This document shows positions 1 to 45,262 of a stretch of DNA of 45,262 bases, in pieces. The stretch comes from a virus: positions 1-45,262 of IMG/VR virus record IMGVR_UViG_3300031673_000114. The stretch is one strand, 5' to 3'. Positions within the stretch are counted from its first letter, which is position 1; the number at the start of each line of letters is the position of its first letter. Both the position numbers and the translations under genes were made by a program. The notes below the pieces were generated by a model that had not been told where the DNA came from, did no database searches, and was given only the letters and a program-made list of their open reading frames with translations.

Positions 1-127
1 TAAATCTAACCCCCGAAATCGCGCAATTACTCGAAGCAAACGGAATCTCCCTCGAGATGCTCCAGCTTGCAACCGCTTTAACGCAATCGCCAAATGTCGC
101 AAATTTGGCAAAGGATAAACTGATTGC
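1..127. repeat. Terminal overlap: exact copy of 45136-45262 (circular closure or terminal redundancy)
   Basis: Read directly: bases 1-127 (taaatctaacccccgaaatc...ataaactgattgc) recur identically as the last 127 bases. Unit length is 45135 bp. Confidence 0.95.
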
Positions 128-545
128 GGAAAAGCGCAAAGAATACGAGGAGCGATGGCGCCAAGAAATTGGAAACCTTGTTTCCACCACTGCGCAAGAT
201 TTGCAAGATTCGGGTAATTTGCCCGACTGTTCCTTCTCTTTGACAATCGTTGTGAAAGAAGGTCGCATTGATTTCGAGGATGCAAATTCCGTTTCTTGGA
301 AAATTCTCGGACTTCGCGGTTCAGGTACACATGCCCCTACGGAACGAGCCGGAAAAAGCATAGTCTTCGACGGCGAAACTTATCCGACATTCCGAGCAGT
401 ACTTGACCATCTCGGCATCAATCCGAAGGGCGCCTCTGCCCATGTTGTCTTAGATGGCTATTGCAAAAAGCATAGTTGTCAATACGACTATGTCGAGAAG
501 TCCCCCGAAACAACTGGGGAAAACCCCGTCGAAACAACAAAGTAA
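3..545 (+). CDS. Hypothetical early protein, continuation of the gene that starts at ATG 45126 across the junction
   Basis: ORF-track 57..545 stays open upstream to base 3 in the same frame. The duplicated end carries AGGAG-N6-ATG at 45126 in that frame. No recognisable motif. Confidence 0.65.
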   Translation, partial: NLTPEIAQLLEANGISLEMLQLATALTQSPNVANLAKDKLIAEKRKEYEERWRQEIGNLVSTTAQDLQDSGNLPDCSFSLTIVVKEGRIDFEDANSVSWKILGLRGSGTHAPTERAGKSIVFDGETYPTFRAVLDHLGINPKGASAHVVLDGYCKKHSCQYDYVEKSPETTGENPVETTK

Positions 546-551
546 CCCCTA

Positions 552-597
552 AAATAAGCCTTAATCGTCAAACGGTTAGGGCTTATTTGCTTTCGGT
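552..597 (+). terminator. Candidate intrinsic terminator after the first early gene
   Basis: A 13-bp stem (552-564 pairs with 576-588, one G-U) with an 11-nt loop, followed by T-rich gctttcgg. AT-rich stem, so moderate confidence. Confidence 0.4.
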
Positions 598-691
598 ACC
601 TCTAACCTCTCGCGTTTTGGGCACTTACGGCACTTGCTTAAACCAATTTGCAAAACCCAATGGTAGCAGATTCAAACAAAAGGAGCTAATC

Positions 692-775
692 GTGAGACAT
701 CCAATAGACTATTTCTGGATTGGCGTATTAGACGCCATACTCGTTGCCTTTACTCTTATCGTCTATTTCATCTAA
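692..775 (+). CDS. Possible 27-aa hydrophobic micro-protein
   Basis: GTG start 7 nt after AAAGGAG in the conserved ACAAAAGGAGCTAATC context. Peptide VRHPIDYFWIGVLDAILVAFTLIVYFI forms one TM-like helix. The upstream part of ORF 476..775 has no RBS. Confidence 0.35.
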   Translation: MRHPIDYFWIGVLDAILVAFTLIVYFI

Positions 776-790
776 CAAAAGGAGCTACAA

Positions 791-979
791 ATGGAAGCTT
801 ACATCGAAGAAAAGGATGGACATAAGCAGCTTCACGTCGTAATTGATGTGCAGACTCCAGCCCCATCTGCATCGGGTAAAACTCTTGTCGTTGCTTCAAC
901 TCATGGTAACGTCAAAACCAATTGCCAGATTAATGGCAAAGACGTTACCATTGGACTGAACGCTTACATCCATCGTTAA
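791..979 (+). CDS. Hypothetical protein (62 aa)
   Basis: ORF track. Strong RBS acaaaaggagctacaaATG. Confidence 0.7.
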   Translation: MEAYIEEKDGHKQLHVVIDVQTPAPSASGKTLVVASTHGNVKTNCQINGKDVTIGLNAYIHR

Positions 980-1260
980 TCGTAGCGGGCTAAGGATGCC
1001 GCTCGCCGAAAGTGGGGTGCCAACTTGAAAGTACAAAAAGCTATCGTTTGTAAAAAGTATCACAAGATGATACTTTCTGTAGTTGTTAGCTCAAATATCC
1101 TGTTCGCGCAGGGAGTACCCACCAATTGTTATGCTTTGGGTATAGGGGGGGCAAACTTTTAATGGCACAAAGAGACGTATAAGTATTAAATGGCCATTAT
1201 CTTCAAGACCCCATTTAATATGGAGCCGTCCGCGTTAAGAGCATCCTCTTATACCACTAT

Positions 1261-1333
1261 GGCGGGATAGAGCAGACGGTAGCTCGCAAGGTTCATAACC
1301 TTGAGGCCGGTGGTTCGATTCCACCTCCCGCTA
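1261..1333 (+). tRNA. tRNA with anticodon CAT (elongator Met or lysidine-dependent Ile2)
   Basis: Hand-folded 73-nt cloverleaf:
- acceptor GGCGGGA/TCCCGCT (G1-U72 wobble);
- D stem GAGC/GCTC;
- anticodon stem CAAGG/CCTTG with loop TTCATAA;
- 5-nt variable loop;
- T arm GGTGG-TTCGATT-CCACC;
- discriminator A, with no encoded CCA.
It lacks the three G-C pairs and the 1-72 mismatch of initiator tRNA. Confidence 0.9.
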
Positions 1334-1357
1334 CTCATCAAACACAAAGGAGAAGGT

Positions 1358-2095
1358 ATGTGCCAAGATGTAATCTTATCACTCGTTAAATTTCAGGTCG
1401 GCAAAAAACAAAAACGAGTTGTGCTCAAGGGTGTCGGCTCACATAGCGACTTGCTCTTACGCAACCGCAAGCAACTAACTCAGCTCGGTTGGAGAGAATC
1501 CCCCACCGACGAAGTCATCTCGATTGAATCGGATTTTGCCAACGGCTGGAACCGTTACACCGTCGAGTCGGGTAGTCCCACTGCTGCCGACGCGCGTATC
1601 CTCGCCCGTGAATACAAGCGTTGCGCTGGTACAGCAAAGGCCCTCATCGCGCATGTGCGGAAATACGGATACGATGAATCACTCGCCAACTTACTATCGG
1701 CCAAAGGACAGAATGACTACCAGGCCAAGCGGAAACCTCTCACCGATGACTACTGGGCCAAGCGGAAACTTCTCGCCGATGACTACCAGGCCAAACTGAA
1801 ACTTCTCGCCGATGACCACCAGACCAAGGTGAAACCTCTCACCGATGACTACCAGACCAAGATGAAACTTCTCGACGATGACTACCAGACCAAGCGGAAA
1901 CCTCTCACCGATGACTACTGGGCCAAGCGGAAACTTCTCGACAATGACTACCAGGCCAAACTGAAACTTCTCGACGATGACCACCAGACCAAACTGAAAC
2001 TTCTCTGGCTTCGTCTCTTTGCCATGCCCACAAATCGTGCCGCACAACTCCACAAAACCCCCAAAGGAGGAAACAATGTCCGAGACAACATTTGA
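1358..2095 (+). CDS. Hypothetical protein with nine tandem 11-residue (hendecad) repeats
   Basis: ATG 1358 lies 6 nt after AAGGAGAAGG. The longer track start at 1301 would overlap the tRNA. The C-terminal half is DDYQAKRKLLx repeated nine times. Confidence 0.7.
   Translation: MCQDVILSLVKFQVGKKQKRVVLKGVGSHSDLLLRNRKQLTQLGWRESPTDEVISIESDFANGWNRYTVESGSPTAADARILAREYKRCAGTAKALIAHVRKYGYDESLANLLSAKGQNDYQAKRKPLTDDYWAKRKLLADDYQAKLKLLADDHQTKVKPLTDDYQTKMKLLDDDYQTKRKPLTDDYWAKRKLLDNDYQAKLKLLDDDHQTKLKLLWLRLFAMPTNRAAQLHKTPKGGNNVRDNI
1712..2008 (+). repeat. Nine tandem 33-bp repeats (in-frame, coding) with a 165-bp higher-order duplication
   Basis: Units start at 1712, 1745, 1778, 1811, 1844, 1877, 1910, 1943 and 1976, each (g/a)atgac(t/c)ac(c/t)(a/g)g(g/a)ccaa....aaac(c/t)tctc.... 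Units 1-4 match units 6-9 best. Confidence 0.95.
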
Positions 2096-2489
2096 AAATG
2101 CGCAAGTAGGCGATAGGGTTTACTCGTTTCTCGGTGGTAGCCCTGACGCAGACGGGCGGAATGCGACGATACGGCAGTTTCAAACCGGCAATCGGTTTTC
2201 GCTAATCGTGAGACACGACCACGGCTTCTGGAATGAATGCGCGTTCACAATAGCCGGTTTTCCCCCGAGTAGCACGGAGCAACTTCTTTTCTGGTCAAAG
2301 CCCAAATTCCAAATACCAGAACGTCCAAGGCGCAAAGTGAAAAAGACGGTGACGTTCTGGGCCGATCTATTCAAGGAAGGATGGGGCTGCTCCTATTCGA
2401 CAAAGGAAGAAGCCGATCAGGCACTACATACGAGGCACCCGAGAATCGCCTGTGTTGAACTCCGCGGTGAATACGAGGTGGAAGAATGA
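2076..2489 (+). CDS. Hypothetical protein, member of the small GD(R/K)V beta-barrel-like paralogue set
   Basis: ATG 2076 lies 7 nt after AAAGGAGG. N-terminus MSETTFENAQVGDRVYSF resembles the N-termini of ORFs at 8345, 8691, 10352 and 12025. Confidence 0.7.
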   Translation: MSETTFENAQVGDRVYSFLGGSPDADGRNATIRQFQTGNRFSLIVRHDHGFWNECAFTIAGFPPSSTEQLLFWSKPKFQIPERPRRKVKKTVTFWADLFKEGWGCSYSTKEEADQALHTRHPRIACVELRGEYEVEE

Positions 2490-2632
2490 AAAGATTTTCA
2501 ACTCTCGATAAGGCAATTTGGACACTCCTTATCGTCGTGGAAAGCATCGCCATTGGGGTTGGGCTTAATGCTCCCGTATGGCTATTTGTCGTCGAGGGGA
2601 TGCTCTTTACTTACGCAATCTGGATATCTTAA
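2486..2632 (+). CDS. Possible 48-aa two-TM membrane protein
   Basis: ATGA start/stop overlap with the upstream gene. Peptide MKRFSTLDKAIWTLLIVVESIAIGVGLNAPVWLFVVEGMLFTYAIWIS. Below the ORF-track length cutoff. Confidence 0.45.
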   Translation: MKRFSTLDKAIWTLLIVVESIAIGVGLNAPVWLFVVEGMLFTYAIWIS

Positions 2633-2650
2633 ACAAAAAGGAGTAATAGT

Positions 2651-2824
2651 ATGGCCCGTGACGTTCCACCACAATCGCCAGCAAAGCCTAAACTCTACTG
2701 GCCTTCTGCAAAACTGGGGACTTATAAGAAGTCTCTTCCAACTCCAACAGAGGCAAGTTTGAAAACACTTAAAATTGAGCCAATGGAAAATCGAGCTCAG
2801 GCCCGACATCCTAAGAAACATTAA
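2651..2824 (+). CDS. Hypothetical basic protein (57 aa)
   Basis: Read by hand: aaacaaaaaggagtaatagtATG, then MARDVPPQSPAKPKLYWPSAKLGTYKK.... Preferred over track ORF 2553..2762, which has no RBS. Confidence 0.5.
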   Translation: MARDVPPQSPAKPKLYWPSAKLGTYKKSLPTPTEASLKTLKIEPMENRAQARHPKKH

Positions 2825-2912
2825 TACCGTTTTAACGGTTGGCCCATTAGCACCATAAACCGCTTTTATCCCTTTTGTGCGGTGAGAATCCGGTAGTTCT
2901 CTGGGCCACAAT

Positions 2913-3239
2913 ATGAAAAAACTTCGCGTAATCATTATTCGGTATCCACAGGGATTTAAACTCCAAATTACCGAACAAACCCATCGAAGTACTGAATTTG
3001 GAGAGGGTAAACCCAGTTACTACTTTTGTGCCAGTAATGGTATTAACCTGAAGTCGGTAGATCATCCCGCTCTTGTTAATGATACCCGCACACTCTATGT
3101 GAGAGGAAAAGAGACCGGGCAAGATAATATGCTGTTTGCTTCTGGAGACAGCACATATGTGCCTTTACGCGATATACCTCTTCTATGTCGAGTGCTTGAT
3201 GCGGTTGCCGAGTATAACAAACATTTTAAGGATAAATGA
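2913..3239 (+). CDS. Hypothetical protein, paralogue 1 of 3
   Basis: ORF track. C-terminal helix LLCRVLDAVAEYNKHFK is shared with the next two genes. Confidence 0.65.
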   Translation: MKKLRVIIIRYPQGFKLQITEQTHRSTEFGEGKPSYYFCASNGINLKSVDHPALVNDTRTLYVRGKETGQDNMLFASGDSTYVPLRDIPLLCRVLDAVAEYNKHFKDK

Positions 3240-3538
3240 TGCTAATTACCCATAGGGTCATCCAAGTTGATACCCATTTTATAGTGGATGTAAGTTTGGA
3301 AAGAGCGATTGACCCTTTTTCCATAACATCCATTCCCTCCATACGTCTTTTGTCATGGTGGGGTTGTGGTTTTATAGCCCGATTTGCGGAACGGGAATCC
3401 CATCTAAGTATATGGTTACCCACGGGTGATCCTCTGACGGGAGCTGTGTACTGTAAAGATAAACGAGAAGTTAAGATACTATTAGATGCCATTGCTCAAC
3501 TAAATGAAGTCTACAAGAGGCAATATGGCTTACGTTGA
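3236..3538 (+). CDS. Hypothetical protein, paralogue 2 of 3
   Basis: ATGA overlap with the upstream gene. C-terminus KILLDAIAQLNEVYKRQY. Confidence 0.65.
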   Translation: MMLITHRVIQVDTHFIVDVSLERAIDPFSITSIPSIRLLSWWGCGFIARFAERESHLSIWLPTGDPLTGAVYCKDKREVKILLDAIAQLNEVYKRQYGLR

Positions 3539-3797
3539 TGCCCAATTAGTGAAAATTGAATCCGATATTTTCTTGTATATCAAAGCTTTTTCCCTATGGC
3601 CAACTGAAAATATGGTCTATTACGAGGGATTGCGCTACCGGCTCATTCGCGATCATGCTGATTTACACCAGGTGTCAGGTCAATATCTGTACCTTACAAC
3701 AACACATACAAGCGGTATAGTATATGGTGTCTATAATAAGGATGCTCTTCTTTGGATGGATATTATCAAGGAATTGAATAACACTTATAAGGAGTAA
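3525..3797 (+). CDS. Hypothetical protein, paralogue 3 of 3
   Basis: ATG 3525 lies 4 nt after AAGAGG (track start 3504 has no RBS). C-terminus LLWMDIIKELNNTYKE. Confidence 0.6.
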   Translation: MAYVDAQLVKIESDIFLYIKAFSLWPTENMVYYEGLRYRLIRDHADLHQVSGQYLYLTTTHTSGIVYGVYNKDALLWMDIIKELNNTYKE

Positions 3798-3799
3798 CT

Positions 3800-4318
3800 A
3801 TGGCTAATCTTTTTGGAAAACGCATTACGTCTTGTAGGGTGCGGGCGTTTTGCTTAGAACATCATACTATGCATGAAATAAATGCTATCTACGAGGCGGT
3901 AGATATGCCATATGGTGTCTATGCTCTTAAATGTGCTGACGACGAGGAGGCCGAACAAATTCCCAATGAGATTTATACATCGGGATTGTATTACGAGGCG
4001 CGACTTCAGGCGGATAATACATATCTTGCCGTACAGGTTTTAACTCCACCGACACGCCAAAAGGTAAGAAAAATCAAGGTGGATAATCGTCCCGCCATCT
4101 TGCGAGATGCGCTTCGACATCTCGGAGAAGGGTTTATAATAGTCGATACTCTCCCTTGCTCGCGGTGCGGTGCTAAAGTAGCTCAAAGCCTTGTACTGCT
4201 TAATGCTCCATACGAAGGATATGCCGTTGTTCTGTGCGATAAGTGTCAGCCACACCAACAAACGGTTACATTATACCGCAGAGACGGTACACAAATCGAG
4301 CGCGGAATCGAACAATGA
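3800..4318 (+). CDS. Hypothetical protein with C-terminal CxxC...CxxC zinc-ribbon-like motif
   Basis: RBS taaggagtaactATG. Motif CSRCGAKV...VLCDKCQ. Confidence 0.7.
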   Translation: MANLFGKRITSCRVRAFCLEHHTMHEINAIYEAVDMPYGVYALKCADDEEAEQIPNEIYTSGLYYEARLQADNTYLAVQVLTPPTRQKVRKIKVDNRPAILRDALRHLGEGFIIVDTLPCSRCGAKVAQSLVLLNAPYEGYAVVLCDKCQPHQQTVTLYRRDGTQIERGIEQ

Positions 4319-4389
4319 GTTTCGGATTGGTCGATGGACAATCCGTATTGCTAACATACCATCGAAAATCAACCAAAAGGAGACATACT

Positions 4390-4773
4390 GTGAAAAAGTA
4401 TGCTTTCAAAGTCCTGTCTGTTGACGGGAAAAAGCTGGCTTCCGCTCGCGCCCAAGGACAAGCCAAACATTACTTCAAACTCGGCGCTGTTACCAGTCCC
4501 AAGAAACGCTTCAGCAAATACGGGCTTGCCTGCTTTATTAGCTATCCAGATGCTCGGACGTTTGCCGAGAAACAGACCAGCTTGAATCCCAATCTTGCCG
4601 CTGGCCTCTCTCTGGTAATTGCGGTGGCGGAGGTGTCGGGCGAGATGAAACCTCCTACTCCGATGTATCTCCGTGACCTGAAAAACGGGAAGTTCACTCC
4701 TCGTCAGGAATCTTACAAGTTCCCCGCAGGTACGGTGTTCTATCGGAACGTGAAACCGCTTACTCTGCTCTAA
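4390..4773 (+). CDS. Hypothetical protein (127 aa from GTG 4390; alternative ATG 4315)
   Basis: GTG lies 7 nt after AAAGGAG in the conserved CAAAAGGAG context. ATG 4315 (ATGA overlap with the upstream stop) is the alternative start. Confidence 0.6.
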   Translation: MKKYAFKVLSVDGKKLASARAQGQAKHYFKLGAVTSPKKRFSKYGLACFISYPDARTFAEKQTSLNPNLAAGLSLVIAVAEVSGEMKPPTPMYLRDLKNGKFTPRQESYKFPAGTVFYRNVKPLTLL

Positions 4774-4782
4774 TTCTCGTGC

Positions 4783-4822
4783 GCGAGGGGCTGGGGGTTC
4801 ACCAGCCTCCGCCCTTTTATTT
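4783..4822 (+). terminator. Rho-independent terminator or attenuator
   Basis: GC-rich stem (ggctgg 4789-4794 pairs with ccagcc 4802-4807, extended by further pairs) with a 7-nt loop, followed by ccttttattt. The next RBS starts right after the T-run. Confidence 0.6.
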
Positions 4823-4832
4823 AAGGAGATTT

Positions 4833-5024
4833 ATGTCAAAGCAACCACAAAACGAGCGACCACGAACGCTTATTGCATACAACGATAAGGGAATATATGC
4901 AAGTTGGTGTATGTCCCCGTATACTACCCTGTCTGTACTTCAGGCTTATTGTAGGCGGCATAATCTACAATGGATTGTGGTCAGTTTACCTACACTGGAG
5001 GAGATTAATGCAAATAAGACTTAA
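4833..5024 (+). CDS. Hypothetical protein (63 aa)
   Basis: ATG 4833 lies 5 nt after AAGGAG. The track start at 4779 would lie inside the terminator hairpin. Confidence 0.6.
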   Translation: MSKQPQNERPRTLIAYNDKGIYASWCMSPYTTLSVLQAYCRRHNLQWIVVSLPTLEEINANKT

Positions 5025-5230
5025 TACAGAGCGTTTTTGTATGAAACCCGACCGCTATTGGCATAAAGTGGTCGATGTCCCATACCAATCCGCCGAAATG
5101 AAATTTCACTATTTCCATCAGGGAATGATTACCATCTACATCTATGGTATTACAAGATATTATCATTTAAGGGCTGTTTTCCTCGTTTTTGTATTTAATC
5201 CAATCAATTTTCACAAAAAAGGAGCTAATC

Positions 5231-5644
5231 ATGCCACTTCTTGACATGGGCATTACCTACGATAAGGGAATATACAGGGTTAGTATCCAGACCGCTCCCA
5301 TTATCGAAAACTTCTTCAAAAGTACAAGTATAAAAACCTCGGTATGGGGTGTCTCGTACTATACCCTCGAAAAGAGTCAATCCTCTCGCAAAATTATAGT
5401 AGAGGGAGTTGCCGAAATTAATGGAGAGCGATTTTCCGTCGAGCGTGTACTCTATTTAAACCGTTTCGGATTTGAATTTCATCCCGAAAATGTCTCTGCG
5501 CTTCGCAGTGTGGGAATTTCGGATGGGATTATTCTTCAATGCTCTTCATCCGCTCTCTATTCAAGGGCACTCCTTAACCAATTCTGCCAGAATATGGCAG
5601 AGGCATGTAGTGTTATTAAGCATCTAAGCAGGAGAGCGTCATGA
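5231..5644 (+). CDS. Hypothetical protein, first gene of the amidoligase cassette
   Basis: RBS cacaaaaaaggagctaatcATG. The stop overlaps the amidoligase start (ATGA at 5641-5644). No recognisable motif. Confidence 0.7.
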   Translation: MPLLDMGITYDKGIYRVSIQTAPIIENFFKSTSIKTSVWGVSYYTLEKSQSSRKIIVEGVAEINGERFSVERVLYLNRFGFEFHPENVSALRSVGISDGIILQCSSSALYSRALLNQFCQNMAEACSVIKHLSRRAS

Positions 5645-6354
5645 AACTACAAGTAATAACCGCATTCGCTCCCGAAATAGAGGGGGGATGGAATCTTGAG
5701 GCAATGGATCCCCAAGATGTGGATGGCAGAACAGTTTACGAGGAATGGCGCATTAAACCCGATGGGTCGGTAACCACATCTCACGGACAACCACGAGAGG
5801 CCGTTCCTCTATTGCCATTTCACACATTAAAACGTTTTGAAGAGGCATGGAAAGAGGTTAAACCCTATTTTCTGAGTGTTGATTCCTCCTGCGGCCTTCA
5901 CATCCATTGTAGTTTCAAAACACCAGACGGATATCGTGTCTGGAGTGATCCCAAAATGTTCGAGTTGCTCCATGAACACGATAAGGAAATTACAGGAGAT
6001 GCCTATCCACAACTTGTTGAGCGGCTAATAGACCACCCCACTACTTATGCAAAACCACTGAACGAGGCCGAAAAGCGCCATTTAAAGGAGATTGCAGAGC
6101 GGGGGATACCAGTAGACCTTGACCGAAATCGCGAGGTCAACTGGAATGCTTTTCGTAAATACGGAAGTATCGAGTTTCGCTATCTTCCGGGAGTTCCCGC
6201 AGGTTTGGTGTATCCCGTAGTCTCGAAATTTATAAAGGTGGTCGATGCGCTTACATTGGAAAACCTGCAGCAAAACGGCATTGATATCAGTCCGATCAAA
6301 TTAACCATTAAAGACATCGAAGAATTAGAGGAGATAAAACTATGTGTCGAGTAA
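5641..6354 (+). CDS. Putative amidoligase (glutamine-synthetase/GCS2-like fold, Amidoligase_2-type)
   Basis: Motifs read in the translation: APEIEGGW (ExE strand), CGLHIHCSF (HxH), GSIEFRYLPG (EFR). As I recall it, this pattern defines the Pfam Amidoligase_2 family. The adjacent Ntn amidotransferase-like gene is the family's typical neighbour. Confidence 0.65.
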   Translation: MKLQVITAFAPEIEGGWNLEAMDPQDVDGRTVYEEWRIKPDGSVTTSHGQPREAVPLLPFHTLKRFEEAWKEVKPYFLSVDSSCGLHIHCSFKTPDGYRVWSDPKMFELLHEHDKEITGDAYPQLVERLIDHPTTYAKPLNEAEKRHLKEIAERGIPVDLDRNREVNWNAFRKYGSIEFRYLPGVPAGLVYPVVSKFIKVVDALTLENLQQNGIDISPIKLTIKDIEELEEIKLCVE

Positions 6355-7148
6355 CGGCCCTGTTTGGTACAAGCAACGAGAAGGTGACAAAGGAACAATG
6401 TGCCAAACAGCTTCTAATGAACGGAATGAAGCATAATCAAGATGGCTATTTCATTAAGGCGGGAGCGGCCTCTTTGCGTACACTTGATAAAGCACAGTAC
6501 GTCAGGTATTTCAACAAAAAACAAAGCGTAATCGCTTCTGCCCCAATGGTATTCATGCACCAGAGAACAAGCACCAATAAGGTATCGCAGGAATTTGTGC
6601 ATGGATGGAAACTGGAACAATACTATTGTGCCCATAATGGCGTCGGTTCACACATCCCCTCAATAGCGACGGGTAACGATTCCCTCGACTTATTCAGTGG
6701 CATTGATACCGATTCTGCTGATGCCGTGAAAGCGGCTTATGTTCGCGATGGCGATGGAACGTATTTTATGCTGGATGAGGAGGGCAGCGGCTATATCTTC
6801 GGGGAAACCATCTATGTTGCGGTTCCTGATGCCAATCATGAATTATGGGCATTTTCTTCAAAAGAGGACGTGTTTAATAATAAGTACGAGTACTTTACCG
6901 AGAAATTAGTAAAGGCAATCGGAGTAATTAACATCGTAGAAAAGGAGAACCAAAAACTCTCGTTTCCTACATGGACGGCCGTCGAACTTAGAGATACCTT
7001 ACTGGTCTTAAAGACTGGCGTCCCCATTCGTGAGGAACGACTGCCTCAAGTGACAGCCTATTCCACTCTTTATAACGTTCATGCGGGATACACCGAATAT
7101 GCCGAACGGAGTATTGTAAGACAAAACACGATATATGACGGTGAATAA
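6342..7148 (+). CDS. Class-II (Ntn) glutamine amidotransferase-like protein or thiol peptidase
   Basis: The N-terminus MCRVTALFG has the Cys2 nucleophile exposed after Met removal. Also MHQRTSTNKVSQEFVHGW (HxRxxT...N.H) and CAHNGVGSH (HNG). It overlaps the amidoligase by 13 nt. Confidence 0.65.
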   Translation: MCRVTALFGTSNEKVTKEQCAKQLLMNGMKHNQDGYFIKAGAASLRTLDKAQYVRYFNKKQSVIASAPMVFMHQRTSTNKVSQEFVHGWKLEQYYCAHNGVGSHIPSIATGNDSLDLFSGIDTDSADAVKAAYVRDGDGTYFMLDEEGSGYIFGETIYVAVPDANHELWAFSSKEDVFNNKYEYFTEKLVKAIGVINIVEKENQKLSFPTWTAVELRDTLLVLKTGVPIREERLPQVTAYSTLYNVHAGYTEYAERSIVRQNTIYDGE

Positions 7149-7159
7149 GTCAATAGTAC

Positions 7160-7186
7160 ATCGGGGAATCGAAAGATTCTCCCGAT
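7160..7186 (+). other. Stable GNRA-capped hairpin closing the amidoligase cassette
   Basis: atcggggaatc-GAAA-gattctcccgat gives 11 bp with one bulge. No U-tract follows, so it is not a canonical terminator. Confidence 0.5.
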
Positions 7187-7225
7187 ATAAAGCGTTCTTA
7201 CTGCTAAAATATTTAAGGAGACATT

Positions 7226-8152
7226 ATGTATGTAGAAACAGTTCAGGACTTTCTGGACACTCAAATCCCTCTCGTGGAACTCGACATCAACGCCAAGATA
7301 ACGATGGGAACAAGCGAGGAGGTAGAATATAGACGGGCTTCTATGGCGGGAGACTGTCCCCGTAAACTGGCATTTTTTAAAATCAATGCACCACGCCCCG
7401 TGATGGCAACACGGGGTTCGGCAGTACTTGCAACGGGTTCGTGGATGCACTGGCTTATTATGGAATGGGCACGACGAGGTTATACCTTAAAGGAGCGCCT
7501 GTTTACAATGGTAACGGAAATCGAGGGCGATTTAAGCCAAAAATGTGTCCTGCCATCGGGATATGAACTTAAATCGGTGCATCCCGATCTTCTTGTTAAT
7601 CATCAACAACTCGGTAGGGGGGTTGGCGAGATTAAAACCCTTTCAAACTATGGCTTTCTTGAAATGGTAAATGGCGAAGTAGAATACCGATATCGCGTAC
7701 AGGCCGCAATCAACATGTATGCCTCCAACTCTTCCCATGTATTCTTTTGGCCATATCGGAAGGAGACCTCTAATATCCGTGAAAGAATCTTCTTCGACGG
7801 CGTTCCAGGGTCGGTTAGTAGCTCTTATTACTCTAAAAACGTATCTTTTCTAAACGACGAGCAAAACGTTGCTATTGATGTGGCTAAAATTATTACCGAT
7901 GTCGATAACCTATATCAGGCCATTGACGAAATTACCACCATAGAACAGGTCTTACACGCTTTCCCGGAAGCCTCTAATCCGTTTATATGTACCAACACAA
8001 GATCAAACTGTCGCAAATGCGGAGGAACGGGACAGGTAATTAAACCAGAACTAAAGTTTCCCTGTTCTTACTGTCCATTTATGAATCTGTGTTGGAGGGT
8101 TTCCGAAATGAAAATTGACGAGGGAAGTCCTCATTATTATGTCTCGCGTTGA
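7226..8152 (+). CDS. Cas4/RecB-family PD-(D/E)XK exonuclease with Fe-S cluster cysteines
   Basis: HPDLLV...GEIKT gives the D...ExK motif and YRVQAAINMY gives QxxxY. The N-terminal Cys (GDCPRKL) plus C-terminal CSYCPFMNLC (C-x2-C-x5-C) match the Cas4/AddB four-Cys arrangement. RBS taaggagacattATG. Confidence 0.75.
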   Translation: MYVETVQDFLDTQIPLVELDINAKITMGTSEEVEYRRASMAGDCPRKLAFFKINAPRPVMATRGSAVLATGSWMHWLIMEWARRGYTLKERLFTMVTEIEGDLSQKCVLPSGYELKSVHPDLLVNHQQLGRGVGEIKTLSNYGFLEMVNGEVEYRYRVQAAINMYASNSSHVFFWPYRKETSNIRERIFFDGVPGSVSSSYYSKNVSFLNDEQNVAIDVAKIITDVDNLYQAIDEITTIEQVLHAFPEASNPFICTNTRSNCRKCGGTGQVIKPELKFPCSYCPFMNLCWRVSEMKIDEGSPHYYVSR

Positions 8153-8342
8153 TATAACATCCAAAGAAATAATCGATATTAGACACCGATATCCCAGCAG
8201 GCGGCGTATTATGCGCTGGAAAGTGGGCCGAGTTGGATTAGATGCTTCTATTGATGGGTTGTCTCGTGCAGCGATCTTGGAGTTTATAGCGTGGCTCGAT
8301 TCAAATGAATACTACTGGTTCATATTAGAATTTAAGGAGTAA
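8139..8342 (+). CDS. Hypothetical protein (67 aa)
   Basis: First ATG in ORF 8115..8342 (8115 is TTG). It overlaps the nuclease gene end by 14 nt. Confidence 0.55.
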   Translation: MSRVDITSKEIIDIRHRYPSRRRIMRWKVGRVGLDASIDGLSRAAILEFIAWLDSNEYYWFILEFKE

Positions 8343-8344
8343 CT

Positions 8345-8704
8345 ATGCCAACTTTTAAACCCGGCGAGCGAATTATCTGTATTGCGGAGGAAGGGAGATT
8401 AGAGAGAAATAGCCGCTATACATATTTATGCATTTCGCCTATCGATCCCGAGAAGATTTTTTTACTGGAATCACCGGATCACCATTATCCTTCTCGCTCC
8501 TTTAAGGGAACCGGTAAGATAGCAGCACCACAGCAATATCTTCTTTTGGGCCGCGATACGTTCAATAATCATGTCTCGCGTGTATTTCTAAATACACAAG
8601 AGTTAAACGAGTCTATGCGACACACCCCCATGTCGGTTTTCAATATCACACAAGTCCCATTTCCCCTCCACGATAAACCAAAGGTACAAGATGAGCCGTT
8701 TTAA
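8345..8704 (+). CDS. Hypothetical small beta-barrel-like protein (FKPGE family)
   Basis: RBS ttaaggagtaactATG, the same 15-mer as at 3800. N-terminus MPTFKPGERIICI. Confidence 0.7.
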   Translation: MPTFKPGERIICIAEEGRLERNSRYTYLCISPIDPEKIFLLESPDHHYPSRSFKGTGKIAAPQQYLLLGRDTFNNHVSRVFLNTQELNESMRHTPMSVFNITQVPFPLHDKPKVQDEPF

Positions 8705-9002
8705 ACCCGGAGATATTGTATATTCGTTGTATGACCGCCAATCCCTTAGGGCATTTAAACACTATACAATTCAACGATGTTTCATACGACATTACGACGA
8801 GATAGTGGAACTCCAAGAGGTATCTGGTTCCTATTCTTCCTACTTGTTTATTAAGGCACATAAACCCCCGTTTGCGTTTATAGTATGCTACTGGTATAAT
8901 AATAATCTGCGGATGTTACCGGCCACAACGATCAAGAAAGCACAGAAACTACTAAAAGATTATCAAGACTTTTCTCCAAAACTAATCCGTATAAAGGTGT
9001 AA
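8691..9002 (+). CDS. Hypothetical small beta-barrel-like protein (FKPGD family)
   Basis: N-terminus MSRFKPGDIVYSL is paralogous to the upstream gene. 14-nt overlap. Confidence 0.7.
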   Translation: MSRFKPGDIVYSLYDRQSLRAFKHYTIQRCFIRHYDEIVELQEVSGSYSSYLFIKAHKPPFAFIVCYWYNNNLRMLPATTIKKAQKLLKDYQDFSPKLIRIKV

Positions 9003-9003
9003 T

Positions 9004-9261
9004 ATGGCAATTTCAAGGGAAAATCCCGAAGAGTTAGAGACTATAATAGCCGCCCATAATGGCCTAAAAACAACCATTGAAGAGAGCGAAGAGCTGGAAC
9101 CGGAAGCCAAACAATTCCTTTATGAACTCGTGAAACAGCAAGAACAAAACTGGCACGATATCATGAATATCGAAATGGCTTCCGTTAATCTAAGGATGCA
9201 AAATACACGGCTTCTGGAAGGGATTTTACGGTTGCTACAACCAAAGTCTGGAAACTCCTAA
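9004..9261 (+). CDS. Hypothetical acidic helical protein (85 aa)
   Basis: ORF track. E-rich sequence with predicted coiled-coil character. Confidence 0.65.
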   Translation: MAISRENPEELETIIAAHNGLKTTIEESEELEPEAKQFLYELVKQQEQNWHDIMNIEMASVNLRMQNTRLLEGILRLLQPKSGNS

Positions 9262-9294
9262 GCCGTTGGTTGGCGGCATTTCTCGTTCCAGACA

Positions 9295-9321
9295 GGGTGG
9301 GGAGGCGAACCCTCCTCACCC
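9295..9321 (+). other. GC-rich hairpin (11 bp, one G-U) after gene 9004-9261
   Basis: gggtggggagg-cgaac-cctcctcaccc. The G-U pair (9300-9316) is only possible in the plus-strand transcript. The U-tract is weak, so this is a terminator or an RNA-stability element. Confidence 0.45.
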
Positions 9322-9349
9322 AAGAATTTAAACCGTTTAAGGAGAATAT

Positions 9350-9436
9350 ATGGAAAGGCAACACAGCTATATCGTGTACTACGAGTCGCCTACGGCGAAA
9401 GAGCAAATAGACATCGAACTAAAACGGGGGGGCTAA
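9350..9436 (+). CDS. Possible 28-aa micro-protein
   Basis: aaggagaatatATG, then MERQHSYIVYYESPTAKEQIDIELKRGG. The stop abuts the next start. Short, so low confidence. Confidence 0.3.
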   Translation: MERQHSYIVYYESPTAKEQIDIELKRGG

Positions 9437-9445
9437 GTGACCGGA

Positions 9446-9715
9446 ATGCAACGACTTGCAACTCAGACTTCGGAAAAATGTAAGATGATCCATGCAATCC
9501 TCTTGGATATAGGGTTTGATGTCGAGTTACTTCAAGCGGTAGATGTTATCACCGAGGCTAACTCGTTGAGGGGCTTGGGATTAGACCTGCCGGTAGCTGT
9601 CTCGAATATTGTGGAAGGAGTGAAACTGTTAGAGGAGCACCTGAATCAAATAAAGGCGGGTGTAGCAACCAACTCTCCGAGATGGTTAAATATTAATCGA
9701 ACAAACGGTAATTAG
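9446..9715 (+). CDS. Hypothetical protein (alternative GTG start 9437)
   Basis: ORF track. ATG 9446 lies downstream of the G-rich stretch. Confidence 0.6.
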   Translation: MQRLATQTSEKCKMIHAILLDIGFDVELLQAVDVITEANSLRGLGLDLPVAVSNIVEGVKLLEEHLNQIKAGVATNSPRWLNINRTNGN

Positions 9716-9784
9716 GAAAAGACTTTGAATAGAGCTTGCCTTAAATCTTACTTCTTTGTTCGGCTGTTTCTCTCGAAACCGCCG

Positions 9785-9819
9785 TCGCAAACTTCGTTTG
9801 CGAGTTACTTCTTTTGTTG
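9785..9819 (+). terminator. Candidate intrinsic terminator between the early and replication blocks
   Basis: Perfect 8-bp stem tcgcaaac-ttc-gtttgcga followed by T-rich gttacttcttttgttg. Confidence 0.5.
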
Positions 9820-9904
9820 TGGAAAAGAACAAAGATATATTACGAACTTTTACGAGTAAGAGTCAAGGGGTATTTTACCCCATCGTATAACCCATTGAAA
9901 GACA

Positions 9905-10351
9905 ATGACTAACAAGGACAAAAAGTTTTCCACATCCATTAAAACGGGCAATTTAAACAGCAAACTTTTGAATCGCGAAGAAATTGAACGAATTTTGAAG
10001 GGTAAAAAACGGATCAATGTTGCTGGTGAAATCCTGCTTTTTCGGACTATTACGGGGCACTACCCACATAAGATTCTCTATCCTAAAATCATAGAGGCAA
10101 TTAAGGGTATCCCGGATGCTGAAAGAATTTTGAAACAGCGTTATATTGAGTGGGTTGCTCGCGGTTATAATCCTCGTTCTGTGCTCTGGATTCCGGGGTT
10201 AGAAAGAGATAAATTACGCAATGAAATTGACCCAACTCAAGAATATCCCGCAAGGGTGTTAATTGAAGCCTTTGGCTATGGCAGTGAAGAATTAAAACAC
10301 TGGAAGGTCTGTCGTACCGAGGGTGAAATCGCATATATGAGGAGAATATAA
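9905..10351 (+). CDS. Hypothetical protein (148 aa), first gene of the replication block
   Basis: ORF track. Preceded by a 190-bp gap containing repeats and hairpins. No P-loop seen. Confidence 0.65.
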   Translation: MTNKDKKFSTSIKTGNLNSKLLNREEIERILKGKKRINVAGEILLFRTITGHYPHKILYPKIIEAIKGIPDAERILKQRYIEWVARGYNPRSVLWIPGLERDKLRNEIDPTQEYPARVLIEAFGYGSEELKHWKVCRTEGEIAYMRRI

Positions 10352-10690
10352 ATGCCGACGAGAAATGATCCCCCCTTTCGACCGGGCGATAAAGTTATTG
10401 GAATCCCATCTCACATGCTCCCTACTTGGGAGGTGGGCCGCGAATACACTATTCGTACTTGCGAGTGGAACGGCACGCAGTGGTTGTGTAGGGTATATGA
10501 ATTTCCTGCATCCAACCAGTGGTTAGCTTGGCGCTTCCAGAAAGTGGGTTCCTCCAAAATCACGCATATATTTATTGGAGCACATTACGGGTTTGTGTTC
10601 TTTGGAAACATTGGCTATCTCGAACAATACAAAGAGCAATATAGCGATCCACAAATTATTGCGATTAAGCTACCGGAGTCGTATGCCTGA
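10352..10690 (+). CDS. Hypothetical small beta-barrel-like protein (FRPGD family)
   Basis: RBS gaggagaatataaATG. N-terminus MPTRNDPPFRPGDKVIGI. Confidence 0.7.
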   Translation: MPTRNDPPFRPGDKVIGIPSHMLPTWEVGREYTIRTCEWNGTQWLCRVYEFPASNQWLAWRFQKVGSSKITHIFIGAHYGFVFFGNIGYLEQYKEQYSDPQIIAIKLPESYA

Positions 10691-12014
10691 GAATTCCGAG
10701 TTACAATACGATATCGAAACCGAACAGGCTGTGCTGGGTGCAATGTTGTTGGATTATACCTCCGTTCCCTCGGCCCTCTCCCTAATTACACCCGACGATT
10801 TCCATCGTAAAATCCATCAATCCCTTATGCGTATAATCCAAATGCTGTATGAAAGGGGAGAGGGTGTAGATGTTATCTCTGTTAGAAATGCGTTGCGTAA
10901 GCAAGATTTACTTGATGCTATTGGGGGCGCAGAGTATCTAAACGAGCTCGTCTCGGAAGTTGTCTCTTCCGCTAACATTCGAGTCCATGCACAAATTTTA
11001 AAGAATTTGGCGCAACGTCGTACTTTGACCGCAACACTTGAAAAAGCCCTCCAGCAAGCCCGTGGCGCGTCCGAAGGAACGGAGGCAATAGTTGACACGA
11101 TCCAACGCACATTCGACGTGCTACGGGGCAACGAGACGGCAAAAAGCACCCTTCACGTTTCGGAGGCTATTGAAAATTTTGACGGTTCACTTGAACGTGT
11201 CGCTTCTGGCGAAATGGGGATAATCCCCACAAAGTTACTGGATGTCGATTTTCATCTTGACGGTGTAGAGGGCGGAGATTTATGTGTGGTGGGTGCTCGT
11301 CCCGGACAGGGTAAAACCGCCTTTATGAATTACCTCGTCCAAACATGGTCAGCGAATATCCCCTGTCTGGCGTTTGAAATTGAAATGTCCGAAAAGGCAT
11401 ATCTACGCAGAGTGCTCTCTTATACCTCTGGAATTAGGTCGCGTCTCATGCGTAAGGGCTTGAGTCATATAGACTTAGAGCAAGTCAGGGATTCTTACCC
11501 AAAGCTTGCGGTACTTAATCAGTACTACAACTTTAACTCCGCTCCTACTATTGGCGAGATATTGGCCATATCGCGTAGTTTTCATCGAGAACAAAAGCGA
11601 CAAGTTATCATATTTGTAGATTATCTGCAATTGGTACGCTCGGCTAAACGGGCGGAAAAACGGTATCTTGAGGTCGGAGAGATAACAAAGAGCTTAAAGT
11701 CGTTAGCGAAAGACCTTGATTCTCCGGTGGTTCTGTTCGCCCAACTTCGTAGATTTACAGATGGACAGGCCAATCGTCGTCCTAATATGGAACTTCTTCG
11801 TGAATCGGGTGATATCGAACAGGATGCTGACGAAATACTTCTGCTTCATAACCCCTCTGCTATGGGAGCAGAAACGTTTGAAGATGGAACGGTTGCAACA
11901 AACAAGATGGATATTTTAATAGAAAAGGCAAGAAACGCAGAACGTGGAATAGCGCGCATATTCTTTGATATGTCCGTGATGCGTATTGCCAATCTCACCA
12001 TTCCTACCAACTAA
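10683..12014 (+). CDS. dnaB: Replicative DNA helicase DnaB
   Basis: N-terminal DnaB signature IETEQAVLGAMLLD, Walker A GARPGQGKTAF, Walker B IIFVDYLQL and SGDIEQDAD. ATG 10683 was chosen because the upstream in-frame extension overlaps gene 10352-10690. Confidence 0.9.
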   Translation: MPENSELQYDIETEQAVLGAMLLDYTSVPSALSLITPDDFHRKIHQSLMRIIQMLYERGEGVDVISVRNALRKQDLLDAIGGAEYLNELVSEVVSSANIRVHAQILKNLAQRRTLTATLEKALQQARGASEGTEAIVDTIQRTFDVLRGNETAKSTLHVSEAIENFDGSLERVASGEMGIIPTKLLDVDFHLDGVEGGDLCVVGARPGQGKTAFMNYLVQTWSANIPCLAFEIEMSEKAYLRRVLSYTSGIRSRLMRKGLSHIDLEQVRDSYPKLAVLNQYYNFNSAPTIGEILAISRSFHREQKRQVIIFVDYLQLVRSAKRAEKRYLEVGEITKSLKSLAKDLDSPVVLFAQLRRFTDGQANRRPNMELLRESGDIEQDADEILLLHNPSAMGAETFEDGTVATNKMDILIEKARNAERGIARIFFDMSVMRIANLTIPTN

Positions 12015-12024
12015 GGAGAACATA

Positions 12025-12294
12025 ATGAAACCCGAAAATTTACAACGTGGCGACTGGATATCTATCGAGTATGGCCTGATACCCACCACCTTTTATGTCT
12101 TGCGTAACGATCCGTCAAATGGGGTCGTGATTTTAGGTAATCCGCGATGGGAATTCGGAGACATAATATCCCCTAAACATACCAACAGGGTATTTGATCC
12201 TTTAGTGTTCTTAGGACATGGTAAGTATAAATGGTATTGGAGACTTCTACCGTGGCGTAATACAACCACTCCCTTTTATAGTCCATTGCCATAG
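12025..12294 (+). CDS. Hypothetical small beta-barrel-like protein
   Basis: RBS ctaaggagaacataATG. N-terminus MKPENLQRGDWISIEY. Confidence 0.65.
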   Translation: MKPENLQRGDWISIEYGLIPTTFYVLRNDPSNGVVILGNPRWEFGDIISPKHTNRVFDPLVFLGHGKYKWYWRLLPWRNTTTPFYSPLP

Positions 12295-12303
12295 GAAACA
12301 TCC

Positions 12304-12507
12304 ATGCACAGAATCATAGCACTTTGGATGGCTGTGGGAGGTTTGACTGATGTCATATGTATATTCTTGCTATTAGCAATCGTGCGTCCCGATTTGATGA
12401 GTAATCCCTATTGGACAGCGTTAGCTGTTATACTCATTGTGGGCGTTTCGGTATTAGTGGCAATTGGAATGGGGTTCTTAATCTTCATACTTATAGACAA
12501 GGAGTGA
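12304..12507 (+). CDS. Small membrane protein (67 aa, 2-3 TM helices)
   Basis: Hydrophobic throughout: IIALWMAVGGL..., WTALAVILIVGVSVLVAIGMGFLIFILI. Confidence 0.65.
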   Translation: MHRIIALWMAVGGLTDVICIFLLLAIVRPDLMSNPYWTALAVILIVGVSVLVAIGMGFLIFILIDKE

Positions 12508-12510
12508 ATT

Positions 12511-12804
12511 ATGGAACTGGAAATTGAGGGTGCTAAACTTAGGGTTGAGTGGTATCATCATCCCCATAAGATGGCGACCGACGATCTACTACCCACTGGA
12601 ACGGGATGTAAGATAATGATTTACCTGCCACAAGAAGGATGGAGACCGGTATTTAAGGGAATAGCCAAACTTCATCCCGGCGATAACTTCGAGAGAAATA
12701 AAGGCAGAAAGATAGCCCTCCAAAGGGCGATTGCGCCATTCCCGCCCGAAATGCGTAAATTGTTCTGGGAGGCATATTTCCGAATGAGAAATGGAAAGTG
12801 GTAA
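12511..12804 (+). CDS. Hypothetical protein (97 aa)
   Basis: RBS caaggagtgaattATG. Contains HPGDNFERNKGRKIALQRA, a motif I recall from small phage proteins of unknown function. Confidence 0.7.
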   Translation: MELEIEGAKLRVEWYHHPHKMATDDLLPTGTGCKIMIYLPQEGWRPVFKGIAKLHPGDNFERNKGRKIALQRAIAPFPPEMRKLFWEAYFRMRNGKW

Positions 12805-13169
12805 TGAACTACTTAACGGTTACACTGCCCGGCATTCCCCCAAGCCAAAAAAATACTTGGGCCATTCGTAAAGGAGGACGAGGTATCTTTCTTTCCGAAA
12901 AGGTACGAACGTTCAGGATTATTATGAAAGAGGCTTGTCAACGACGAGCAATTCCCATTCCCAGGGGGACTCGACTGAAAATAGATTTGTTTATTTCTCA
13001 GAACGACTTTCGACGGCGAGATGGAAGCAACATCCTCCAAACCGTTGAGGATGCCCTGAATTACGCGTTACCCGGCTTTGACGATTCTATGTTGGATGTA
13101 TGGCGTGTGAAACGCGAACGCAATAAGAAATGCTCTCCCTATATTACGGTATCTATTTCTTCCATTTAA
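12804..13169 (+). CDS. rusA: RusA-family Holliday-junction resolvase
   Basis: MNYLTVTLPGIPPSQKN...RRRDGSNILQTVEDAL...DDSMLDVWRV parallels E. coli RusA (PPSNN...RRRDLDNL.KA..DAL...DD..V). TAATG stop/start overlap. Confidence 0.8.
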   Translation: MNYLTVTLPGIPPSQKNTWAIRKGGRGIFLSEKVRTFRIIMKEACQRRAIPIPRGTRLKIDLFISQNDFRRRDGSNILQTVEDALNYALPGFDDSMLDVWRVKRERNKKCSPYITVSISSI

Positions 13170-13185
13170 ATGAAAGGTAAAGAAT

Positions 13186-13602
13186 ATGCCACGCGGATTT
13201 CCAGATGTAGAAAGTGGAAGCAATTTACCCGGTTCATTACTTCCCGTTGCAGAAGAACTGCCAATTGATTTATTAAGATGGCGACAGGCTAAAAATCGCT
13301 TTGCGGGGCGTCCAGTAACCGGAGCGGCTTTAGCAAGATATTACGGCCATAAACATAAGCTCAAACTGTCGGATGTAAGTATCCGTGCTGTCGTTAATTA
13401 CCTGCGACGATTAAGCTATCCAATAGGTTCATGTCAATATGGTTACTTCTATGCCAAGAGCCCAAGGGAATTACTGGAGACACACGATCAGCTCTGGGAT
13501 AGGGAATGCGCAATACGGGCCGCCAGACAGGGCATAGAAAGGGCTATCGAGAACATGCAACCCACATTCGACATTTCCGAACAGCCCGGTATTTCCGAAT
13601 GA
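13186..13602 (+). CDS. Hypothetical protein, possibly winged-helix DNA-binding
   Basis: ORF track with RBS aaaggtaaagaatATG. The functional guess rests only on the IRAVVNYLRRLSYPIGS helix pattern. Confidence 0.55.
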   Translation: MPRGFPDVESGSNLPGSLLPVAEELPIDLLRWRQAKNRFAGRPVTGAALARYYGHKHKLKLSDVSIRAVVNYLRRLSYPIGSCQYGYFYAKSPRELLETHDQLWDRECAIRAARQGIERAIENMQPTFDISEQPGISE

Positions 13603-13931
13603 GTAAACCTATTCGATGTGCAACTTGCGGCAGATTAGTCGGCGTACATTCTGCGTTTGGATTTCATACCAGACAATGGCACGGAAAGTGTCCGGGTTAC
13701 GCGCGTCATCCCATTAAGAGAACAGAAGAAGAGAATATTTATCGACCCTTCTTTTTGGGATATCCCATTATATATTACACAATTACAAAGGTCTATGGAG
13801 ATACCCATATTGTTTCAGAATGGAACGAATATCGGGGAGACGATAAAGATGAGATTAACGTCCTAATCAAAAGGTTTGGTAAAATCTACTGTGCAAAGGA
13901 GGGTAAATGGCACTTGCGTCCCCTAAAGTAA
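13599..13931 (+). CDS. Hypothetical Cys/His-rich protein
   Basis: ATGA overlap with the upstream stop. MSKPIRCATCGRLVG...WHGKCPGY. Confidence 0.6.
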   Translation: MSKPIRCATCGRLVGVHSAFGFHTRQWHGKCPGYARHPIKRTEEENIYRPFFLGYPIIYYTITKVYGDTHIVSEWNEYRGDDKDEINVLIKRFGKIYCAKEGKWHLRPLK

Positions 13932-14212
13932 ATCGCATCATTGTCATCTATGCGGATAATACCGGCTGTTATAATGGTCGGTATATCTCTAAAGACCGAG
14001 TAGATGCAATTCGGAGAATGTTCGAGTTATCCGAAAAGAGATGGGGCGACCTTCATATACCAATCGAAAGAGGGACAATAACAGTCTTTGCAACACATAT
14101 AATTGCTTCGGAGGCCGCAAAACAACATGTATCAATCCACCACGTTAGACGCGATTTGGAGCAGGGCCGTGAGGTTCCGCGACAAGAAGAGATGTTTGAT
14201 ATGCCAAAATGA
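13907..14212 (+). CDS. Hypothetical protein (101 aa)
   Basis: Strong RBS caaaggagggtaaATG. Confidence 0.6.
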   Translation: MALASPKVNRIIVIYADNTGCYNGRYISKDRVDAIRRMFELSEKRWGDLHIPIERGTITVFATHIIASEAAKQHVSIHHVRRDLEQGREVPRQEEMFDMPK

Positions 14213-14498
14213 TGGTGAACATGCACATCATCTGTTTAGTAGGAAAAGATTAAGCACCAGATGGAAATTAGAGAATGGAATCACCCTTTGCGCGATACAT
14301 CATAATTGGGCACACCATAACAAGCCCGACTTCGTGTTGTGGCTCTATGAAAATTTCATGTCACAACGAAAGTATAAAAAATTAAAGGCGATTTCTGGTC
14401 TAATACAGCACGATTCACAAGATTTCATAGAGCAGGAATATAATACACTTTTCACTTACCTTGAACTCGATAGAAAAGAGCCTTATATTGAGATATGA
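14127..14498 (+). CDS. NinG/Rap-like HNH-type endonuclease
   Basis: DAIWSRAVRFRDKKRCLICQ...HAHHLFSRKRLSTRWKLENGITLCAIHHNWAH matches the lambda NinG-type pattern (S..IR.RD..C..C...H....R...R....N...LC..CH). ATG 14127 follows GGAGG. It overlaps the previous ORF by 86 nt. Confidence 0.65.
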   Translation: MYQSTTLDAIWSRAVRFRDKKRCLICQNDGEHAHHLFSRKRLSTRWKLENGITLCAIHHNWAHHNKPDFVLWLYENFMSQRKYKKLKAISGLIQHDSQDFIEQEYNTLFTYLELDRKEPYIEI

Positions 14499-14722
14499 AA
14501 AAATTAGATATCATCGACAACATAGAGTTGCCGCCCAAGCATACGGGCCGCAAGCTCACCCTCCCGTTCGATTCACTGGAAGTCGGTGCGGGTTTTGATG
14601 TACCAGATTCCGGTAATTCACGAACAATTAGACAGCGTGCTTATGCCTATGGAAAGCGACATGGAAAGAGGTTTACAACTCGCGATATAGGTGGTTTCAT
14701 ACGCGTCAAGAGGACGGTATGA
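14495..14722 (+). CDS. Hypothetical protein (75 aa)
   Basis: ATGA overlap with the upstream gene. It abuts the methyltransferase start. Confidence 0.65.
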   Translation: MKKLDIIDNIELPPKHTGRKLTLPFDSLEVGAGFDVPDSGNSRTIRQRAYAYGKRHGKRFTTRDIGGFIRVKRTV

Positions 14723-15523
14723 ATGTTCAGCTACATCGGGGGCAAAGCGCGATTGGCTCCTTGGATTATTTCCCATTTTCCTCTTCACCGAAGCTATGTT
14801 GAGGTTTTCGGTGGAGCGGCATGGGTGCTACTCCAAAAGCCACGTTCTACAATTGAAGTTTACAACGACATAAACGATGAACTTATTAATATGTGGCGCG
14901 TCCTCCAAACAGACGCTCCCAAAATGGCGGAAGAATTATCCCGCATTCCATATAGCCGAACACTCTACTACTCGTGGATTTCGGATTGGAAGAAGGGAAT
15001 TCGTCCCGGAACAGAGTTCAATCGTGCCATCAGATTTGCTTGGATTCAAGCCTGTTCGTTTGGTGGTGGTTTTATGAAGGGATTTGCTGTATCGCGTGAC
15101 CAAGACCATGCGGGTGGTTATCAGCGATGGGTTTCCAGTCTGAACGAGATTCAAGACCGCATGCGTGGAGTGCTTATTGAAAATCTGTCGTTTGAGGTAC
15201 TCATTCCAAAGTACGATACATCAGACGCTCTATTCTATTGCGATCCCCCCTACGATGGAACAGAGAACTATTATAACGGTTTTAATACAGAAAGCCATGC
15301 TAAATTAGCCGAACTTCTGAGTGGTATAAAGGGAAAGTTTGTCCTCTCGTACTTTCAAACACCCATTATAGAAAGTCTTTATCCGCCCACAAGGTTTAGT
15401 TATCATGCCAAATCGCGCAAGATTGGAGTGCATGGTGGAACCGCTAAATCGAATGTTGCAAATCGTCCCACCGGATTAGAGGTTCTGATAACGAATTTTG
15501 AAACTCTGTTTACAAGTAATTAA
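14723..15523 (+). CDS. dam: DNA N6-adenine methyltransferase (Dam/D12 class)
   Basis: N-terminal YIGGKARLAPWI...YVEVFGGAAWV (SAM-binding FxGxG) and catalytic FYCDPPYDG (DPPY). Confidence 0.85.
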   Translation: MFSYIGGKARLAPWIISHFPLHRSYVEVFGGAAWVLLQKPRSTIEVYNDINDELINMWRVLQTDAPKMAEELSRIPYSRTLYYSWISDWKKGIRPGTEFNRAIRFAWIQACSFGGGFMKGFAVSRDQDHAGGYQRWVSSLNEIQDRMRGVLIENLSFEVLIPKYDTSDALFYCDPPYDGTENYYNGFNTESHAKLAELLSGIKGKFVLSYFQTPIIESLYPPTRFSYHAKSRKIGVHGGTAKSNVANRPTGLEVLITNFETLFTSN

Positions 15524-15536
15524 CGAGATTGCAATA

Positions 15537-15743
15537 ATGGAATGCTGGATATGCAACAAAAAGGCTGTTGTTCGATACTCGCCCGATTTAGATATTCGTG
15601 GAGTTGGTGCGTGTAAGCGCCATAAAACCAAGGTATTGGCGGCAATGTATCTTGCAATACACGGAGACGGGAGTTTGCTCAATGAATTACAATTTAAACC
15701 AAAGGACAAACATGCCAGATCAAGAAATAGCAACAAGACTTGA
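15537..15743 (+). CDS. Hypothetical Cys-rich protein (68 aa)
   Basis: First ATG (MECWICNKK...GACKRH) in ORF 15498..15743. Confidence 0.5.
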   Translation: MECWICNKKAVVRYSPDLDIRGVGACKRHKTKVLAAMYLAIHGDGSLLNELQFKPKDKHARSRNSNKT

Positions 15744-16323
15744 ACCCCTTATACAAGAGTTTGAGGTAATTGAAGGAGATGTTAAGACCCGAATGGGTGA
15801 CTTAATAAGAATGCGTTTCCAGCAAGGCAAGATTTGTCTCCAAATTCTGACGGAGCTTGGTTGGGATGGATTGGAAGATATGGCGGCTAAGGTCAACTTT
15901 ACCCCCCATTACCTTTACAATCTGGGTATGATGGCAAAGAAATACACCAATAATATGCTTGAAGAGGCAATAGGTAAAGGCTTTACAATCCGTAAGTTAA
16001 TACAGTCATCAAGAGATGTTTCTGAAAAGAGGTTCTCTCGACGCGCTATCGCTTCTCTCGTAAACGACATTGAAAATAAGACGGCGCGTTTATCGGAGAT
16101 GGTAGATGAGATTGGCGGTAATCCCGATGTAGATGGTGAAGTCCTAAAGGCGGAATTCGAGAAGTTAAAAGAAGAACTAAATGGACAGCACCGCGAGACC
16201 CTTCTGCGGGTACTATTCCAAATTGAACAAACCGCCGATACTGTCAGTAAATCCATCAAATTAGGATTATACGAGGAACTGAAGGGTGTTATTCGCTTAT
16301 TAATTTCAACACAAGGAGAATAA
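15712..16323 (+). CDS. Hypothetical protein (start uncertain: 15712 or 15682)
   Basis: ORF track 15598..16323. The internal ATG 15712 after AAAGGA minimises overlap with the upstream gene. Confidence 0.55.
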   Translation: MPDQEIATRLEPLIQEFEVIEGDVKTRMGDLIRMRFQQGKICLQILTELGWDGLEDMAAKVNFTPHYLYNLGMMAKKYTNNMLEEAIGKGFTIRKLIQSSRDVSEKRFSRRAIASLVNDIENKTARLSEMVDEIGGNPDVDGEVLKAEFEKLKEELNGQHRETLLRVLFQIEQTADTVSKSIKLGLYEELKGVIRLLISTQGE

Positions 16324-16325
16324 AC

Positions 16326-16802
16326 ATGGCAAGTAACCGCGAAAAACTCGAACTAACCCTTAATGAGCCAACCGTCGTAGAGTTCCTATACGATAAGCCA
16401 CGCGTAGGCGAGGGACAATATGGTACTTATTGGATTTGGGGAGTGCGACATAAGGGAATTGAAAAGACCTTCTTCGCACCCTCAGCTTCTATTGAACAGG
16501 AAATTGAGGCCATCCGCAAGACCAGCAACATGATGGTTATCACGCAAAGTGCCGAGAATCTACCCGGTGGTAAACTACGCAAGATAACTACTGTGGCTCC
16601 CTATGGAAGTTCAACAGAGACGTATCTTCAGAGGGAATTCAACGCCTCGCCCGTACCCATGCAGGCTGTTATTACCGATACGTCACCCGCTTCTCTTATG
16701 CGGGAATGCTTAAAGCAAGCCGAAACAATAGTGACTTCCCATCAATTTCTTGAGAAGGGGGACATTCTAACCGTTGCAATTGAACTGTTTAAAAGGAGTT
16801 AA
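16326..16802 (+). CDS. Hypothetical protein (158 aa)
   Basis: RBS acaaggagaataaacATG. Confidence 0.7.
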   Translation: MASNREKLELTLNEPTVVEFLYDKPRVGEGQYGTYWIWGVRHKGIEKTFFAPSASIEQEIEAIRKTSNMMVITQSAENLPGGKLRKITTVAPYGSSTETYLQREFNASPVPMQAVITDTSPASLMRECLKQAETIVTSHQFLEKGDILTVAIELFKRS

Positions 16803-16803
16803 T

Positions 16804-17229
16804 ATGAAAGATGTAATCATCCAAACAATTCCACATAGCGAACATCGTTATGAAACGGTTGGAGACTATTTTGACGAGGAAGTATTTATGCCCTCTCCAT
16901 CCGGTACTTATAGTCCCATTCCACGGACGCGGATAGAGGTCTCGGATATGAAGAACCCCGATTACGAATTCCTTGTGGTATTTCACGAACTAATTGAATG
17001 GTATCTTACGCAAAAGCGTGGGATTAAAGAAGAGGATATTACGGTATTTGATATCGGCTTTGAAACCGAGCGCTTAGAGGGTAAACATAAAGATACCGAT
17101 GAACCCGGAGACGATCCCGCCGCTCCCTATTACAAAGAGCATCAATTTGCTACCAAATTAGAGAAAGAAATGGCAACCGAACTTGGCGTGGATTGGGATG
17201 AGTACGATAAGAAAGTTGAAGATATGTAA
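16804..17229 (+). CDS. Hypothetical protein with HELIEW motif
   Basis: RBS aaaaggagttaatATG. Contains VVFHELIEWYL and an acidic C-terminal half. Confidence 0.7.
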   Translation: MKDVIIQTIPHSEHRYETVGDYFDEEVFMPSPSGTYSPIPRTRIEVSDMKNPDYEFLVVFHELIEWYLTQKRGIKEEDITVFDIGFETERLEGKHKDTDEPGDDPAAPYYKEHQFATKLEKEMATELGVDWDEYDKKVEDM

Positions 17230-17295
17230 AATGGTTAGTACGCTTTTAATCGCGCTACTCATGGACAAGCACGCAATTAAAACGGAGAAACAGCC

Positions 17296-17448
17296 ATGAT
17301 TCTCATCGAGGTAATTGCTTATCTCATCCAGATCACCGTCCTCATTCTCTGGTTGACCGGCATCATTCCCGGTGCAATTGAGAAATATAAAAAGTTCAAG
17401 TATGAGATGGATGAAACGCACAACAGGAACCAGGAGGACAAGACGTGA
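17296..17448 (+). CDS. Possible 50-aa single-TM protein
   Basis: Read by hand: MILIEVIAYLIQITVLILWLTGIIPGAIEKYKKFKYEMDETHNRNQEDKT, with GGAG 8 nt upstream. Below the track cutoff. Confidence 0.4.
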   Translation: MILIEVIAYLIQITVLILWLTGIIPGAIEKYKKFKYEMDETHNRNQEDKT

Positions 17449-17549
17449 AAACATCAATCTTTGTAAGAAAAGGAGAGAACGTGCTTCATGTCTCAGAAGC
17501 AGTGGATGAATGGGCGCAGTATGTAAAGATCGACGCCGATAGCGTATAA
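17445..17549 (+). CDS. Possible 34-aa peptide
   Basis: GTGA start/stop overlap with the previous small ORF. AGGAGG lies 8 nt upstream. Confidence 0.3.
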   Translation: MKTSIFVRKGENVLHVSEAVDEWAQYVKIDADSV

Positions 17550-17935
17550 CGGACGGAACAATGTCGTCCCGCTTCGGGATGAAGCCTTGCGTCATTGTTC
17601 CAGTGTTAGGCGCAGTGAGTTTTGGTTGCGGTTGCCGACAAGGTTGCCTGTGGGTCTTGAGCGGATGTCCACAGCGTTTGTGAGTGCGCGCTCAACGAAC
17701 GCCCTGAATGCTCGGCGGCCAGTCACTTCCGGGATAAGCTCCGGTAAACATGATCCGTCATCCGGCAACCGCAACTATAATTTCAACGCATGGCGACCTA
17801 ACGTGAGACAGAAAAAAGTCGTCGCTTCGATGAACGTTTCGGTCTTTGTTTTGCATGTTAGTTGCTTTGCGCTTGCCGAAGTCCGTCCATGGACGGCGGA
17901 CAAGGCAGAATTAAAATGTCCATAGAAAAGAGGAA
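17550..17935 (+). ncRNA. Candidate structured non-coding RNA or long structured 5' leader (class unknown)
   Basis: No ORF here has an RBS. My hand count gives about 55-57% G+C over 17601-17800, against about 41-46% in sampled coding stretches.
Supporting helices:
- 13-bp long-range helix 17624-17636 / 17764-17776;
- 9-bp helix 17555-17563 / 17593-17601 enclosing hairpin 17567-17579;
- hairpin 17674-17702;
- further hairpins (see finding).
The G-U pairs fit only the plus-strand transcript. Confidence 0.35.
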
Positions 17936-17938
17936 GAT

Positions 17939-18157
17939 ATGTACGGCAAACGGTATCGTTGTAATACCTGTGGTAGTGAAACTACATCTCAAGAGGGACT
18001 GAACGACCCCTCTGGCTCTCAAGTGATGGGCAGTTGCGTATGCGGTGGTACGTATAGCTTCATCGGAGAAGAGTACGACCAAGACTTCATTGATCAGCAA
18101 AACTATGAACGCCAACAAGACAGAGAATATGAAGAACGTCACCGTAGGGATTACTAA
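17939..18157 (+). CDS. Hypothetical zinc-ribbon protein (72 aa)
   Basis: RBS aaaagaggaagatATG. CNTCGS...CVCGG followed by an acidic tail. Confidence 0.7.
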   Translation: MYGKRYRCNTCGSETTSQEGLNDPSGSQVMGSCVCGGTYSFIGEEYDQDFIDQQNYERQQDREYEERHRRDY

Positions 18158-18164
18158 ATATCAC

Positions 18165-18186
18165 GCGGCTCCATGGAAGGAGCCGC
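18165..18186. terminator. Hairpin at the convergence point of the two arms (candidate bidirectional terminator)
   Basis: gcggctcc-atggaa-ggagccgc, a perfect 8-bp GC-rich stem between the stops at 18157 (+) and 18221 (-). Flanking U-tracts are poor. Confidence 0.5.
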
Positions 18187-18220
18187 ACTTGACACCGCGC
18201 ATTTTGTCTAACAGACGTGA

Positions 18221-19573
18221 TTACGTTGTGGGACTCAGTACTTGTTGGACAAGGGGTTGTCCCATCCTTTCAAGGGTTGCCCTCCCAATATCCTTTCGAT
18301 AAAATCCCTTTGAACTTGGAATAATCCGTTCTAATATTCGCAGTGCCTTGGTATTTGCTAAGGATATATCCTTATCTTTTCCCGTAATTGTTAGGGCATA
18401 TCCGAATGAAGAGGCTATTCCAATCTGATTAGTGTAATCCCCAAGAGTCATCTTCTTAACTTCCGAGTAATGCACATGTTTCATATCCTCGGGGGTTAAT
18501 CGGGAAAAATCTATAATCTCGTTATAGAAAGACTCCTTAACGTTGTTGACGGTTTCATAGGGAAACGTCGGAAAGGCAAGCGTCAGGACGATACCCTTGT
18601 TGTCTGTATCGAACATATATCCATCGGTATATCCGGTCGCCAAACGGGACATAAAGGAGCCAAAGGGGACATTGAGAAGTTCTAAATATAGATCACTTAT
18701 AGGATATCCGAAGCGTAGGGTGTGTTCTAAGAGATAAATACCATTCGTATTTACAATACAATTAGCATCTACACATCCAACATAGCGGGTTTTTGCAAGA
18801 ATAGGGGTCAGAGGATGAACCATTTCAAGAAACATCCTGTTCAGTCCAAGCTGGAAGTACATCCCTGTTCCCATTTCACCTGTGCTCAGACCGTGCCCAC
18901 CATCCAAAAGCGCCTTATTCTCGAAGTTGATTTCTGTTAGAATCTGGCCATCCTGTCTAATCCAATCGGCCCCATTAAACCATCCCGCTATGGCTACCTC
19001 GTATCCCTCGATGTAATCTTGCACCACAATCTGACCATCCAAGGAATGTTGATACTTGCCTTTAATAGTCAAGAGATGCTTAATTAAATCTTCAGAATCA
19101 TCACGAGAAGCCTTCCAATTTAATGTTTTGGGAAGATTGTCCGTCTGCTTCACAATGTATTTGCGAGGACGCCCCTTGATGTACTTAATGGTGTCATCAA
19201 TAGATTTAACCTCGATAGAAGTTGGTACTCGAATACCAAGTTTCTTGGCAAGTTGAGTTCCCCAGATACGGTCTTTTTCTAATCTATCTCCCACCTCGTT
19301 AGAACCCACCACGCGATAACCGTTCTTACGCATTGCGCTTTGCAACGTTCCAAACTCCGATCCATCAAATATAAAGATGGCATCAATGTTACGCTTGATG
19401 AAATCTTTAAGGGGAGTCGAACTTGCATAGAATCGCTTAATATTTGGAAAGCCAGTCAGTACCTCGTTGAAGTACCTGTCCTTATTCCAAACATAGACGG
19501 TATTGCCCTCTTCTTCAAGTCGGTAGGCAAACCCCGCACATTCCATTGAACCGGAAATAATACAGAATTTCAT
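18221..19573 (-). CDS. PurD-like (glycinamide ribonucleotide synthetase family) ATP-grasp ligase
   Basis: Colinear by eye with E. coli PurD:
- MKFCIISGSMECAGFAYRL vs MKVLVIGNGGREHALAWK;
- GSNEVGDRLEKDRIWGTQLAKKLGIRVP vs GPTAGAAQLEGSKAFTKDFLARHKIP;
- VVQDYIEGYEVAI vs VIEEFLDGEEASF;
- STGEMGTG vs NTGGMGAY;
- LLEHTLRFGYP vs VIEFNCRFGDP;
- C-terminal FYRKDIG vs FCRKDIG. Confidence 0.75.
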   Translation of the reverse strand: MKFCIISGSMECAGFAYRLEEEGNTVYVWNKDRYFNEVLTGFPNIKRFYASSTPLKDFIKRNIDAIFIFDGSEFGTLQSAMRKNGYRVVGSNEVGDRLEKDRIWGTQLAKKLGIRVPTSIEVKSIDDTIKYIKGRPRKYIVKQTDNLPKTLNWKASRDDSEDLIKHLLTIKGKYQHSLDGQIVVQDYIEGYEVAIAGWFNGADWIRQDGQILTEINFENKALLDGGHGLSTGEMGTGMYFQLGLNRMFLEMVHPLTPILAKTRYVGCVDANCIVNTNGIYLLEHTLRFGYPISDLYLELLNVPFGSFMSRLATGYTDGYMFDTDNKGIVLTLAFPTFPYETVNNVKESFYNEIIDFSRLTPEDMKHVHYSEVKKMTLGDYTNQIGIASSFGYALTITGKDKDISLANTKALRILERIIPSSKGFYRKDIGRATLERMGQPLVQQVLSPTT

Positions 19574-19725
19574 CGTTTGGTTTTCTTACTCGCAAAATCG
19601 CGTAACTGCTTGATTGTCATAGACTTAGCCATCTTTGCCGCTGGCCCCTTGCAAGAACTCCTGTTCCCTCTCTTGCAGGAAAGCGCCATACCAGCGGTGC
19701 GTCTTTGTTTAGCAGAATAGGGCAT
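19570..19725 (-). CDS. 51-aa basic peptide translationally coupled to the ATP-grasp gene (DUF3008-like)
   Basis: Read by hand on the minus strand: ggaggtgtattATG, then MPYSAKQRRTAGMALSCKRGNRSSCKGPAAKMAKSMTIKQLRDFASKKTKR. Its TGA overlaps the ATP-grasp ATG (ATGA). It resembles the small MPxKSKxQQ..AGAAL.AKRG...SM...L.EFA family that I believe is Pfam DUF3008. Below the track cutoff. Confidence 0.55.
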   Translation of the reverse strand: MPYSAKQRRTAGMALSCKRGNRSSCKGPAAKMAKSMTIKQLRDFASKKTKR

Positions 19726-19737
19726 AATACACCTCCA

Positions 19738-20268
19738 TTAAAATGGTAGAAATTTAGTGATGGTCGATACCAACTTAGCGATTATACTAATCTGCTTCCA
19801 GATACCGGTCTTAATAATGACGTAAACCACCATCGCTACGACGATTAGCCAAAGCCAATCCACAAAAAGAGTCTTAATGCGTTGCCAGAAAGTAAGTTTA
19901 TGAATCACCATCGGAGTGACCGTTACCGTAGTATCGTGCGTAATTGTGGTATCAATGGGGGCTGGCCTGACGGTGATAGCCACCGTTCCCTTCCGCAAAT
20001 TCACCGTTGCGGTTGCTACCGTGTCTCCGGTGGAATCGGTTTTAACCGCACTAATAGGTCTGTCAGGAACAATTAGCGCCGAATCCTTGCCGCTTATCGA
20101 GTCAATAGGCGCAATTGCCACCACGGGGCTGGAAGGGGCCTTTAAGGTGTCTTTAATTGTTGGGGGTTGGATGTGAACCGGGGTCACGGTTATGACCTCA
20201 ATTGTTTTTTGGGTAGAAGCACATCCGACAAGAATCCCGATACTTAACAATAACAATAGGTATTTCAT
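19738..20268 (-). CDS. Candidate unimolecular spanin (N-terminal lipoprotein signal plus C-terminal TM anchor)
   Basis: MKYLLLLLSIGILVGC has the lipobox LVGC. The middle is T/V/I-rich. The C-terminal TM helix is WLWLIVVAMVVYVII. This is the architecture of phage T1 gp11-type u-spanins. It sits directly downstream of the lysin candidate. Confidence 0.55.
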   Translation of the reverse strand: MKYLLLLLSIGILVGCASTQKTIEVITVTPVHIQPPTIKDTLKAPSSPVVAIAPIDSISGKDSALIVPDRPISAVKTDSTGDTVATATVNLRKGTVAITVRPAPIDTTITHDTTVTVTPMVIHKLTFWQRIKTLFVDWLWLIVVAMVVYVIIKTGIWKQISIIAKLVSTITKFLPF

Positions 20269-20726
20269 ACTGGAGCCTCCTCTGACATATAGGTTATAGA
20301 AATCTGTTCGTGTTCATCCCAGGTGGTTCGCAGTTGGGACATCAGGTGATTGAACTCGCCAACGCTCTGTAAAATAATCTTTGGGTCTGCTGGGTTATCT
20401 AAGGTGGTTCCAACCAAGAGACAGCCCTCCGTATCCTTTGGGTAATTTCCCCAATGAATACGAACACCAGAGAATCCGGGCACATTCACGATATGTGGCA
20501 TTATTCGTTGGAAATGTGGTGAATAGTCAAGGATAACCCGATAAGTACCATAGGGAATGGCCGTTTCATCAACGACCTTCTTCTCGTAAATTTCCTGCAT
20601 GGTCATCCAATTGAAGAGGCCGCGGTCTTTATCTTCCAAGCCATAACAAAACGGGATGCCATCGACTAAAATCTGGCTAATGGTTCTATCGTCCAAGAAC
20701 CATTTTCGGTAAACCGTTAGCTTCAT
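20265..20726 (-). CDS. Candidate cell-wall hydrolase (DUF5675-like; YkuD-type H...GC motif)
   Basis: VRIHWGNYPKDTEGCLLVG matches the L,D-transpeptidase-fold catalytic pattern H-x(9-20)-[ST]-x-G-C. It sits next to the spanin candidate with an ATGA overlap. Confidence 0.45.
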   Translation of the reverse strand: MKLTVYRKWFLDDRTISQILVDGIPFCYGLEDKDRGLFNWMTMQEIYEKKVVDETAIPYGTYRVILDYSPHFQRIMPHIVNVPGFSGVRIHWGNYPKDTEGCLLVGTTLDNPADPKIILQSVGEFNHLMSQLRTTWDEHEQISITYMSEEAPV

Positions 20727-21280
20727 GATGCACTACCTCGATTATCTATTCTGTCTATTAGGGGTCTCATTCTGTTGTAAACAATAGCAAGCGATTTGAC
20801 ATCGTGTACGCAATGTTTAACAATTGTATCCATACACTTTCTATCGCCCTCTAACGACGCTTTCAACCAGAGTCGCAATTCCAAGGGTGTCTTATGTACA
20901 GGGATTTCCAGCCAATCTATAATAGCCGCCAAAGAGTTCCTTCCCAGTTTCAAATGAAATCGTGCCAATTTAACAGGATCGACAAATTTTTTCAAGCGAA
21001 GGGAGACTGGCATATCGTACTGAATACACTTCGCATTCATAAAGCCTTTGTCAAATCGCTGTCCGTTATGGGCTACAAGAATATCGTATTTATTGAGTTC
21101 CTCCATGATTTTCTTAACAACCAGTGAATCGTCCGAACGGTGTTTACTCCACGTTCGTTCCTGATCGGCTCTGATAATAGTGGTTTGCGTCTTTCCATAT
21201 TCTTGAATTACCGCACAGAGAACAATTGCGTTATCCGCATAAAAACCACTGGTTTCTAAATCAAAGATGCCAGTTCGCAT
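20723..21280 (-). CDS. DEDDh-type 3'-5' exonuclease (DnaQ/RNase T-like)
   Basis: Exo I is GIFDLETSG, Exo II is LVAHNGQRFDKGF, Exo III is HCVHDVKSL (H-x4-D). Confidence 0.65.
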   Translation of the reverse strand: MRTGIFDLETSGFYADNAIVLCAVIQEYGKTQTTIIRADQERTWSKHRSDDSLVVKKIMEELNKYDILVAHNGQRFDKGFMNAKCIQYDMPVSLRLKKFVDPVKLARFHLKLGRNSLAAIIDWLEIPVHKTPLELRLWLKASLEGDRKCMDTIVKHCVHDVKSLAIVYNRMRPLIDRIDNRGSAS

Positions 21281-21288
21281 ATCACTCC

Positions 21289-21579
21289 TTATTTTATGAA
21301 AAACTTAATGACAAGGCCAATTATCACGGTTATAACGCCCGTGCCGCCCCATACTTGCCAGCGAAACTTATTGAGGCCATGTATCTCATTGAGAATCCAT
21401 GCGATTTTACTCTTTTGCCCATTATTGCCATCAATCCCTATGACCTCTTGGCGAATTTCACGTTCGCGTCTATCTATACCATCTATCATTTCGTGCCAAG
21501 GTTCCATCGCCTCATTAATACAATTTTCAATGAAGGGCTTTAAATCCTCGGTTAAAGTCCTGAATTCTTCGGTTGTCAT
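21289..21579 (-). CDS. Tail-anchored membrane protein (holin or lysis-associated candidate)
   Basis: A 96-aa soluble helical N-part and one C-terminal TM helix (VWGGTGVITVIIGLVIKFFIK), lying between the structural block and the lysis genes. Confidence 0.4.
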   Translation of the reverse strand: MTTEEFRTLTEDLKPFIENCINEAMEPWHEMIDGIDRREREIRQEVIGIDGNNGQKSKIAWILNEIHGLNKFRWQVWGGTGVITVIIGLVIKFFIK

Positions 21580-24500
21580 CTGTCACCTAATTTTAATTTG
21601 CCGCTTTGAGCGAGTTTAAGGAATGTATCGGCATCTTTCGTAAATCCACCCTGCATGATTTTAGCGCGAACTGGTGCTTTTAGGAAAAGCCAATATTTTG
21701 CGAGTTCTTGCGGGTTCATCTGTGTCGCAAGATTTAGTTGATCGTCTGCCTGTAAACCCATGAGAGCAAGTGCATCAGAATGGAAACCCGAATGACTTAC
21801 AAAGGCCGATACTCCATTAGGCGAAATTGTCCCATTTTGGACTGCCTCTGCAATAGATTGACGAGCCTGTTCCATATTACCTTCTCGTATCATTTGTCGA
21901 ATACGAGACTTTGTAGATTGCGCTTCGGCGGTTTCCTTAGAGCGTACTCCTGAATTTCGGGTATCTGCTATTGTGAAAATTTGGTTCTGTATCTTACTGC
22001 GGGTAACATATCCTGGTGCAGGAGAGGCTCCCAAGAAAGAAACAAGAGCTGCACCCTTAGCACCAAAAGACTTCTCTCGCAAGTAGGATTCTACCGAAAT
22101 GGGCAACAGGGTATTGCCTAATCCAAAGGCTGCAGCATCCCATACCTGCTTATGGGCAGGTGAATATGGAGAATATATCTCGCGTTGTGAGTAATCGGAA
22201 TTTTTCAAAATATCAATGCCCGTAGTTAGCAGTGGGGTCAGTTTACTTCCGGCATAGTCAGCAAGCCCCATGGTTGGCCCAAAGATTCCTCTTTTTTCCA
22301 TACCACCCGCACCCATTGTTGCATTTGCTAAGGCAAAGAATTCTTTATGTTGTCCGGGGATTGAAATACGATCCGGGGAACCATCGGGGCGTGTTCTGCC
22401 GTTTGGCGGGTAGAAGTAATCTAACCATTGCTGTGGCCCCTTTCCGGTCATAAAATAGGTGGTTAGCGCTCCAATGGTCATAACCGTTAAGGGTTCAATT
22501 AGGGCCGTCATCTGTCGTTCGGTCATTTCACGGGTAGCAATGGCCTTGGGAATATCTGCAATAGCGCCCGCTCCCCATCGCAAAGTACCGAACGACCACC
22601 CATAACTAAGAGTCATGCCCGTTAATGCGTCCTTCATATATCGCTGCATAAACAGGTTTTTATAGCGTATCTCTCCAAACCGATTATCTAAATCATCCGC
22701 TATACGGCTAAGTCCAATACGCATTTCACCTTCTGAAGCTCCCGGATGTGCTTCCATCCAGTCGGCTGCTCGTAGGAGCGCCGCATAAGTTTTAATTCGT
22801 GGAATGTGAACTTCCATTAATGGATATCCGACAGATTCCGCAATGGTGCCTATGAGACGTTCTGCGCCGGTTCCTCTTGTTTTCCAGTTTGGCCCCACTA
22901 AATCACTTACAGATTCACCGAACGATTGCTTAATGTTTCTCCAGTATTCCGGGAAGAATTTCTCTCCGGTAGCTCTCATGCTAAGACGCTCAATTGAAGA
23001 AACGCCTGGTGAGAAACCCATCATATCCAATGTTTTAAGGGCGGCCTGCTGTGATAGCGTTGCTTCCGAAGGATGATAGTAAGCATAGATTAAATCTTTA
23101 CCCTTTGTGTTATGTGTAACGGCGGCAATAGGAGCTTCTATTATATCCTTCATGCCCTGCCAAACACGAGTTGGGTCTTTTTCCATTATCCCCATTGTCC
23201 ACATATTATGAAGCCCATGCAATATCTGGGTATCGGTTGCCTCTATACCCGTTGTAAAACCATGAAAAGCGGAAGCGCCAATTTTCATGACCGTTACGAA
23301 CGACTTCATGTGCATCCATTTACGGAATCCTGTTCCCCACGGACTATTGTTTCCGTATAAACCACGAGACATGAATGCCGATAGCGTCTTGGTAGCTTCA
23401 ATGGGGGCAATTACCCTCTTTCCGGCTCCCGCCACATCTTTAGAAATCGGGGCCTCAGCCCATCCCTCTGGAATAGCCGCCTTATTGGATATCTTATGGA
23501 ATATTCCGGTTCGCAAACATTCGTCGGTAAGTTGATGTTCAATGATGGCCTTATTGCCCGCATCAACGCGATGCCATAACAGTTCCCACGGATCGGTAGT
23601 TTTTAGCTGGTTATTCTTCAGGGCCTCTTCCAAATCGTCAAAATAACGATGCTTTTCAAACCATTTTTCAGAACCCATCTTACGCATACGACTTAGAAAC
23701 TGTTCGGCTTGAACGGGATTCTTAAATAGACCGGGAACATAATTCTCCCGGTATCCATACTTTACACCGTTAGCTTGTTCGCTTGCGTATTGAGCGTCAG
23801 CAATGGTTTTCCATGCTTTGGCTTGGTCGGATAACCATTGAGCGTTTGTTCCGGTCTTTACCGCCAAATCGTTAAAATCTTTTGGTTCAATAGCGCCACG
23901 ATTAATGTGAAACAGAAAATCCAATCTGTTTGGGTCGGCTTGTTTACGCATCCAGTCACTCATGCGCCCAACCTCAACCTGTGTGCCCGATAACATCCTA
24001 TCTGCCAGAGCCGTAAGGGGACGAATTGTGGTCATAATTGGGGTAACGTCCATTCCCGCATTGCGAATCAGACTGTTTTTGAATTGTCCCCAAAAGCCGG
24101 GCGTCTTGAGTGCTGGAATTGGTGTTGGTTTTTGCTTTTTGGCTTTTACTACCTTTTCGGCAAATTCCGCATCGGTTTCTGGGGCGGTTGGCTTCTTCGC
24201 TTTGGGCAACGGGTTTGCCTCCACGGAGGCACGAAGCACCTCGCTATCCCATGCAATTTTTTGTGCGAGTTGAGCGGCTTCTTTAAACTTCGACTTAGGA
24301 ACCTTCTTGGTAGCAGGGTCTTTTAACGCTTCAAAGGCGGCTTTATTTTGCTCTTGTCGTGTTCTAATTGCTTCACGTTGAGCATCGTTCATGGTCTTAC
24401 CGAACTCAACGGCCTGCGTAGAACCCGATTTTGCACCCGCTTCCAATTCCCCCTTACTGGGCTGTTGAAATGTGGGAATTTCAGTGGTTTGTAAGGTGCT

Positions 24501-25286
24501 TTCAAACTTAGTCAGTATATCTTGCTGTTTTTGTGCAACAGCTTTCAGTTGTTCTTGTGGTTCACCCATTGCTTGGCGTAAACCAGAAGCAACGTTTTGT
24601 ATGGTGGCATCTATTTCCGCTGGATCGACATGGTATTGGTCGTAAATTGACTTTAAGCCTTTCCCTGCGTAGTGGAATGCCGCCAATGTCCCGCCCGTAA
24701 TTACAGCATTCAAAATCGTACTTGAAAGCGTTCTGGCATCTTCTGGAGTCATTCCCTTTGCCATAAATGCTTGATCTAACGTGGGTTGGAACGCTTCCGC
24801 TGCCTTATTGGGAAGATTAAATGCCGCGCTAATAGCGCCCGTTGGGTCAAGATGTTCCGCCAAGGTAATGGGTATTCCACCAAGTAAGAAAGTGGGGGAT
24901 AATTGTAAGGCGCCCATAGAGGCTTGTAGCGTCCCCGTAAACGCCTGTATACTTTGTTGTGGTGTATCGGGCGTATAAGAACCGGGAGGAATTTGTCCCG
25001 AAGCCGACGCCATTGCCATTGGCGCTTGTGCCATACCCTTAAATCCAGCGGCTATTTGTTCGGCTGGCCCCTTAATAAGATTGGTTAAATCTTCCCATAA
25101 CGAGGCAGGACGTTCCGCTGTTTTGTAAATTGCGGGTTGACCCGTCGTAATGTCGGATGATGTCGTGGTGGGTTGAATTGAGTCGCCCACGGGCGGAGTT
25201 TCAAGATTGGGAGTAACCGGTACTAAGTTATTAGGGGAGAACCCCCCCTGTTTAACGGGCACTAATTTTGACGGGTCGAGAGGCAT
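21576..25286 (-). CDS. Large virion-associated protein (internal/ejection or tape-measure-like; function tentative)
   Basis: The largest ORF (1236 aa) and the last gene of the structural block, a position analogous to T7 gp16. I could not read a catalytic motif. Confidence 0.55.
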   Translation of the reverse strand: MPLDPSKLVPVKQGGFSPNNLVPVTPNLETPPVGDSIQPTTTSSDITTGQPAIYKTAERPASLWEDLTNLIKGPAEQIAAGFKGMAQAPMAMASASGQIPPGSYTPDTPQQSIQAFTGTLQASMGALQLSPTFLLGGIPITLAEHLDPTGAISAAFNLPNKAAEAFQPTLDQAFMAKGMTPEDARTLSSTILNAVITGGTLAAFHYAGKGLKSIYDQYHVDPAEIDATIQNVASGLRQAMGEPQEQLKAVAQKQQDILTKFESTLQTTEIPTFQQPSKGELEAGAKSGSTQAVEFGKTMNDAQREAIRTRQEQNKAAFEALKDPATKKVPKSKFKEAAQLAQKIAWDSEVLRASVEANPLPKAKKPTAPETDAEFAEKVVKAKKQKPTPIPALKTPGFWGQFKNSLIRNAGMDVTPIMTTIRPLTALADRMLSGTQVEVGRMSDWMRKQADPNRLDFLFHINRGAIEPKDFNDLAVKTGTNAQWLSDQAKAWKTIADAQYASEQANGVKYGYRENYVPGLFKNPVQAEQFLSRMRKMGSEKWFEKHRYFDDLEEALKNNQLKTTDPWELLWHRVDAGNKAIIEHQLTDECLRTGIFHKISNKAAIPEGWAEAPISKDVAGAGKRVIAPIEATKTLSAFMSRGLYGNNSPWGTGFRKWMHMKSFVTVMKIGASAFHGFTTGIEATDTQILHGLHNMWTMGIMEKDPTRVWQGMKDIIEAPIAAVTHNTKGKDLIYAYYHPSEATLSQQAALKTLDMMGFSPGVSSIERLSMRATGEKFFPEYWRNIKQSFGESVSDLVGPNWKTRGTGAERLIGTIAESVGYPLMEVHIPRIKTYAALLRAADWMEAHPGASEGEMRIGLSRIADDLDNRFGEIRYKNLFMQRYMKDALTGMTLSYGWSFGTLRWGAGAIADIPKAIATREMTERQMTALIEPLTVMTIGALTTYFMTGKGPQQWLDYFYPPNGRTRPDGSPDRISIPGQHKEFFALANATMGAGGMEKRGIFGPTMGLADYAGSKLTPLLTTGIDILKNSDYSQREIYSPYSPAHKQVWDAAAFGLGNTLLPISVESYLREKSFGAKGAALVSFLGASPAPGYVTRSKIQNQIFTIADTRNSGVRSKETAEAQSTKSRIRQMIREGNMEQARQSIAEAVQNGTISPNGVSAFVSHSGFHSDALALMGLQADDQLNLATQMNPQELAKYWLFLKAPVRAKIMQGGFTKDADTFLKLAQSGKLKLGDR

Positions 25287-26350
25287 TATTGTTCCTCAAA
25301 AGATTTCGGGTCGTTTGGGTCGCCTCCTCTATACTTGTATAGTTTGCCACTGGAGGGGTCTTTATAGACCTGCCCCACAGTGAATTTGCCAGAAGTATTA
25401 GTGGTGTCAGAAGAGCCACCAGCCGGAGCCGAAGCACCGCCTTGTTGTGGAGCTGTCCACGTTCCCCCAATTTCGCGATTCCAGCTCTCTAAGGCGCGAT
25501 TATTTGCGTCGATTAATGCCTTCAGGGTAGCCGCATCAGGTATAGTGCCACCAGCGGGTATATTAAGACCAGCAACCTTTACAGTGGCCAGTGTGGATTG
25601 TCCAGCCTTAGCAGCAAGTTGACCAAGCGTAATATTATCCGCTGTTACCTGTTTGATTTTTTGGATGGTAGCAGCTTTACTTGCCGGGCTTAACCCCTTG
25701 GAAGCTGGGGGTTTATCTATCCTTTGCTGACCCTGCGTTTCCATAACCGCGTCATGCCGTTTGCGCTCTTCTAAAGATGCCCCTTCTTGTAAACGAAGCA
25801 TAATCGTGCCAACCCCACGATTGAAGTTATTCAGCAATTGGTCGGTCATAGAATACACTTGTGGGTCATATTGTCCCGTCTGTTGCAGTGCCGCACTCTG
25901 AGCTTTCAAGGATTGCAAAGATGCTATCAGGCTACCAAGACCCGCCATCTGATAAAGGCGCTTCATATCGGGGTTGGCCTGTTCGCCCTCCGTGGTCATC
26001 TGTTGAATTTGCGCTCCAATATTATCGGTAGCGGCCTTAGCAAGAGCCATATTCGATCGATACGCTTGGAGGGTATTCATTGTCCCCATTGCCTCTTGGG
26101 TAATCTGGTTAGCGTCGGGAAACGGTACGGAAGCCTGCGCTCCCATTATACCACTCATAGCTTGTGTAAAGGGCTGATCAGCCTGTGCTACGGGAGTCTT
26201 TGAGATAAAATCTTGTAATGCACCAACAGTCTGATTAGCTATCTGCTTGCGGGCATGAAGTTCCTGTATCCCCTGCATCATCTGCGAGAACTCCCCCATA
26301 TTCTTACCCGCTAAACCGGCCTTTTCTAAACTATCAAATATTCCCGGCAT
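25286..26350 (-). CDS. Gln/Ala/Met-rich virion protein (internal protein candidate)
   Basis: 354-aa low-complexity helical sequence, position analogous to podovirus internal proteins. Confidence 0.5.
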   Translation of the reverse strand: MPGIFDSLEKAGLAGKNMGEFSQMMQGIQELHARKQIANQTVGALQDFISKTPVAQADQPFTQAMSGIMGAQASVPFPDANQITQEAMGTMNTLQAYRSNMALAKAATDNIGAQIQQMTTEGEQANPDMKRLYQMAGLGSLIASLQSLKAQSAALQQTGQYDPQVYSMTDQLLNNFNRGVGTIMLRLQEGASLEERKRHDAVMETQGQQRIDKPPASKGLSPASKAATIQKIKQVTADNITLGQLAAKAGQSTLATVKVAGLNIPAGGTIPDAATLKALIDANNRALESWNREIGGTWTAPQQGGASAPAGGSSDTTNTSGKFTVGQVYKDPSSGKLYKYRGGDPNDPKSFEEQ

Positions 26351-26360
26351 TTAGTTCTCC

Positions 26361-26987
26361 TTATAGAAATGGTGCAATTTGAAGTCCCGCCTGAAACAAT
26401 CCAAGCATATTCTGAAATGGGGAATTCTGACTCATAGCCTTACTTTGCATTAGCTTAAAATTGGTGCTCTGCTGTATGGCGTTCATTACCATTTGCATGG
26501 CATTGAAATTACTTTGGTCGGCCATCTGAAGTACATCCAACTCCTTACCCTGACGAGCTACATCCAGAGGAGTTCGCGCTTGTGATACCTGTGCCTCTAA
26601 GGGCGTACCAGCAATACCAGAAGCCATCCCACGCTGTACTACTCCACCCGTGGCCCCGGCTACCTGATTAGCATAGGTTGCATTTAAAGCTTGCGATAAC
26701 ATTGTGGGATTGAGTGGTTGATATCCATATTGTGCAAGGCTCCCAACGTTGGTTATATTAGCCCACGGATTTTGCATCCCAAGAATATTCTGTTCAGCGG
26801 GCGATTGAAAGGGATTTCCACCCTGACTGGCCCACGAACCAAATCCACCAAGCAGCCCTAAAGCTGCAGACCATTGAGTGCCACTGTTAAAACCGTTACT
26901 ACCATAGTTACCAGTAGCTATGGGGGAGACTCCTGGGTTGGTGGGTATCTGATAGTTTCCTGTCGTAAATCCCGCACCGTAGGGCAT
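26361..26987 (-). CDS. Gly/Gln/Asn-rich virion protein (internal protein candidate)
   Basis: 208-aa low-complexity sequence lying between the 1015-aa and 354-aa genes. Confidence 0.5.
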   Translation of the reverse strand: MPYGAGFTTGNYQIPTNPGVSPIATGNYGSNGFNSGTQWSAALGLLGGFGSWASQGGNPFQSPAEQNILGMQNPWANITNVGSLAQYGYQPLNPTMLSQALNATYANQVAGATGGVVQRGMASGIAGTPLEAQVSQARTPLDVARQGKELDVLQMADQSNFNAMQMVMNAIQQSTNFKLMQSKAMSQNSPFQNMLGLFQAGLQIAPFL

Positions 26988-26995
26988 ATTCTACC

Positions 26996-29900
26996 TCAAA
27001 GGTTTATTGTATCTTTACCAAGCAGCGACTTGAAAATCGCCCGTTTAAACACTACTGGACTTGTTAATGTCCCAATTGCACCGCTAAATATAAGCTGAAT
27101 TGTCTTATGACGCAAACGTGGCATTCTGAAGTTCTTTCGCACCTGCCCAATACCAGAAATAGTTGTTTGTGCTATCCCATCTAAGTAGGGCGTAACTGAC
27201 CATGTTCCATCAGTCGCATCTATTTCCAGTTCAAGCATAGATAGAATTTTGTTATTCGCGGGCTGATTATAGTCCAAAATTGGCGTCGTAAACGTTGTCG
27301 TGGAGGTGGTGTATTGCGTCTGACTCATCGTAACCAATTGATTGCTGGTATCATAGCCATTTGCTATGCCTGTCACGGGGTCAACGAACAGCTCCACTAT
27401 TTGCGCAGTTCCGTGTGGAATAGTAAATTTCGAGAATGTCTTTCGCGTATGAGAATACCGAATAACCGTCAATGGACTTGTCGCCAAAGTAGACTGAAAA
27501 ATATAGGTGCTATTTTGGTTTGGATTATAGAATACAGCGGCAGTTCCAAGAGCTAAATAAGACGTTCGGACGTATTCCCGCAAACTGGTACTGCTCTTTA
27601 GATCGGTAATCAGAAGGTCGGTTCCAGCGACCATAATGCCCTGTGGTGTAATGGCTATACTAAAGCGCCCCAATCCTCCTACGGAGACTTTTCCCAAGGG
27701 GGAAAACGTGGCAACATCAAGTCCGTAGATTTGATTATTATCCCATACTAAAAGCGTTGTTCCATCGTTGGATAACAGAAGTCCAATAGGGTTGTAGCGT
27801 TCGGACAGTATCTGAACCACCGCCTCTTGCGGGAAAAAATCAATAAACTGTGCGATTCCAATAGCCGAAAATGTCAGATACAAGTTCGATTTTCGCACCG
27901 CAAAACACCGTCCAGGTGAAAAAGCAAAGGAGGTAAACACATCCTGCTGTTGGTATTTGTTGGTCACGAAGCCACTTGGAACCAAATCGGTTGGTGCTGT
28001 CCAAATTACCGTTACGTTATCGGGAACTCCCGACATTGTAAATGCGGTATCAGAATCTATGTTTTGAAGAACTATTTGATAACCAAGATTTCCCGCCAAA
28101 GAAGGCGAACCGCTCACATTAACATTGGGTGTCAAAAGCGAAACATCATAGGGGAAATTGACTTTCGCTGAGGGTGTAACGGTCTTACCCCCCCACAATT
28201 CAATGCCAAATATAGAGCCTCCTCCCACCGTTGCCGAAGGGCCCGTTACTGTTTGTAAATTGCTAACATCCTTCGGTGGTGTGGCGGGCATACCCTCATT
28301 GGCATTATACAGGAAAAACGTATAGTCAAATGTGTAAAATTTAGGAACCCTGCATATACCCCCCTGTGCGTAATCGTAGGGTTTAAAGGTATGCTTATTT
28401 ACGTTGAGAATTGCCGTTCGGCTTGTCAGGTCAATCTCATCATAAAGAAAATAGGCATTGGGGTCAGTAGGCTGAGAATTATAAGTGAAAACGGGCGGCG
28501 AAATATAAGGCACTATCCCGGTATTTCCAATGGCAGGTTCGGTGAGTGTACTAAAGTTGGGGGTCGTCAAATTAACGTAAACTCGCATGAATTTAACACG
28601 CGGATTCATTAGAGCACGATCTATTTGCAATTTGAAATTGGCGGTAGCATAAGTCCCGACCGCATTCCCACTTCCATTATCTAAATTATAATAGCCAAAT
28701 GGTGTCCAGTTATAAAATGTACCGGTCGATAGATCGGTAGTCATATTGTAGGGTAAGAACTCCTGTCCATCATCGGTAACGAACGTTACCAGAAGCGCTG
28801 CAGCATATACCGAATTGCCTGTCAAAGCATTTGTCAACGGAGAACCAACAATACTACGTGCCCCAATGTAAACCATACCTCCCGTATTTTGATAGTCCAA
28901 ATCCAAGGGAAGTGTCCCGTTTACCTGAAGTGGGGTATTAGTAGGTTGAATATTATTAATAGCGGGAATTGGGGAACCCGTTGCCGCTGTTCCATCTACC
29001 GTATAATAAATTTGGTCGTTTACACTTAGCTTGGTGCTATCAATGAACTTCTTATAGACATCATAGGCATGGAGGGGTAGAATCTCTTTATCGTCAAATG
29101 TAAAAATCCCCTTATTAGAATAAGGAAGAGCCGTCATCGTGGAATTAATGGAAGTCGCCGTATTTAAGCAGTATAAGCGTATTCCACTTGAAGATTCGCC
29201 AACCATTACATTCTGAACACTTGTATCGGAGGCAAGATTTTGCTGTTTGAAATGATTGGGATTAGTGTTAGAGGCCCCATATAAATTGAAGGTACGCATT
29301 CCCGTAGATGTCCAAGGCCCCGTTCCTGTTACTCCAGTAAAAGCGCGTATTGTACCCTCGCATAGCAAGTTGACAACATAACTATTTGAGACATTGAGTA
29401 CCTCCGCCAGTATAACCACACTTTTATAGCGCCCATCTGTAGATTCCAGATAGGTGGCTTGTAAAATATTCGTTAATTCTGTAGGGTTGTTTTCACTGAT
29501 AAACGTAACTACAAAATAGTTATGCCATACATCTTGTATGAAATCGGAAATCAGATGCTGGTAAGAGATACTTGTAAGATACGCTTTTAGACCAGAACCC
29601 AATGCCCCCGAATAGGGATATTGTGTTCCATTTACGGTTGAAACGGAATAACTCGTTTCATCGAAAAAGGGTGTGGCGATAGTTAGTGTAGTCGAGACCT
29701 TATTACTGACAGTAGGAGTAAGAGCAGCGAATTCTGCCACATTTGTGCTTCCGTTACCATAGAGTAGTTTGGGCACTCCGCCAGTGGTAGCAACAAATAT
29801 CTCATTGCCCTTCGATGTTTTGAAATACTTGAGGACACTGTAACCGGCAGGGAGCCGACTAAAGGCAGCAGAACCCCATGCTCTGCTTGTCGTAATACCA

Positions 29901-30043
29901 CCAAGATTCAAATCGAAAGAGGCGTTAGATACCGCCATGACCCCCTTGAAGTCGGTGGTATTCTTGATGTTTTCCATAAGACCATTAGAAAAATCCGAAA
30001 AATCGGCCTCAACAGGAGTTATTTTAAGGGGTTGGGATGCCAT
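26996..30043 (-). CDS. Large tail structural protein (tail tubular B/nozzle-like by size and order; tentative)
   Basis: 1015-aa beta-rich sequence preceded by a roughly 200-aa gene, as in the T7 gp11/gp12 arrangement. Confidence 0.5.
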   Translation of the reverse strand: MASQPLKITPVEADFSDFSNGLMENIKNTTDFKGVMAVSNASFDLNLGGITTSRAWGSAAFSRLPAGYSVLKYFKTSKGNEIFVATTGGVPKLLYGNGSTNVAEFAALTPTVSNKVSTTLTIATPFFDETSYSVSTVNGTQYPYSGALGSGLKAYLTSISYQHLISDFIQDVWHNYFVVTFISENNPTELTNILQATYLESTDGRYKSVVILAEVLNVSNSYVVNLLCEGTIRAFTGVTGTGPWTSTGMRTFNLYGASNTNPNHFKQQNLASDTSVQNVMVGESSSGIRLYCLNTATSINSTMTALPYSNKGIFTFDDKEILPLHAYDVYKKFIDSTKLSVNDQIYYTVDGTAATGSPIPAINNIQPTNTPLQVNGTLPLDLDYQNTGGMVYIGARSIVGSPLTNALTGNSVYAAALLVTFVTDDGQEFLPYNMTTDLSTGTFYNWTPFGYYNLDNGSGNAVGTYATANFKLQIDRALMNPRVKFMRVYVNLTTPNFSTLTEPAIGNTGIVPYISPPVFTYNSQPTDPNAYFLYDEIDLTSRTAILNVNKHTFKPYDYAQGGICRVPKFYTFDYTFFLYNANEGMPATPPKDVSNLQTVTGPSATVGGGSIFGIELWGGKTVTPSAKVNFPYDVSLLTPNVNVSGSPSLAGNLGYQIVLQNIDSDTAFTMSGVPDNVTVIWTAPTDLVPSGFVTNKYQQQDVFTSFAFSPGRCFAVRKSNLYLTFSAIGIAQFIDFFPQEAVVQILSERYNPIGLLLSNDGTTLLVWDNNQIYGLDVATFSPLGKVSVGGLGRFSIAITPQGIMVAGTDLLITDLKSSTSLREYVRTSYLALGTAAVFYNPNQNSTYIFQSTLATSPLTVIRYSHTRKTFSKFTIPHGTAQIVELFVDPVTGIANGYDTSNQLVTMSQTQYTTSTTTFTTPILDYNQPANNKILSMLELEIDATDGTWSVTPYLDGIAQTTISGIGQVRKNFRMPRLRHKTIQLIFSGAIGTLTSPVVFKRAIFKSLLGKDTINL

Positions 30044-30680
30044 TCGGATTACTCGTTAAGTTTGCCATAGTTGTCCATCCACGGAAGAAATCAAATTTCT
30101 GCATATCCTGCATTATCCCGGTAATCGTTGCTTGAATCCGCTGCATTTTATCTGCCGATGAACGGAATAGCTCCTGCGTAAGAAGTCGGAACTCTAAATA
30201 GAGAACCATCGCTTCATCAAGCTCGGTGGAAAGGGATGTCGCGGTAGAATCGGCTAAAAGAACATTTCCTTTGGGAATCCACTGCACAACAACATTTAGG
30301 GATATTGTGGAAGTAATGCCAGCCCAATAGACTTTCTTGGTTGTAGAAGCGAAATTCCAAGCATATACCGGATAAGGAAATGAGGTAAGTCCACCGAGCA
30401 AAAGAATTTCCGGTACTTCCACGAGCAAACCACCCGCCTGACTTACAAAGAGAATCTTATTTAGGGATTGACCCGTAGGATCACTAATGGTAGCACTACC
30501 GGCCCCCACTGTTGGGGCTTGCGTCACGGAAGTAACCAATCCGCCGGATAATTGTGCTACGGTGCGATATGCATCATTAGCATGAATGATAATTTCATTC
30601 AAGGCAACACCCTGCCCAAGTCCCGCCGAGGTAAGTAGCCTTGAAATCCTTGCTATAATTTCTCCAAGTGTCATTGACAT
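30024..30680 (-). CDS. Tail structural protein (tubular A/adaptor-like; tentative)
   Basis: 218 aa, overlapping the 1015-aa gene by 20 nt. Confidence 0.45.
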   Translation of the reverse strand: MSMTLGEIIARISRLLTSAGLGQGVALNEIIIHANDAYRTVAQLSGGLVTSVTQAPTVGAGSATISDPTGQSLNKILFVSQAGGLLVEVPEILLLGGLTSFPYPVYAWNFASTTKKVYWAGITSTISLNVVVQWIPKGNVLLADSTATSLSTELDEAMVLYLEFRLLTQELFRSSADKMQRIQATITGIMQDMQKFDFFRGWTTMANLTSNPNGIPTP

Positions 30681-30689
30681 AGTGTTCTC

Positions 30690-31295
30690 CTAAATGGTAT
30701 TAGCTTCCATTTGCGTTAAGTATTGTTGGGCTCCCCGTAAAATGGTCGTCCGTAAATTAGAGTAGACATCAAAGGCCATATCGGCAGTAGCTCCATTAGT
30801 CATAGGAGCCCACGTCGCGTAACGCACGGATAGTGTGTTTGTTCCCGTTGCATCGGCTACCGTCGAAGCCGTCCATATACCCGTAAGACCTTGATAAATA
30901 AAAAGTACATCCCCACCCCGTATGCTACTAAGAAAATCGGTGTTGGGTAAAGAATAGCGAATCGGAACATTTTGAATATAGCTATTCAGAGAACTTTGGT
31001 ATGTAGCATCAAGTACGGTAAACGGTGCATTGGACGAGGTAAGATTGATTGTTATAATGCCCGTTCCCGTCCCACTTACCTGCGTACCAAACATGCCAAT
31101 CATATCTTGGTTCTTGGCTTCAATAGCAGAAAGTAGAATCGAGTCGATAGCAAAATTTAGGGCATCGTCACGCATAATCGAAGTATACCGCACGCCATCA
31201 GTTGAAGCGACTACAGCTATATCTCCAGAAGTCTTGTTGTCTAAGACCATCGAGGCAAGTTGCACGTTCAAACTATCCCAATTTGGAGAAGACAT
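30690..31295 (-). CDS. Virion structural protein (201 aa)
   Basis: ORF track. Tightly packed within the structural operon. Confidence 0.55.
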   Translation of the reverse strand: MSSPNWDSLNVQLASMVLDNKTSGDIAVVASTDGVRYTSIMRDDALNFAIDSILLSAIEAKNQDMIGMFGTQVSGTGTGIITINLTSSNAPFTVLDATYQSSLNSYIQNVPIRYSLPNTDFLSSIRGGDVLFIYQGLTGIWTASTVADATGTNTLSVRYATWAPMTNGATADMAFDVYSNLRTTILRGAQQYLTQMEANTI

Positions 31296-32026
31296 TAGAA
31301 GTACGGACTACCTTTCTGGGGCAATTTAACCCGATTAGAATCTCCAACACCATTCATTAGGTCTTTATAAACCTGTATGGAATTTGTTGCTTGTATCATA
31401 TCTATTTCGGACGCTTTCACGTCTACATAACTTCTATCGTAATAACCATGAAGGATGAGATCGGAAGCCGCCTTGTATTTCATTGCGGCCCCCAGAATGC
31501 GTGGAAGATACAATCCACCATCAAGTACCAATTTCTGACTTCCAATATATCGCACCGTATATACCCGACCCGACGAAAGGGGATAAATTAGAATCTGGTT
31601 AGGAGCCAGTATTGTGTAGGTATCGCTACCTAAAATCGAGCTAAGACTCTGTATTACCGTTGCTTTCCACGCTTGATAATCGTCATAGGACATGTAGGGC
31701 ATTTGATTATTGGATTCCAGTGTTAATTCCGAAGTAACCCACTGTTGACCCTGTATGTAGACTCCGCGGACAGCAAGTGCCTCAAAGGGTAATTGCCATG
31801 CCTCCGTAATACCATCTCCAGTAATTACAAAAAGCATATCGAACGGTTGCGTCTGCGCCACAACCCAATCGTAGGCATCCTGTAGCCTTTCCAAAAGGAA
31901 ATCGTCCTTAACCAGTATCTTGTAGTCTAAATCGTGGGTAAGAAGACGTGTGCCCTTAATGATGTCCGAAATGTTCGTGTAGCTACTATTGGGAGTAAGC
32001 GTAGTTCCAGTAACCGTAAAGCTCAT
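31295..32026 (-). CDS. Virion structural protein (243 aa)
   Basis: ORF track with start/stop overlaps on both sides. Confidence 0.55.
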   Translation of the reverse strand: MSFTVTGTTLTPNSSYTNISDIIKGTRLLTHDLDYKILVKDDFLLERLQDAYDWVVAQTQPFDMLFVITGDGITEAWQLPFEALAVRGVYIQGQQWVTSELTLESNNQMPYMSYDDYQAWKATVIQSLSSILGSDTYTILAPNQILIYPLSSGRVYTVRYIGSQKLVLDGGLYLPRILGAAMKYKAASDLILHGYYDRSYVDVKASEIDMIQATNSIQVYKDLMNGVGDSNRVKLPQKGSPYF

Positions 32027-32355
32027 TGTAGCACCGTATAAATAAGATTAGCTTCCCTAACTATTGTGCCGGTTGGATTTTGACATTGCAACTGGAGTCG
32101 AAACTGGCCCGTATACGGTGTATCGTTTGCCGTATTCCATATCGTGGAAATTGTGGCTATATTCGCAGTAATTGTTGCCGCACCCGTTACCACTATCCCT
32201 ACCGCCGTAGGGGTCGCTAAATCAAATCTGGTTAGCGATATCACGGTGTTTGTGTCGCCAACGTTTAAATCGAGAAACTGCACCAATTGGGGCACTCGTT
32301 CGCTAACCGAAATTGGGGTTACTATGAAACCGTTTACATAACCATTCAAGGTCAA
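32023..32355 (-). CDS. Hypothetical structural protein (110 aa, Ig-like by composition)
   Basis: ORF track, with an ATGA overlap with the Kelch gene. Confidence 0.5.
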   Translation of the reverse strand: MTLNGYVNGFIVTPISVSERVPQLVQFLDLNVGDTNTVISLTRFDLATPTAVGIVVTGAATITANIATISTIWNTANDTPYTGQFRLQLQCQNPTGTIVREANLIYTVLQ

Positions 32356-33632
32356 ATCTTCTCCTTCCTAACCTGAAATATACTCTTTACGGACGAAACT
32401 CGCAAGAGTAAGGTTCGTGGAATAACGGCTTGCGCGAGTTGGGGTATAATGATCTCTGTTAATTGGACAATCTTATAATTGGGTATTAACACAATGGTAA
32501 AATGCCATATTAACGACCAGTTGCTCGACCCCATACTGTTGCTTGACTTTACCCGCCAATAGTACGGAGTGCCCAGAATCAATCCACTAATGAGCTGCGA
32601 CGTACCAGGCGTCAGCACGTCGTCCACGATGTCAGTAAAGCCTGCATCAGTCGCCACCTGAAGTTCGTAGCTTGTTGCGTTCGCGGCGGCGTCCCATTCG
32701 CACGTCACATCGCCACTCGCAGGATTAGAGCCATTCGCCGGTAAGAAGAGCACTGGTATTGCTGATGGATTCTCGGAATACTCCATCAGGGACGCAGTGG
32801 CCACTCCGCCAACAGCCGCACCGACCAGATAAACCGGTGGATTGGCCCCCTGTCCCGTCGCGTATCCTCCTTGCCCCAGCGGCGATCCAAATGCCAACGG
32901 CAACGAGTCAGATGCCGCCCATGAACCGGTGGACACGGTATAGACGTAGTGTAAATTGATCGCGGCTGTGCTGCCAACCCACCCGCCCATGATATGGAAG
33001 TTCCCGTCAAAGGCACTCGAGGCTCCCGCGATTTTTGCAAGAGGCGCCACGGCTCCGCCAGAGTAGCTATTCGTCGCAAGAGAAAACACCGCGGTGGTAT
33101 TGGACGCCGTCGTGAAGTTGTTCCATCCTCCTCCTGTCAAATAGATACTGCCTGCTATGTACTCCGCGTAAACAAAAGCCAGGGATGAAAGGTCACTGTT
33201 TAAGTTTGTCCAACTATTACTACCCGGGTCGAACCGACGCAACGAATTTGTATAGTAGCCTGCCTGATAACCGGCCACTGAAAACATGTACGTTCCGTCA
33301 GTGGTTGCCGTCTCCCAGTAGGTATTCGAACCCGACACCATCAACGCCAGTTTTGTCGCAGTATTAGTCGCGGGGTCATAGACTGCCGCACAAGTAGCTA
33401 AAGCAATACCATCAATCCAATACATCTTCCCACCTATGATGGCGCTGCCGATATTACCGGCGGTCATTGTGGTCAGCAGATTCTGCGTCCACAGTCCAGT
33501 GGCCGGATTATAGGAGCATATCCAATAAGCAGAGCTTATTTGACAAAATCCGTACAGGATTCCACCGATTACACCCGCCGAGCTCCATTGGCTTCCTGGA
33601 GGAGCGGTGCGCGTCTTCCAGTTATAAGCCAT
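32352..33632 (-). CDS. Kelch-repeat beta-propeller plus FN3 domain protein (receptor-binding candidate)
   Basis: Repeated G(G/S)x(M/I)Y..GG....YDP.T..W units. The C-terminal FN3-like segment is ATSYELQVATDAGFTDIV...GTPYYWRVKSSNSMGSSNWS. The gene body is markedly GC-rich. Confidence 0.65.
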   Translation of the reverse strand: MAYNWKTRTAPPGSQWSSAGVIGGILYGFCQISSAYWICSYNPATGLWTQNLLTTMTAGNIGSAIIGGKMYWIDGIALATCAAVYDPATNTATKLALMVSGSNTYWETATTDGTYMFSVAGYQAGYYTNSLRRFDPGSNSWTNLNSDLSSLAFVYAEYIAGSIYLTGGGWNNFTTASNTTAVFSLATNSYSGGAVAPLAKIAGASSAFDGNFHIMGGWVGSTAAINLHYVYTVSTGSWAASDSLPLAFGSPLGQGGYATGQGANPPVYLVGAAVGGVATASLMEYSENPSAIPVLFLPANGSNPASGDVTCEWDAAANATSYELQVATDAGFTDIVDDVLTPGTSQLISGLILGTPYYWRVKSSNSMGSSNWSLIWHFTIVLIPNYKIVQLTEIIIPQLAQAVIPRTLLLRVSSVKSIFQVRKEKI

Positions 33633-34065
33633 AGCTCGCTTCTTTTGCCAACCTCAGGATTTCAGCGTCGGCAAGACCCTGCGCCCGATCTTCTATCAAC
33701 CTCTGAATGTGGGAGGAGGAATTCTTGGGGTCAGCGTCAGCATCCGTGAAATGCCGGAATCCGGCTGCATACGGACTGTGCATCTGAACTGCGGACAATT
33801 CTCCGTCGACATAAATCAAGACAATCTTAGCTTCGTCGGGGAGGTATGAGACACCTGGCTGCGCGAGCCATACACTGCCGGGGACGTTATTGATCACCAT
33901 GCCCTTTACGAGATCCACCTTCGTGAAGAGGTCAATCCGTATCCGGTCACGATGTTTCTGCTGAATTCCGGCCTGATCGATCTTTCCGTAAATCGTGTTA
34001 ACTTGCTCCGATGTCAGATTCACTCCAGCATCTGTGAGCGCCTCTGCAAGTTGTGTCTTGTTCAT
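33622..34065 (-). CDS. Hypothetical protein (147 aa) in the GC-rich module
   Basis: ORF track. Confidence 0.55.
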   Translation of the reverse strand: MNKTQLAEALTDAGVNLTSEQVNTIYGKIDQAGIQQKHRDRIRIDLFTKVDLVKGMVINNVPGSVWLAQPGVSYLPDEAKIVLIYVDGELSAVQMHSPYAAGFRHFTDADADPKNSSSHIQRLIEDRAQGLADAEILRLAKEASYGL

Positions 34066-34083
34066 ACCGTTCCTCCATTTGAG

Positions 34084-34377
34084 TCAAACAAAATTCAGTA
34101 ATATCGTTAATCGGTCGGCTGTCGCCACGGCTCCATTATTGAGTGCAGCGTAGAAGTCGTTAAACGTTGTGAATAACGCTCTCATATCGGTCACTTCCTG
34201 CAACGTAGAAGCTCCAATCAGGGTCTGCACCTGCGCGTCGGTCATGTTATACCAGGCCGCGTATTGTTTTTTGTAGTCGTCGTAGGCCTTCATGATTGCG
34301 GCGGTCAGCGCGGCTGCATCCTGTTGCGCTCTGTACAGCCAGTCGTTTTCTGTCATTGTGCCGCTGTAGTTTGCCAT
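34084..34377 (-). CDS. Hypothetical protein (97 aa) in the GC-rich module
   Basis: ORF track. Confidence 0.55.
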   Translation of the reverse strand: MANYSGTMTENDWLYRAQQDAAALTAAIMKAYDDYKKQYAAWYNMTDAQVQTLIGASTLQEVTDMRALFTTFNDFYAALNNGAVATADRLTILLNFV

Positions 34378-34413
34378 TGTAGCTCTCCGTTATTTTGGTT
34401 GATGGTTAATGGT

Positions 34414-35286
34414 TTACCACGTCGAGACGAACGTTCTCCATCCGCCCCCGGCGTAGATTTTTACTGTGTGGTCAAATGTATTAATACAGAGCAGACCCTC
34501 GTGACCGTAAGTTGGGTCTCCCGTGGAACTCTTGATTATTGCAGATACAATCACTTGCTGATTCTCCGCGTCGGTAGCGGAGTTCGCGTCTTCGGTACGT
34601 TCAAAGAGACTCGCCGTGCCTGACACACCGTTCACATTCTGTACCCACACTTTGGTTTTACCAGCAACAGATGTTGTTGGTGCAGTACCGGCGGCGAACG
34701 TGTTGTAGCTCGTGCCATTGATGGCGAGGTTGCCCCCAAACGTATTCGTCCCCGTACCGTTTACGGAGAGGTTGCCTACCAACGATACTTGATTGGTTGC
34801 ATGGTCTATGAGCAACGATACTTGCGCGGTCTGATAGTTGTATATGCGGAAATCGTCCGCCGTACCATTGAGGACGGTTCCAAAGGCCCATCGCTCGAAA
34901 CCTGTACCACCACGTGAGAAATTAACGGTAATGTTGTACAAGCCTGTCGGGTCGTCAATGAATAGTCCGGCTCCTGCGTCGGCACGAAAGGTGCTGCCGC
35001 TTGAATTGACAATTAGCTTTCCACCTATTGTCGCCGTCCCCGTGAAATTCGCGGTTGCATCTATTTCTTGACCGTTGATGAGACCGGAGGTAATTGAGTA
35101 GGAGCCAATATTTATCGGGCCATTTCCGAATAAGGGCCCGAGCACATTAACCGTGTCAAAATACGATGTCGCCCACGGTTTGGCAAATGTTCCGATGCCA
35201 CCCTGCCCAGCAGCACGTGGAACTATGTTTCGCGTCTGCGCGAAGAGCAACATAGGAAAAAGAAGTAAAAATAGAAGTCGTTTCAT
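34414..35286 (-). CDS. Fibre-like protein with signal-peptide-like N-terminus
   Basis: MKRLLFLLLFPMLLFAQ, then G/T/N-rich beta repeats, and the C-terminal motif HTVKIYAGGGWRTF. Confidence 0.55.
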   Translation of the reverse strand: MKRLLFLLLFPMLLFAQTRNIVPRAAGQGGIGTFAKPWATSYFDTVNVLGPLFGNGPINIGSYSITSGLINGQEIDATANFTGTATIGGKLIVNSSGSTFRADAGAGLFIDDPTGLYNITVNFSRGGTGFERWAFGTVLNGTADDFRIYNYQTAQVSLLIDHATNQVSLVGNLSVNGTGTNTFGGNLAINGTSYNTFAAGTAPTTSVAGKTKVWVQNVNGVSGTASLFERTEDANSATDAENQQVIVSAIIKSSTGDPTYGHEGLLCINTFDHTVKIYAGGGWRTFVSTW

Positions 35287-35295
35287 GTTGTCGCC

Positions 35296-36348
35296 TTATG
35301 GTTTCGGCTCGATGTCGCCGTTAATATCTGTCGTGAAAAAGGCATCATAGACCGTCGCGGTTGCTGGTTCCAAATCTCCGTTCGCGTCATATTCAAACAG
35401 TCCCGCCGCAAGATTTTGGACATAGCTATGTGTCGCAAGAACCGTTGTATCGGCTGATACCGTAACACCAGTACCAATTACGGCACCAGTACCCCCCGTC
35501 TGCGAGAGCGGGGGACTTGCGGATAGATTCCCAATAGTCAGGGTTGGCTGATAGAGTACATTCGAGCGGTTTCGGATCGAGACGGAATCCGATGGCACCA
35601 AGTATGTCCCCAGTGGCTGGTATAAGATATTAGATCGGTTTCGAATTGATACAGAATCCGATGGAATTAGGTATGTCCCCGCTGGTTGATAAAGTAAGTT
35701 CGAGTAATTCCTAATTTTCGTTGAATCCGAAGCGTTCAGTTTTGTCCCCAAACTTGAATCCGCATGAAATCTCGTTGAATATATTGCTGAGTCAGACCTG
35801 TTGAGCTTCGAGAGTGCCTGAGTAGGGGTAAAGAAAACCACCGTTGAATCACTCTTAAAAACTCCAGTACTGAGTGTTGTATCCGCGAGAAACAGTGAAT
35901 CCAGGTGGTAACGTGTTGCGTATATTAAAGAGTCAGACCTGCTCAGCTTTGTCGCAAGCGAACTGTCTGTATGAAACCTCGTTGAATAAATTGTCGAATC
36001 TGACTTATTTAGTTTTCCGAGCGCCTGCGTAGGAGTAAAGAAAACGATAGTTGAATCCGAGTATTTCACTTTCGTTGCGAGCGAACTATCGGCATGCCAG
36101 CGGGTTGTGTAGAGGGAGGAATCGGCAATAGGTAGTTTAAGACTTAATTCATTATGAATTGCATTGGTATCAAGCCCATTTAATAGATTATGCCAGCTAC
36201 TTCCATTATATCCCTGAAAGGCCCCACTACTGTAACGTAAGGCCCCAGGTAGAGTTGGCCCATAGCCAGATAGGATAATCCATTGATTTTGGATTTGTCC
36301 AAACGCAAGTCCACTTAAACAGAAAAAGAGAAAGAGGACTTTACGCAT
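35296..36348 (-). CDS. Tail-fibre-like protein with internal repeats and signal-peptide-like N-terminus
   Basis: MRKVLFLFFCLSGLAFGQ, then GALRYSSGAFQGYNGSSWHNL (a fibre N-terminal motif). Duplicated SDSTIVFFTPTQALGKLNKSDSTIYSTRFHTDSSLATKL and tripled SDSVSIRNRSNILYQP units. Confidence 0.6.
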   Translation of the reverse strand: MRKVLFLFFCLSGLAFGQIQNQWIILSGYGPTLPGALRYSSGAFQGYNGSSWHNLLNGLDTNAIHNELSLKLPIADSSLYTTRWHADSSLATKVKYSDSTIVFFTPTQALGKLNKSDSTIYSTRFHTDSSLATKLSRSDSLIYATRYHLDSLFLADTTLSTGVFKSDSTVVFFTPTQALSKLNRSDSAIYSTRFHADSSLGTKLNASDSTKIRNYSNLLYQPAGTYLIPSDSVSIRNRSNILYQPLGTYLVPSDSVSIRNRSNVLYQPTLTIGNLSASPPLSQTGGTGAVIGTGVTVSADTTVLATHSYVQNLAAGLFEYDANGDLEPATATVYDAFFTTDINGDIEPKP

Positions 36349-36663
36349 TTAAAAACCCTCCAGTATTACAAATCCCGTCGTGTTAGAACCTGTGATGGTA
36401 ACAGTAGTTGTATTATTCGTGGTCACTACCGCCGCCGCTGGCCCATTCGTGGCAATAATAGCAGGCACATTAGTAAAGGCAACCGGATAGGTATAACTTG
36501 CGGTTCCCGTTAAGGCCGCACAATAGATAACCACGCGCTTTTCCCATACCCGTTGGGCAACCTGACAAAAGACCGCTGTCCCCGACGTAGAGCCACTAAC
36601 CATAGTTTGAGTAAAGGTTTCCGAAGGATGGTAAGCATCAAAAGCGGTTTGAATTTCAGGCAT
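36349..36663 (-). CDS. Hypothetical structural protein (104 aa from ATG 36663; TTG 36678 alternative)
   Basis: ORF track. The first ATG overlaps the upstream stop by 8 nt. Confidence 0.5.
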   Translation of the reverse strand: MPEIQTAFDAYHPSETFTQTMVSGSTSGTAVFCQVAQRVWEKRVVIYCAALTGTASYTYPVAFTNVPAIIATNGPAAAVVTTNNTTTVTITGSNTTGFVILEGF

Positions 36664-36904
36664 CTGGTTTGTTCCCAAGGATTTTGGTTCCCGCTTCCAC
36701 GAGTGCTCCGGCTATTTTACCGGTAATTAGAACAGTAAGAAACACCATAACACTATTTGGTATTTCCTGAAGCGCTCCTTTGCTTAACGAAAGCCATGTC
36801 CAACTCGCAACAAAGCAGGGAATAAACAGTATAATAGAGCCGATAGTACCGAGCCTCGTAGAACTCAGAGGGCTATCGGCCCTAAAGAAATCACTAAATT
36901 TCAT
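36656..36904 (-). CDS. Two-TM small membrane protein (class-II holin-like) inside the structural block
   Basis: 82 aa with TM1 LGTIGSIILFIPCFVASWTWL, TM2 VMVFLTVLITGKIAGALV and a charged C-terminus. Confidence 0.4.
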   Translation of the reverse strand: MKFSDFFRADSPLSSTRLGTIGSIILFIPCFVASWTWLSLSKGALQEIPNSVMVFLTVLITGKIAGALVEAGTKILGNKPDA

Positions 36905-37281
36905 TGGTACACCTTTACTTCAAAGTCAACCGAGGCAACAAGATCAGCCGCTGTTGCATGGGCACTTAATGTACTTAGGGTAAGAACATCTGCACTCGTC
37001 CTCGCCCACGAACCATAGACAAGCGCGGTGGCGTTATCTATTACAAATGGGGAGGGTAAAAGCACCTTGCCAGAAGCAAACTGCCCCGCAATTGTAAGCG
37101 TGTAGACGCCGGTTGCACTACGAGCAAGAGTAGGTATTACACCAATGGAGTTCTCCTGTACCGCCATAGTAGGAGCCGCTGTTCCCGCCTGTGTAAGCGT
37201 CCCAGATAGAGAGAGATAGGGCCTGTCGTTGACAAAGACGTACTTGGAAATCTTTTTCATTAGATTCTGAATTAGAAACAT
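36901..37281 (-). CDS. Hypothetical head-associated protein (126 aa)
   Basis: ATG 37281 follows GGAGG-N7. The longer track start at 37326 would lie inside the terminator hairpin. Confidence 0.55.
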   Translation of the reverse strand: MFLIQNLMKKISKYVFVNDRPYLSLSGTLTQAGTAAPTMAVQENSIGVIPTLARSATGVYTLTIAGQFASGKVLLPSPFVIDNATALVYGSWARTSADVLTLSTLSAHATAADLVASVDFEVKVYQ

Positions 37282-37292
37282 TTTAATCCTCC

Positions 37293-37324
37293 AAATTAAA
37301 GAAAGGGGGCCGGTTGCCCGGCCC
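37293..37324 (-). terminator. Rho-independent terminator immediately after the major capsid gene
   Basis: Minus strand reads gggccgg-GCAA-ccggccc followed by cctttctttaattt. Confidence 0.7.
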
Positions 37325-37335
37325 ACCTTTCAAGA

Positions 37336-38913
37336 TTAGGCGTTATCAGCACTCGAAGAGATTGCCGTTGTGGTGACACTCAGATCATTAGGCAGATTGA
37401 AGTCAACACCCGAAATCGCCTTCACGAAGATTCCAATACCAGTGAATACCATCAGTGAGGACTGATTAAATATCTGGTCATTGGTAAAGGTCGAATCCGG
37501 GTACTTCCAATCGATACGCCGCGCACCGTTGACTCCAGAAATTCCAAAGCCAGCGAATTTGCGGTAATCCGAAGTCTCCCTCGGTACAAAATCCCAATAC
37601 GAGGACAGCCGACCCATTCCACTCTTCGCAAACGCGGTGGCAATGGCATTAGCACCCAGAATATACATGGGAGCAACACCCCACACACGCGAGGAGGCGG
37701 TTGTGTTATCGACATATCCGACATAACCAGTCGTGGTATTCTTATAGGGGTCGAAGAACGCCAGATTGGAATGCGCCGTATCAGCATTATTGTAATAGGT
37801 AAGTGCCGTGGGGGTTCCCGCGCTATTCCATTTCTTACTTTCTGTAAGAGTGAGGTAGTTATTGGTATTCGCAAACACCGGGAATTCCGTAGCTACGCTC
37901 GAAGAAGCGGTGGCTGTCTGCGCCAACGAGTTCGGGGGATCAAAAATACCCTTCGGAGTCTCGTGGAAGACGATGTTTGCCCACATTCCAAACGCCCCGG
38001 TAAAGATGGGGTTATCAGAACCTCTGGGAAGTGCATTCGCCATTGCCGCGAAGAATTCCGAATTCAGTCTCATGTGCGCCACTTGATAGGGGTGGCAAAC
38101 CGCTACATAGACATCCATACCCTCTTTTTCAGCCCTATAAGCCGGAATACCAGCCGCATTCAAATAAGCCGCAAGCGACTCTATCAAATAGCGGTCGGGT
38201 GTATTATAGGTGTTGTTCTGGAGGGTATATCCATCCATTGTGTAGGTTCCCGTCGCGGCTATCTGCGTAACCGTCTGTGCTCCAGCCACCAGTGTGGGAG
38301 CCGTTCCACCAACATAGTGAAGAACGTTTGGATGCACCGTTGGAGCAACTGGCGAAGTGTAAAGCGACCCACCAGTAATATCTGCCGAACGCATTACGTT
38401 AGGTGACCAGCCATAGTACAGGGAATACAGAATCGAATTATCCATGTACTGAAAACCCCAATCGGCCAGTTCGTTCTGTGCATCCCGAACAAGGTCAAGA
38501 GCGGTTCTTTGCTGTTGCATTTTGACGTTTTCTACGATAGTAGCATTACGCGCCTCTTCAATAAAGAGTCTCGTATACCCGTATCGCAATTTCTTTTCTG
38601 TTCCAGTCAGAATTTCGGCTCCGACCACGCCGGTATTGAGGGGATTGTAGCTTATAGGCCCCTTGATGGGGATAAGCATCTGATCGCCTCTGTTTGCTCC
38701 AAATTCGCCGTATTCGACAATTGGAGCGCCTGTGACTACTCGCTCAAGGTTATCCTCGCCAGTTATCGGACGACCCGTAAAGCGCGAAAACACCATCTTG
38801 CGTCTGATGAGGCTGTGTACCTGCCGAGACCAGACAAGTTGCGATAGTATTTTTCGCGGGTCATTCGACGCTACCGGGAATAGTTGCGCTAAGTCGCTTG
38901 TGAAGTTAGCCAT
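37336..38913 (-). CDS. Major capsid protein (HK97-fold, N4 gp56-like by recollection)
   Basis: 525 aa, positioned after the scaffold, with a strong RBS and a terminator downstream. The N-terminal LVWSRQVHSLIRRKMVFSRFTG pattern resembles N4-type capsid proteins. Confidence 0.7.
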   Translation of the reverse strand: MANFTSDLAQLFPVASNDPRKILSQLVWSRQVHSLIRRKMVFSRFTGRPITGEDNLERVVTGAPIVEYGEFGANRGDQMLIPIKGPISYNPLNTGVVGAEILTGTEKKLRYGYTRLFIEEARNATIVENVKMQQQRTALDLVRDAQNELADWGFQYMDNSILYSLYYGWSPNVMRSADITGGSLYTSPVAPTVHPNVLHYVGGTAPTLVAGAQTVTQIAATGTYTMDGYTLQNNTYNTPDRYLIESLAAYLNAAGIPAYRAEKEGMDVYVAVCHPYQVAHMRLNSEFFAAMANALPRGSDNPIFTGAFGMWANIVFHETPKGIFDPPNSLAQTATASSSVATEFPVFANTNNYLTLTESKKWNSAGTPTALTYYNNADTAHSNLAFFDPYKNTTTGYVGYVDNTTASSRVWGVAPMYILGANAIATAFAKSGMGRLSSYWDFVPRETSDYRKFAGFGISGVNGARRIDWKYPDSTFTNDQIFNQSSLMVFTGIGIFVKAISGVDFNLPNDLSVTTTAISSSADNA

Positions 38914-38926
38914 TGTTTATTCCTCT

Positions 38927-39841
38927 TTAACGTCTAAGAAAATCATTTGCCAGACCTTCCATGAATACCCTGTTTTCAGGAGCATCTGGATTGCCTAACA
39001 TCTGAGTGAGTTTTTCCCAAGAACCTTCGCTTGGGCTGTTACCTGTCATGTCTCGTGGTATGGATACGCTTTCTCCTCCAGAACCTGTAGGAGTTCGTCC
39101 ATCTGTGAGTTTTAATCCCTTAGCCTTAATGTACTCTTGAACGTACTGTTCGACCGTTGAGTTAAACTTTGTATAAGCATCTTCCAGGGGAATCTTCTGT
39201 TCCTGTGAAAGTCGCTGCACATCTTTGAACTTATCCATCGTTAAGTCGGGATGCTTGGTCATAAAATCACCAATTGTCATCTGTGCATCTACCAACTGTT
39301 TCAAGCGATTCTGAACAAGTTTATCGGCTTCTTGCAGCATTGCCTGTCTTTCGGACTTTATCTGTGTCTGAAACTTGGCATCAAAAGCCTTCTGCAGTTG
39401 CATCATTGCTTCCCGTGGATTACTCTCAAAGTCAATCGCGTCAAGATTAACATCAGGAACAGAAGTGGGCTGACCAGCCAAACGCTTGGCGGCTCTTTCC
39501 ATGAGAGTCTGCATCAAGTCGTCGTTAGACTGCAGTTCCTGTATTACAGGCTTAATTTTGGAGTATTCCTGAATTTCGGGTTCGTACTGTTTAATTCGTC
39601 CCTCAAGCTCTTTGGCATGAGAAACAGCTTCATTATAACCTTTTTGTGCGGCTTCGTAACTCTCAAAACTTCCAAGCCACTTATCTTGTCCAGCGGGAAG
39701 CTTTGGAGTACTCTTGTCTATACCGGGCGTACCCGCCAAGAGTTCGTCGAGATTTAGTTCGATATTGGCATTGCCACTATCCCCAAGCTCTGCTAAAAGC
39801 TGTTCGGCAGTGGGTTCCTGTCCATTTGTCTCTTTCGCCAT
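38927..39841 (-). CDS. Scaffolding protein
   Basis: 304-aa acidic, E/K/Q-rich helical protein located between portal and capsid. Confidence 0.6.
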   Translation of the reverse strand: MAKETNGQEPTAEQLLAELGDSGNANIELNLDELLAGTPGIDKSTPKLPAGQDKWLGSFESYEAAQKGYNEAVSHAKELEGRIKQYEPEIQEYSKIKPVIQELQSNDDLMQTLMERAAKRLAGQPTSVPDVNLDAIDFESNPREAMMQLQKAFDAKFQTQIKSERQAMLQEADKLVQNRLKQLVDAQMTIGDFMTKHPDLTMDKFKDVQRLSQEQKIPLEDAYTKFNSTVEQYVQEYIKAKGLKLTDGRTPTGSGGESVSIPRDMTGNSPSEGSWEKLTQMLGNPDAPENRVFMEGLANDFLRR

Positions 39842-39873
39842 ATTCTTTTCCTCGTTTAGAAGTTAAACATAAG

Positions 39874-41742
39874 TTATTGTGAAATCAAGGGGTTGCGGGC
39901 TGTGTAAGGAGATTGCTGCGCCGCAGCCTGTTGCGCTTTAGCAGAAGGCGGTTTTTGTGGAGCCTGTTGTGGAACTTGCGCCTGTTGCTGTTGCATTTGC
40001 TTCATTTCTTGCGTGATTTGCTGTTTATATTTATAGGGTATATCAAGCAAATCCAAAATCAGTTCGGGGGGAATCGGGAAGCCCATCTGTCGTGCTTTCA
40101 TTAGGCTTTCAAGTTTCGCTACCCGCATTGTGGGAGTATTATCTTGCATATCTACTGCCACATCCAATTTTGCCTGTACCATATTTAGGAAGTTGATTTT
40201 TTCCTTCCCGCCCAATTGGGTGTTAATCCGGGCAAATTCACTGGAATCGTCGGTATCAATACGGAAAATAAAGTCCTGTGGCAAGGAGCGTTTGGCTATC
40301 TCGAAGGTCAGATAGGCCATATTCTTGCGGAAATCCATGAAATTATCGAGGAGGGGCGTCATTGGAACCATCGAAGCCGCCTGTAGGTTAGCAATGGCTG
40401 CCCCAGATTGAATTTTCCTCGGAATCTGTCCCATAATGGCATCGGTAAAGCCCGCAAGGTCTTTAAGCTGCATTTCACTGCGCTGTTCAAGAGATACCAA
40501 CGCATTTAACACTTGTGTCAAATCCGATTGCATTGGTGTTGGCTTCTCGGCTCCATGATTAATGGCTATAAAATGGGTATCGTCATCATTCACCGAATTT
40601 TCGGCCTCATCTCTTTCGGAGTTGGAAGTGAACGCCATCTTATCCACAAACCATTTCAACTTGGGTGCATTTCTTAGTATCTCCAACCCAAGCGATTTCC
40701 GCTTATTGATTTCATCCTGTGGGTCTTGTGCGTCATGGAATAAACCCTTTGTACCCTGCTCTAATTTGTAACCCCAACAAGGAACAATATCAAACTCGTT
40801 GACACCATACGGGTCTTTCAAATCCTCAAAAATTAAGTCACCACAATAGGTGGTTAGTTTGATTTGTTGGACTTTCTTGTGGCGCATTTCCAACTTAATC
40901 TTCTGCTTGGAAGCCTGTTGGACGTAATGACTAATATCGTCCTTCGTAAGTCCTTGTGGAATGGGGTAATACATCTCTTGGGCAACATCGTACAAGAATA
41001 GTTTTGTCTCCTGCACCTTTTCCTGAAACCGTATAACCTCAAGCTTCTTCATTTTGGTGGTTAGGCCAAAGCTTCCAATGCTACTACCCCACAACTCGCC
41101 ATAATCGCCTATTGCACCGACATAAGTGGGTACGGGCACATCCATAAAGAATGAAGGAGAGAGTAGTTCGATATCCTTGGCGTATTCGGGAAATATAGCA
41201 GTTAATTCCGATTTGGAAAGATATAAAGCCTCCCATACACGAGAATTGTCCGACCAATCGGGCTCAATTGAACTTCTATCCCAAAAAACCCTTGTGGGAT
41301 CGATGGTTGCCAGTGCTATTTCGCCATTAGGATTGCGTAAATGGTTCAAATAAGGACGCATAAACGCCTGTCCGGTTAGTGCGGCAAGCTTGAAAACCTG
41401 TTTAAATTTGGCATCTGCATGGGAGGTCAGATAAATATATTTGAGAAGTCCAGTAGCTATATCTACAAAGGGTTCGGATTCTTTATTCTGGGGCAGAAAC
41501 TTTTCTTGAATCTGCATCTTGGAAACAAGTCCGGCTGTAAAATTCAGTGTTTTGGCAATGTAGTTATAAGTAAGAGCGGGTTTCTGCATGAGGGCTAAGT
41601 AGGCCATGAGATCGGCGTCCCATTGCTGACCGAAGTAATATCTTATTGCCTGTTGTACTTTGAATTTCTCAATAGAGTGATCTTGAACATCGTCCCGCTG
41701 TTTCTCGCGGATTTCCTTCAAAAGATTTAAGTCGTTACTCAT
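39874..41742 (-). CDS. Portal protein
   Basis: About 620 aa, directly after terL, with an ATGA stop/start overlap (ATG 41742; track start 41751 is TTG). Q-rich C-terminal tail. Confidence 0.7.
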   Translation of the reverse strand: MSNDLNLLKEIREKQRDDVQDHSIEKFKVQQAIRYYFGQQWDADLMAYLALMQKPALTYNYIAKTLNFTAGLVSKMQIQEKFLPQNKESEPFVDIATGLLKYIYLTSHADAKFKQVFKLAALTGQAFMRPYLNHLRNPNGEIALATIDPTRVFWDRSSIEPDWSDNSRVWEALYLSKSELTAIFPEYAKDIELLSPSFFMDVPVPTYVGAIGDYGELWGSSIGSFGLTTKMKKLEVIRFQEKVQETKLFLYDVAQEMYYPIPQGLTKDDISHYVQQASKQKIKLEMRHKKVQQIKLTTYCGDLIFEDLKDPYGVNEFDIVPCWGYKLEQGTKGLFHDAQDPQDEINKRKSLGLEILRNAPKLKWFVDKMAFTSNSERDEAENSVNDDDTHFIAINHGAEKPTPMQSDLTQVLNALVSLEQRSEMQLKDLAGFTDAIMGQIPRKIQSGAAIANLQAASMVPMTPLLDNFMDFRKNMAYLTFEIAKRSLPQDFIFRIDTDDSSEFARINTQLGGKEKINFLNMVQAKLDVAVDMQDNTPTMRVAKLESLMKARQMGFPIPPELILDLLDIPYKYKQQITQEMKQMQQQQAQVPQQAPQKPPSAKAQQAAAQQSPYTARNPLISQ

Positions 41743-43184
41743 GCCATCCAACCCTTAGTGGAAAGTGTATGTCGATGTTTAATTGCTTTTCTGTATTTGT
41801 CCATATCATCAAAAATCTCCGATAGAGGATTATAATCCTTCATAACTTCAGATGCAACCTTCTTGGCTTCGTCTTGTGGAATTACACCCCCGAAGAGTTG
41901 AAAGATGTACTTAACGACATATCTGAGGGCATCGCAGGTATGGTCGTTATTGTCCTCTGGTTCCTCTGATGCATTATGTGTCTCTCTGCGAGATGGGGCT
42001 AATTGCTTGAATTTGTAGTTTTCATGTTCCCAGATGGTGTTCTCTGCATTTAAGCAGTATAAGAGTTGGTCGCGTTGTAGAAGTTCGTTGACCTTGAGAA
42101 TACCACTAAGCTTATCATTATCGCCCGGAATGGCGTTGATGCCATTATTTAGGAAGTCCACATATACAGTTGTGCCATCTCCAATGCCAGTGGATTGGTC
42201 GGTGCGGGGATCAATAACGAAGATGGGAATTTTGCCCCAATAGGAAACCTTAGACTTAATAAGAGTTGCAAATTGCGAAATGAGGAGGTTGCGTCTATAA
42301 ATCTCGTCATAAACAACAATTTTGAAGGGGTTTCTCTTAATCGCCATAAAAACAGCCGCCGAGGGATTGGTCTTTCCGTAGTCTATACCCGTAATGAAAA
42401 GGTCGAAGTCTTTTAGTCCTTCGGGAGTAATGGGAATAATCTTATGGTTGGCTCGGATGTTATAGACGGCACTTGACCAATCTTCCATTGTGGAATAGAT
42501 ATACCGATTTTTCCACCAATCGGGCATATCTTCTAAACCCTTCAGATAGTCGGCGGGTAGGTTCTCTTTATTATCGTAGGTATTCACCACCCATATTTCA
42601 TAATCCTCACCTATGATGTGCTTATCTACTACCTCTTTTGTACCCTCGATGTGGGTATGTTGCTTCATATACTTATTGTAAATCCAGTTTCTACCGTCGT
42701 CGTTTGCTACGAAAATAAGATATCCCCCTATTTGTGGTATTCGGCGAAGCCTTGTTTTCATGACAAACTCAACAGTAGTACCAGAAACCTCTTCGGCCTG
42801 GTCGATGACTATTGCACCCAAATTCATGGATTGTATCTTCTGGGCCGCATCCTTTACATCATCAAGACCCATATAGGCAAGTTGGGACTTATTAACAAAC
42901 GTAATTAGTCCCGCATGGGAATCGTTCTTTTCAATTAGTGATTGAGGGATATAGTTAAGCAACTCCGCCAAGGTGGTAAGTTTAAGGCGCTTCGCGTCTT
43001 GTCTAAGGAGTAGAACGAAGTTGTTGGGGTATTCAAAGAGGAGCCGGATGATTTCGATGCAAAGGGCGGTGGTCTTACCCGCTCCTACACCACCGACAAT
43101 ACCCTTAATTTTCTTGCGGCTCTTGTGGAATTCCCTCTGGTATGGCCTCGGTGCTTTCGGGTAGTCTATCCGAACTTCCGCCAA
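41739..43184 (-). CDS. terL: Terminase large subunit
   Basis: Walker A GGVGAGKT, Walker B-like AIVIDQAEE, and a C-terminal nuclease region (FVIDPRTD, DHTCDALRY). TTG start preceded by AAGGAAG. Confidence 0.9.
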   Translation of the reverse strand: MAEVRIDYPKAPRPYQREFHKSRKKIKGIVGGVGAGKTTALCIEIIRLLFEYPNNFVLLLRQDAKRLKLTTLAELLNYIPQSLIEKNDSHAGLITFVNKSQLAYMGLDDVKDAAQKIQSMNLGAIVIDQAEEVSGTTVEFVMKTRLRRIPQIGGYLIFVANDDGRNWIYNKYMKQHTHIEGTKEVVDKHIIGEDYEIWVVNTYDNKENLPADYLKGLEDMPDWWKNRYIYSTMEDWSSAVYNIRANHKIIPITPEGLKDFDLFITGIDYGKTNPSAAVFMAIKRNPFKIVVYDEIYRRNLLISQFATLIKSKVSYWGKIPIFVIDPRTDQSTGIGDGTTVYVDFLNNGINAIPGDNDKLSGILKVNELLQRDQLLYCLNAENTIWEHENYKFKQLAPSRRETHNASEEPEDNNDHTCDALRYVVKYIFQLFGGVIPQDEAKKVASEVMKDYNPLSEIFDDMDKYRKAIKHRHTLSTKGWMA

Positions 43185-43881
43185 TGTTAACTTCCTTTCC
43201 CATAATTATGACACGAACTTCTTTGTCCGTGTTCTTGCCTTTTGGATTGTATTCGCCGCTTAATTCCAGTGCAAATTTGCGTTCGTCAAATGAGGCTTTA
43301 TTGGATAGTGCCTCCGCAATAACGGAACCCTTCAGAAGAGTAAGGGCCATCCCGAACTTCTTCATCATCTCGTTGTTTACCCATCCAACAAAGCGGGGCT
43401 CGTTATACCAGCGCCTTAGCGTGCTGTCCGGCACTCCACACATTACGGAAACGGTTTTAAAGGAGAAGGAACTCATCTCTGCCCGAATAGTTGCCGAGTG
43501 TTCAATTACCCAAGTAAGGAAATCTCGCTGTTTACGCGAGGGCCGCCATTGGTCATATACAGATACACCGTTTTCTACTCGTTCCAATTCTTCCATTACA
43601 AACGCAACCTTGTCTTTGTCAACGGTAATTTTTTCTCTAATGTACAACGATAGGACTTTGATGGCAAGATAAGACTTGGAGGAGTCTTCAAGATACCATG
43701 CAAGTAATCTCTGTTTTCCACCATCCATTTCAATGAGAGTTTGGACAATGGGTACTCCAATGCTCTGGTAAAACCATACGCACCAATAGGCATAAGCAAG
43801 ACGTTCAGTTGGAACTCTTACCCGGCTGAGTACCGAGCCTTCGGATGTAAATTTCGATACCGCTGTCGAACGCAAGCTCAT
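43105..43881 (-). CDS. terS: Terminase small subunit candidate
   Basis: 258 aa, immediately upstream of terL and overlapping it by 80 nt. HTH-like segment CGVPDSTLRRWYNEP. The start is uncertain. Confidence 0.5.
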   Translation of the reverse strand: MSLRSTAVSKFTSEGSVLSRVRVPTERLAYAYWCVWFYQSIGVPIVQTLIEMDGGKQRLLAWYLEDSSKSYLAIKVLSLYIREKITVDKDKVAFVMEELERVENGVSVYDQWRPSRKQRDFLTWVIEHSATIRAEMSSFSFKTVSVMCGVPDSTLRRWYNEPRFVGWVNNEMMKKFGMALTLLKGSVIAEALSNKASFDERKFALELSGEYNPKGKNTDKEVRVIIMGKEVNIGGSSDRLPESTEAIPEGIPQEPQEN

Positions 43882-43999
43882 ATCCCTGTGCCTTTGCTAT
43901 TGCTACCATCTCATTGGTAAACTTCTCGAACTCCTTTCCAACAAATTCAACTATTGGACGATTCTCGGAATCAACCTCCGGTACGGTGGTTTCATTCAT
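43805..43999 (-). CDS. Hypothetical protein (64 aa)
   Basis: ATG 43999 lies after AAGGAAAG and 5 nt downstream of the previous stop. MNETTVPEVDSENRP.... Confidence 0.5.
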   Translation of the reverse strand: MNETTVPEVDSENRPIVEFVGKEFEKFTNEMVAIAKAQGYELAFDSGIEIYIRRLGTQPGKSSN

Positions 44000-44003
44000 A
44001 AAG

Positions 44004-44201
44004 TTACCGCTTTCCTTTGTGATGGAATTTGTGTTTCGCATTATCAGCAAAATGCGCCATACTTCTTACATGCGTACTCTTGGAATGTTCACCAGCTCTT
44101 ATGCCCGATTCCGAACCGGGCTTGTAGCCATGCGCCTTCTCCCAAGCAGTAAACCTACCCCTGTGAGACGGTTTGATGAACCCCTTGTGCCGGTAAGCCA
44201 T
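44004..44201 (-). CDS. Small basic His/Lys-rich protein (65 aa)
   Basis: Very strong RBS gaggaggtgaaggacgATG. MAYRHKGFIKPSHRGRFTAWEKAHGY.... Confidence 0.6.
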   Translation of the reverse strand: MAYRHKGFIKPSHRGRFTAWEKAHGYKPGSESGIRAGEHSKSTHVRSMAHFADNAKHKFHHKGKR

Positions 44202-44346
44202 CGTCCTTCACCTCCTCGTAAACGTATTTTCCATTCTTCAGTATGGGCCTAACACCCCGCAATAACTCTGCCGCATTGGAAGTGTGTATCGATACCATCT
44301 CTTCCATGTCATTGCTAAATTCGTTGTAAGGTATCCTATCTGACAA
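44155..44346 (-). CDS. Hypothetical protein, first gene of the leftward arm (TTG start)
   Basis: ORF track. TTG follows AAGGATGGAG. It overlaps the next gene by 47 nt. Confidence 0.4.
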   Translation of the reverse strand: MSDRIPYNEFSNDMEEMVSIHTSNAAELLRGVRPILKNGKYVYEEVKDDGLPAQGVHQTVSQG

Positions 44347-44376
44347 TTACTCCATCCTTCATTTTCAACATCCATA

Positions 44377-44404
44377 ATTTATATCGGAGTCCCCCCAAAA
44401 TCAA
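44377..44404 (-). promoter_or_regulatory. Possible sigma-70-type promoter for the leftward arm
   Basis: Minus strand reads TTGATT-N15/16-TATAAAT about 30 nt upstream of the first leftward start. The spacer is short. Confidence 0.3.
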
Positions 44405-44425
44405 GTACCCCACCCCGATGGGAAC

Positions 44426-44480
44426 TTGTTTAGTGTTTTCTAAGTCTCAACCCCGCATTTTTAGGCATTCCACTAAACAA
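44426..44480. promoter_or_regulatory. Perfect 10-bp inverted repeat (TTGTTTAGTG ... CACTAAACAA) with 35-bp spacer
   Basis: Read directly at 44426-44435 and 44471-44480. It lies about 20 bp upstream (leftward sense) of the putative -35. Confidence 0.5.
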
Positions 44481-44638
44481 AACCACTACACATCTGTTGC
44501 TCTTTTGCCCGCGTGGGACGTGGGAATCAACCCGCTTGGGCGTGAGAATACATGAACGTCCGCGCGCGCGAGAGGATTCGCTGGCGTGACGGTTTGGGAA
44601 TCGCTTGTTTCGCGCTGTTTTGCGATGCTTGGAACATT

Positions 44639-44678
44639 CCGCGTCCGGTTACTGTAGTACCGCGTCTGGTTACTGCGG
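44639..44678. repeat. Two direct 17-19-bp repeats CCGCGTC(C/T)GGTTACTG with 21-bp period (iteron or operator-like)
   Basis: 44639-44655 and 44660-44676 differ at one base. Nearby repeats: CGTGGGA (x2), TGGGAATC (x2) and a (CG)5 tract at 44560-44572. Confidence 0.6.
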
Positions 44679-44825
44679 AACCTCGATTGAAAGATGGGGG
44701 GTACAACCGGGTCACTGCTCTCTCGTCTTGCTTACTAATAGGCACAATACGGTATGGTCTTAACTACTTCTCGCCGTTTTTTCGTCCCGCTTGCCCGTCT
44801 AACCCATTGACTCTTCAACAGTTAT

Positions 44826-44871
44826 ACGGCGCTTCGCAATTTGCGAATTTGTTACGCTTTCGTAACGCCGT
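44826..44871. promoter_or_regulatory. Composite dyad element: ACGGCG [TTCGCAA-T-TTGCGAA] [GTTACG-CTTT-CGTAAC] CGCCGT
   Basis: Two perfect palindromes (44833-44847 and 44851-44866) are nested in an outer 6-bp inverted repeat. The element lies about 145-190 bp upstream of the sigma-54-like element. Confidence 0.55.
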
Positions 44872-44988
44872 AAACACCCGCGCTTTTGGCACTTATACGG
44901 TTTTTTGCAATACGCAACTTTTTTTCGCGCTTTGCCATTTAGACTTAATCTAATAACCCTTATTTGTCACGTTTTAAGGCTTTTTCTT

Positions 44989-45004
44989 TGGCACACAACT
45001 TGCA
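44989..45004 (+). promoter_or_regulatory. Sigma-54 (RpoN)-type -24/-12 promoter element TGGCAC-N5-TTGCA facing the early operon
   Basis: Read directly: tTGGCACacaacTTGCAa, with GG at 44990-44991, GC at 45002-45003 and exactly 10 nt between them. It lies 122 nt upstream of ATG 45126. Palindrome ACGCT-T-AGCGT (45010-45020) sits at the predicted start site. Confidence 0.5.
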
Positions 45005-45125
45005 ACTATACGCTTAGCGTTTAGTTCATTGACAAATTTGGTTTAAACAAGTCCTAAGCCTTAACTGGCTAAAGGTACGTTTAGACGGTAAACAACCTTT
45101 CAACTTAACCTAATAGGAGTTTATC

Positions 45126-45262
45126 ATGTCTAACGTAAATCTAACCCCCGAAATCGCGCAATTACTCGAAGCAAACGGAATCTCCCTCGAGATGCTCCAG
45201 CTTGCAACCGCTTTAACGCAATCGCCAAATGTCGCAAATTTGGCAAAGGATAAACTGATTGC
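45126..45262 (+). CDS. 5' part of the first early gene (continues at base 3 of the window)
   Basis: AGGAG-N6-ATG, then MSNVNLTPEIAQLLEANGISLEMLQLATAL..., in frame with ORF 57..545 through the duplicated 127 bp. Confidence 0.65.
   Translation, partial: MSNVNLTPEIAQLLEANGISLEMLQLATALTQSPNVANLAKDKLI
45136..45262. repeat. Terminal overlap: exact copy of 1-127
   Basis: Identical to the first 127 bases. Confidence 0.95.

Follow-up and report, generated by a model that had tools for sequence, protein, structure and literature searches.

The window analysed here is a viral stretch of 45,262 nucleotides (IMG/VR record IMGVR_UViG_3300031673_000114), in which three consecutive genes and their flanking features form the locus of interest:

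5025-5230, plus strand: upstream spacer of 206 bp, with the ribosome-binding site AAGGAG at 5218-5223.
5231-5644, plus strand: ORF1, 137 aa, with the AAGGAG ribosome-binding site 7 nt upstream.
5641-6354, plus strand: ORF2, 237 aa, predicted minimal Amidoligase_2-type ATP-dependent carboxylate-amine ligase.
6342-7148, plus strand: ORF3, 268 aa, stand-alone class-II (Cys-Ntn) glutamine-amidotransferase-fold enzyme of a divergent subfamily.
7160-7186, plus strand: GAAA-capped hairpin that starts 12 nt past the ORF3 stop codon and has no U tract.

Public gene callers give ORF1 the same length of 137 aa, and the reading frames of the cassette genes overlap and have good ribosome-binding sites. A first-pass annotation of this DNA had described the genes as translationally coupled, and both overlaps are as claimed, with an ATGA overlap of 4 nt at 5641-5644 and a 13-nt overlap at 6342-6354. 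The same annotation had called the cassette self-contained and early, preceded by a gap and closed by a hairpin. The hairpin is present (11 pairs, one bulged base and a GAAA loop), the intergenic segment 7149-7225 that holds it folds at -19.1 kcal/mol (z = -2.8), and it is 100% conserved in a related locus (L007). However, closure of the transcription unit is unsupported, because the hairpin lacks a U tract and was not among the terminators reported by a terminator scan; candidate roles are termination, RNA processing and mRNA stabilisation. The gap measures 206 bp, but it may hold a 78-aa ORF that the gene caller places at 5008-5244 in an identical ENA contig. A promoter scan of the gap gave a sole promoter-like match, at 5135-5163, that was no better than chance, and RNA folding of the spacer revealed no significant structure (z = -1.8). 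Given a hairpin with no U tract, a promoter-like match at chance level and a gap that is possibly coding, we do not retain the terms "self-contained" and "early".

We find that the middle gene resembles Amidoligase_2 ligases by several routes, in agreement with its first-pass assignment. ORF2 matches the PHROG family phrog_2443 ("amidoligase") at 2.6e-6, and tblastn recovers annotated phage amidoligases down to 8e-8. The match to Pfam PF12224 (E = 6e-4, 20.2 bits) falls 1.8 bits short of the gathering score of 22; a protein that is 91% identical to ORF2 (P0002) has a precomputed PF12224 match, and ORF2 homologues in two related loci (L004 and L101) score 35.8 and 40.3 bits against the same family. 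The motif set is complete (ExE / DGS / HxH, in the form GLHxH / RxR..N / EFR). In an alignment with six phage amidoligases (alignment A6), the predicted ExE, HxH and EFR motifs are all invariant as E12-x-E14, H87-x-H89 and E178-F-R180, as are D41, S43, C84, G85, R162, R164 and N167. Sequence searches for solved structures detected no PDB relative of ORF2, and a GS/GCS2 fold would follow from its family membership. Based on these matches, we predict that ORF2 is a minimal, divergent Amidoligase_2 enzyme.

The last gene had been read as a class-II Ntn amidotransferase or peptidase that starts with Met-Cys, and our searches support the glutamine-amidotransferase fold of this class and a conserved Cys2. 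ORF3 has no match in Pfam, its relatives match Pfam GATase_4 weakly, and a full HMMER search of 1.84 billion representatives yielded 73 homologues. These relatives share a near-invariant Met-Cys start and HxR, HNG and NDS motifs. Across 39 homologues of ORF3, which itself starts with Met-Cys, H73-x-R75 and H98-N99-G100 are invariant; Cys2 is kept in at least 90%; and the invariant positions also include M1, N32, G35, H87 and D113. In 26 of the 27 ORF3-family ORFs found, Met-Cys either opens the listed ORF or falls among its first six residues, the exception being an archaeal locus (L173). When the ORF3 profile was compared with the PDB, the top three matches were class-II GATases aligned at HxRxxT and HNG, the best being the stand-alone GAT protein 3mdn. 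In the profile alignments R75 and N99-G100 fall onto R73 and N98-G99 of GlmS, and D113 falls onto the Asp of the PurF "SDT" motif; R75 and D113 would presumably bind the alpha-carboxylate and alpha-amino groups and N99-G100 form the oxyanion hole, roles that we carry over from GlmS and PurF. An AF2 model of moderate confidence (pLDDT 55.7, pTM 0.62) gave 50 listed Foldseek matches, all of them class-II GATases with E < 1e-3 and with target-normalised TM-scores up to 0.61; among these matches EgtC, a stand-alone gamma-glutamyl-amide hydrolase, ranks first (E = 7e-6) and is the best structural match of ORF3. At 268 aa, ORF3 stands alone, with no second domain, no fused synthase domain that could receive ammonia and only its adjacency to ORF2 to connect it with a ligase, so we file it as a GAT-fold enzyme and not as a proven amidotransferase.

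Annotation of ORF1 by database search was uninformative: it has no match in Pfam, PHROG, NCBIfam or PADLOC, and the last two returned nothing for ORF2 and ORF3 either. ORF1 does have distant homologues in the related loci L101 (blastp, 3e-7), L206/L207 and L201, which match one another at 5e-15 to 2e-6. An N-x-S-x-L-R-x-V-G-I-S-[D/E]-G loop is invariant among them, and the invariant positions of the family (alignment A8) are E26, E62, G80, N87, L91, R92, V94, G95, I96, S97, G99 and L115. ORF1 is the founding member of an unannotated family of small proteins encoded directly upstream of an amidoligase and GAT pair. A single-sequence AF2 model of ORF1 was unusable (pLDDT 39), and a fold search with it returned no match with E < 0.1. 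We considered and set aside several identities for this protein. A GGACT/AIG2 gamma-glutamyl cyclotransferase has no backing from Pfam, and hhalign against phage GGACT proteins gave E values of 0.65-0.78. For ribosomal protein S6, the ORF1 profile has a single marginal full-length HMMER match to the E. faecalis protein (E = 0.04), and hhalign against an S6 alignment, in which 2 of the 4 S6 sequences had been entered by hand, gave E values of 0.24-0.27. The N..LR region of ORF1 aligns with the small proteins of L004 and L005, but the hhalign values (E = 0.021, probability 2%) do not establish homology, and no relationship was found with the small proteins of the L020 and L057 groups, LUZ24 gp17 or Shrooms gp95.

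The cassette has no nucleotide match in INPHARED, tblastn of ORF1 and ORF3 against phages found no match, and word-indexed protein searches returned only near-identical relatives; hand-made degenerate DNA motifs did recover related loci. A protein search with an added profile contributed three distant ORF3 members, all of which were already among the HMMER relatives, and a search for related loci with ORF1 alone or with alignment A7 gave no relatives. The two enzymes occur together almost without exception, as the first-pass annotation had anticipated: an Amidoligase_2-like gene lies within 2.5 kb on the same strand of 23 of the 27 ORF3-family genes found, and for three of the remaining four the contig breaks off on that side. 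Conservation of the 137-aa partner holds in part. In three other distant viral lineages (L101, L206/L207 and L201) the gene order is always ORF1-like protein, amidoligase, GAT, and L101 keeps this order at only 25-29% protein identity; however, unrelated small proteins take its place in many other cassettes, which makes ORF1 a partner in one subgroup only. Other phage versions of the module contain further genes for glutamyl-peptide enzymes: GGACT/GGCT genes occur in those of Arthrobacter phage Shrooms, Bacillus phage PBC5 and LUZ24, and RimK-like glutamate ligases of the ATP-grasp type in those of L005 and LUZ24. PBC5 has a GGCT-like gene some 0.8 kb downstream of its amidoligase, and the 6.5 kb examined there contain no annotated GAT. 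Within the window, a PurD-like ATP-grasp gene at 18221-19573 was rejected as a fourth component: its nearest phage homologue belongs to a cassette-free phage, where it is also at the end of the late operon, and it is unrelated to the RimK-like protein of L005. A link to NAD+ reconstitution by NARP3 is irrelevant, as NARP3 uses PnuC and NadR. At the sequence level, the cassette shows an apparent excess of non-synonymous changes.

Pairs of these two enzyme families are not new. Such modules were reportedly predicted by comparative genomics by Iyer and colleagues in 2009, in a study whose title is said to name peptide modifications of proteins, and the pairing found here is the one that the first-pass annotation had named with reference to that work and to Pfam (PF12224). 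The known phage modules, among them LUZ24-like gp16-gp22 and those of OM43 phages, Shrooms and Ottawa, have the same two families side by side, on the replication-gene strand of a tailed phage. Both enzymes described here are much shorter and more divergent (237 aa against 300-420 for the amidoligase; 268 aa against 307-510 for the GAT), ORF3 is missed by Pfam, ORF1 belongs to a different family from LUZ24 gp17 (phrog_4877), and the cassette lacks a COOH-NH2_lig, RimK-type ATP-grasp or GGCT gene. Amidoligases of 375-420 aa have N-terminal extensions, whose part ORF1 would probably play if ORF1-like genes go with every short amidoligase (about 230 aa). Our literature search found no substrate or phenotype reported for phage amidoligase and GAT modules. 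Outside phages, EgtA/EgtC of ergothioneine synthesis, PuuA/PuuD and other gamma-glutamylation pathways likewise combine a GS/GCS-fold ATP-dependent ligase with a GAT-like hydrolase that removes a gamma-glutamyl group. They differ in having intervening pathway enzymes, in their non-phage context and in showing no detectable sequence kinship with our proteins beyond the fold; moreover, PuuD is a class-I GAT, not class II as ORF3 is. The class-II enzymes GlmS, PurF and AsnB have in common with ORF3 the Cys1 nucleophile, the Arg, Asn-Gly and Asp residues and the alpha-beta-beta-alpha Ntn fold, whereas ORF3 has no fused synthase domain, carries N-x-D-G in place of the RGxD motif and stands alone at 268 aa. 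Lastly, GatCAB and MurT/GatD also encode together a small protein, an ATP-dependent carboxylate activator and a glutaminase, but the folds of all components are unrelated and the likeness is one of analogy only.

We tentatively propose, with a probability of roughly 0.4, that the products of the three co-translated genes work as one functional unit, which both forms and cleaves an amide bond of the glutamine-like (gamma-glutamyl) type. The gene layout, the family and fold assignments, the conserved catalytic residues and the conserved gene order come from the analyses above; the chemistry, the direction of the steps, the substrate and the benefit to the phage are inferred. ORF2 would activate a carboxylate with ATP as an acyl-phosphate and couple it to an amine, and analogy to GS, GCS2 and PuuA suggests the gamma-carboxyl of glutamate as the most plausible carboxylate. 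Removal of Met1 from ORF3 would leave Cys2 as the N-terminal nucleophile, and the mature enzyme would use Arg75 and Asp113 to hold the alpha-carboxylate and alpha-amino groups of a glutamine-like moiety and cut the gamma-amide with the help of an Asn99-Gly100 oxyanion hole. If ORF2 ligates a carboxylate to an amine and ORF3 cleaves the gamma-amide, the pair would work like PuuA/PuuD or EgtA/EgtC, in which gamma-glutamylation of an amine is followed later by removal of the glutamyl handle. The role of ORF1 in this scheme is pure conjecture; it may be a dedicated partner, serving as acceptor, carrier or specificity subunit, with the invariant G-I-S-[D/E]-G loop as a candidate functional site. 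We count in favor of the gamma-glutamyl reading the matches of ORF3 to EgtC and 3mdn, the lean of its relatives toward GATase_4 and the alignment of R75, N99-G100 and D113 with GlmS and PurF; the GGACT/GGCT and RimK-like genes of sister modules, including the GGCT-like gene of PBC5 with no annotated GAT; and the overlapping frames, the invariant ORF2 motifs, the 23/27 adjacency and the kept gene order. Against it, a coupled writer and eraser of one bond looks futile unless a step lies between them, and none was identified. In addition, R75 and D113 would suit free glutamine equally well, the ORF3 model is of moderate quality, the ORF2 Pfam score is under the cut-off and many cassettes have an unrelated small protein in the place of ORF1. 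To our knowledge, neither enzyme family has a member with a known substrate or activity, which also counts against this reading.

The suitability of R75 and D113 for free glutamine leads directly to the main rival of the gamma-glutamyl reading, a heteromeric glutamine-dependent amidating enzyme, which we consider possible though doubtful. Here the ORF3 glutaminase would feed ammonia to ORF2, which would turn an ATP-activated carboxylate into a carboxamide as in AsnB, MurT/GatD or GatCAB, and ORF1 would be a GatC-like scaffold or the substrate that bears the carboxylate. Subunits produced in a fixed ratio are typically encoded by strictly adjacent, translationally coupled genes such as these, the layout resembles that of gatCAB in combining a small protein with an ATP-dependent activator and a glutaminase, and ORF3 keeps all residues of a true class-II glutaminase, including the ligands of the glutamine alpha-amino and alpha-carboxylate groups. 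Ammonia is also the natural nucleophile of GS-fold ligases, although we know of no precedent for such a ligase supplied by a GAT subunit. The nearest relatives of ORF3 (EgtC, 3mdn and GATase_4) are stand-alone hydrolases and not channel-forming amidotransferases, an invariant N..LR.VGIS[DE]G loop would be unexpected in a scaffold, and amidation leaves the GGCT and RimK-like genes of sister modules unexplained.

We regard as unlikely a system for tagging proteins or peptides, in which ORF2 would attach an amino acid or peptide to ORF1 or to a host protein, at a side chain or at a terminus, and ORF3, as a thiol peptidase, would mature or remove the tag, in the manner of Pup/PafA/Dop, LysW/LysX or RimK-S6. 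ORF1 is conserved and co-translated, and its glycine-flanked invariant loop with an acidic residue resembles the modification sites of carrier proteins, yet it lacks a Glu/Gln-rich or acidic C-terminus and is replaced by unrelated small proteins in other lineages. RimK/LysX-like ATP-grasps in L005 and LUZ24 fit tagging, as does the marginal S6 match of the ORF1 profile, but the latter has no profile-profile support, and ORF3 keeps ligands suited to a free alpha-amino and a free alpha-carboxylate group, neither of which an internal residue would present. The proposal of Iyer 2009, as summarised in a later paper (PMC10580990), that the phage enzymes, amidoligase and GATase, alter the cell wall to block superinfection also speaks for a modification of this kind. 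The narrower version, in which the ORF1 family is a carrier or substrate that the amidoligase covalently modifies at the G-I-S-[D/E]-G loop and the Ntn enzyme matures or releases the adduct (compare LysW/LysX, Pup and RimK-S6, with possible S6 mimicry), we judge to be improbable. Decoration of phage DNA, with a hypermodified base glutamylated or amidated to evade restriction, is very improbable. Amidoligase and amidotransferase genes are reported beside thymidine-hypermodification genes in some viral contigs (PMC8989533). However, scans of most ORFs in the window recognised a Dam-type methylase as the only DNA-modification gene and no dUMP hydroxymethylase, 5-HMUDK, aGPT-Pplase, TET/JBP or DpdA-type gene, which makes a DNA-base target less likely, and hypermodification genes are absent from all related cassettes examined.

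Many phages, among them LUZ24-like Pseudomonas phages, marine OM43 phages and actinophages such as Arthrobacter phages, carry annotated amidoligase and GAT modules, and the pair itself was already described (Iyer 2009). The new element is the conserved third protein, ORF1, previously unnoticed and present in one subgroup. With three overlapping genes, 642 residues and no accessory ATP-grasp or cyclotransferase inside, the cassette is the smallest version among those examined, and this small size together with the conserved ORF1 partner makes its function an experimentally tractable question. If the target of the module is a host metabolite, an envelope precursor or a ribosomal protein, the answer would explain a widespread phage accessory module. 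If ORF1 is a covalently modified carrier or substrate, the cassette would represent phage-encoded, protein-tethered amide chemistry and a new kind of phage post-translational system.

The cassette at 5231-7148 (+) belongs to a known class of phage module that combines an amidoligase with a glutamine amidotransferase (GAT), of which it is a minimal and divergent example. Each of its three genes has its own Shine-Dalgarno sequence, and the overlaps reported in the first-pass annotation, 4 nt between ORF1 and ORF2 and 13 nt between ORF2 and ORF3, are both present:

5231-5644, + strand: ORF1, small protein of 137 aa
5641-6354, + strand: ORF2, amidoligase of 237 aa
6342-7148, + strand: ORF3, GAT-fold enzyme of 268 aa

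ORF2 matches PHROG 2443 ("amidoligase") at 2.6e-6; its match to Pfam Amidoligase_2 (E = 6e-4) falls 1.8 bits short of the curated cut-off. By tblastn it matches genes annotated as amidoligases in phages of Arthrobacter, Bacillus, and Ralstonia. The ExE, HxH, and EFR motifs on which the first-pass assignment was based are invariant when ORF2 is aligned with six divergent amidoligases from phages (E12-x-E14, H87-x-H89, E178-F-R180), as are D41-G-S43, C84-G-x-H87-x-H89, and R162-x-R164..N167. ORF2 is among the shortest amidoligases seen, the rest spanning 229 to 439 aa. A sequence search detected no related solved structure, and the GS-like fold of ORF2 is predicted from family membership.

ORF3 has no match in Pfam, PHROG, or NCBIfam; weak Pfam GATase_4 matches occur in several of its relatives. 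An exhaustive HMMER search recovered 73 family representatives, 39 of which were aligned. The Cys2 expected of a class-II (Ntn) enzyme follows the initiator methionine in at least 90% of these 39 homologues, and the anticipated HxR and HNG motifs (H73, R75, N99, G100) belong to a set of invariant positions that also includes M1, N32, G35, H87, and D113. Against the PDB, the family profile matches three class-II GAT proteins best: 3mdn, PurF, and the glutaminase domain of GlmS. Each alignment covers HxRxxT and HNG, and that with PurF includes the Asp of "SDT" as well. GlmS and PurF use two residues to bind glutamine by its alpha-carboxylate and alpha-amino groups. At the sequence level, ORF3 retains the predicted nucleophile, the oxyanion hole, and the equivalents of both glutamine-holding residues; a synthase domain is absent. 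Using an AF2 model built on a five-sequence alignment (pLDDT 55.7, pTM 0.62), we find that all 50 Foldseek matches listed are class-II Ntn amidotransferases, each with E < 1e-3, and that the top match is EgtC, a stand-alone gamma-glutamyl-amide hydrolase (E = 7e-6).

ORF3-family loci and their flanks were gathered by degenerate DNA motifs (the HGW...HNG block), an ORF1-loop motif, and exact-protein look-ups. The proposed pairing of the two enzymes is borne out: 23 of 27 ORF3-family genes have a same-strand Amidoligase_2-like gene within 2.5 kb. For three of the remaining four, the contig stops on the side where close relatives have the amidoligase, which leaves a fragment of an archaeal MAG as the one genuine exception. 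Gene order of the pair differs among lineages, and a single viral contig (L068, 2265-6118) carries two tandem amidoligase-GAT pairs. A genome scan yielded two ORF3-family members among the 120 matches listed, consistent with a mainly viral family. The pairing is noted in the Pfam family description and reportedly goes back to Iyer et al. 2009. In LUZ24-like phages, the module comprises a COOH-NH2 ligase, gp17, the amidoligase, the GAT, a RimK-like ATP-grasp, and GGCT. OM43 phages have the pair, its function being left by the authors for future exploration, and in a phage from a Planctomycetes culture of deep-sea origin the pair is accompanied by genes annotated as glutathione synthase and GGCT, the metabolic roles offered being speculative only. 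Our literature search found no substrate report for the module.

Direct searches with ORF1 returned near-identical copies only. For the cassette as a whole, the closest relative with conserved synteny is L101, a locus from the genome scan (GTDB contig CAZRHO010000001.1, 49.6 kb, first 8 kb examined); it is binned with a Methanosarcinales MAG and may be a mis-binned virus contig or an archaeal virus. Here a 157-aa protein shows 25% identity to ORF1 across 126 residues (E = 3e-7); next come an amidoligase of 229 aa (E = 7e-13) and a GAT of 298 aa (E = 1e-21). Searching with the shared loop motif led to two further lineages, L206/L207 and L201, and the three genes co-occur in the same order in all of these loci. 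The ORF1-like proteins of the four lineages match one another at 5e-15 to 2e-6 and share an invariant N-x-S-x-L-R-x-V-G-I-S-[D/E]-G loop and six scattered invariant positions, E26, E62, G80, N87, and L115 among these; most also have a K-V-S-P-E-I-E-x-x-F-K-like stretch. The family has no match in any profile library searched. In L201, the ORF1-like gene has a phiEco32-type COOH-NH2 ligase on one side and the amidoligase on the other, the slot that gp17, of an unrelated family, takes in LUZ24. In the PDB, the ORF1-family profile matches E. faecalis ribosomal protein S6 best (nearly full length, E = 0.04), a lead that profile-profile comparison did not confirm; the match is of note solely since genes of the RimK-like (S6 glutamate ligase) family occur in sister modules.

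Other cassettes have different small proteins within or beside the pair. One family is common to the loci L004 and L005, the L020 group has another, and in L057, L064, L066, L070, L075, and L077 the amidoligase and the GAT flank a protein of about 130 aa (4553-4948 in L077), which has N-terminal KEQKKEP repeats of varying number and a C-terminal domain under purifying selection (dN/dS 0.13-0.21). ORF1 has no demonstrable kinship to any of these three groups, the best comparison (L004/L005) reaching only E = 0.021 in hhalign.

The predicted hairpin at 7160-7186 is present (an 11-pair stem with one bulge, capped by a GAAA loop; z = -2.8); it has no U tract and was not called in a terminator scan. 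Upstream, the gap described in the first-pass annotation exists as a 206-bp spacer, which may itself code for a 78-aa protein: a public gene caller places an ORF with a GGAG ribosome-binding site at 5008-5244 (+), overlapping the start of ORF1 by 14 nt. A promoter scan of the spacer gave no match above chance. Given the lack of a U tract or called terminator, the lack of an above-chance promoter, and the possibly coding spacer, the terms "self-contained" and "early" are plausible only.

The window is in essence a complete phage genome, identical to an ENA contig of 45,276 bp, and is organized as follows:

about 1 to 18 kb, + strand: replication-type genes (including tRNA-Met, Cas4/RecE-like exonuclease, DnaB, RusA, Dam methylase)
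about 44 to 18 kb, - strand: virion module (TerL, portal, major head protein)

The phage lineage is new; the portal is just 22-24% identical to known podovirus portals, and a nucleotide search of INPHARED with the cassette region (5000-7400) found no match. Within the early region, the tRNA-Met (CAT) gene is placed close to the left end (1261-1334, +). The exonuclease (7226-8152, +), with a C-terminal CxxC cluster, directly follows the hairpin, a position it also has in the closely related L006 and L007. The final gene of the late operon encodes a 450-aa PurD-like (GAR synthetase-type) ATP-grasp (18221-19573, -), whose closest phage homologue is 25% identical and occupies the same position in MW202796; since that phage lacks an amidoligase/GAT cassette, we rejected this gene as part of the module.

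Relative to the contigs L007 and L006, which are 98% identical to the window, substitutions are concentrated in the cassette. Of 56 substitutions counted against these two contigs, 50.8 are non-synonymous, and dN/dS values against L007 and L006 are 1.5, 5.5, and 3.3, in contrast to ordinary purifying selection in the independent L057 lineage. In L007 and L006, the 191 nt upstream of the cassette show no difference, and the downstream exonuclease hardly any.

We tentatively propose, with a probability of about 0.4, that the module is a gamma-glutamylation-type ligase/hydrolase pair. This reading is favored because the nearest ORF3 relatives are stand-alone hydrolases, because sister modules add glutamyl-peptide enzymes (GGCT and RimK-like ligases), and because the precedents known to us for a GS-fold ligase with a GAT-like gene partner (PuuA/PuuD, EgtA/EgtC) all act in this way. 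The chief alternative, a glutamine-dependent amidating complex in which ORF1 would be a small subunit or substrate, accounts equally well for the tight gene coupling and for the intact glutaminase residues of ORF3; set against the hydrolase relatives and the precedents, we consider it less likely. Tagging of a protein, either ORF1 itself or one of the host, seems less probable again. Genes of this kind were noted near modification clusters in a thymidine-hypermodification study (PMC8989533), and DNA modification is in our judgment very improbable here.

The amidoligase and GAT module was already known; the new element is the conserved family of small partner proteins to which ORF1 belongs.

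What the first reader, a model, noticed from the sequence alone, without database searches (positions are those of the whole stretch)
17550..17935. About 390-bp GC-rich, ORF-poor, extensively base-paired segment: candidate novel structured RNA (or origin-like DNA element)
Seen in the sequence:
- In a genome otherwise packed with genes carrying strong AAGGAG sites, this stretch has no RBS-preceded ORF.
- It is compositionally distinct. My hand count is 57/100 and 55/100 G+C for 17601-17700 and 17701-17800, against 41-46% in sampled coding regions.
- A 13-bp long-range helix joins 17624-17636 (GGTTGCGGTTGCC) and 17764-17776. That is far beyond chance for a 400-nt window.

Within and around that helix:
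- 17663-17667 pairs with 17759-17763.
- A bulged hairpin spans 17674-17702.
- A 9-bp helix 17555-17563 / 17593-17601 caps a CUUCG-type hairpin at 17567-17579.
- Further hairpins lie at 17819-17833, 17838-17842 / 17876-17880 and 17883-17896.
- Several G-U pairs (17624-17776, 17679-17697, 17821-17831) work only in the plus-strand transcript.

Inference: this is a structured RNA, or a long regulatory leader for the zinc-ribbon gene at 17939.

Alternatives I cannot exclude:
- GGTTGC(C) occurs three times directly and in inverted copies. This could be a protein-binding, origin-like or packaging DNA element.
- A 40-aa, six-Cys ORF (17561-17683, MSSRFGMKPCVIVPVLGAVSFGCGCRQGCLWVLSGCPQRL) with only a weak RBS overlaps the 5' part.
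Basis: partly seen in the sequence, partly recalled or inferred. Interest (0 to 1): 0.65.

Follow-up and report, generated by a model that had tools for sequence, protein, structure and literature searches.

The report
Integron attC cassettes inside a phage
The GC-rich, hairpin-filled gap is not a new RNA gene but the non-coding part of two integron-type gene cassettes, each carrying a folded attC recombination site, that were recently inserted into this phage genome; this kind of element has already been reported in phages.

Summary

The RNA reading does not hold. Window 17550-18211 (662 nt) is an insertion. Phage variants with 99-99.5% identical flanks join A17549 directly to C18212.

The insert holds two copies (17544-17611 and 17796-17863) of a roughly 68-nt imperfect palindrome with these properties:
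- It recurs in a second phage and in chromosomes of Kryptoniota and "Bacteroidetes" MAGs. One 8-kb stretch carries ten copies in a same-strand [ORF-repeat]n array.
- Fifteen copies show strong covariation: 93% of cells paired, and 16 of 26 pairs changed on both sides.
- Its ends match the attC consensus RYYYAAC...GTTRRRY.
- Lengths are 68-134 nt.
- The extra unpaired bases lie on the 3' arm.
- All three observed breakpoints fall between A and C of the AAC triplet, which is the integron crossover point.

The region therefore consists of an ORF-less cassette A (17550-17801) and the attC plus leader of the zinc-ribbon cassette B (17802-18211). This is a cluster of attC sites without an integrase (CALIN).

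The interior of cassette A folds no better than shuffled sequence, and its 13-bp inverted repeat remains unexplained. No integrase was found in any sequence held. Clusters of attC sites in phages are already published, so this is a new member of a known kind.

The parts
17550..18211 (.). A 662-nt insertion (two cassettes) relative to sister phage variants. The junctions are A17549|C17550 and A18211|C18212.
   Evidence: L007 and L008 read ...GATAGCGTATAA|CAGACGTGATTACG... The flanks are 99% (95 nt) and 99.5% (1500 nt) identical to the window.
17544..17611 (+). attC_1, with the bottom (folding) strand on the window + strand. Parts: R' box GTATAA|C 17544-50; spacer 17551-54; L' arm 17555-63; apical hairpin (VTS) 17565-81; extrahelical segment 17582-92; L'' arm 17593-601; R'' box GTTAGGC 17605-11.
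   Evidence: Covariance-model hits of 69.4 bits (R1) and 58 bits (R2) on the + strand, against 17-22 bits on the - strand. Covariation.
17550..17801 (-). Cassette A (252 nt, 56% G+C). It consists of attC_1 plus a 184-nt ORF-less interior, and ends in ACCTAA.
   Evidence: The boundaries are defined by the AA|C points of attC_1 and attC_2. There is no RBS-preceded ORF. The - strand 60-aa ORF has no true homologue.
17612..17795 (.). Interior of cassette A: GC-rich filler with no homologue found. The core 17638-17762 is not unusually structured.
   Evidence: z = -0.07 on the + strand and +0.49 on the - strand. There is no match in any locus held or in the phage, plasmid or E. coli collections.
17625..17637 (.). 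Left arm of the 13-nt perfect inverted repeat (GTTGCGGTTGCCG). It lies within three direct GGTTGC(C) copies at 17624-17649.
17763..17775 (.). Right arm of the inverted repeat (CGGCAACCGCAAC). It is also 11/12 complementary to 17867-78 in the leader of cassette B.
   Evidence: pairs I2 and I5.
17796..17863 (+). attC_2, with the bottom strand on +. Parts: R' ACCTAA|C 17796-802; L' arm 17809-18; apical hairpin 17820-32; extrahelical segment 17833-43; L'' arm 17844-53; R'' GTTAGTT 17857-63.
   Evidence: Covariance-model hits of 84.3 bits (R1) and 49.8 bits (R2). Homology between L002 and the window begins exactly at this AA|C.
17802..18211 (.). Cassette B (410 nt, 47% G+C): attC_2, leader, zinc-ribbon gene and terminator. 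It ends in GTCTAA.
   Evidence: The same cassette sits behind a different upstream gene in L002.
17864..17938 (+). Leader of the zinc-ribbon gene, with the palindromic hairpin around 17881-17901 and the RBS GAGGA at 17930.
   Evidence: Fold z = -2.2. It is 82% identical to L002, with indels. RBS.
17939..18157 (+). 72-aa zinc-ribbon ORF, the cargo of cassette B. It runs in the direction of the attC bottom strand, which is the reverse of the usual cassette orientation.
   Evidence: No homologue other than itself.
18163..18188 (.). G+C-rich hairpin terminator carried by cassette B, lying between the convergent early and late gene blocks.
17445..17549 (+). 34-aa remnant ORF. Its TAA stop (17547-49) is the target-derived part of the R' box. 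It is the tail of a 75-aa gene in variant L007.

Best explanation
Window 17550-17935 is the non-coding 5' part of a 662-nt block of two integron-type gene cassettes (17550-18211). The block was inserted into the phage genome at a G|TT secondary (attG-like) site, read on the minus strand.

Each cassette carries an attC recombination site whose bottom strand lies on the window + strand:
- attC_1: 17544-17611
- attC_2: 17796-17863

How it works. These steps are taken from what is established for integrons and were not shown here:
- The bottom strand folds as single-stranded DNA into a hairpin made of an R stem, an unpaired spacer, an L stem, a variable apical stem-loop, and extra unpaired bases on the 3' arm.
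- A host integron integrase (a tyrosine recombinase) binds the hairpin and cuts between A and C of the AAC triplet.
- It then joins the cassette to another attC or to a GTT-containing site.

Contents of the two cassettes:
- Cassette A (17550-17801) has no ORF.
- Cassette B (17802-18211) carries a 72-aa zinc-ribbon gene with its own leader and terminator.

The phage encodes no detectable integrase, so the pair is a cluster of attC sites lacking an integrase (CALIN). The attC type matches chromosomal cassette arrays of Kryptoniota and related FCB-group MAGs, which points to the donor and probably to the host lineage.
For: Shown here:

1. Presence/absence polymorphism. L007 and L008 have flanks 99-99.5% identical to the window and join A17549 to C18212 directly.

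2. Repeated element. The two roughly 68-nt elements are homologous to each other. The local alignment scores 34 against 16.1 +/- 2.3 for shuffles, with 0 of 2000 shuffles as high. They are also homologous to copies elsewhere:
- in L002;
- in a second phage, at three sites;
- in bacterial MAG chromosomes.

3. Covariation.
- On 15 copies with a three-helix structure: 93% of cells are paired, 16 of 26 pairs change on both sides, 0 of 500 shuffles reach the observed values, and slid controls pair at most 53%.
- Six-copy set.

4. Array. L015 carries ten copies in 8 kb on one strand. Each follows a single + strand ORF with short spacers, and one ORF is a glyoxalase-family protein.

5. attC anatomy.
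- The consensus ends are GCCTAAC ... GTTAGGC, that is RYYYAAC / GTTRRRY.
- Lengths are 68-134 nt.
- An unpaired spacer lies between the R and L stems.
- The apical stem-loop is variable.
- The extra unpaired bases (11-33 nt) lie on the 3' (L'') arm of the strand that carries 5'-AAC.

6. Breakpoints.
- All three observed breakpoints lie between A and C of AAC: the left and right ends of the insertion, and the window/L002 junction.
- This is the crossover point described for attC bottom strands in PMC5027507.
- Read on the top strand, both cassettes begin with TTRRRY (TTAGGT and TTAGAC).

7. Strand. A G.U/G.T pair is invariant in 15 of 15 copies, which fixes the folding strand. That strand is antisense to the neighbouring gene in 13 of 13 bacterial copies. 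This fits a DNA site and not an mRNA element.

8. Precedent. Clusters of attC sites without an integrase have been found in 17 phages and shown to recombine with IntI1 (PMC9892861). Cassette insertion at genomic attG sites is reported by Loot 2024, as cited in PMC12614218.
Against: - No integron integrase was seen in the window (Pfam) or in any locus held. The DNA upstream of the L015 array could not be fetched.
- No dedicated attC detector (IntegronFinder, HattCI) was available, and no Rfam family matched.
- The extrahelical part is one large 11-33-nt internal loop, not the usual two or three single bases. The L stems are unusually A/T-tract-rich and conserved in sequence.
- Single copies occur next to housekeeping genes (L013, L014, L017), as a REP- or MITE-like element would.
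- In all five phage-borne cases the neighbouring ORF runs with the attC bottom strand, the reverse of the canonical cassette orientation.
- Recombination itself was not observed. It is inferred from junction sequences only.
Confidence: 0.8

Rival explanations
1. The repeat is a REP- or MITE-like palindromic element of FCB-group bacteria and their phages. It is spread by a transposase or by recombination and sits at gene 3' ends, perhaps acting as a terminator. It has nothing to do with integron integrases.
For: - Single copies lie between housekeeping or convergent genes in L013, L014 and L017.
- No integrase was seen in any locus held.
- The sequence is highly conserved and the stem is rich in A-tract/U-tract.
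- One L015 copy scores as terminator-like on the gene-sense strand.
Against: - Ten copies lie in 8 kb in a one-ORF-per-repeat, one-orientation array.
- The ends match RYYYAAC / GTTRRRY.
- The phage insertion is two units plus cargo, not a single unit. Its right end is not a unit end, yet it still breaks at AA|C.
- There is no target-site duplication beyond the shared TAAC.
Confidence: 0.08
2. The region is transcribed as a structured non-coding RNA or a long regulatory 5' leader of the zinc-ribbon gene, and the hairpins act at the RNA level (processing, stability, attenuation).
For: - The + strand folds better than the - strand, and z = -4.4.
- The invariant G.U pair exists only on the + strand.
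- In the phages the hairpins are co-oriented with the genes, so they would be present in the mRNA.
- The 13-bp helix is far beyond chance.
Against: - No Rfam match.
- The interior has z = -0.07.
- The region is a composite of two repeat copies plus filler.
- It is absent from 99%-identical variants.
- The folding strand is antisense to genes in 13 of 13 bacterial copies.
- No homologue of the interior was found, so no covariation can support it.
Confidence: 0.07
3. The repeats are phage-intrinsic regulatory cassettes, like the promoter-early stem-loops (PeSL) of T4-type phages. They shuffle small genes by homologous recombination between repeat copies.
For: - The repeated intergenic hairpins bound an indel in a region that varies between close phage variants, and contigs break there.
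- Copies occur in a second phage with unrelated genes.
Against: - The same element forms arrays in bacterial chromosomes.
- No conserved promoter hexamers accompany it.
- The breakpoints are at one precise dinucleotide rather than spread through the repeat.
Confidence: 0.03
4. The GGTTGC(C) repeats and inverted copies form a replication origin or packaging site.
For: Three direct GGTTGC(C) copies lie at 17624-17649, with an inverted copy at 17764-17775.
Against: - The whole segment is missing from otherwise 99%-identical phage variants, so it cannot be an essential cis site.
- There is no adjacent A+T-rich unwinding region.
- It lies inside a cassette bounded by attC crossover points.
Confidence: 0.02

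Closest known systems
Integron attC sites and gene cassettes; clusters of attC sites lacking an integrase (CALIN), including those reported in phage genomes (Qi et al. 2023, PMC9892861)
   Same: - An imperfect palindrome of 68-134 nt with RYYYAAC / GTTRRRY ends, an unpaired spacer, a second stem and a variable apical structure.
- Extra unpaired bases on the L'' side of the AAC-bearing strand.
- Same-orientation [ORF-attC]n arrays in chromosomes.
- Breakpoints between A and C of AAC.
- Carried by a phage without an integrase.
- Within-taxon conservation of the attC type (PMC8352920).
   Different: - No integrase or attI was seen in any locus held.
- There is one large 11-33-nt internal loop instead of two or three single extrahelical bases.
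- The L stems are conserved A-tract/T-tract.
- The phage-borne cargo ORFs run with the bottom strand (reverse orientation).
- One cassette is ORF-less.
- The family comes from Kryptoniota/FCB-group MAGs and is not among the taxa modelled in PMC8352920.
Cassette insertion at secondary or attG genomic sites (Loot et al. 2024, cited in PMC12614218)
   Same: - The insertion lies outside an attI, at a bare G|TT site. The empty site reads CACGTCTG|TTATACGC on the minus strand.
- The hybrid R box left behind (GTATAA|C) takes its 5' part from the target.
   Different: The target is a phage genome, at the stop codon of a small gene between convergent operons. The event is inferred from natural variants and not from an assay.
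PeSL (promoter-early stem-loop) cassettes of T4-type phages
   Same: Repeated intergenic hairpin motifs bound small-gene indels between near-identical phages.
   Different: PeSLs carry an early promoter and recombine by homology. Here there is no conserved promoter, the element is shared with bacterial chromosomal arrays, and the breakpoints sit at a single dinucleotide.
REP/BIME and MITE-type palindromic repeats
   Same: A conserved extragenic palindrome at gene 3' ends, sometimes as single copies.
   Different: It forms a one-per-ORF unidirectional array, has attC-type end boxes, and moves together with cargo.

Membership tests
Integron attC site / gene cassette | Inverse core and core boxes RYYYAAC and GTTRRRY at the two ends, able to pair with each other | tested here: met
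   The consensus of 15 copies is GCCTAAC ... GTTAGGC. AAC and GTT are invariant or nearly so, and the R helix is 84% paired. In the window the boxes are GTATAAC/GTTAGGC and ACCTAAC/GTTAGTT.
Integron attC site / gene cassette | A folded hairpin with a second (L) stem, an unpaired central spacer and a variable terminal structure, kept by structure rather than by sequence | tested here: met
   The three-helix model gives 93% paired cells, 16 of 26 pairs with changes on both sides and 0 of 500 shuffles as high. The L helix is 95.7% paired and the apical helix 98.1%. The apical part varies from 7 to about 50 nt.
Integron attC site / gene cassette | Extrahelical bases on the L'' arm of the bottom strand (two or three single bases in the studied sites) | tested here: inconclusive
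   The unpaired surplus is on the correct (3', L'') arm of the AAC-bearing strand. However, it is one 11-33-nt internal loop plus a single T on the 5' arm, not two or three isolated bases (definition from PMC5027507).
Integron attC site / gene cassette | Crossover between A and C of the AAC triplet of the bottom-strand R' box (G|TT on the top strand) | tested here: met
   Three independent junctions fall there: A17549|C17550, A18211|C18212 and the window/L002 breakpoint at A17801|C17802. Because TAAC is shared at the junctions, the resolution is 4 nt.
Integron attC site / gene cassette | Length within the known range of attC sites (about 57-141 nt; the range is from my own knowledge) | tested here: met
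   68 nt in the window, 68-96 nt in the second phage and 94-134 nt in the MAGs.
Integron attC site / gene cassette | Arrays of single-ORF cassettes, each followed by an attC, all in one orientation | tested here: met
   In L015, ten sites lie in 8 kb on one strand, each after one + strand ORF, with spacers of -11 to 182 nt.
Integron attC site / gene cassette | Association with an integron integrase (intI) and attI, or demonstrated recombination by one | not testable with these tools
   There is no recombinase in the window. The loci from the MAGs are 8-kb excerpts and the array runs off both ends. No assay was possible.
Integron attC site / gene cassette | Cargo ORF reads toward the attC on the top strand (the usual case; not obligatory) | tested here: not met
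   This is met in 13 of 13 bacterial copies. In the phages the ORFs (zinc ribbon 17939-18157, the L002 upstream gene and three genes of the second phage) run with the bottom strand.
Any curated structured RNA family (Rfam 15) | Covariance-model match at or near the gathering score | tested here: not met
   Only the tRNA at 1261-1333 passes. In 17300-18300 the best E-values are 1.8-5, far below threshold. tmRNA was excluded by ARAGORN.
Intrinsic terminator | G+C-rich hairpin immediately followed by a U tract on the transcribed strand | tested here: not met
   No terminator-like site lies in 17550-17935 on either strand. The only one is at 18163-18188. In the units the U-rich run is the 3' arm of the stem and is 11 nt or more from the apical hairpin.
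MITE / IS-derived repeat | A single unit inserted with a target-site duplication and terminal inverted repeats at both ends of the insertion | tested here: not met
   The insertion is 662 nt with two units and cargo. Its right end (GCATTTTGTCTAA) is not a unit end.

The most novel reading that the evidence does not exclude
Phages of Kryptoniota/FCB-group bacteria may use host-integron attC sites as their own module boundaries. Under this reading:
- Genes are swapped between phages, and between phage and host, at the AA|C point.
- The attC bottom strand is always co-oriented with the phage genes, so the hairpin is also transcribed. It may have been co-opted as an RNA processing or stability element.
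- The ORF-less, GC-rich cassette A, closed by a 13-bp helix, would be a cassette-borne non-coding RNA.
Probability: 0.12. Interest if true: 0.7.

Novelty: new member of a known kind. Interest (0 to 1): 0.45.

Why it matters
- It explains a candidate "novel RNA" as a known kind of DNA recombination site.
- It gives natural filled-site and empty-site evidence, between near-identical phage variants, that integron cassettes enter phage genomes at a bare G|TT site. That supports phages as vehicles for cassette traffic.
- It defines a previously unmodelled attC family of uncultured Kryptoniota/FCB bacteria. This links two otherwise unplaceable phages to a host lineage.
- It raises a testable oddity: in all five phage-borne cases examined, the neighbouring ORF is reversed relative to its attC.

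Tried and rejected
Searches that found nothing useful:
- Rfam at gathering and permissive thresholds, and ARAGORN: nothing in the region.
- blastn of the region against phage, plasmid and E. coli collections: no match.
- blastn of a bacterial attC against phages and plasmids: only chance hits.
- IMG/VR scans with DNA patterns and back-translated ORFs: nothing, or chance A+T-rich hits that the covariance model rejects.

Protein routes:
- The zinc-ribbon protein has no homologue but itself.
- ATP-grasp neighbours at under 50% identity sit in phages with a different gene order and were useless for this locus.

Coding readings rejected:
- The + strand 112-aa and 40-aa (six-Cys) ORFs have no RBS.
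- The 40-aa ORF overlaps attC_1.
- The ORF that is open in both the window and L002 shifts frame between two indels, and only 3 of about 10 differing codons are synonymous (my own codon-by-codon reading of the sequences).
- The - strand 60-aa ORF of cassette A hits only repeat proteins by composition.

Other ideas dropped:
- A local tandem duplication as the whole story. Unit 1 is 54% G+C and unit 2 is 42%, and both belong to a family found elsewhere.
- RNase III-type processing sites or terminators as the primary role, once the bacterial copies proved antisense to their genes.
- The 13-bp repeat as a relic of an inverted attC end. GGCAACCGCAACTA resembles the top-strand flank GGCAACTGCAACTAAC of L013 and L014, but only over about 14 nt, so this is unresolved.

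Full report
**Setting**

The window is a tailed-phage genome.
- It encodes a terminase large subunit, a portal protein and a major head protein, plus a DnaB helicase and a Dam methylase.
- Early genes lie on the + strand up to 18157. Late genes lie on the - strand from 18221.
- The finding sits at the end of the + block, just before the point where the two blocks converge.

**Observation check**

- G+C is 57/100 and 55/100 in the two sampled hundreds, against 45.5% for the genome.
- The only Shine-Dalgarno-preceded start codon in 17500-18000, on either strand, is the zinc-ribbon ATG at 17939.
- The long-range helix is a 13-nt perfect inverted repeat. None of 300 dinucleotide shuffles gave one of 12 nt or more.
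- The smaller helices are present as stated.
- The + strand folds at -152.9 kcal/mol (z = -4.4). The - strand folds at -129.8 (z = -3.6).
- Rfam and ARAGORN find nothing in the region.

**The region is an insertion**

The zinc-ribbon protein has no homologue except itself, but exact look-ups found sister contigs.
- L001 is identical to the window.
- In L002, homology to the window starts abruptly at ...AA|CGTGAGACAG (window 17802). A different gene lies upstream.
- Cluster members of neighbouring proteins led to variants from three other samples.
- In L007 and L008 the small gene that ends at window 17549 is followed directly by window 18212 onward...GATAGCGTATAA|CAGACGTGATTACG. The flanks are 99% and 99.5% identical to the window.
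- So 17550-18211 (662 nt) is present in some near-identical phages and absent in others. The finding is the first 386 nt of that block.

**The region is a composite**

- Direct repeats at a constant offset of about 250 nt showed that 17546-17610 and 17798-17862 are diverged copies of one element.
- Their local alignment scores 34, against 16.1 +/- 2.3 for shuffles. None of 2000 shuffles and none of 591 other genome windows scored as high.
- Each copy is a long imperfect hairpin. Between the two window copies and L002 there are compensatory changes in the stems.
- A covariance model built from these three copies finds no further copy in the window.

**The element occurs elsewhere**

- A degenerate pattern scan of metagenome contigs found a second phage (L011/L012). 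Its genes are unrelated, and it has three copies between successive same-strand genes. The model detected the two copies it had not been trained on at E = 4e-12 and 1.4e-5.
- A scan of one genome per species found the element in MAGs of Candidatus Kryptoniota and "uncultured Bacteroidetes".
- With a model built from 15 copies, one 8-kb stretch (L015) holds ten copies on one strand. Each lies just downstream of a single + strand ORF, including a glyoxalase-family protein.

**Structure and strand**

- On the 15-copy alignment, a three-helix structure is 93% paired. Sixteen of 26 pairs change on both sides, no shuffle in 500 reaches the observed values, and slid controls pair at most 53%.
- One G.U (G.T) pair is invariant in all 15 copies. 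This fixes the folding strand, which is the window + strand.
- In 13 of 13 bacterial copies that strand is antisense to the adjacent gene. This argues against an mRNA element and for a DNA site.

**Identification as attC**

On the folding strand the element reads, from 5' to 3':
- RYYYAA|C (consensus GCCTAAC);
- a 4-6-nt unpaired spacer;
- a 9-11-bp stem;
- a variable apical stem-loop;
- an 11-33-nt unpaired segment on the 3' arm;
- the return arm of the stem;
- GTTRRRY (consensus GTTAGGC).

Total length is 68-134 nt. This is the anatomy of the bottom strand of an integron attC site: R'/R'' boxes, unpaired central spacer, L boxes, variable terminal structure, and extrahelical bases near L''. 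The cut in such sites lies between A and C of the only conserved triplet, AAC (PMC5027507).

The breakpoints agree:
- All three breakpoints seen here fall at that dinucleotide, within the 4-nt ambiguity of the shared TAAC: 17549|17550, 18211|18212 and the window/L002 junction at 17801|17802.
- Read on the top (minus) strand, the insertion is CACGTCTG|TTAGAC...cassette B...CACG|TTAGGT...cassette A...GTCCG|TTATACGC.
- Both cassettes therefore begin with TTRRRY. The empty site is a bare G|TT site of the kind described as a secondary or attG site (Loot 2024, cited in PMC12614218).

The one-ORF-per-repeat array in L015 is the classical cassette array. Conservation of the attC type within a taxon is documented (PMC8352920). 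Clusters of attC sites without an integrase have been reported in 17 phages and shown to recombine with IntI1 (PMC9892861).

**What the finding's pieces are**

- 17544-17611 is attC_1.
- 17796-17863 is attC_2.
- 17864-17938 is the leader of the zinc-ribbon gene, with a palindromic hairpin (z = -2.2).
- 17612-17795 is the interior of an ORF-less cassette A.

**Cassette A interior**

- Apart from the 13-bp inverted repeat that brackets it, the interior is no more structured than shuffled sequence (z = -0.07).
- It has no homologue in any collection or locus searched.
- Its only top-strand ORF (60 aa) has no real relatives.
- The origin of the 13-bp repeat and of the GGTTGC(C) repeats is not resolved.

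**Mechanism: shown and inferred**

Shown:
- the insertion polymorphism;
- the repeat family and its covariation;
- the end boxes;
- the bacterial array;
- the breakpoint positions;
- the absence of a recombinase gene in the phage.

Inferred from established integron biology:
- the bottom strand folds as single-stranded DNA and is bound and cut by a host integron integrase;
- the two cassettes entered by attC x G|TT recombination;
- the donor and host lineage is Kryptoniota/FCB-group.

Speculative:
- Cassette B also supplies the only hairpin terminator between the convergent early and late blocks. In the empty-site variants the two stop codons are 11 nt apart.
- The phage copies are all oriented with the bottom strand in the mRNA. 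One possible reason is that the top-strand orientation places the apical hairpin next to a U run.

**Caveats**

- No integrase or attI was seen, and no dedicated attC caller was available.
- The extrahelical part is a large loop rather than isolated bases.
- Single copies occur among housekeeping genes.
- The cargo ORFs in the phages are reversed relative to the attC. This is unusual and unexplained.
- A REP- or MITE-like element unrelated to integrons is the main rival (about 0.08).

**Verdict**

- The "novel structured RNA" interpretation is not supported as stated.
- The structures are attC recombination sites of two integron-type cassettes carried by a phage, which makes this a new member of a known kind.
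- The residual novelty lies in four things: the natural filled and empty sites in a phage, the new attC family from uncultured FCB bacteria, the reverse gene orientation, and the ORF-less cassette.

Noticed in passing
window 17229-17550; L005, L006, L007, L009: The small-gene stretch upstream of the insertion also differs between near-identical variants. The window's 34-aa ORF (17445-17549) is the C-terminal 29 aa of a 75-aa gene in L007. The 50-aa gene region is replaced by a different sequence in L006 and L009. Contigs from three samples all break in this area.
   Followed up: partly
L007 4773-4740 (read on the - strand): The variant contig ends with TTTGTTAGGCGCC..., which is the 3' box of another attC-like unit, upstream of the 75-aa gene. 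The sister phages probably carry a further attC that the window has lost.
   Followed up: no
window 17864-18211 versus L002 354-686: Divergence between the two copies of cassette B is uneven. The attC and leader are about 80-82% identical with indels, while the ORF and terminator differ at one synonymous site. This suggests a further recombination point near GTCCATAG (about 17918-17925).
   Followed up: no
window 17939-18157; L012 1502-2278, 2409-2669 and 2818-3003; L002 2-271: All ORFs next to phage-borne attC sites run with the attC bottom strand. All 13 bacterial copies have the ORF on the top strand.
   Followed up: partly
L012 480-660: In the second phage the terminase large subunit appears split. 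An ATPase-like ORF ends at about 596 and a nuclease-like ORF starts at about 650, with a G+C-rich inverted repeat between them. This could be a frameshift, an intron or an assembly error.
   Followed up: no
L016 and L018 (JAMCXB010000011.1, 106 kb): The second phage's sequence (L011/L012) is contained in a contig binned as a Bacteroidetes MAG. It is either a prophage or a binning artefact. This would bear on host assignment.
   Followed up: no
window 18221-19573 (-): The last gene of the late block is an ATP-grasp protein of the phosphoribosylglycinamide-synthetase family. Its closest relatives (40-49% identity) are in other phage-like contigs, and more distant ones in CPR bacteria and DPANN archaea.
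   Followed up: partly
window 1261-1334: A tRNA-Met (CAT) gene, 67.7 bits.
   Followed up: no
window 7226-8152: A 308-aa protein with weak matches to Cas4-like and RecE-like exonuclease phage families. It is probably a phage recombination nuclease.
   Followed up: no
L017 6198-6298: A sub-threshold Rfam hit to a Clostridioides sRNA family (37.5 bits against a gathering score of 65.2, E = 0.01). It lies in A/G-rich coding sequence and is probably chance.
   Followed up: no

Follow-up and report, generated by a model that had tools for sequence, protein, structure and literature searches.

Genes and junctions at the end of the late arm

The DNA analyzed here (the window) is a viral stretch of 45,262 nucleotides, positions 1 to 45,262 of IMG/VR record IMGVR_UViG_3300031673_000114. 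Its late arm runs leftward, and the final gene of that arm (18221 to 19573, minus strand) encodes a 450-amino-acid protein that was assigned as a PurD-like ATP-grasp carboxylate-amine ligase from a Pfam GARS_A match, an AF2 model, Foldseek comparisons, and residue mapping. Upstream of it lies the gene for a polybasic 51-amino-acid protein of the DUF3008 family (19570 to 19725, minus strand; PF11450 match), referred to below as the mini-protein. A check of the sequence and the open reading frames (ORFs) placed both ORFs at the coordinates and on the strand given in a preliminary description of this DNA. A GC-rich hairpin of 10 bp, 7 of them GC (18163 to 18188, no strand), starts 33 nt past the ligase stop codon, between the convergent arms. 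This hairpin, which was detected by a promoter/terminator scan as a consensus match only, is a probable bidirectional terminator closing the late operon.

The mini-protein has 15 Lys/Arg residues and 1 Asp/Glu residue, a pI of 11.5, and a C terminus that reads ..KKTKR. The earlier guess that it belongs to DUF3008 proved right: the profile match (38.9 bits; gathering threshold, 24; E value, 9.6e-10) aligns residues 4 to 50 with positions 3 to 51 of the 57 in the profile. The AF2 model (pLDDT 81) consists of helices at residues 5 to 19, 28 to 35, and 38 to 45 and a disordered Lys/Arg tail. The ORF is real and conserved, with 155 DUF3008 relatives found and an identical 51-amino-acid protein recorded on four contigs; judging from this conservation, it is more than a chance reading frame. 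Sequence and fold searches of the PDB with the mini-protein gave nothing useful, tblastn against INPHARED found no DUF3008, and a literature search on DUF3008 returned nothing.

The ligase ATG (19573 to 19571) and the mini-protein TGA (19572 to 19570) make up an ATGA start/stop overlap at 19570 to 19573 on the minus strand. On the same strand, the mini-protein gene has its own GGAGG ribosome-binding site (19732 to 19736) within a junction that reads TAA-T-GGAGG-TGTATT-ATG, so that GGAGG lies 1 nt past the stop codon of a 176-amino-acid ORF and 6 nt before the mini-protein ATG. Both features had been described previously and could be read directly from the sequence. No canonical Shine-Dalgarno sequence was present ahead of the ligase ATG (AGTAAGAAAACCAAACG-ATG), which would agree with translational coupling. 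Alternatively, the ribosome-binding site of the ligase gene may simply be supplied by the Lys/Arg codons that end the mini-ORF, which are rich in purines.

The 176-amino-acid ORF (19738 to 20268, minus strand) encodes a lipoprotein with the lipobox LVGC and a C-terminal transmembrane segment, and it is a probable unimolecular spanin. Its earlier designation as a spanin agrees with these two features, but the homology is weak (phrog_812, Rz-like spanin; E value, 0.0018).

The ligase matched Pfam GARS_A at residues 102 to 291 (35.6 bits; cut-off, 27; E value, 1.1e-8) and GARS_C, below the cut-off, at residues 386 to 431 (E value, 0.0016), and the Pfam search gave no match to GARS_N. The top matches in a PDB sequence search were all PurD proteins, with residues 82 to 438 aligned to 2yrw at an E value of 1.2e-9. 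A four-domain N-B-A-C ATP-grasp fold spans the full length of the AF2 model (pLDDT 95.8), for which the top 15 Foldseek matches in the PDB were PurD structures (TM score, 0.67 to 0.79; identity, 15 to 18%; E value, 1e-28 to 1e-23). Biotin carboxylase, PylC, and PurK were the next matches in sequence and fold. The whole-length likeness to PurD that had been noticed by eye is thus borne out by the fold and the PDB alignments, and the loop and motif described as NTGGMG-like and FCRKDIG-like correspond to STGEMGT (residues 230 to 236) and FYRKDIG (residues 424 to 430). The ligase had no match among the PHROGs, and tblastn against INPHARED detected only four relatives, all of them distant. Its pI is 7.6, compared to a median of 5.6 for the phage clade, and it has no obvious nucleic acid-binding domain.

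Catalytic core and phosphoribosylamine site of the ligase

The ligase was mapped residue by residue onto Escherichia coli PurD. PurD (EC 6.3.4.13; PDB 1GSO, 2YW2, 2YS6, and 2QK4) has the N-B-A-C fold in common with the ligase, and the residues for ATP, Mg, and acyl-phosphate are, according to this mapping, preserved. Core residues kept in the ligase are K142, R102 (Lys in PurD), and E192, together with E218 and K220 (D214 and K216 in PurD) and E283 and R287 (E286 and R290 in PurD). At the level of motifs, the ligase keeps the Lys and Glu that bind ATP in PurD, an E/D-H/N-K motif, the R-F-G-x-P sequence with its acyl-phosphate Arg, and YR-x-DIG in the C-terminal part.

In contrast, the site for phosphoribosylamine (PRA) has been lost. 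Arg13, Glu14, and Arg385 of human glycinamide ribonucleotide synthetase (GARS) are proposed PRA contacts, with Arg13 and Glu14 of the G-G-R-E-H loop proposed to contact the phosphate and ribose of PRA (PMC2978367). The ligase has E11, C12, and Y392 at these positions. Its GGREH loop position reads S-M-E-C-A (R11E and E12C relative to PurD), and the arginine of the C-domain GGRVL motif is replaced by Tyr392 (G391-Y392); at this position, the phage clade has Tyr, and most cellular proteins of the family described below have Val. PROSITE pattern PS00184 (R-[LF]-G-D-P-E) does not match, as PurD RFGDPE corresponds to RFGYPI in the ligase (residues 287 to 292). Glu292, the glycine contact of Aquifex PurD, is Ile in the ligase, and the glycine pocket is kept only in part. 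The ligase also differs from PurD in having E-x-T in place of E-x-N, TGEMGT with an invariant Glu in place of NTGGMG, and, at the first Mg-ligand position, the canonical Asp (Asp269) where PurD has Gly. Invariant new acidic residues, D70 and E233, as well as E22 and E99, stand in place of the basic PRA site. The preliminary description had left open whether the PRA-binding residues were retained; all the proposed contacts (GGREH, RFGDPE, and the GGRVL Arg) are gone.

These differences bear on whether the gene encodes a genuine GAR synthetase, that is, an auxiliary metabolic gene (AMG) raising host purine synthesis. Such a function would be in line with PurD fold and homology along the whole length, with the label "phosphoribosylamine--glycine ligase" that the JGI and NCBI pipelines give to relatives, and with a virome paper that lists purD among the AMGs of CPR viruses. 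However, the ligase scored 75.9 bits against the purD equivalog model TIGR00877, far under the cut-off of 288, and the Asp of the PROSITE pattern is missing along with the PRA contacts. The family is, moreover, plentiful in CPR and DPANN organisms, which are mostly without de novo purine synthesis. We therefore consider a genuine GAR synthetase extremely improbable, and a true PurD AMG was rejected as a candidate on the basis of the lost motifs. A role in bulk purine synthesis, which had been doubted from the outset, is very unlikely given the score and the loss of the PRA contacts, and the purine AMG label, like "phosphoribosylamine--glycine ligase," is almost certainly wrong for this family in viromes.

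The protein would rather be a descendant of PurD that is predicted to be catalytically competent as an amide ligase but no longer to form glycinamide ribonucleotide. A small carboxylate and ATP would give an acyl-phosphate, and the acyl group would then be passed to an acceptor that is presumably a cationic primary amine in place of phosphoribosylamine.

The ligase had also been proposed to act in one dispersed pathway with two products of genes elsewhere in the window, an amidoligase (5641 to 6354) and a "PurF-type glutaminase" (6342 to 7148), but no link was found. No homologue of either gene was detected within the 6- to 10-kb flanks of the ligase gene in approximately 14 related loci, and in INPHARED the phages with an amidoligase relative and the phages with a PurD-like gene form disjoint sets of records. 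When the amidoligase and the "GATase" were each used as a single query protein, scans of IMG/VR returned no relatives. ORF 5641 to 6354 matched phrog_2443 ("amidoligase") with an E value of 2.6e-6, and ORF 6342 to 7148 had no match in Pfam, PHROG, NCBIfam, or the PDB; the glutaminase label was based only on an N-terminal Met-Cys and the neighboring gene. An amidoligase (PF12224) plus class II GATase cassette was reportedly described in 2009, by Iyer et al., from phiEco32, LUZ24-like, and OM43 phages, and the pair is already known as a stand-alone phage cassette. The amidoligase resembles the ligase in being an amide-bond enzyme of the same genome, but it has an unrelated fold, lies in the other genome arm, and is widespread without a PurD-like gene.

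The extra PurD-like family in cellular genomes

Sequence comparison places the ligase in an uncharacterized "extra PurD-like" family that is marked by E-x-T-x-RFGYP together with TGEMGT; the ligase has these as EHTLRFGYP (residues 283 to 291) and TGEMGT (residues 231 to 236). The signature was evaluated as E-x-T-x-R-[FL]-G-[YC]-P plus TGEMGT, with GGREH absent. Among the best 120 relatives, E-x-T was found in all 120 and TGEMGT in 105, whereas none had GGREH and 1 had RFGDP. Cellular members are much closer to the ligase (E value, 1e-57 to 1e-43; identity, 30 to 34% over at least 95% of the length) than are the PurD proteins of the PDB (E value, about 1e-9; identity, 15 to 18%). A genome scan with the family alignment detected the family in at least 572 species genomes, including those of CPR, DPANN, haloarchaea, thaumarchaea, and others.

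Two haloarchaeal "extra PurD-like" proteins, Hlac_1553 and rrnAC0307, were previously judged not to be real PurD proteins (Brown et al. 2011, Biol Direct 6:63; PMC3261824), and the features that led to their exclusion from GARS are also those of the ligase: no GARS_N match, a divergent N-terminal P-loop, and an R[LF]GDPE Asp that is not conserved. From these matching descriptions and from the haloarchaeal matches of the family, which include Halorubrum and Halorussus, we infer that the ligase and the two proteins belong to the same family. The haloarchaeal proteins differ from the phage ligase in being cellular, about 430 amino acids long, and reported without a partner, while the phage clade has gained a polybasic mini-ORF upstream. 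A literature search found nothing linking PurD-like ligases with phages. The window provides a handle on an orphan family that occurs in hundreds of archaeal and bacterial species, some with minimal metabolism, and for which no lead on function has emerged since its members were first noted in 2011.

Adjacency to polybasic mini-ORFs is confined to the phage members. A small basic neighbor is not conserved beside the cellular ones, indicating that the core chemistry needs none. The cellular subclade nearest to the phage enzymes instead has tight operons (L014/15, L024/25, L026, L028, L029, L041, and L042) with a pyruvoyl decarboxylase of the AdoMet_dc family (Pfam E value, 1.9e-17) and an EamA transporter, a gene neighborhood that points to a small-molecule amine. 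Linkage to the AdoMetDC-like gene as a family-wide trait was rejected, as it was seen in this one subclade only.

The ligase might accordingly use a free amine, of polyamine type or derived from SAM, as the acceptor for a carboxylate such as an amino acid, with the mini-protein being a separate late protein (for example, a DNA-binding, charge-neutralizing one) that is merely co-expressed. PurD ancestry implies small substrates, a protein partner is missing from most cellular members, and DUF3008 stands alone elsewhere. In some relatives, moreover, the N terminus is extended by a segment containing DxDGV, a motif like that of HAD phosphatases; the segment has no Pfam match. Joining to a free amine would, however, leave unexplained why two unrelated polybasic mini-proteins occupy one slot beside the phage ligases and why a distant viral clade has an acidic micro-ORF there (both described below). 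The AdoMetDC/EamA linkage is missing from the 80 diverse genomes sampled, that subclade excepted, and no phage locus has an amine-producing enzyme beside the ligase gene. We regard a small-molecule product as possible but somewhat unlikely; it is the chief competitor of the explanation that we favor below.

Other members of the family have neighbors of a different kind. A SET-domain protein, a type that is lysine-directed, is fused to the ligase in protein P0325 or encoded nearby in 7 to 10 of 80 cellular loci, and one viral protein, P0313, is a portal/ligase/MuF fusion, of which this is the single example. These fusions and neighbors and the acidic micro-ORFs were counted toward a protein target.

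Small proteins encoded beside the phage ligases

A polybasic ORF of 48 to 56 amino acids with a pI of 10.5 to 12 was located directly upstream of the ligase gene in 9 of the 12 distinct phage loci that could be evaluated, separated from it by 0 to 8 nt or overlapping it by 4 nt. The 4-nt overlap of the window also occurs in L005, L017, L020, and L123. The earlier claim that the mini-protein and the ligase are coupled is thus supported both by the ATGA and by the recurrence of the arrangement. The partner peptides contain 0 to 3 acidic residues, and that of L004 has none. In the window, L005, and L017/L020, the partner is of the DUF3008 type, and L017 has the gene order of the window (lysis genes, DUF3008, ligase). 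A DUF2188-like mini-protein unrelated to DUF3008 takes this place in the majority of relatives with a ligase (L002, L004, L006/L019, L018, L021, and L123); homology between the two types was considered and rejected (hhalign probability, 0.2%). Co-occurrence of DUF3008 with PurD-like genes in other phages, a check proposed in the preliminary description, was thus seen in L005 and L017/L020, but DUF3008 is not specific to the ligase, since it also occurs without one in other phages and on bacterial chromosomes. In ligase-free phages, it is found in the head-morphogenesis module (L036) or ahead of the gene for a protein of 1,374 or more amino acids (L037).

Since the pairing recurs in distantly related phages, it probably represents a new cassette for modifying peptides or amines rather than a part of purine metabolism. 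It is possible that the adjacency reflects only inherited synteny or convenience of expression, with the ligase being a stand-alone moron. Related phages have some synteny in common, including further genes near the pair (families F1, F3, F4, F6, and F9), and the adjacency is in part inherited. The partner type follows the ligase clades, as expected under vertical descent, and the basic mini-ORF is missing in three phage subclades with a ligase (L001, L124/125, and L003/L022). However, the pair persists while flanking genes change, being located past the lysis genes in some phages and beside recombination genes in others. The DUF3008-paired ligases are just 39 to 42% identical to each other, which indicates that the pairing is old, and replacement by an analogous but unrelated mini-protein at the same position would be hard to obtain by drift. 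Simple hitch-hiking thus seems quite unlikely.

The mini-protein could also be a subunit or adaptor that is not itself a substrate, for example, one that anchors the ligase on nucleic acid or inside the virion so that, after ejection, the enzyme acts on DNA or RNA or on a protein of the virion or host. Stoichiometric coupling through ATGA is typical of complexes, and virion surroundings are suggested by the positions of DUF3008 in L036 and L037, by the very large virion-type proteins that precede the ligase in L001, L007, L011, L033, and L124, and by the fusion in P0313. An adaptor would nevertheless be expected to come from one conserved family, not from two unrelated ones; the ligases are near neutral or acidic and lack an obvious nucleic acid-binding domain, and the P0313 fusion is a lone example. 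We consider such a role improbable. The polybasic C termini of the large upstream proteins in L001 and L124 were considered as built-in substrates and rejected as not consistent.

The explanation that we favor, tentatively and with less than even confidence, is that the ligase acylates a cationic amine, which in this phage would be provided by the co-translated mini-protein. The enzyme would be produced late, translationally coupled to the polybasic protein of about 50 amino acids, and the mini-protein would most likely be the acceptor substrate, through its Lys side chains or a terminus, or else an obligate partner of the enzyme. The reaction would yield a basic mini-protein bearing acyl or aminoacyl groups, and this product may plausibly be associated with DNA or the virion. 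The cellular members, the three phage subclades without a basic mini-ORF, and the occurrence of DUF3008 without a ligase in other phages and bacteria were counted against the mini-protein as substrate.

Should the mini-protein prove to be what the ligase modifies, the reaction would represent a protein modification of a new kind, with a core purine enzyme re-purposed as PurZ was from PurA. In its specific form, as a previously unrecognized post-translational modification in which a PurD-derived ligase recruited from an orphan family places aminoacyl or acyl groups on the lysines or terminus of a tiny polybasic protein, probably associated with DNA or the virion, the proposal is rather doubtful. 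Were it true, the cellular enzymes might carry out this chemistry on basic proteins of chromatin or the ribosome, a possibility hinted at by the SET-domain fusions and neighbors. The two-gene cassette is compact (1.5 kb) and encodes the enzyme and its candidate substrate together, and thus its chemistry is directly testable.

Several ATP-grasp systems offer partial precedents. The PGM1-type peptide ligases of pheganomycin synthesis are ATP-grasp enzymes that join a small acid to the amine of a ribosomal peptide, the same pairing of a small carboxylate donor with the amine of a ribosomally made peptide as is proposed here. The likeness is drawn on chemistry; PGM1 belongs to another ATP-grasp clade and to a natural-product context. 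The RimK- or graspetide-like logic suggested in the preliminary description holds insofar as a small-protein gene adjoins the ligase gene. RimK-S6 and LysX/ArgX-LysW resemble the cassette in this logic only, an ATP-grasp gene coupled to the gene for a tiny, highly charged protein; RimK and LysX belong to a different ATP-grasp clade, whereas the ligase is of the PurD clade. Unlike the RimK and LysX partners, the partner here is polybasic and has a Lys/Arg C terminus instead of Glu. With this C terminus and so few acidic residues it offers no Glu carboxylate, and it would be an amine acceptor or an alpha-carboxylate donor. A graspetide (microviridin-type) precursor was excluded for the same scarcity of acidic residues, as it needs a core of Ser/Thr/Lys plus Asp/Glu.

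In a more distant viral clade, an acidic micro-ORF of 24 to 30 amino acids lies upstream of the ligase gene in three of four loci. These micro-ORFs end in ..LDPxGE[PT]E, a sequence that may recall the EDWGE of LysW.

The terminal gene pair of the late arm

The PurD-like ligase gene (18221-19573, minus strand; 450 amino acids) and the gene for the 51-amino-acid mini-protein (19570-19725, minus strand) lie at the positions assigned to them in the preliminary description, and a strong hairpin between the convergent arms (18163-18188) stands 3' of the ligase gene. Their described arrangement was also read in the sequence: the ligase ATG and the mini-protein TGA overlap as ATGA, and the GGAGG of the mini-protein is 1 nucleotide past the stop of an upstream 176-amino-acid lipoprotein ORF and 6 nucleotides ahead of the mini-protein ATG. 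The ligase ATG lacks a Shine-Dalgarno sequence. The phage is novel; no INPHARED entry is more than 27% identical to its large terminase.

The guess that the mini-protein belongs to DUF3008 proved correct (38.9 bits; Pfam threshold, 24). It has 15 Lys/Arg residues, one acidic residue, and a pI of 11.5, and AlphaFold predicted three short helices followed by a disordered K/R tail (pLDDT, 81). The identical sequence was found on 4 contigs, the longest of 45,276 bp, and 155 DUF3008 relatives were detectable, with the consensus MPAKSxxQxxAxGxALAxKRG...SMSExQLRDFAKKKKK. There was no relative in the PDB, by sequence or by fold, and a literature search for DUF3008 found nothing.

The final gene of the rightward arm (17939-18157, plus strand) ends 6 nucleotides short of the shared terminator hairpin and encodes a 72-amino-acid protein with zinc-ribbon-like CxxC...CxC cysteines, an acidic Tyr/Glu/Arg-rich tail, and no family match. 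Among the minus-strand genes around 20265-20726 and 20723-21280, the presumed lysis region includes one for a DUF5675 protein (E = 5e-28), possibly the endolysin, and an RNase_H_2/DNA polymerase exonuclease-like gene lies between the tail and lysis genes; homologues of the latter are again near the ligase in phage loci L002, L005, L006, and L019.

Fold, acceptor site, and family of the ligase

The whole-length likeness of the ligase to PurD noted previously was confirmed by its fold and by a PDB sequence search in which every significant match was PurD (aligned residues 82-438). GARS_A was matched above the Pfam threshold (E = 1.1e-8) and GARS_C below it (E = 0.0016). The AlphaFold2 model (66 homologues; pLDDT, 95.8; pTM, 0.92) had GAR synthetases as its best 15 PDB matches (E = 2e-28 to 2e-23; TM, 0.67 to 0.79; identity, only 15 to 18%), followed by biotin carboxylase, PylC, and PurK. 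BFVD held no close viral structure (best TM, 0.47 to 0.56).

Residues were mapped onto E. coli PurD by profile alignment (probability, 99.4%). The ATP contacts K142 and E192 are preserved, R102 occupies a Lys position of PurD, and E218/K220 and E283/R287 are equivalent to PurD D214/K216 and E286/R290, with R287 at the position of the acyl-phosphate and glycine-carboxylate Arg. As judged from this alignment, the ATP-grasp machinery of PurD is preserved. On the question raised earlier of whether phosphoribosylamine (PRA)-binding residues persist, the fold and ATP-grasp core were kept but the PRA positions were not: Arg13, Glu14, and Arg385, proposed to hold PRA in human GAR synthetase (PMC2978367), are replaced by Glu11, Cys12, and Tyr392. 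The PROSITE motif RFGDPE reads RFGYPI, and therefore the motif Glu that contacts glycine in Aquifex PurD (PMC8880213) is gone. The glycine pocket is conserved only in part, with Glu218 in place of Asp and Ile292 in place of Glu. NTGGMG is changed to TGEMGT, with an invariant Glu233; E-x-N is changed to E-x-T; the canonical position of the first metal ligand, a Gly in PurD, carries an Asp (D269); and D70, E99, and E22 are further invariant acidic residues. With the PRA positions lost and acidic residues gained, the acceptor site would no longer be basic and phosphate binding but neutral or acidic, and the amine acceptor is probably non-phosphorylated and probably cationic.

Identification as a GAR synthetase was rejected on the score against the curated purD equivalog model (75.9 bits; cut-off, 288) and on the altered PRA positions and RFGDPE motif. 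True PurD activity, to which the fold alone would point, is thus extremely improbable. Very probably the protein is instead a member of the RFGYP/TGEMGT family, the "extra PurD-like" paralogues, and is active as an ATP-grasp carboxylate-amine ligase.

A word-indexed search with the ligase returned 773 relatives: one identical protein, 13 at 37 to 49% identity on phage-like contigs, and a long series of ca. 430 amino acids at 30 to 34% identity, in which GARS_A and GARS_C are present and GARS_N never is. This series comes from Patescibacteria, DPANN archaea, Omnitrophota, Elusimicrobiota, Woeseia, and others. Scanning one genome per species confirmed at least 572 genomes, and those listed include the cultured haloarchaea Halorussus ruber and Halorubrum salipaludis as well as Nitrososphaera, Woeseiaceae, Acidobacteriota, and Planctomycetota. 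An exhaustive HMMER search yielded 1338 clusters (50% identity) at E ≤1e-3, 79 of them at E ≤1e-30; the phage clade accounts for only about 7 clusters. Among the 120 best matches, E-x-T-x-R-x-G-x-P was found in all, TGEMGT in 105, RFGYP in 91, RFGDP in 1, and GGREH in none. In several members an intein sits precisely at the TGEMGT loop or after E-x-T, which underscores the functional role of these motifs. No function was found proposed in the searched literature since Brown et al. (2011) set the haloarchaeal "extra PurD-like" proteins, probably of this family, apart from true GAR synthetase, and the enzyme family is known solely as a mis-annotated orphan.

These inteins lie at approximately query residue 236 (the TGEMGT loop) or 285 (the E-x-T motif) in P0336, P0275, P0272, P0377, and other relatives of 740 to 1120 amino acids, and were recognised by Hint, LAGLIDADG, and intein-splicing domains. 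Two further relatives (P0280 and P0257) carry a fused N-terminal extension of ca. 120 to 180 amino acids; it has no significant Pfam match, and its D-x-D-G-V motif calls HAD phosphatases to mind.

Pairing of the ligase with polybasic mini-proteins

Approximately 14 phage loci with ligases 38 to 49% identical to that of the window were sampled, 12 of them evaluable and distinct. An ORF of 48 to 56 amino acids with a pI of 10.5 to 12 lies directly upstream of the ligase in 9 of the 12. It is DUF3008 in the window, L005, and L017/L020, always with a 4-nucleotide start/stop overlap, and DUF2188-like in L002, L004, L006/L019, L018, L021, and L123, with gaps of 2 to 8 nucleotides or a 4-nucleotide overlap. 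No basic mini-ORF is present in L001 and L124/125, where the ligase follows a 2200- or 615-amino-acid protein, or in L003/L022, which have other small ORFs instead. The DUF2188-like peptides (MPYAIRKRGSKWVV..HSTR.KA.RHLRALYAN...RRKKRR) matched Pfam DUF2188 below threshold (E = 0.002 to 0.003) and phrog_3684 at E = 6e-7. They have no profile similarity to DUF3008 (hhalign probability, 0.2%); in both families the peptide begins with Met-Pro and terminates in a K/R tail, and it contains 0 to 3 acidic residues. Co-occurrence, proposed earlier as a check, was therefore found for a polybasic ORF but not for one peptide family: the phage pairing is conserved, and the peptide family is not.

DUF3008-paired ligases are mutually only 39 to 42% identical, and DUF2188-like partners are confined to one ligase clade (46 to 88% identity). 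By this comparison, pairing with DUF3008 would be the ancestral state, modified by one replacement and two losses. The pair lies at the late-arm end, past the lysis genes, in the window, L017, and L005, and adjoins a Hjc-like nuclease and recombination genes in L006. No conserved small basic neighbour was found at 79 cellular loci; the small basic ORFs present in 11 of them are all dissimilar and spurious-looking.

The leading reading, which we put forward tentatively, is that the phage ligase acts on the co-translated mini-protein or can act only together with it. In the simplest form, the ligase would acylate lysine amines of the mini-protein late in infection. The gene logic resembles RimK-S6 and LysX-LysW, but the phage ligase falls in a different ATP-grasp clade and its partner is oppositely charged. 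Such a cassette with non-homologous partner replacement appears undescribed in the searched literature, and its two genes make the chemistry of the ligase family directly testable. DUF3008 is not restricted to ligase-bearing phages: it occurs within a head-morphogenesis module (phage L036), directly ahead of a protein of at least 1374 amino acids (phage L037), and alone on a Maritalea chromosome (L038). Adaptor and hitch-hiking readings share the probability left over by those discussed here.

Clues from other family members and genes

In the nearest cellular subclade, an AdoMet_dc-family pyruvoyl decarboxylase (130 amino acids; Pfam E = 1.9e-17) and an EamA/DMT transporter share an operon with the ligase in at least seven distinct loci (L014/L015, L024/L025, L026, L028, L029, L041, and L042). 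The decarboxylase suggests a decarboxylation-derived amine as the substrate there, and the operon looks like a small amine-conjugate pathway. In the main rival reading, which is in line with this operon and which we regard as rather unlikely, the ligase makes small-molecule acyl-amines of the polyamine type and the mini-protein acts on its own. A cationic primary amine acceptor would fit both operon and peptide evidence, since lysine side chains chemically resemble polyamines. The L014 operon also encodes a CxxCxxCC protein.

Across 80 diverse genomes the ligase had no general neighbour. A SET-domain protein (Pfam E = 1.1e-9) was within ca. 1 kb in 7 to 10 of these cellular genomes, mostly CPR (L059, L063, L088, L090, L091, L101, and L103), and in P0325 (578 amino acids) the ligase is fused to a SET part that matches SET proteins of the neighbour type (E = 2e-13). 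SET domains of the protein-lysine methyltransferase type target protein lysines. The viral protein P0313 (1236 amino acids) continuously fuses an N-terminal portal region (Pfam SPP1_portal/Phage_portal), a full-length ligase (ca. 595-1020; ca. 40% identical to cellular members), and, at the C terminus, a domain of Mu-F minor head proteins (Phage_Mu_F), which suggests a capsid-internal ligase in at least one virus.

A distant viral clade (ligases 24 to 27% identical) retains E.T.R.G[YF]P and TGEMGT. Three of its four loci have an acidic micro-ORF of 24 to 30 amino acids upstream of the ligase (..DDEE.LDPxGE[PT]E): L007 (ca. 7688-7765; MMFTEPDDWDEDDDELILDPWGEPE), L009 (ca. 9320-9395; MPNEIVLDPEDDEEVLDPYGEPES), and L010 (9514-9636; ..MPNEVSLDQDDDEEVLDPVGETETYPSIAA). 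L127 is without one. The motif may echo the EDWGE terminus of LysW carrier proteins. In L009, the micro-ORF and the ligase are separated by an inserted HNH endonuclease gene.

The preliminary description had joined the ligase to an amidoligase and a PurF-type glutaminase in one dispersed pathway. The amidoligase was matched (5641-6354; phrog_2443, E = 2.6e-6; PF12224, E = 6e-4, just under the Pfam threshold), but the supposed glutaminase ORF (6342-7148, plus strand), which overlaps the end of the amidoligase gene and begins Met-Cys (MCRVTALFG), had no match in Pfam, NCBIfam, PHROGs, PDB sequences, INPHARED, or IMG/VR. Amidoligase plus GATase is described in PMC10580990, citing Iyer et al. (2009), as a known, widespread stand-alone phage cassette. 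No related locus had a homologue of either gene in the flanking 6 to 10 kb around its ligase, and the INPHARED phages with amidoligase relatives (Arthrobacter, Bacillus, and Ralstonia) differ from those with PurD-like genes. These results do not support the proposed pathway.

A 308-amino-acid protein (7226-8152, plus strand) with a C-terminal CxxCxGxG zinc finger and weak lambda-exonuclease similarity is common to most ligase-bearing phages (L002, L004, L005, L006, L019, and L023), its gene lying ca. 1.2 kb downstream of the ligase in L002, L006, L019, and L023; this sharing probably reflects common phage ancestry rather than function.
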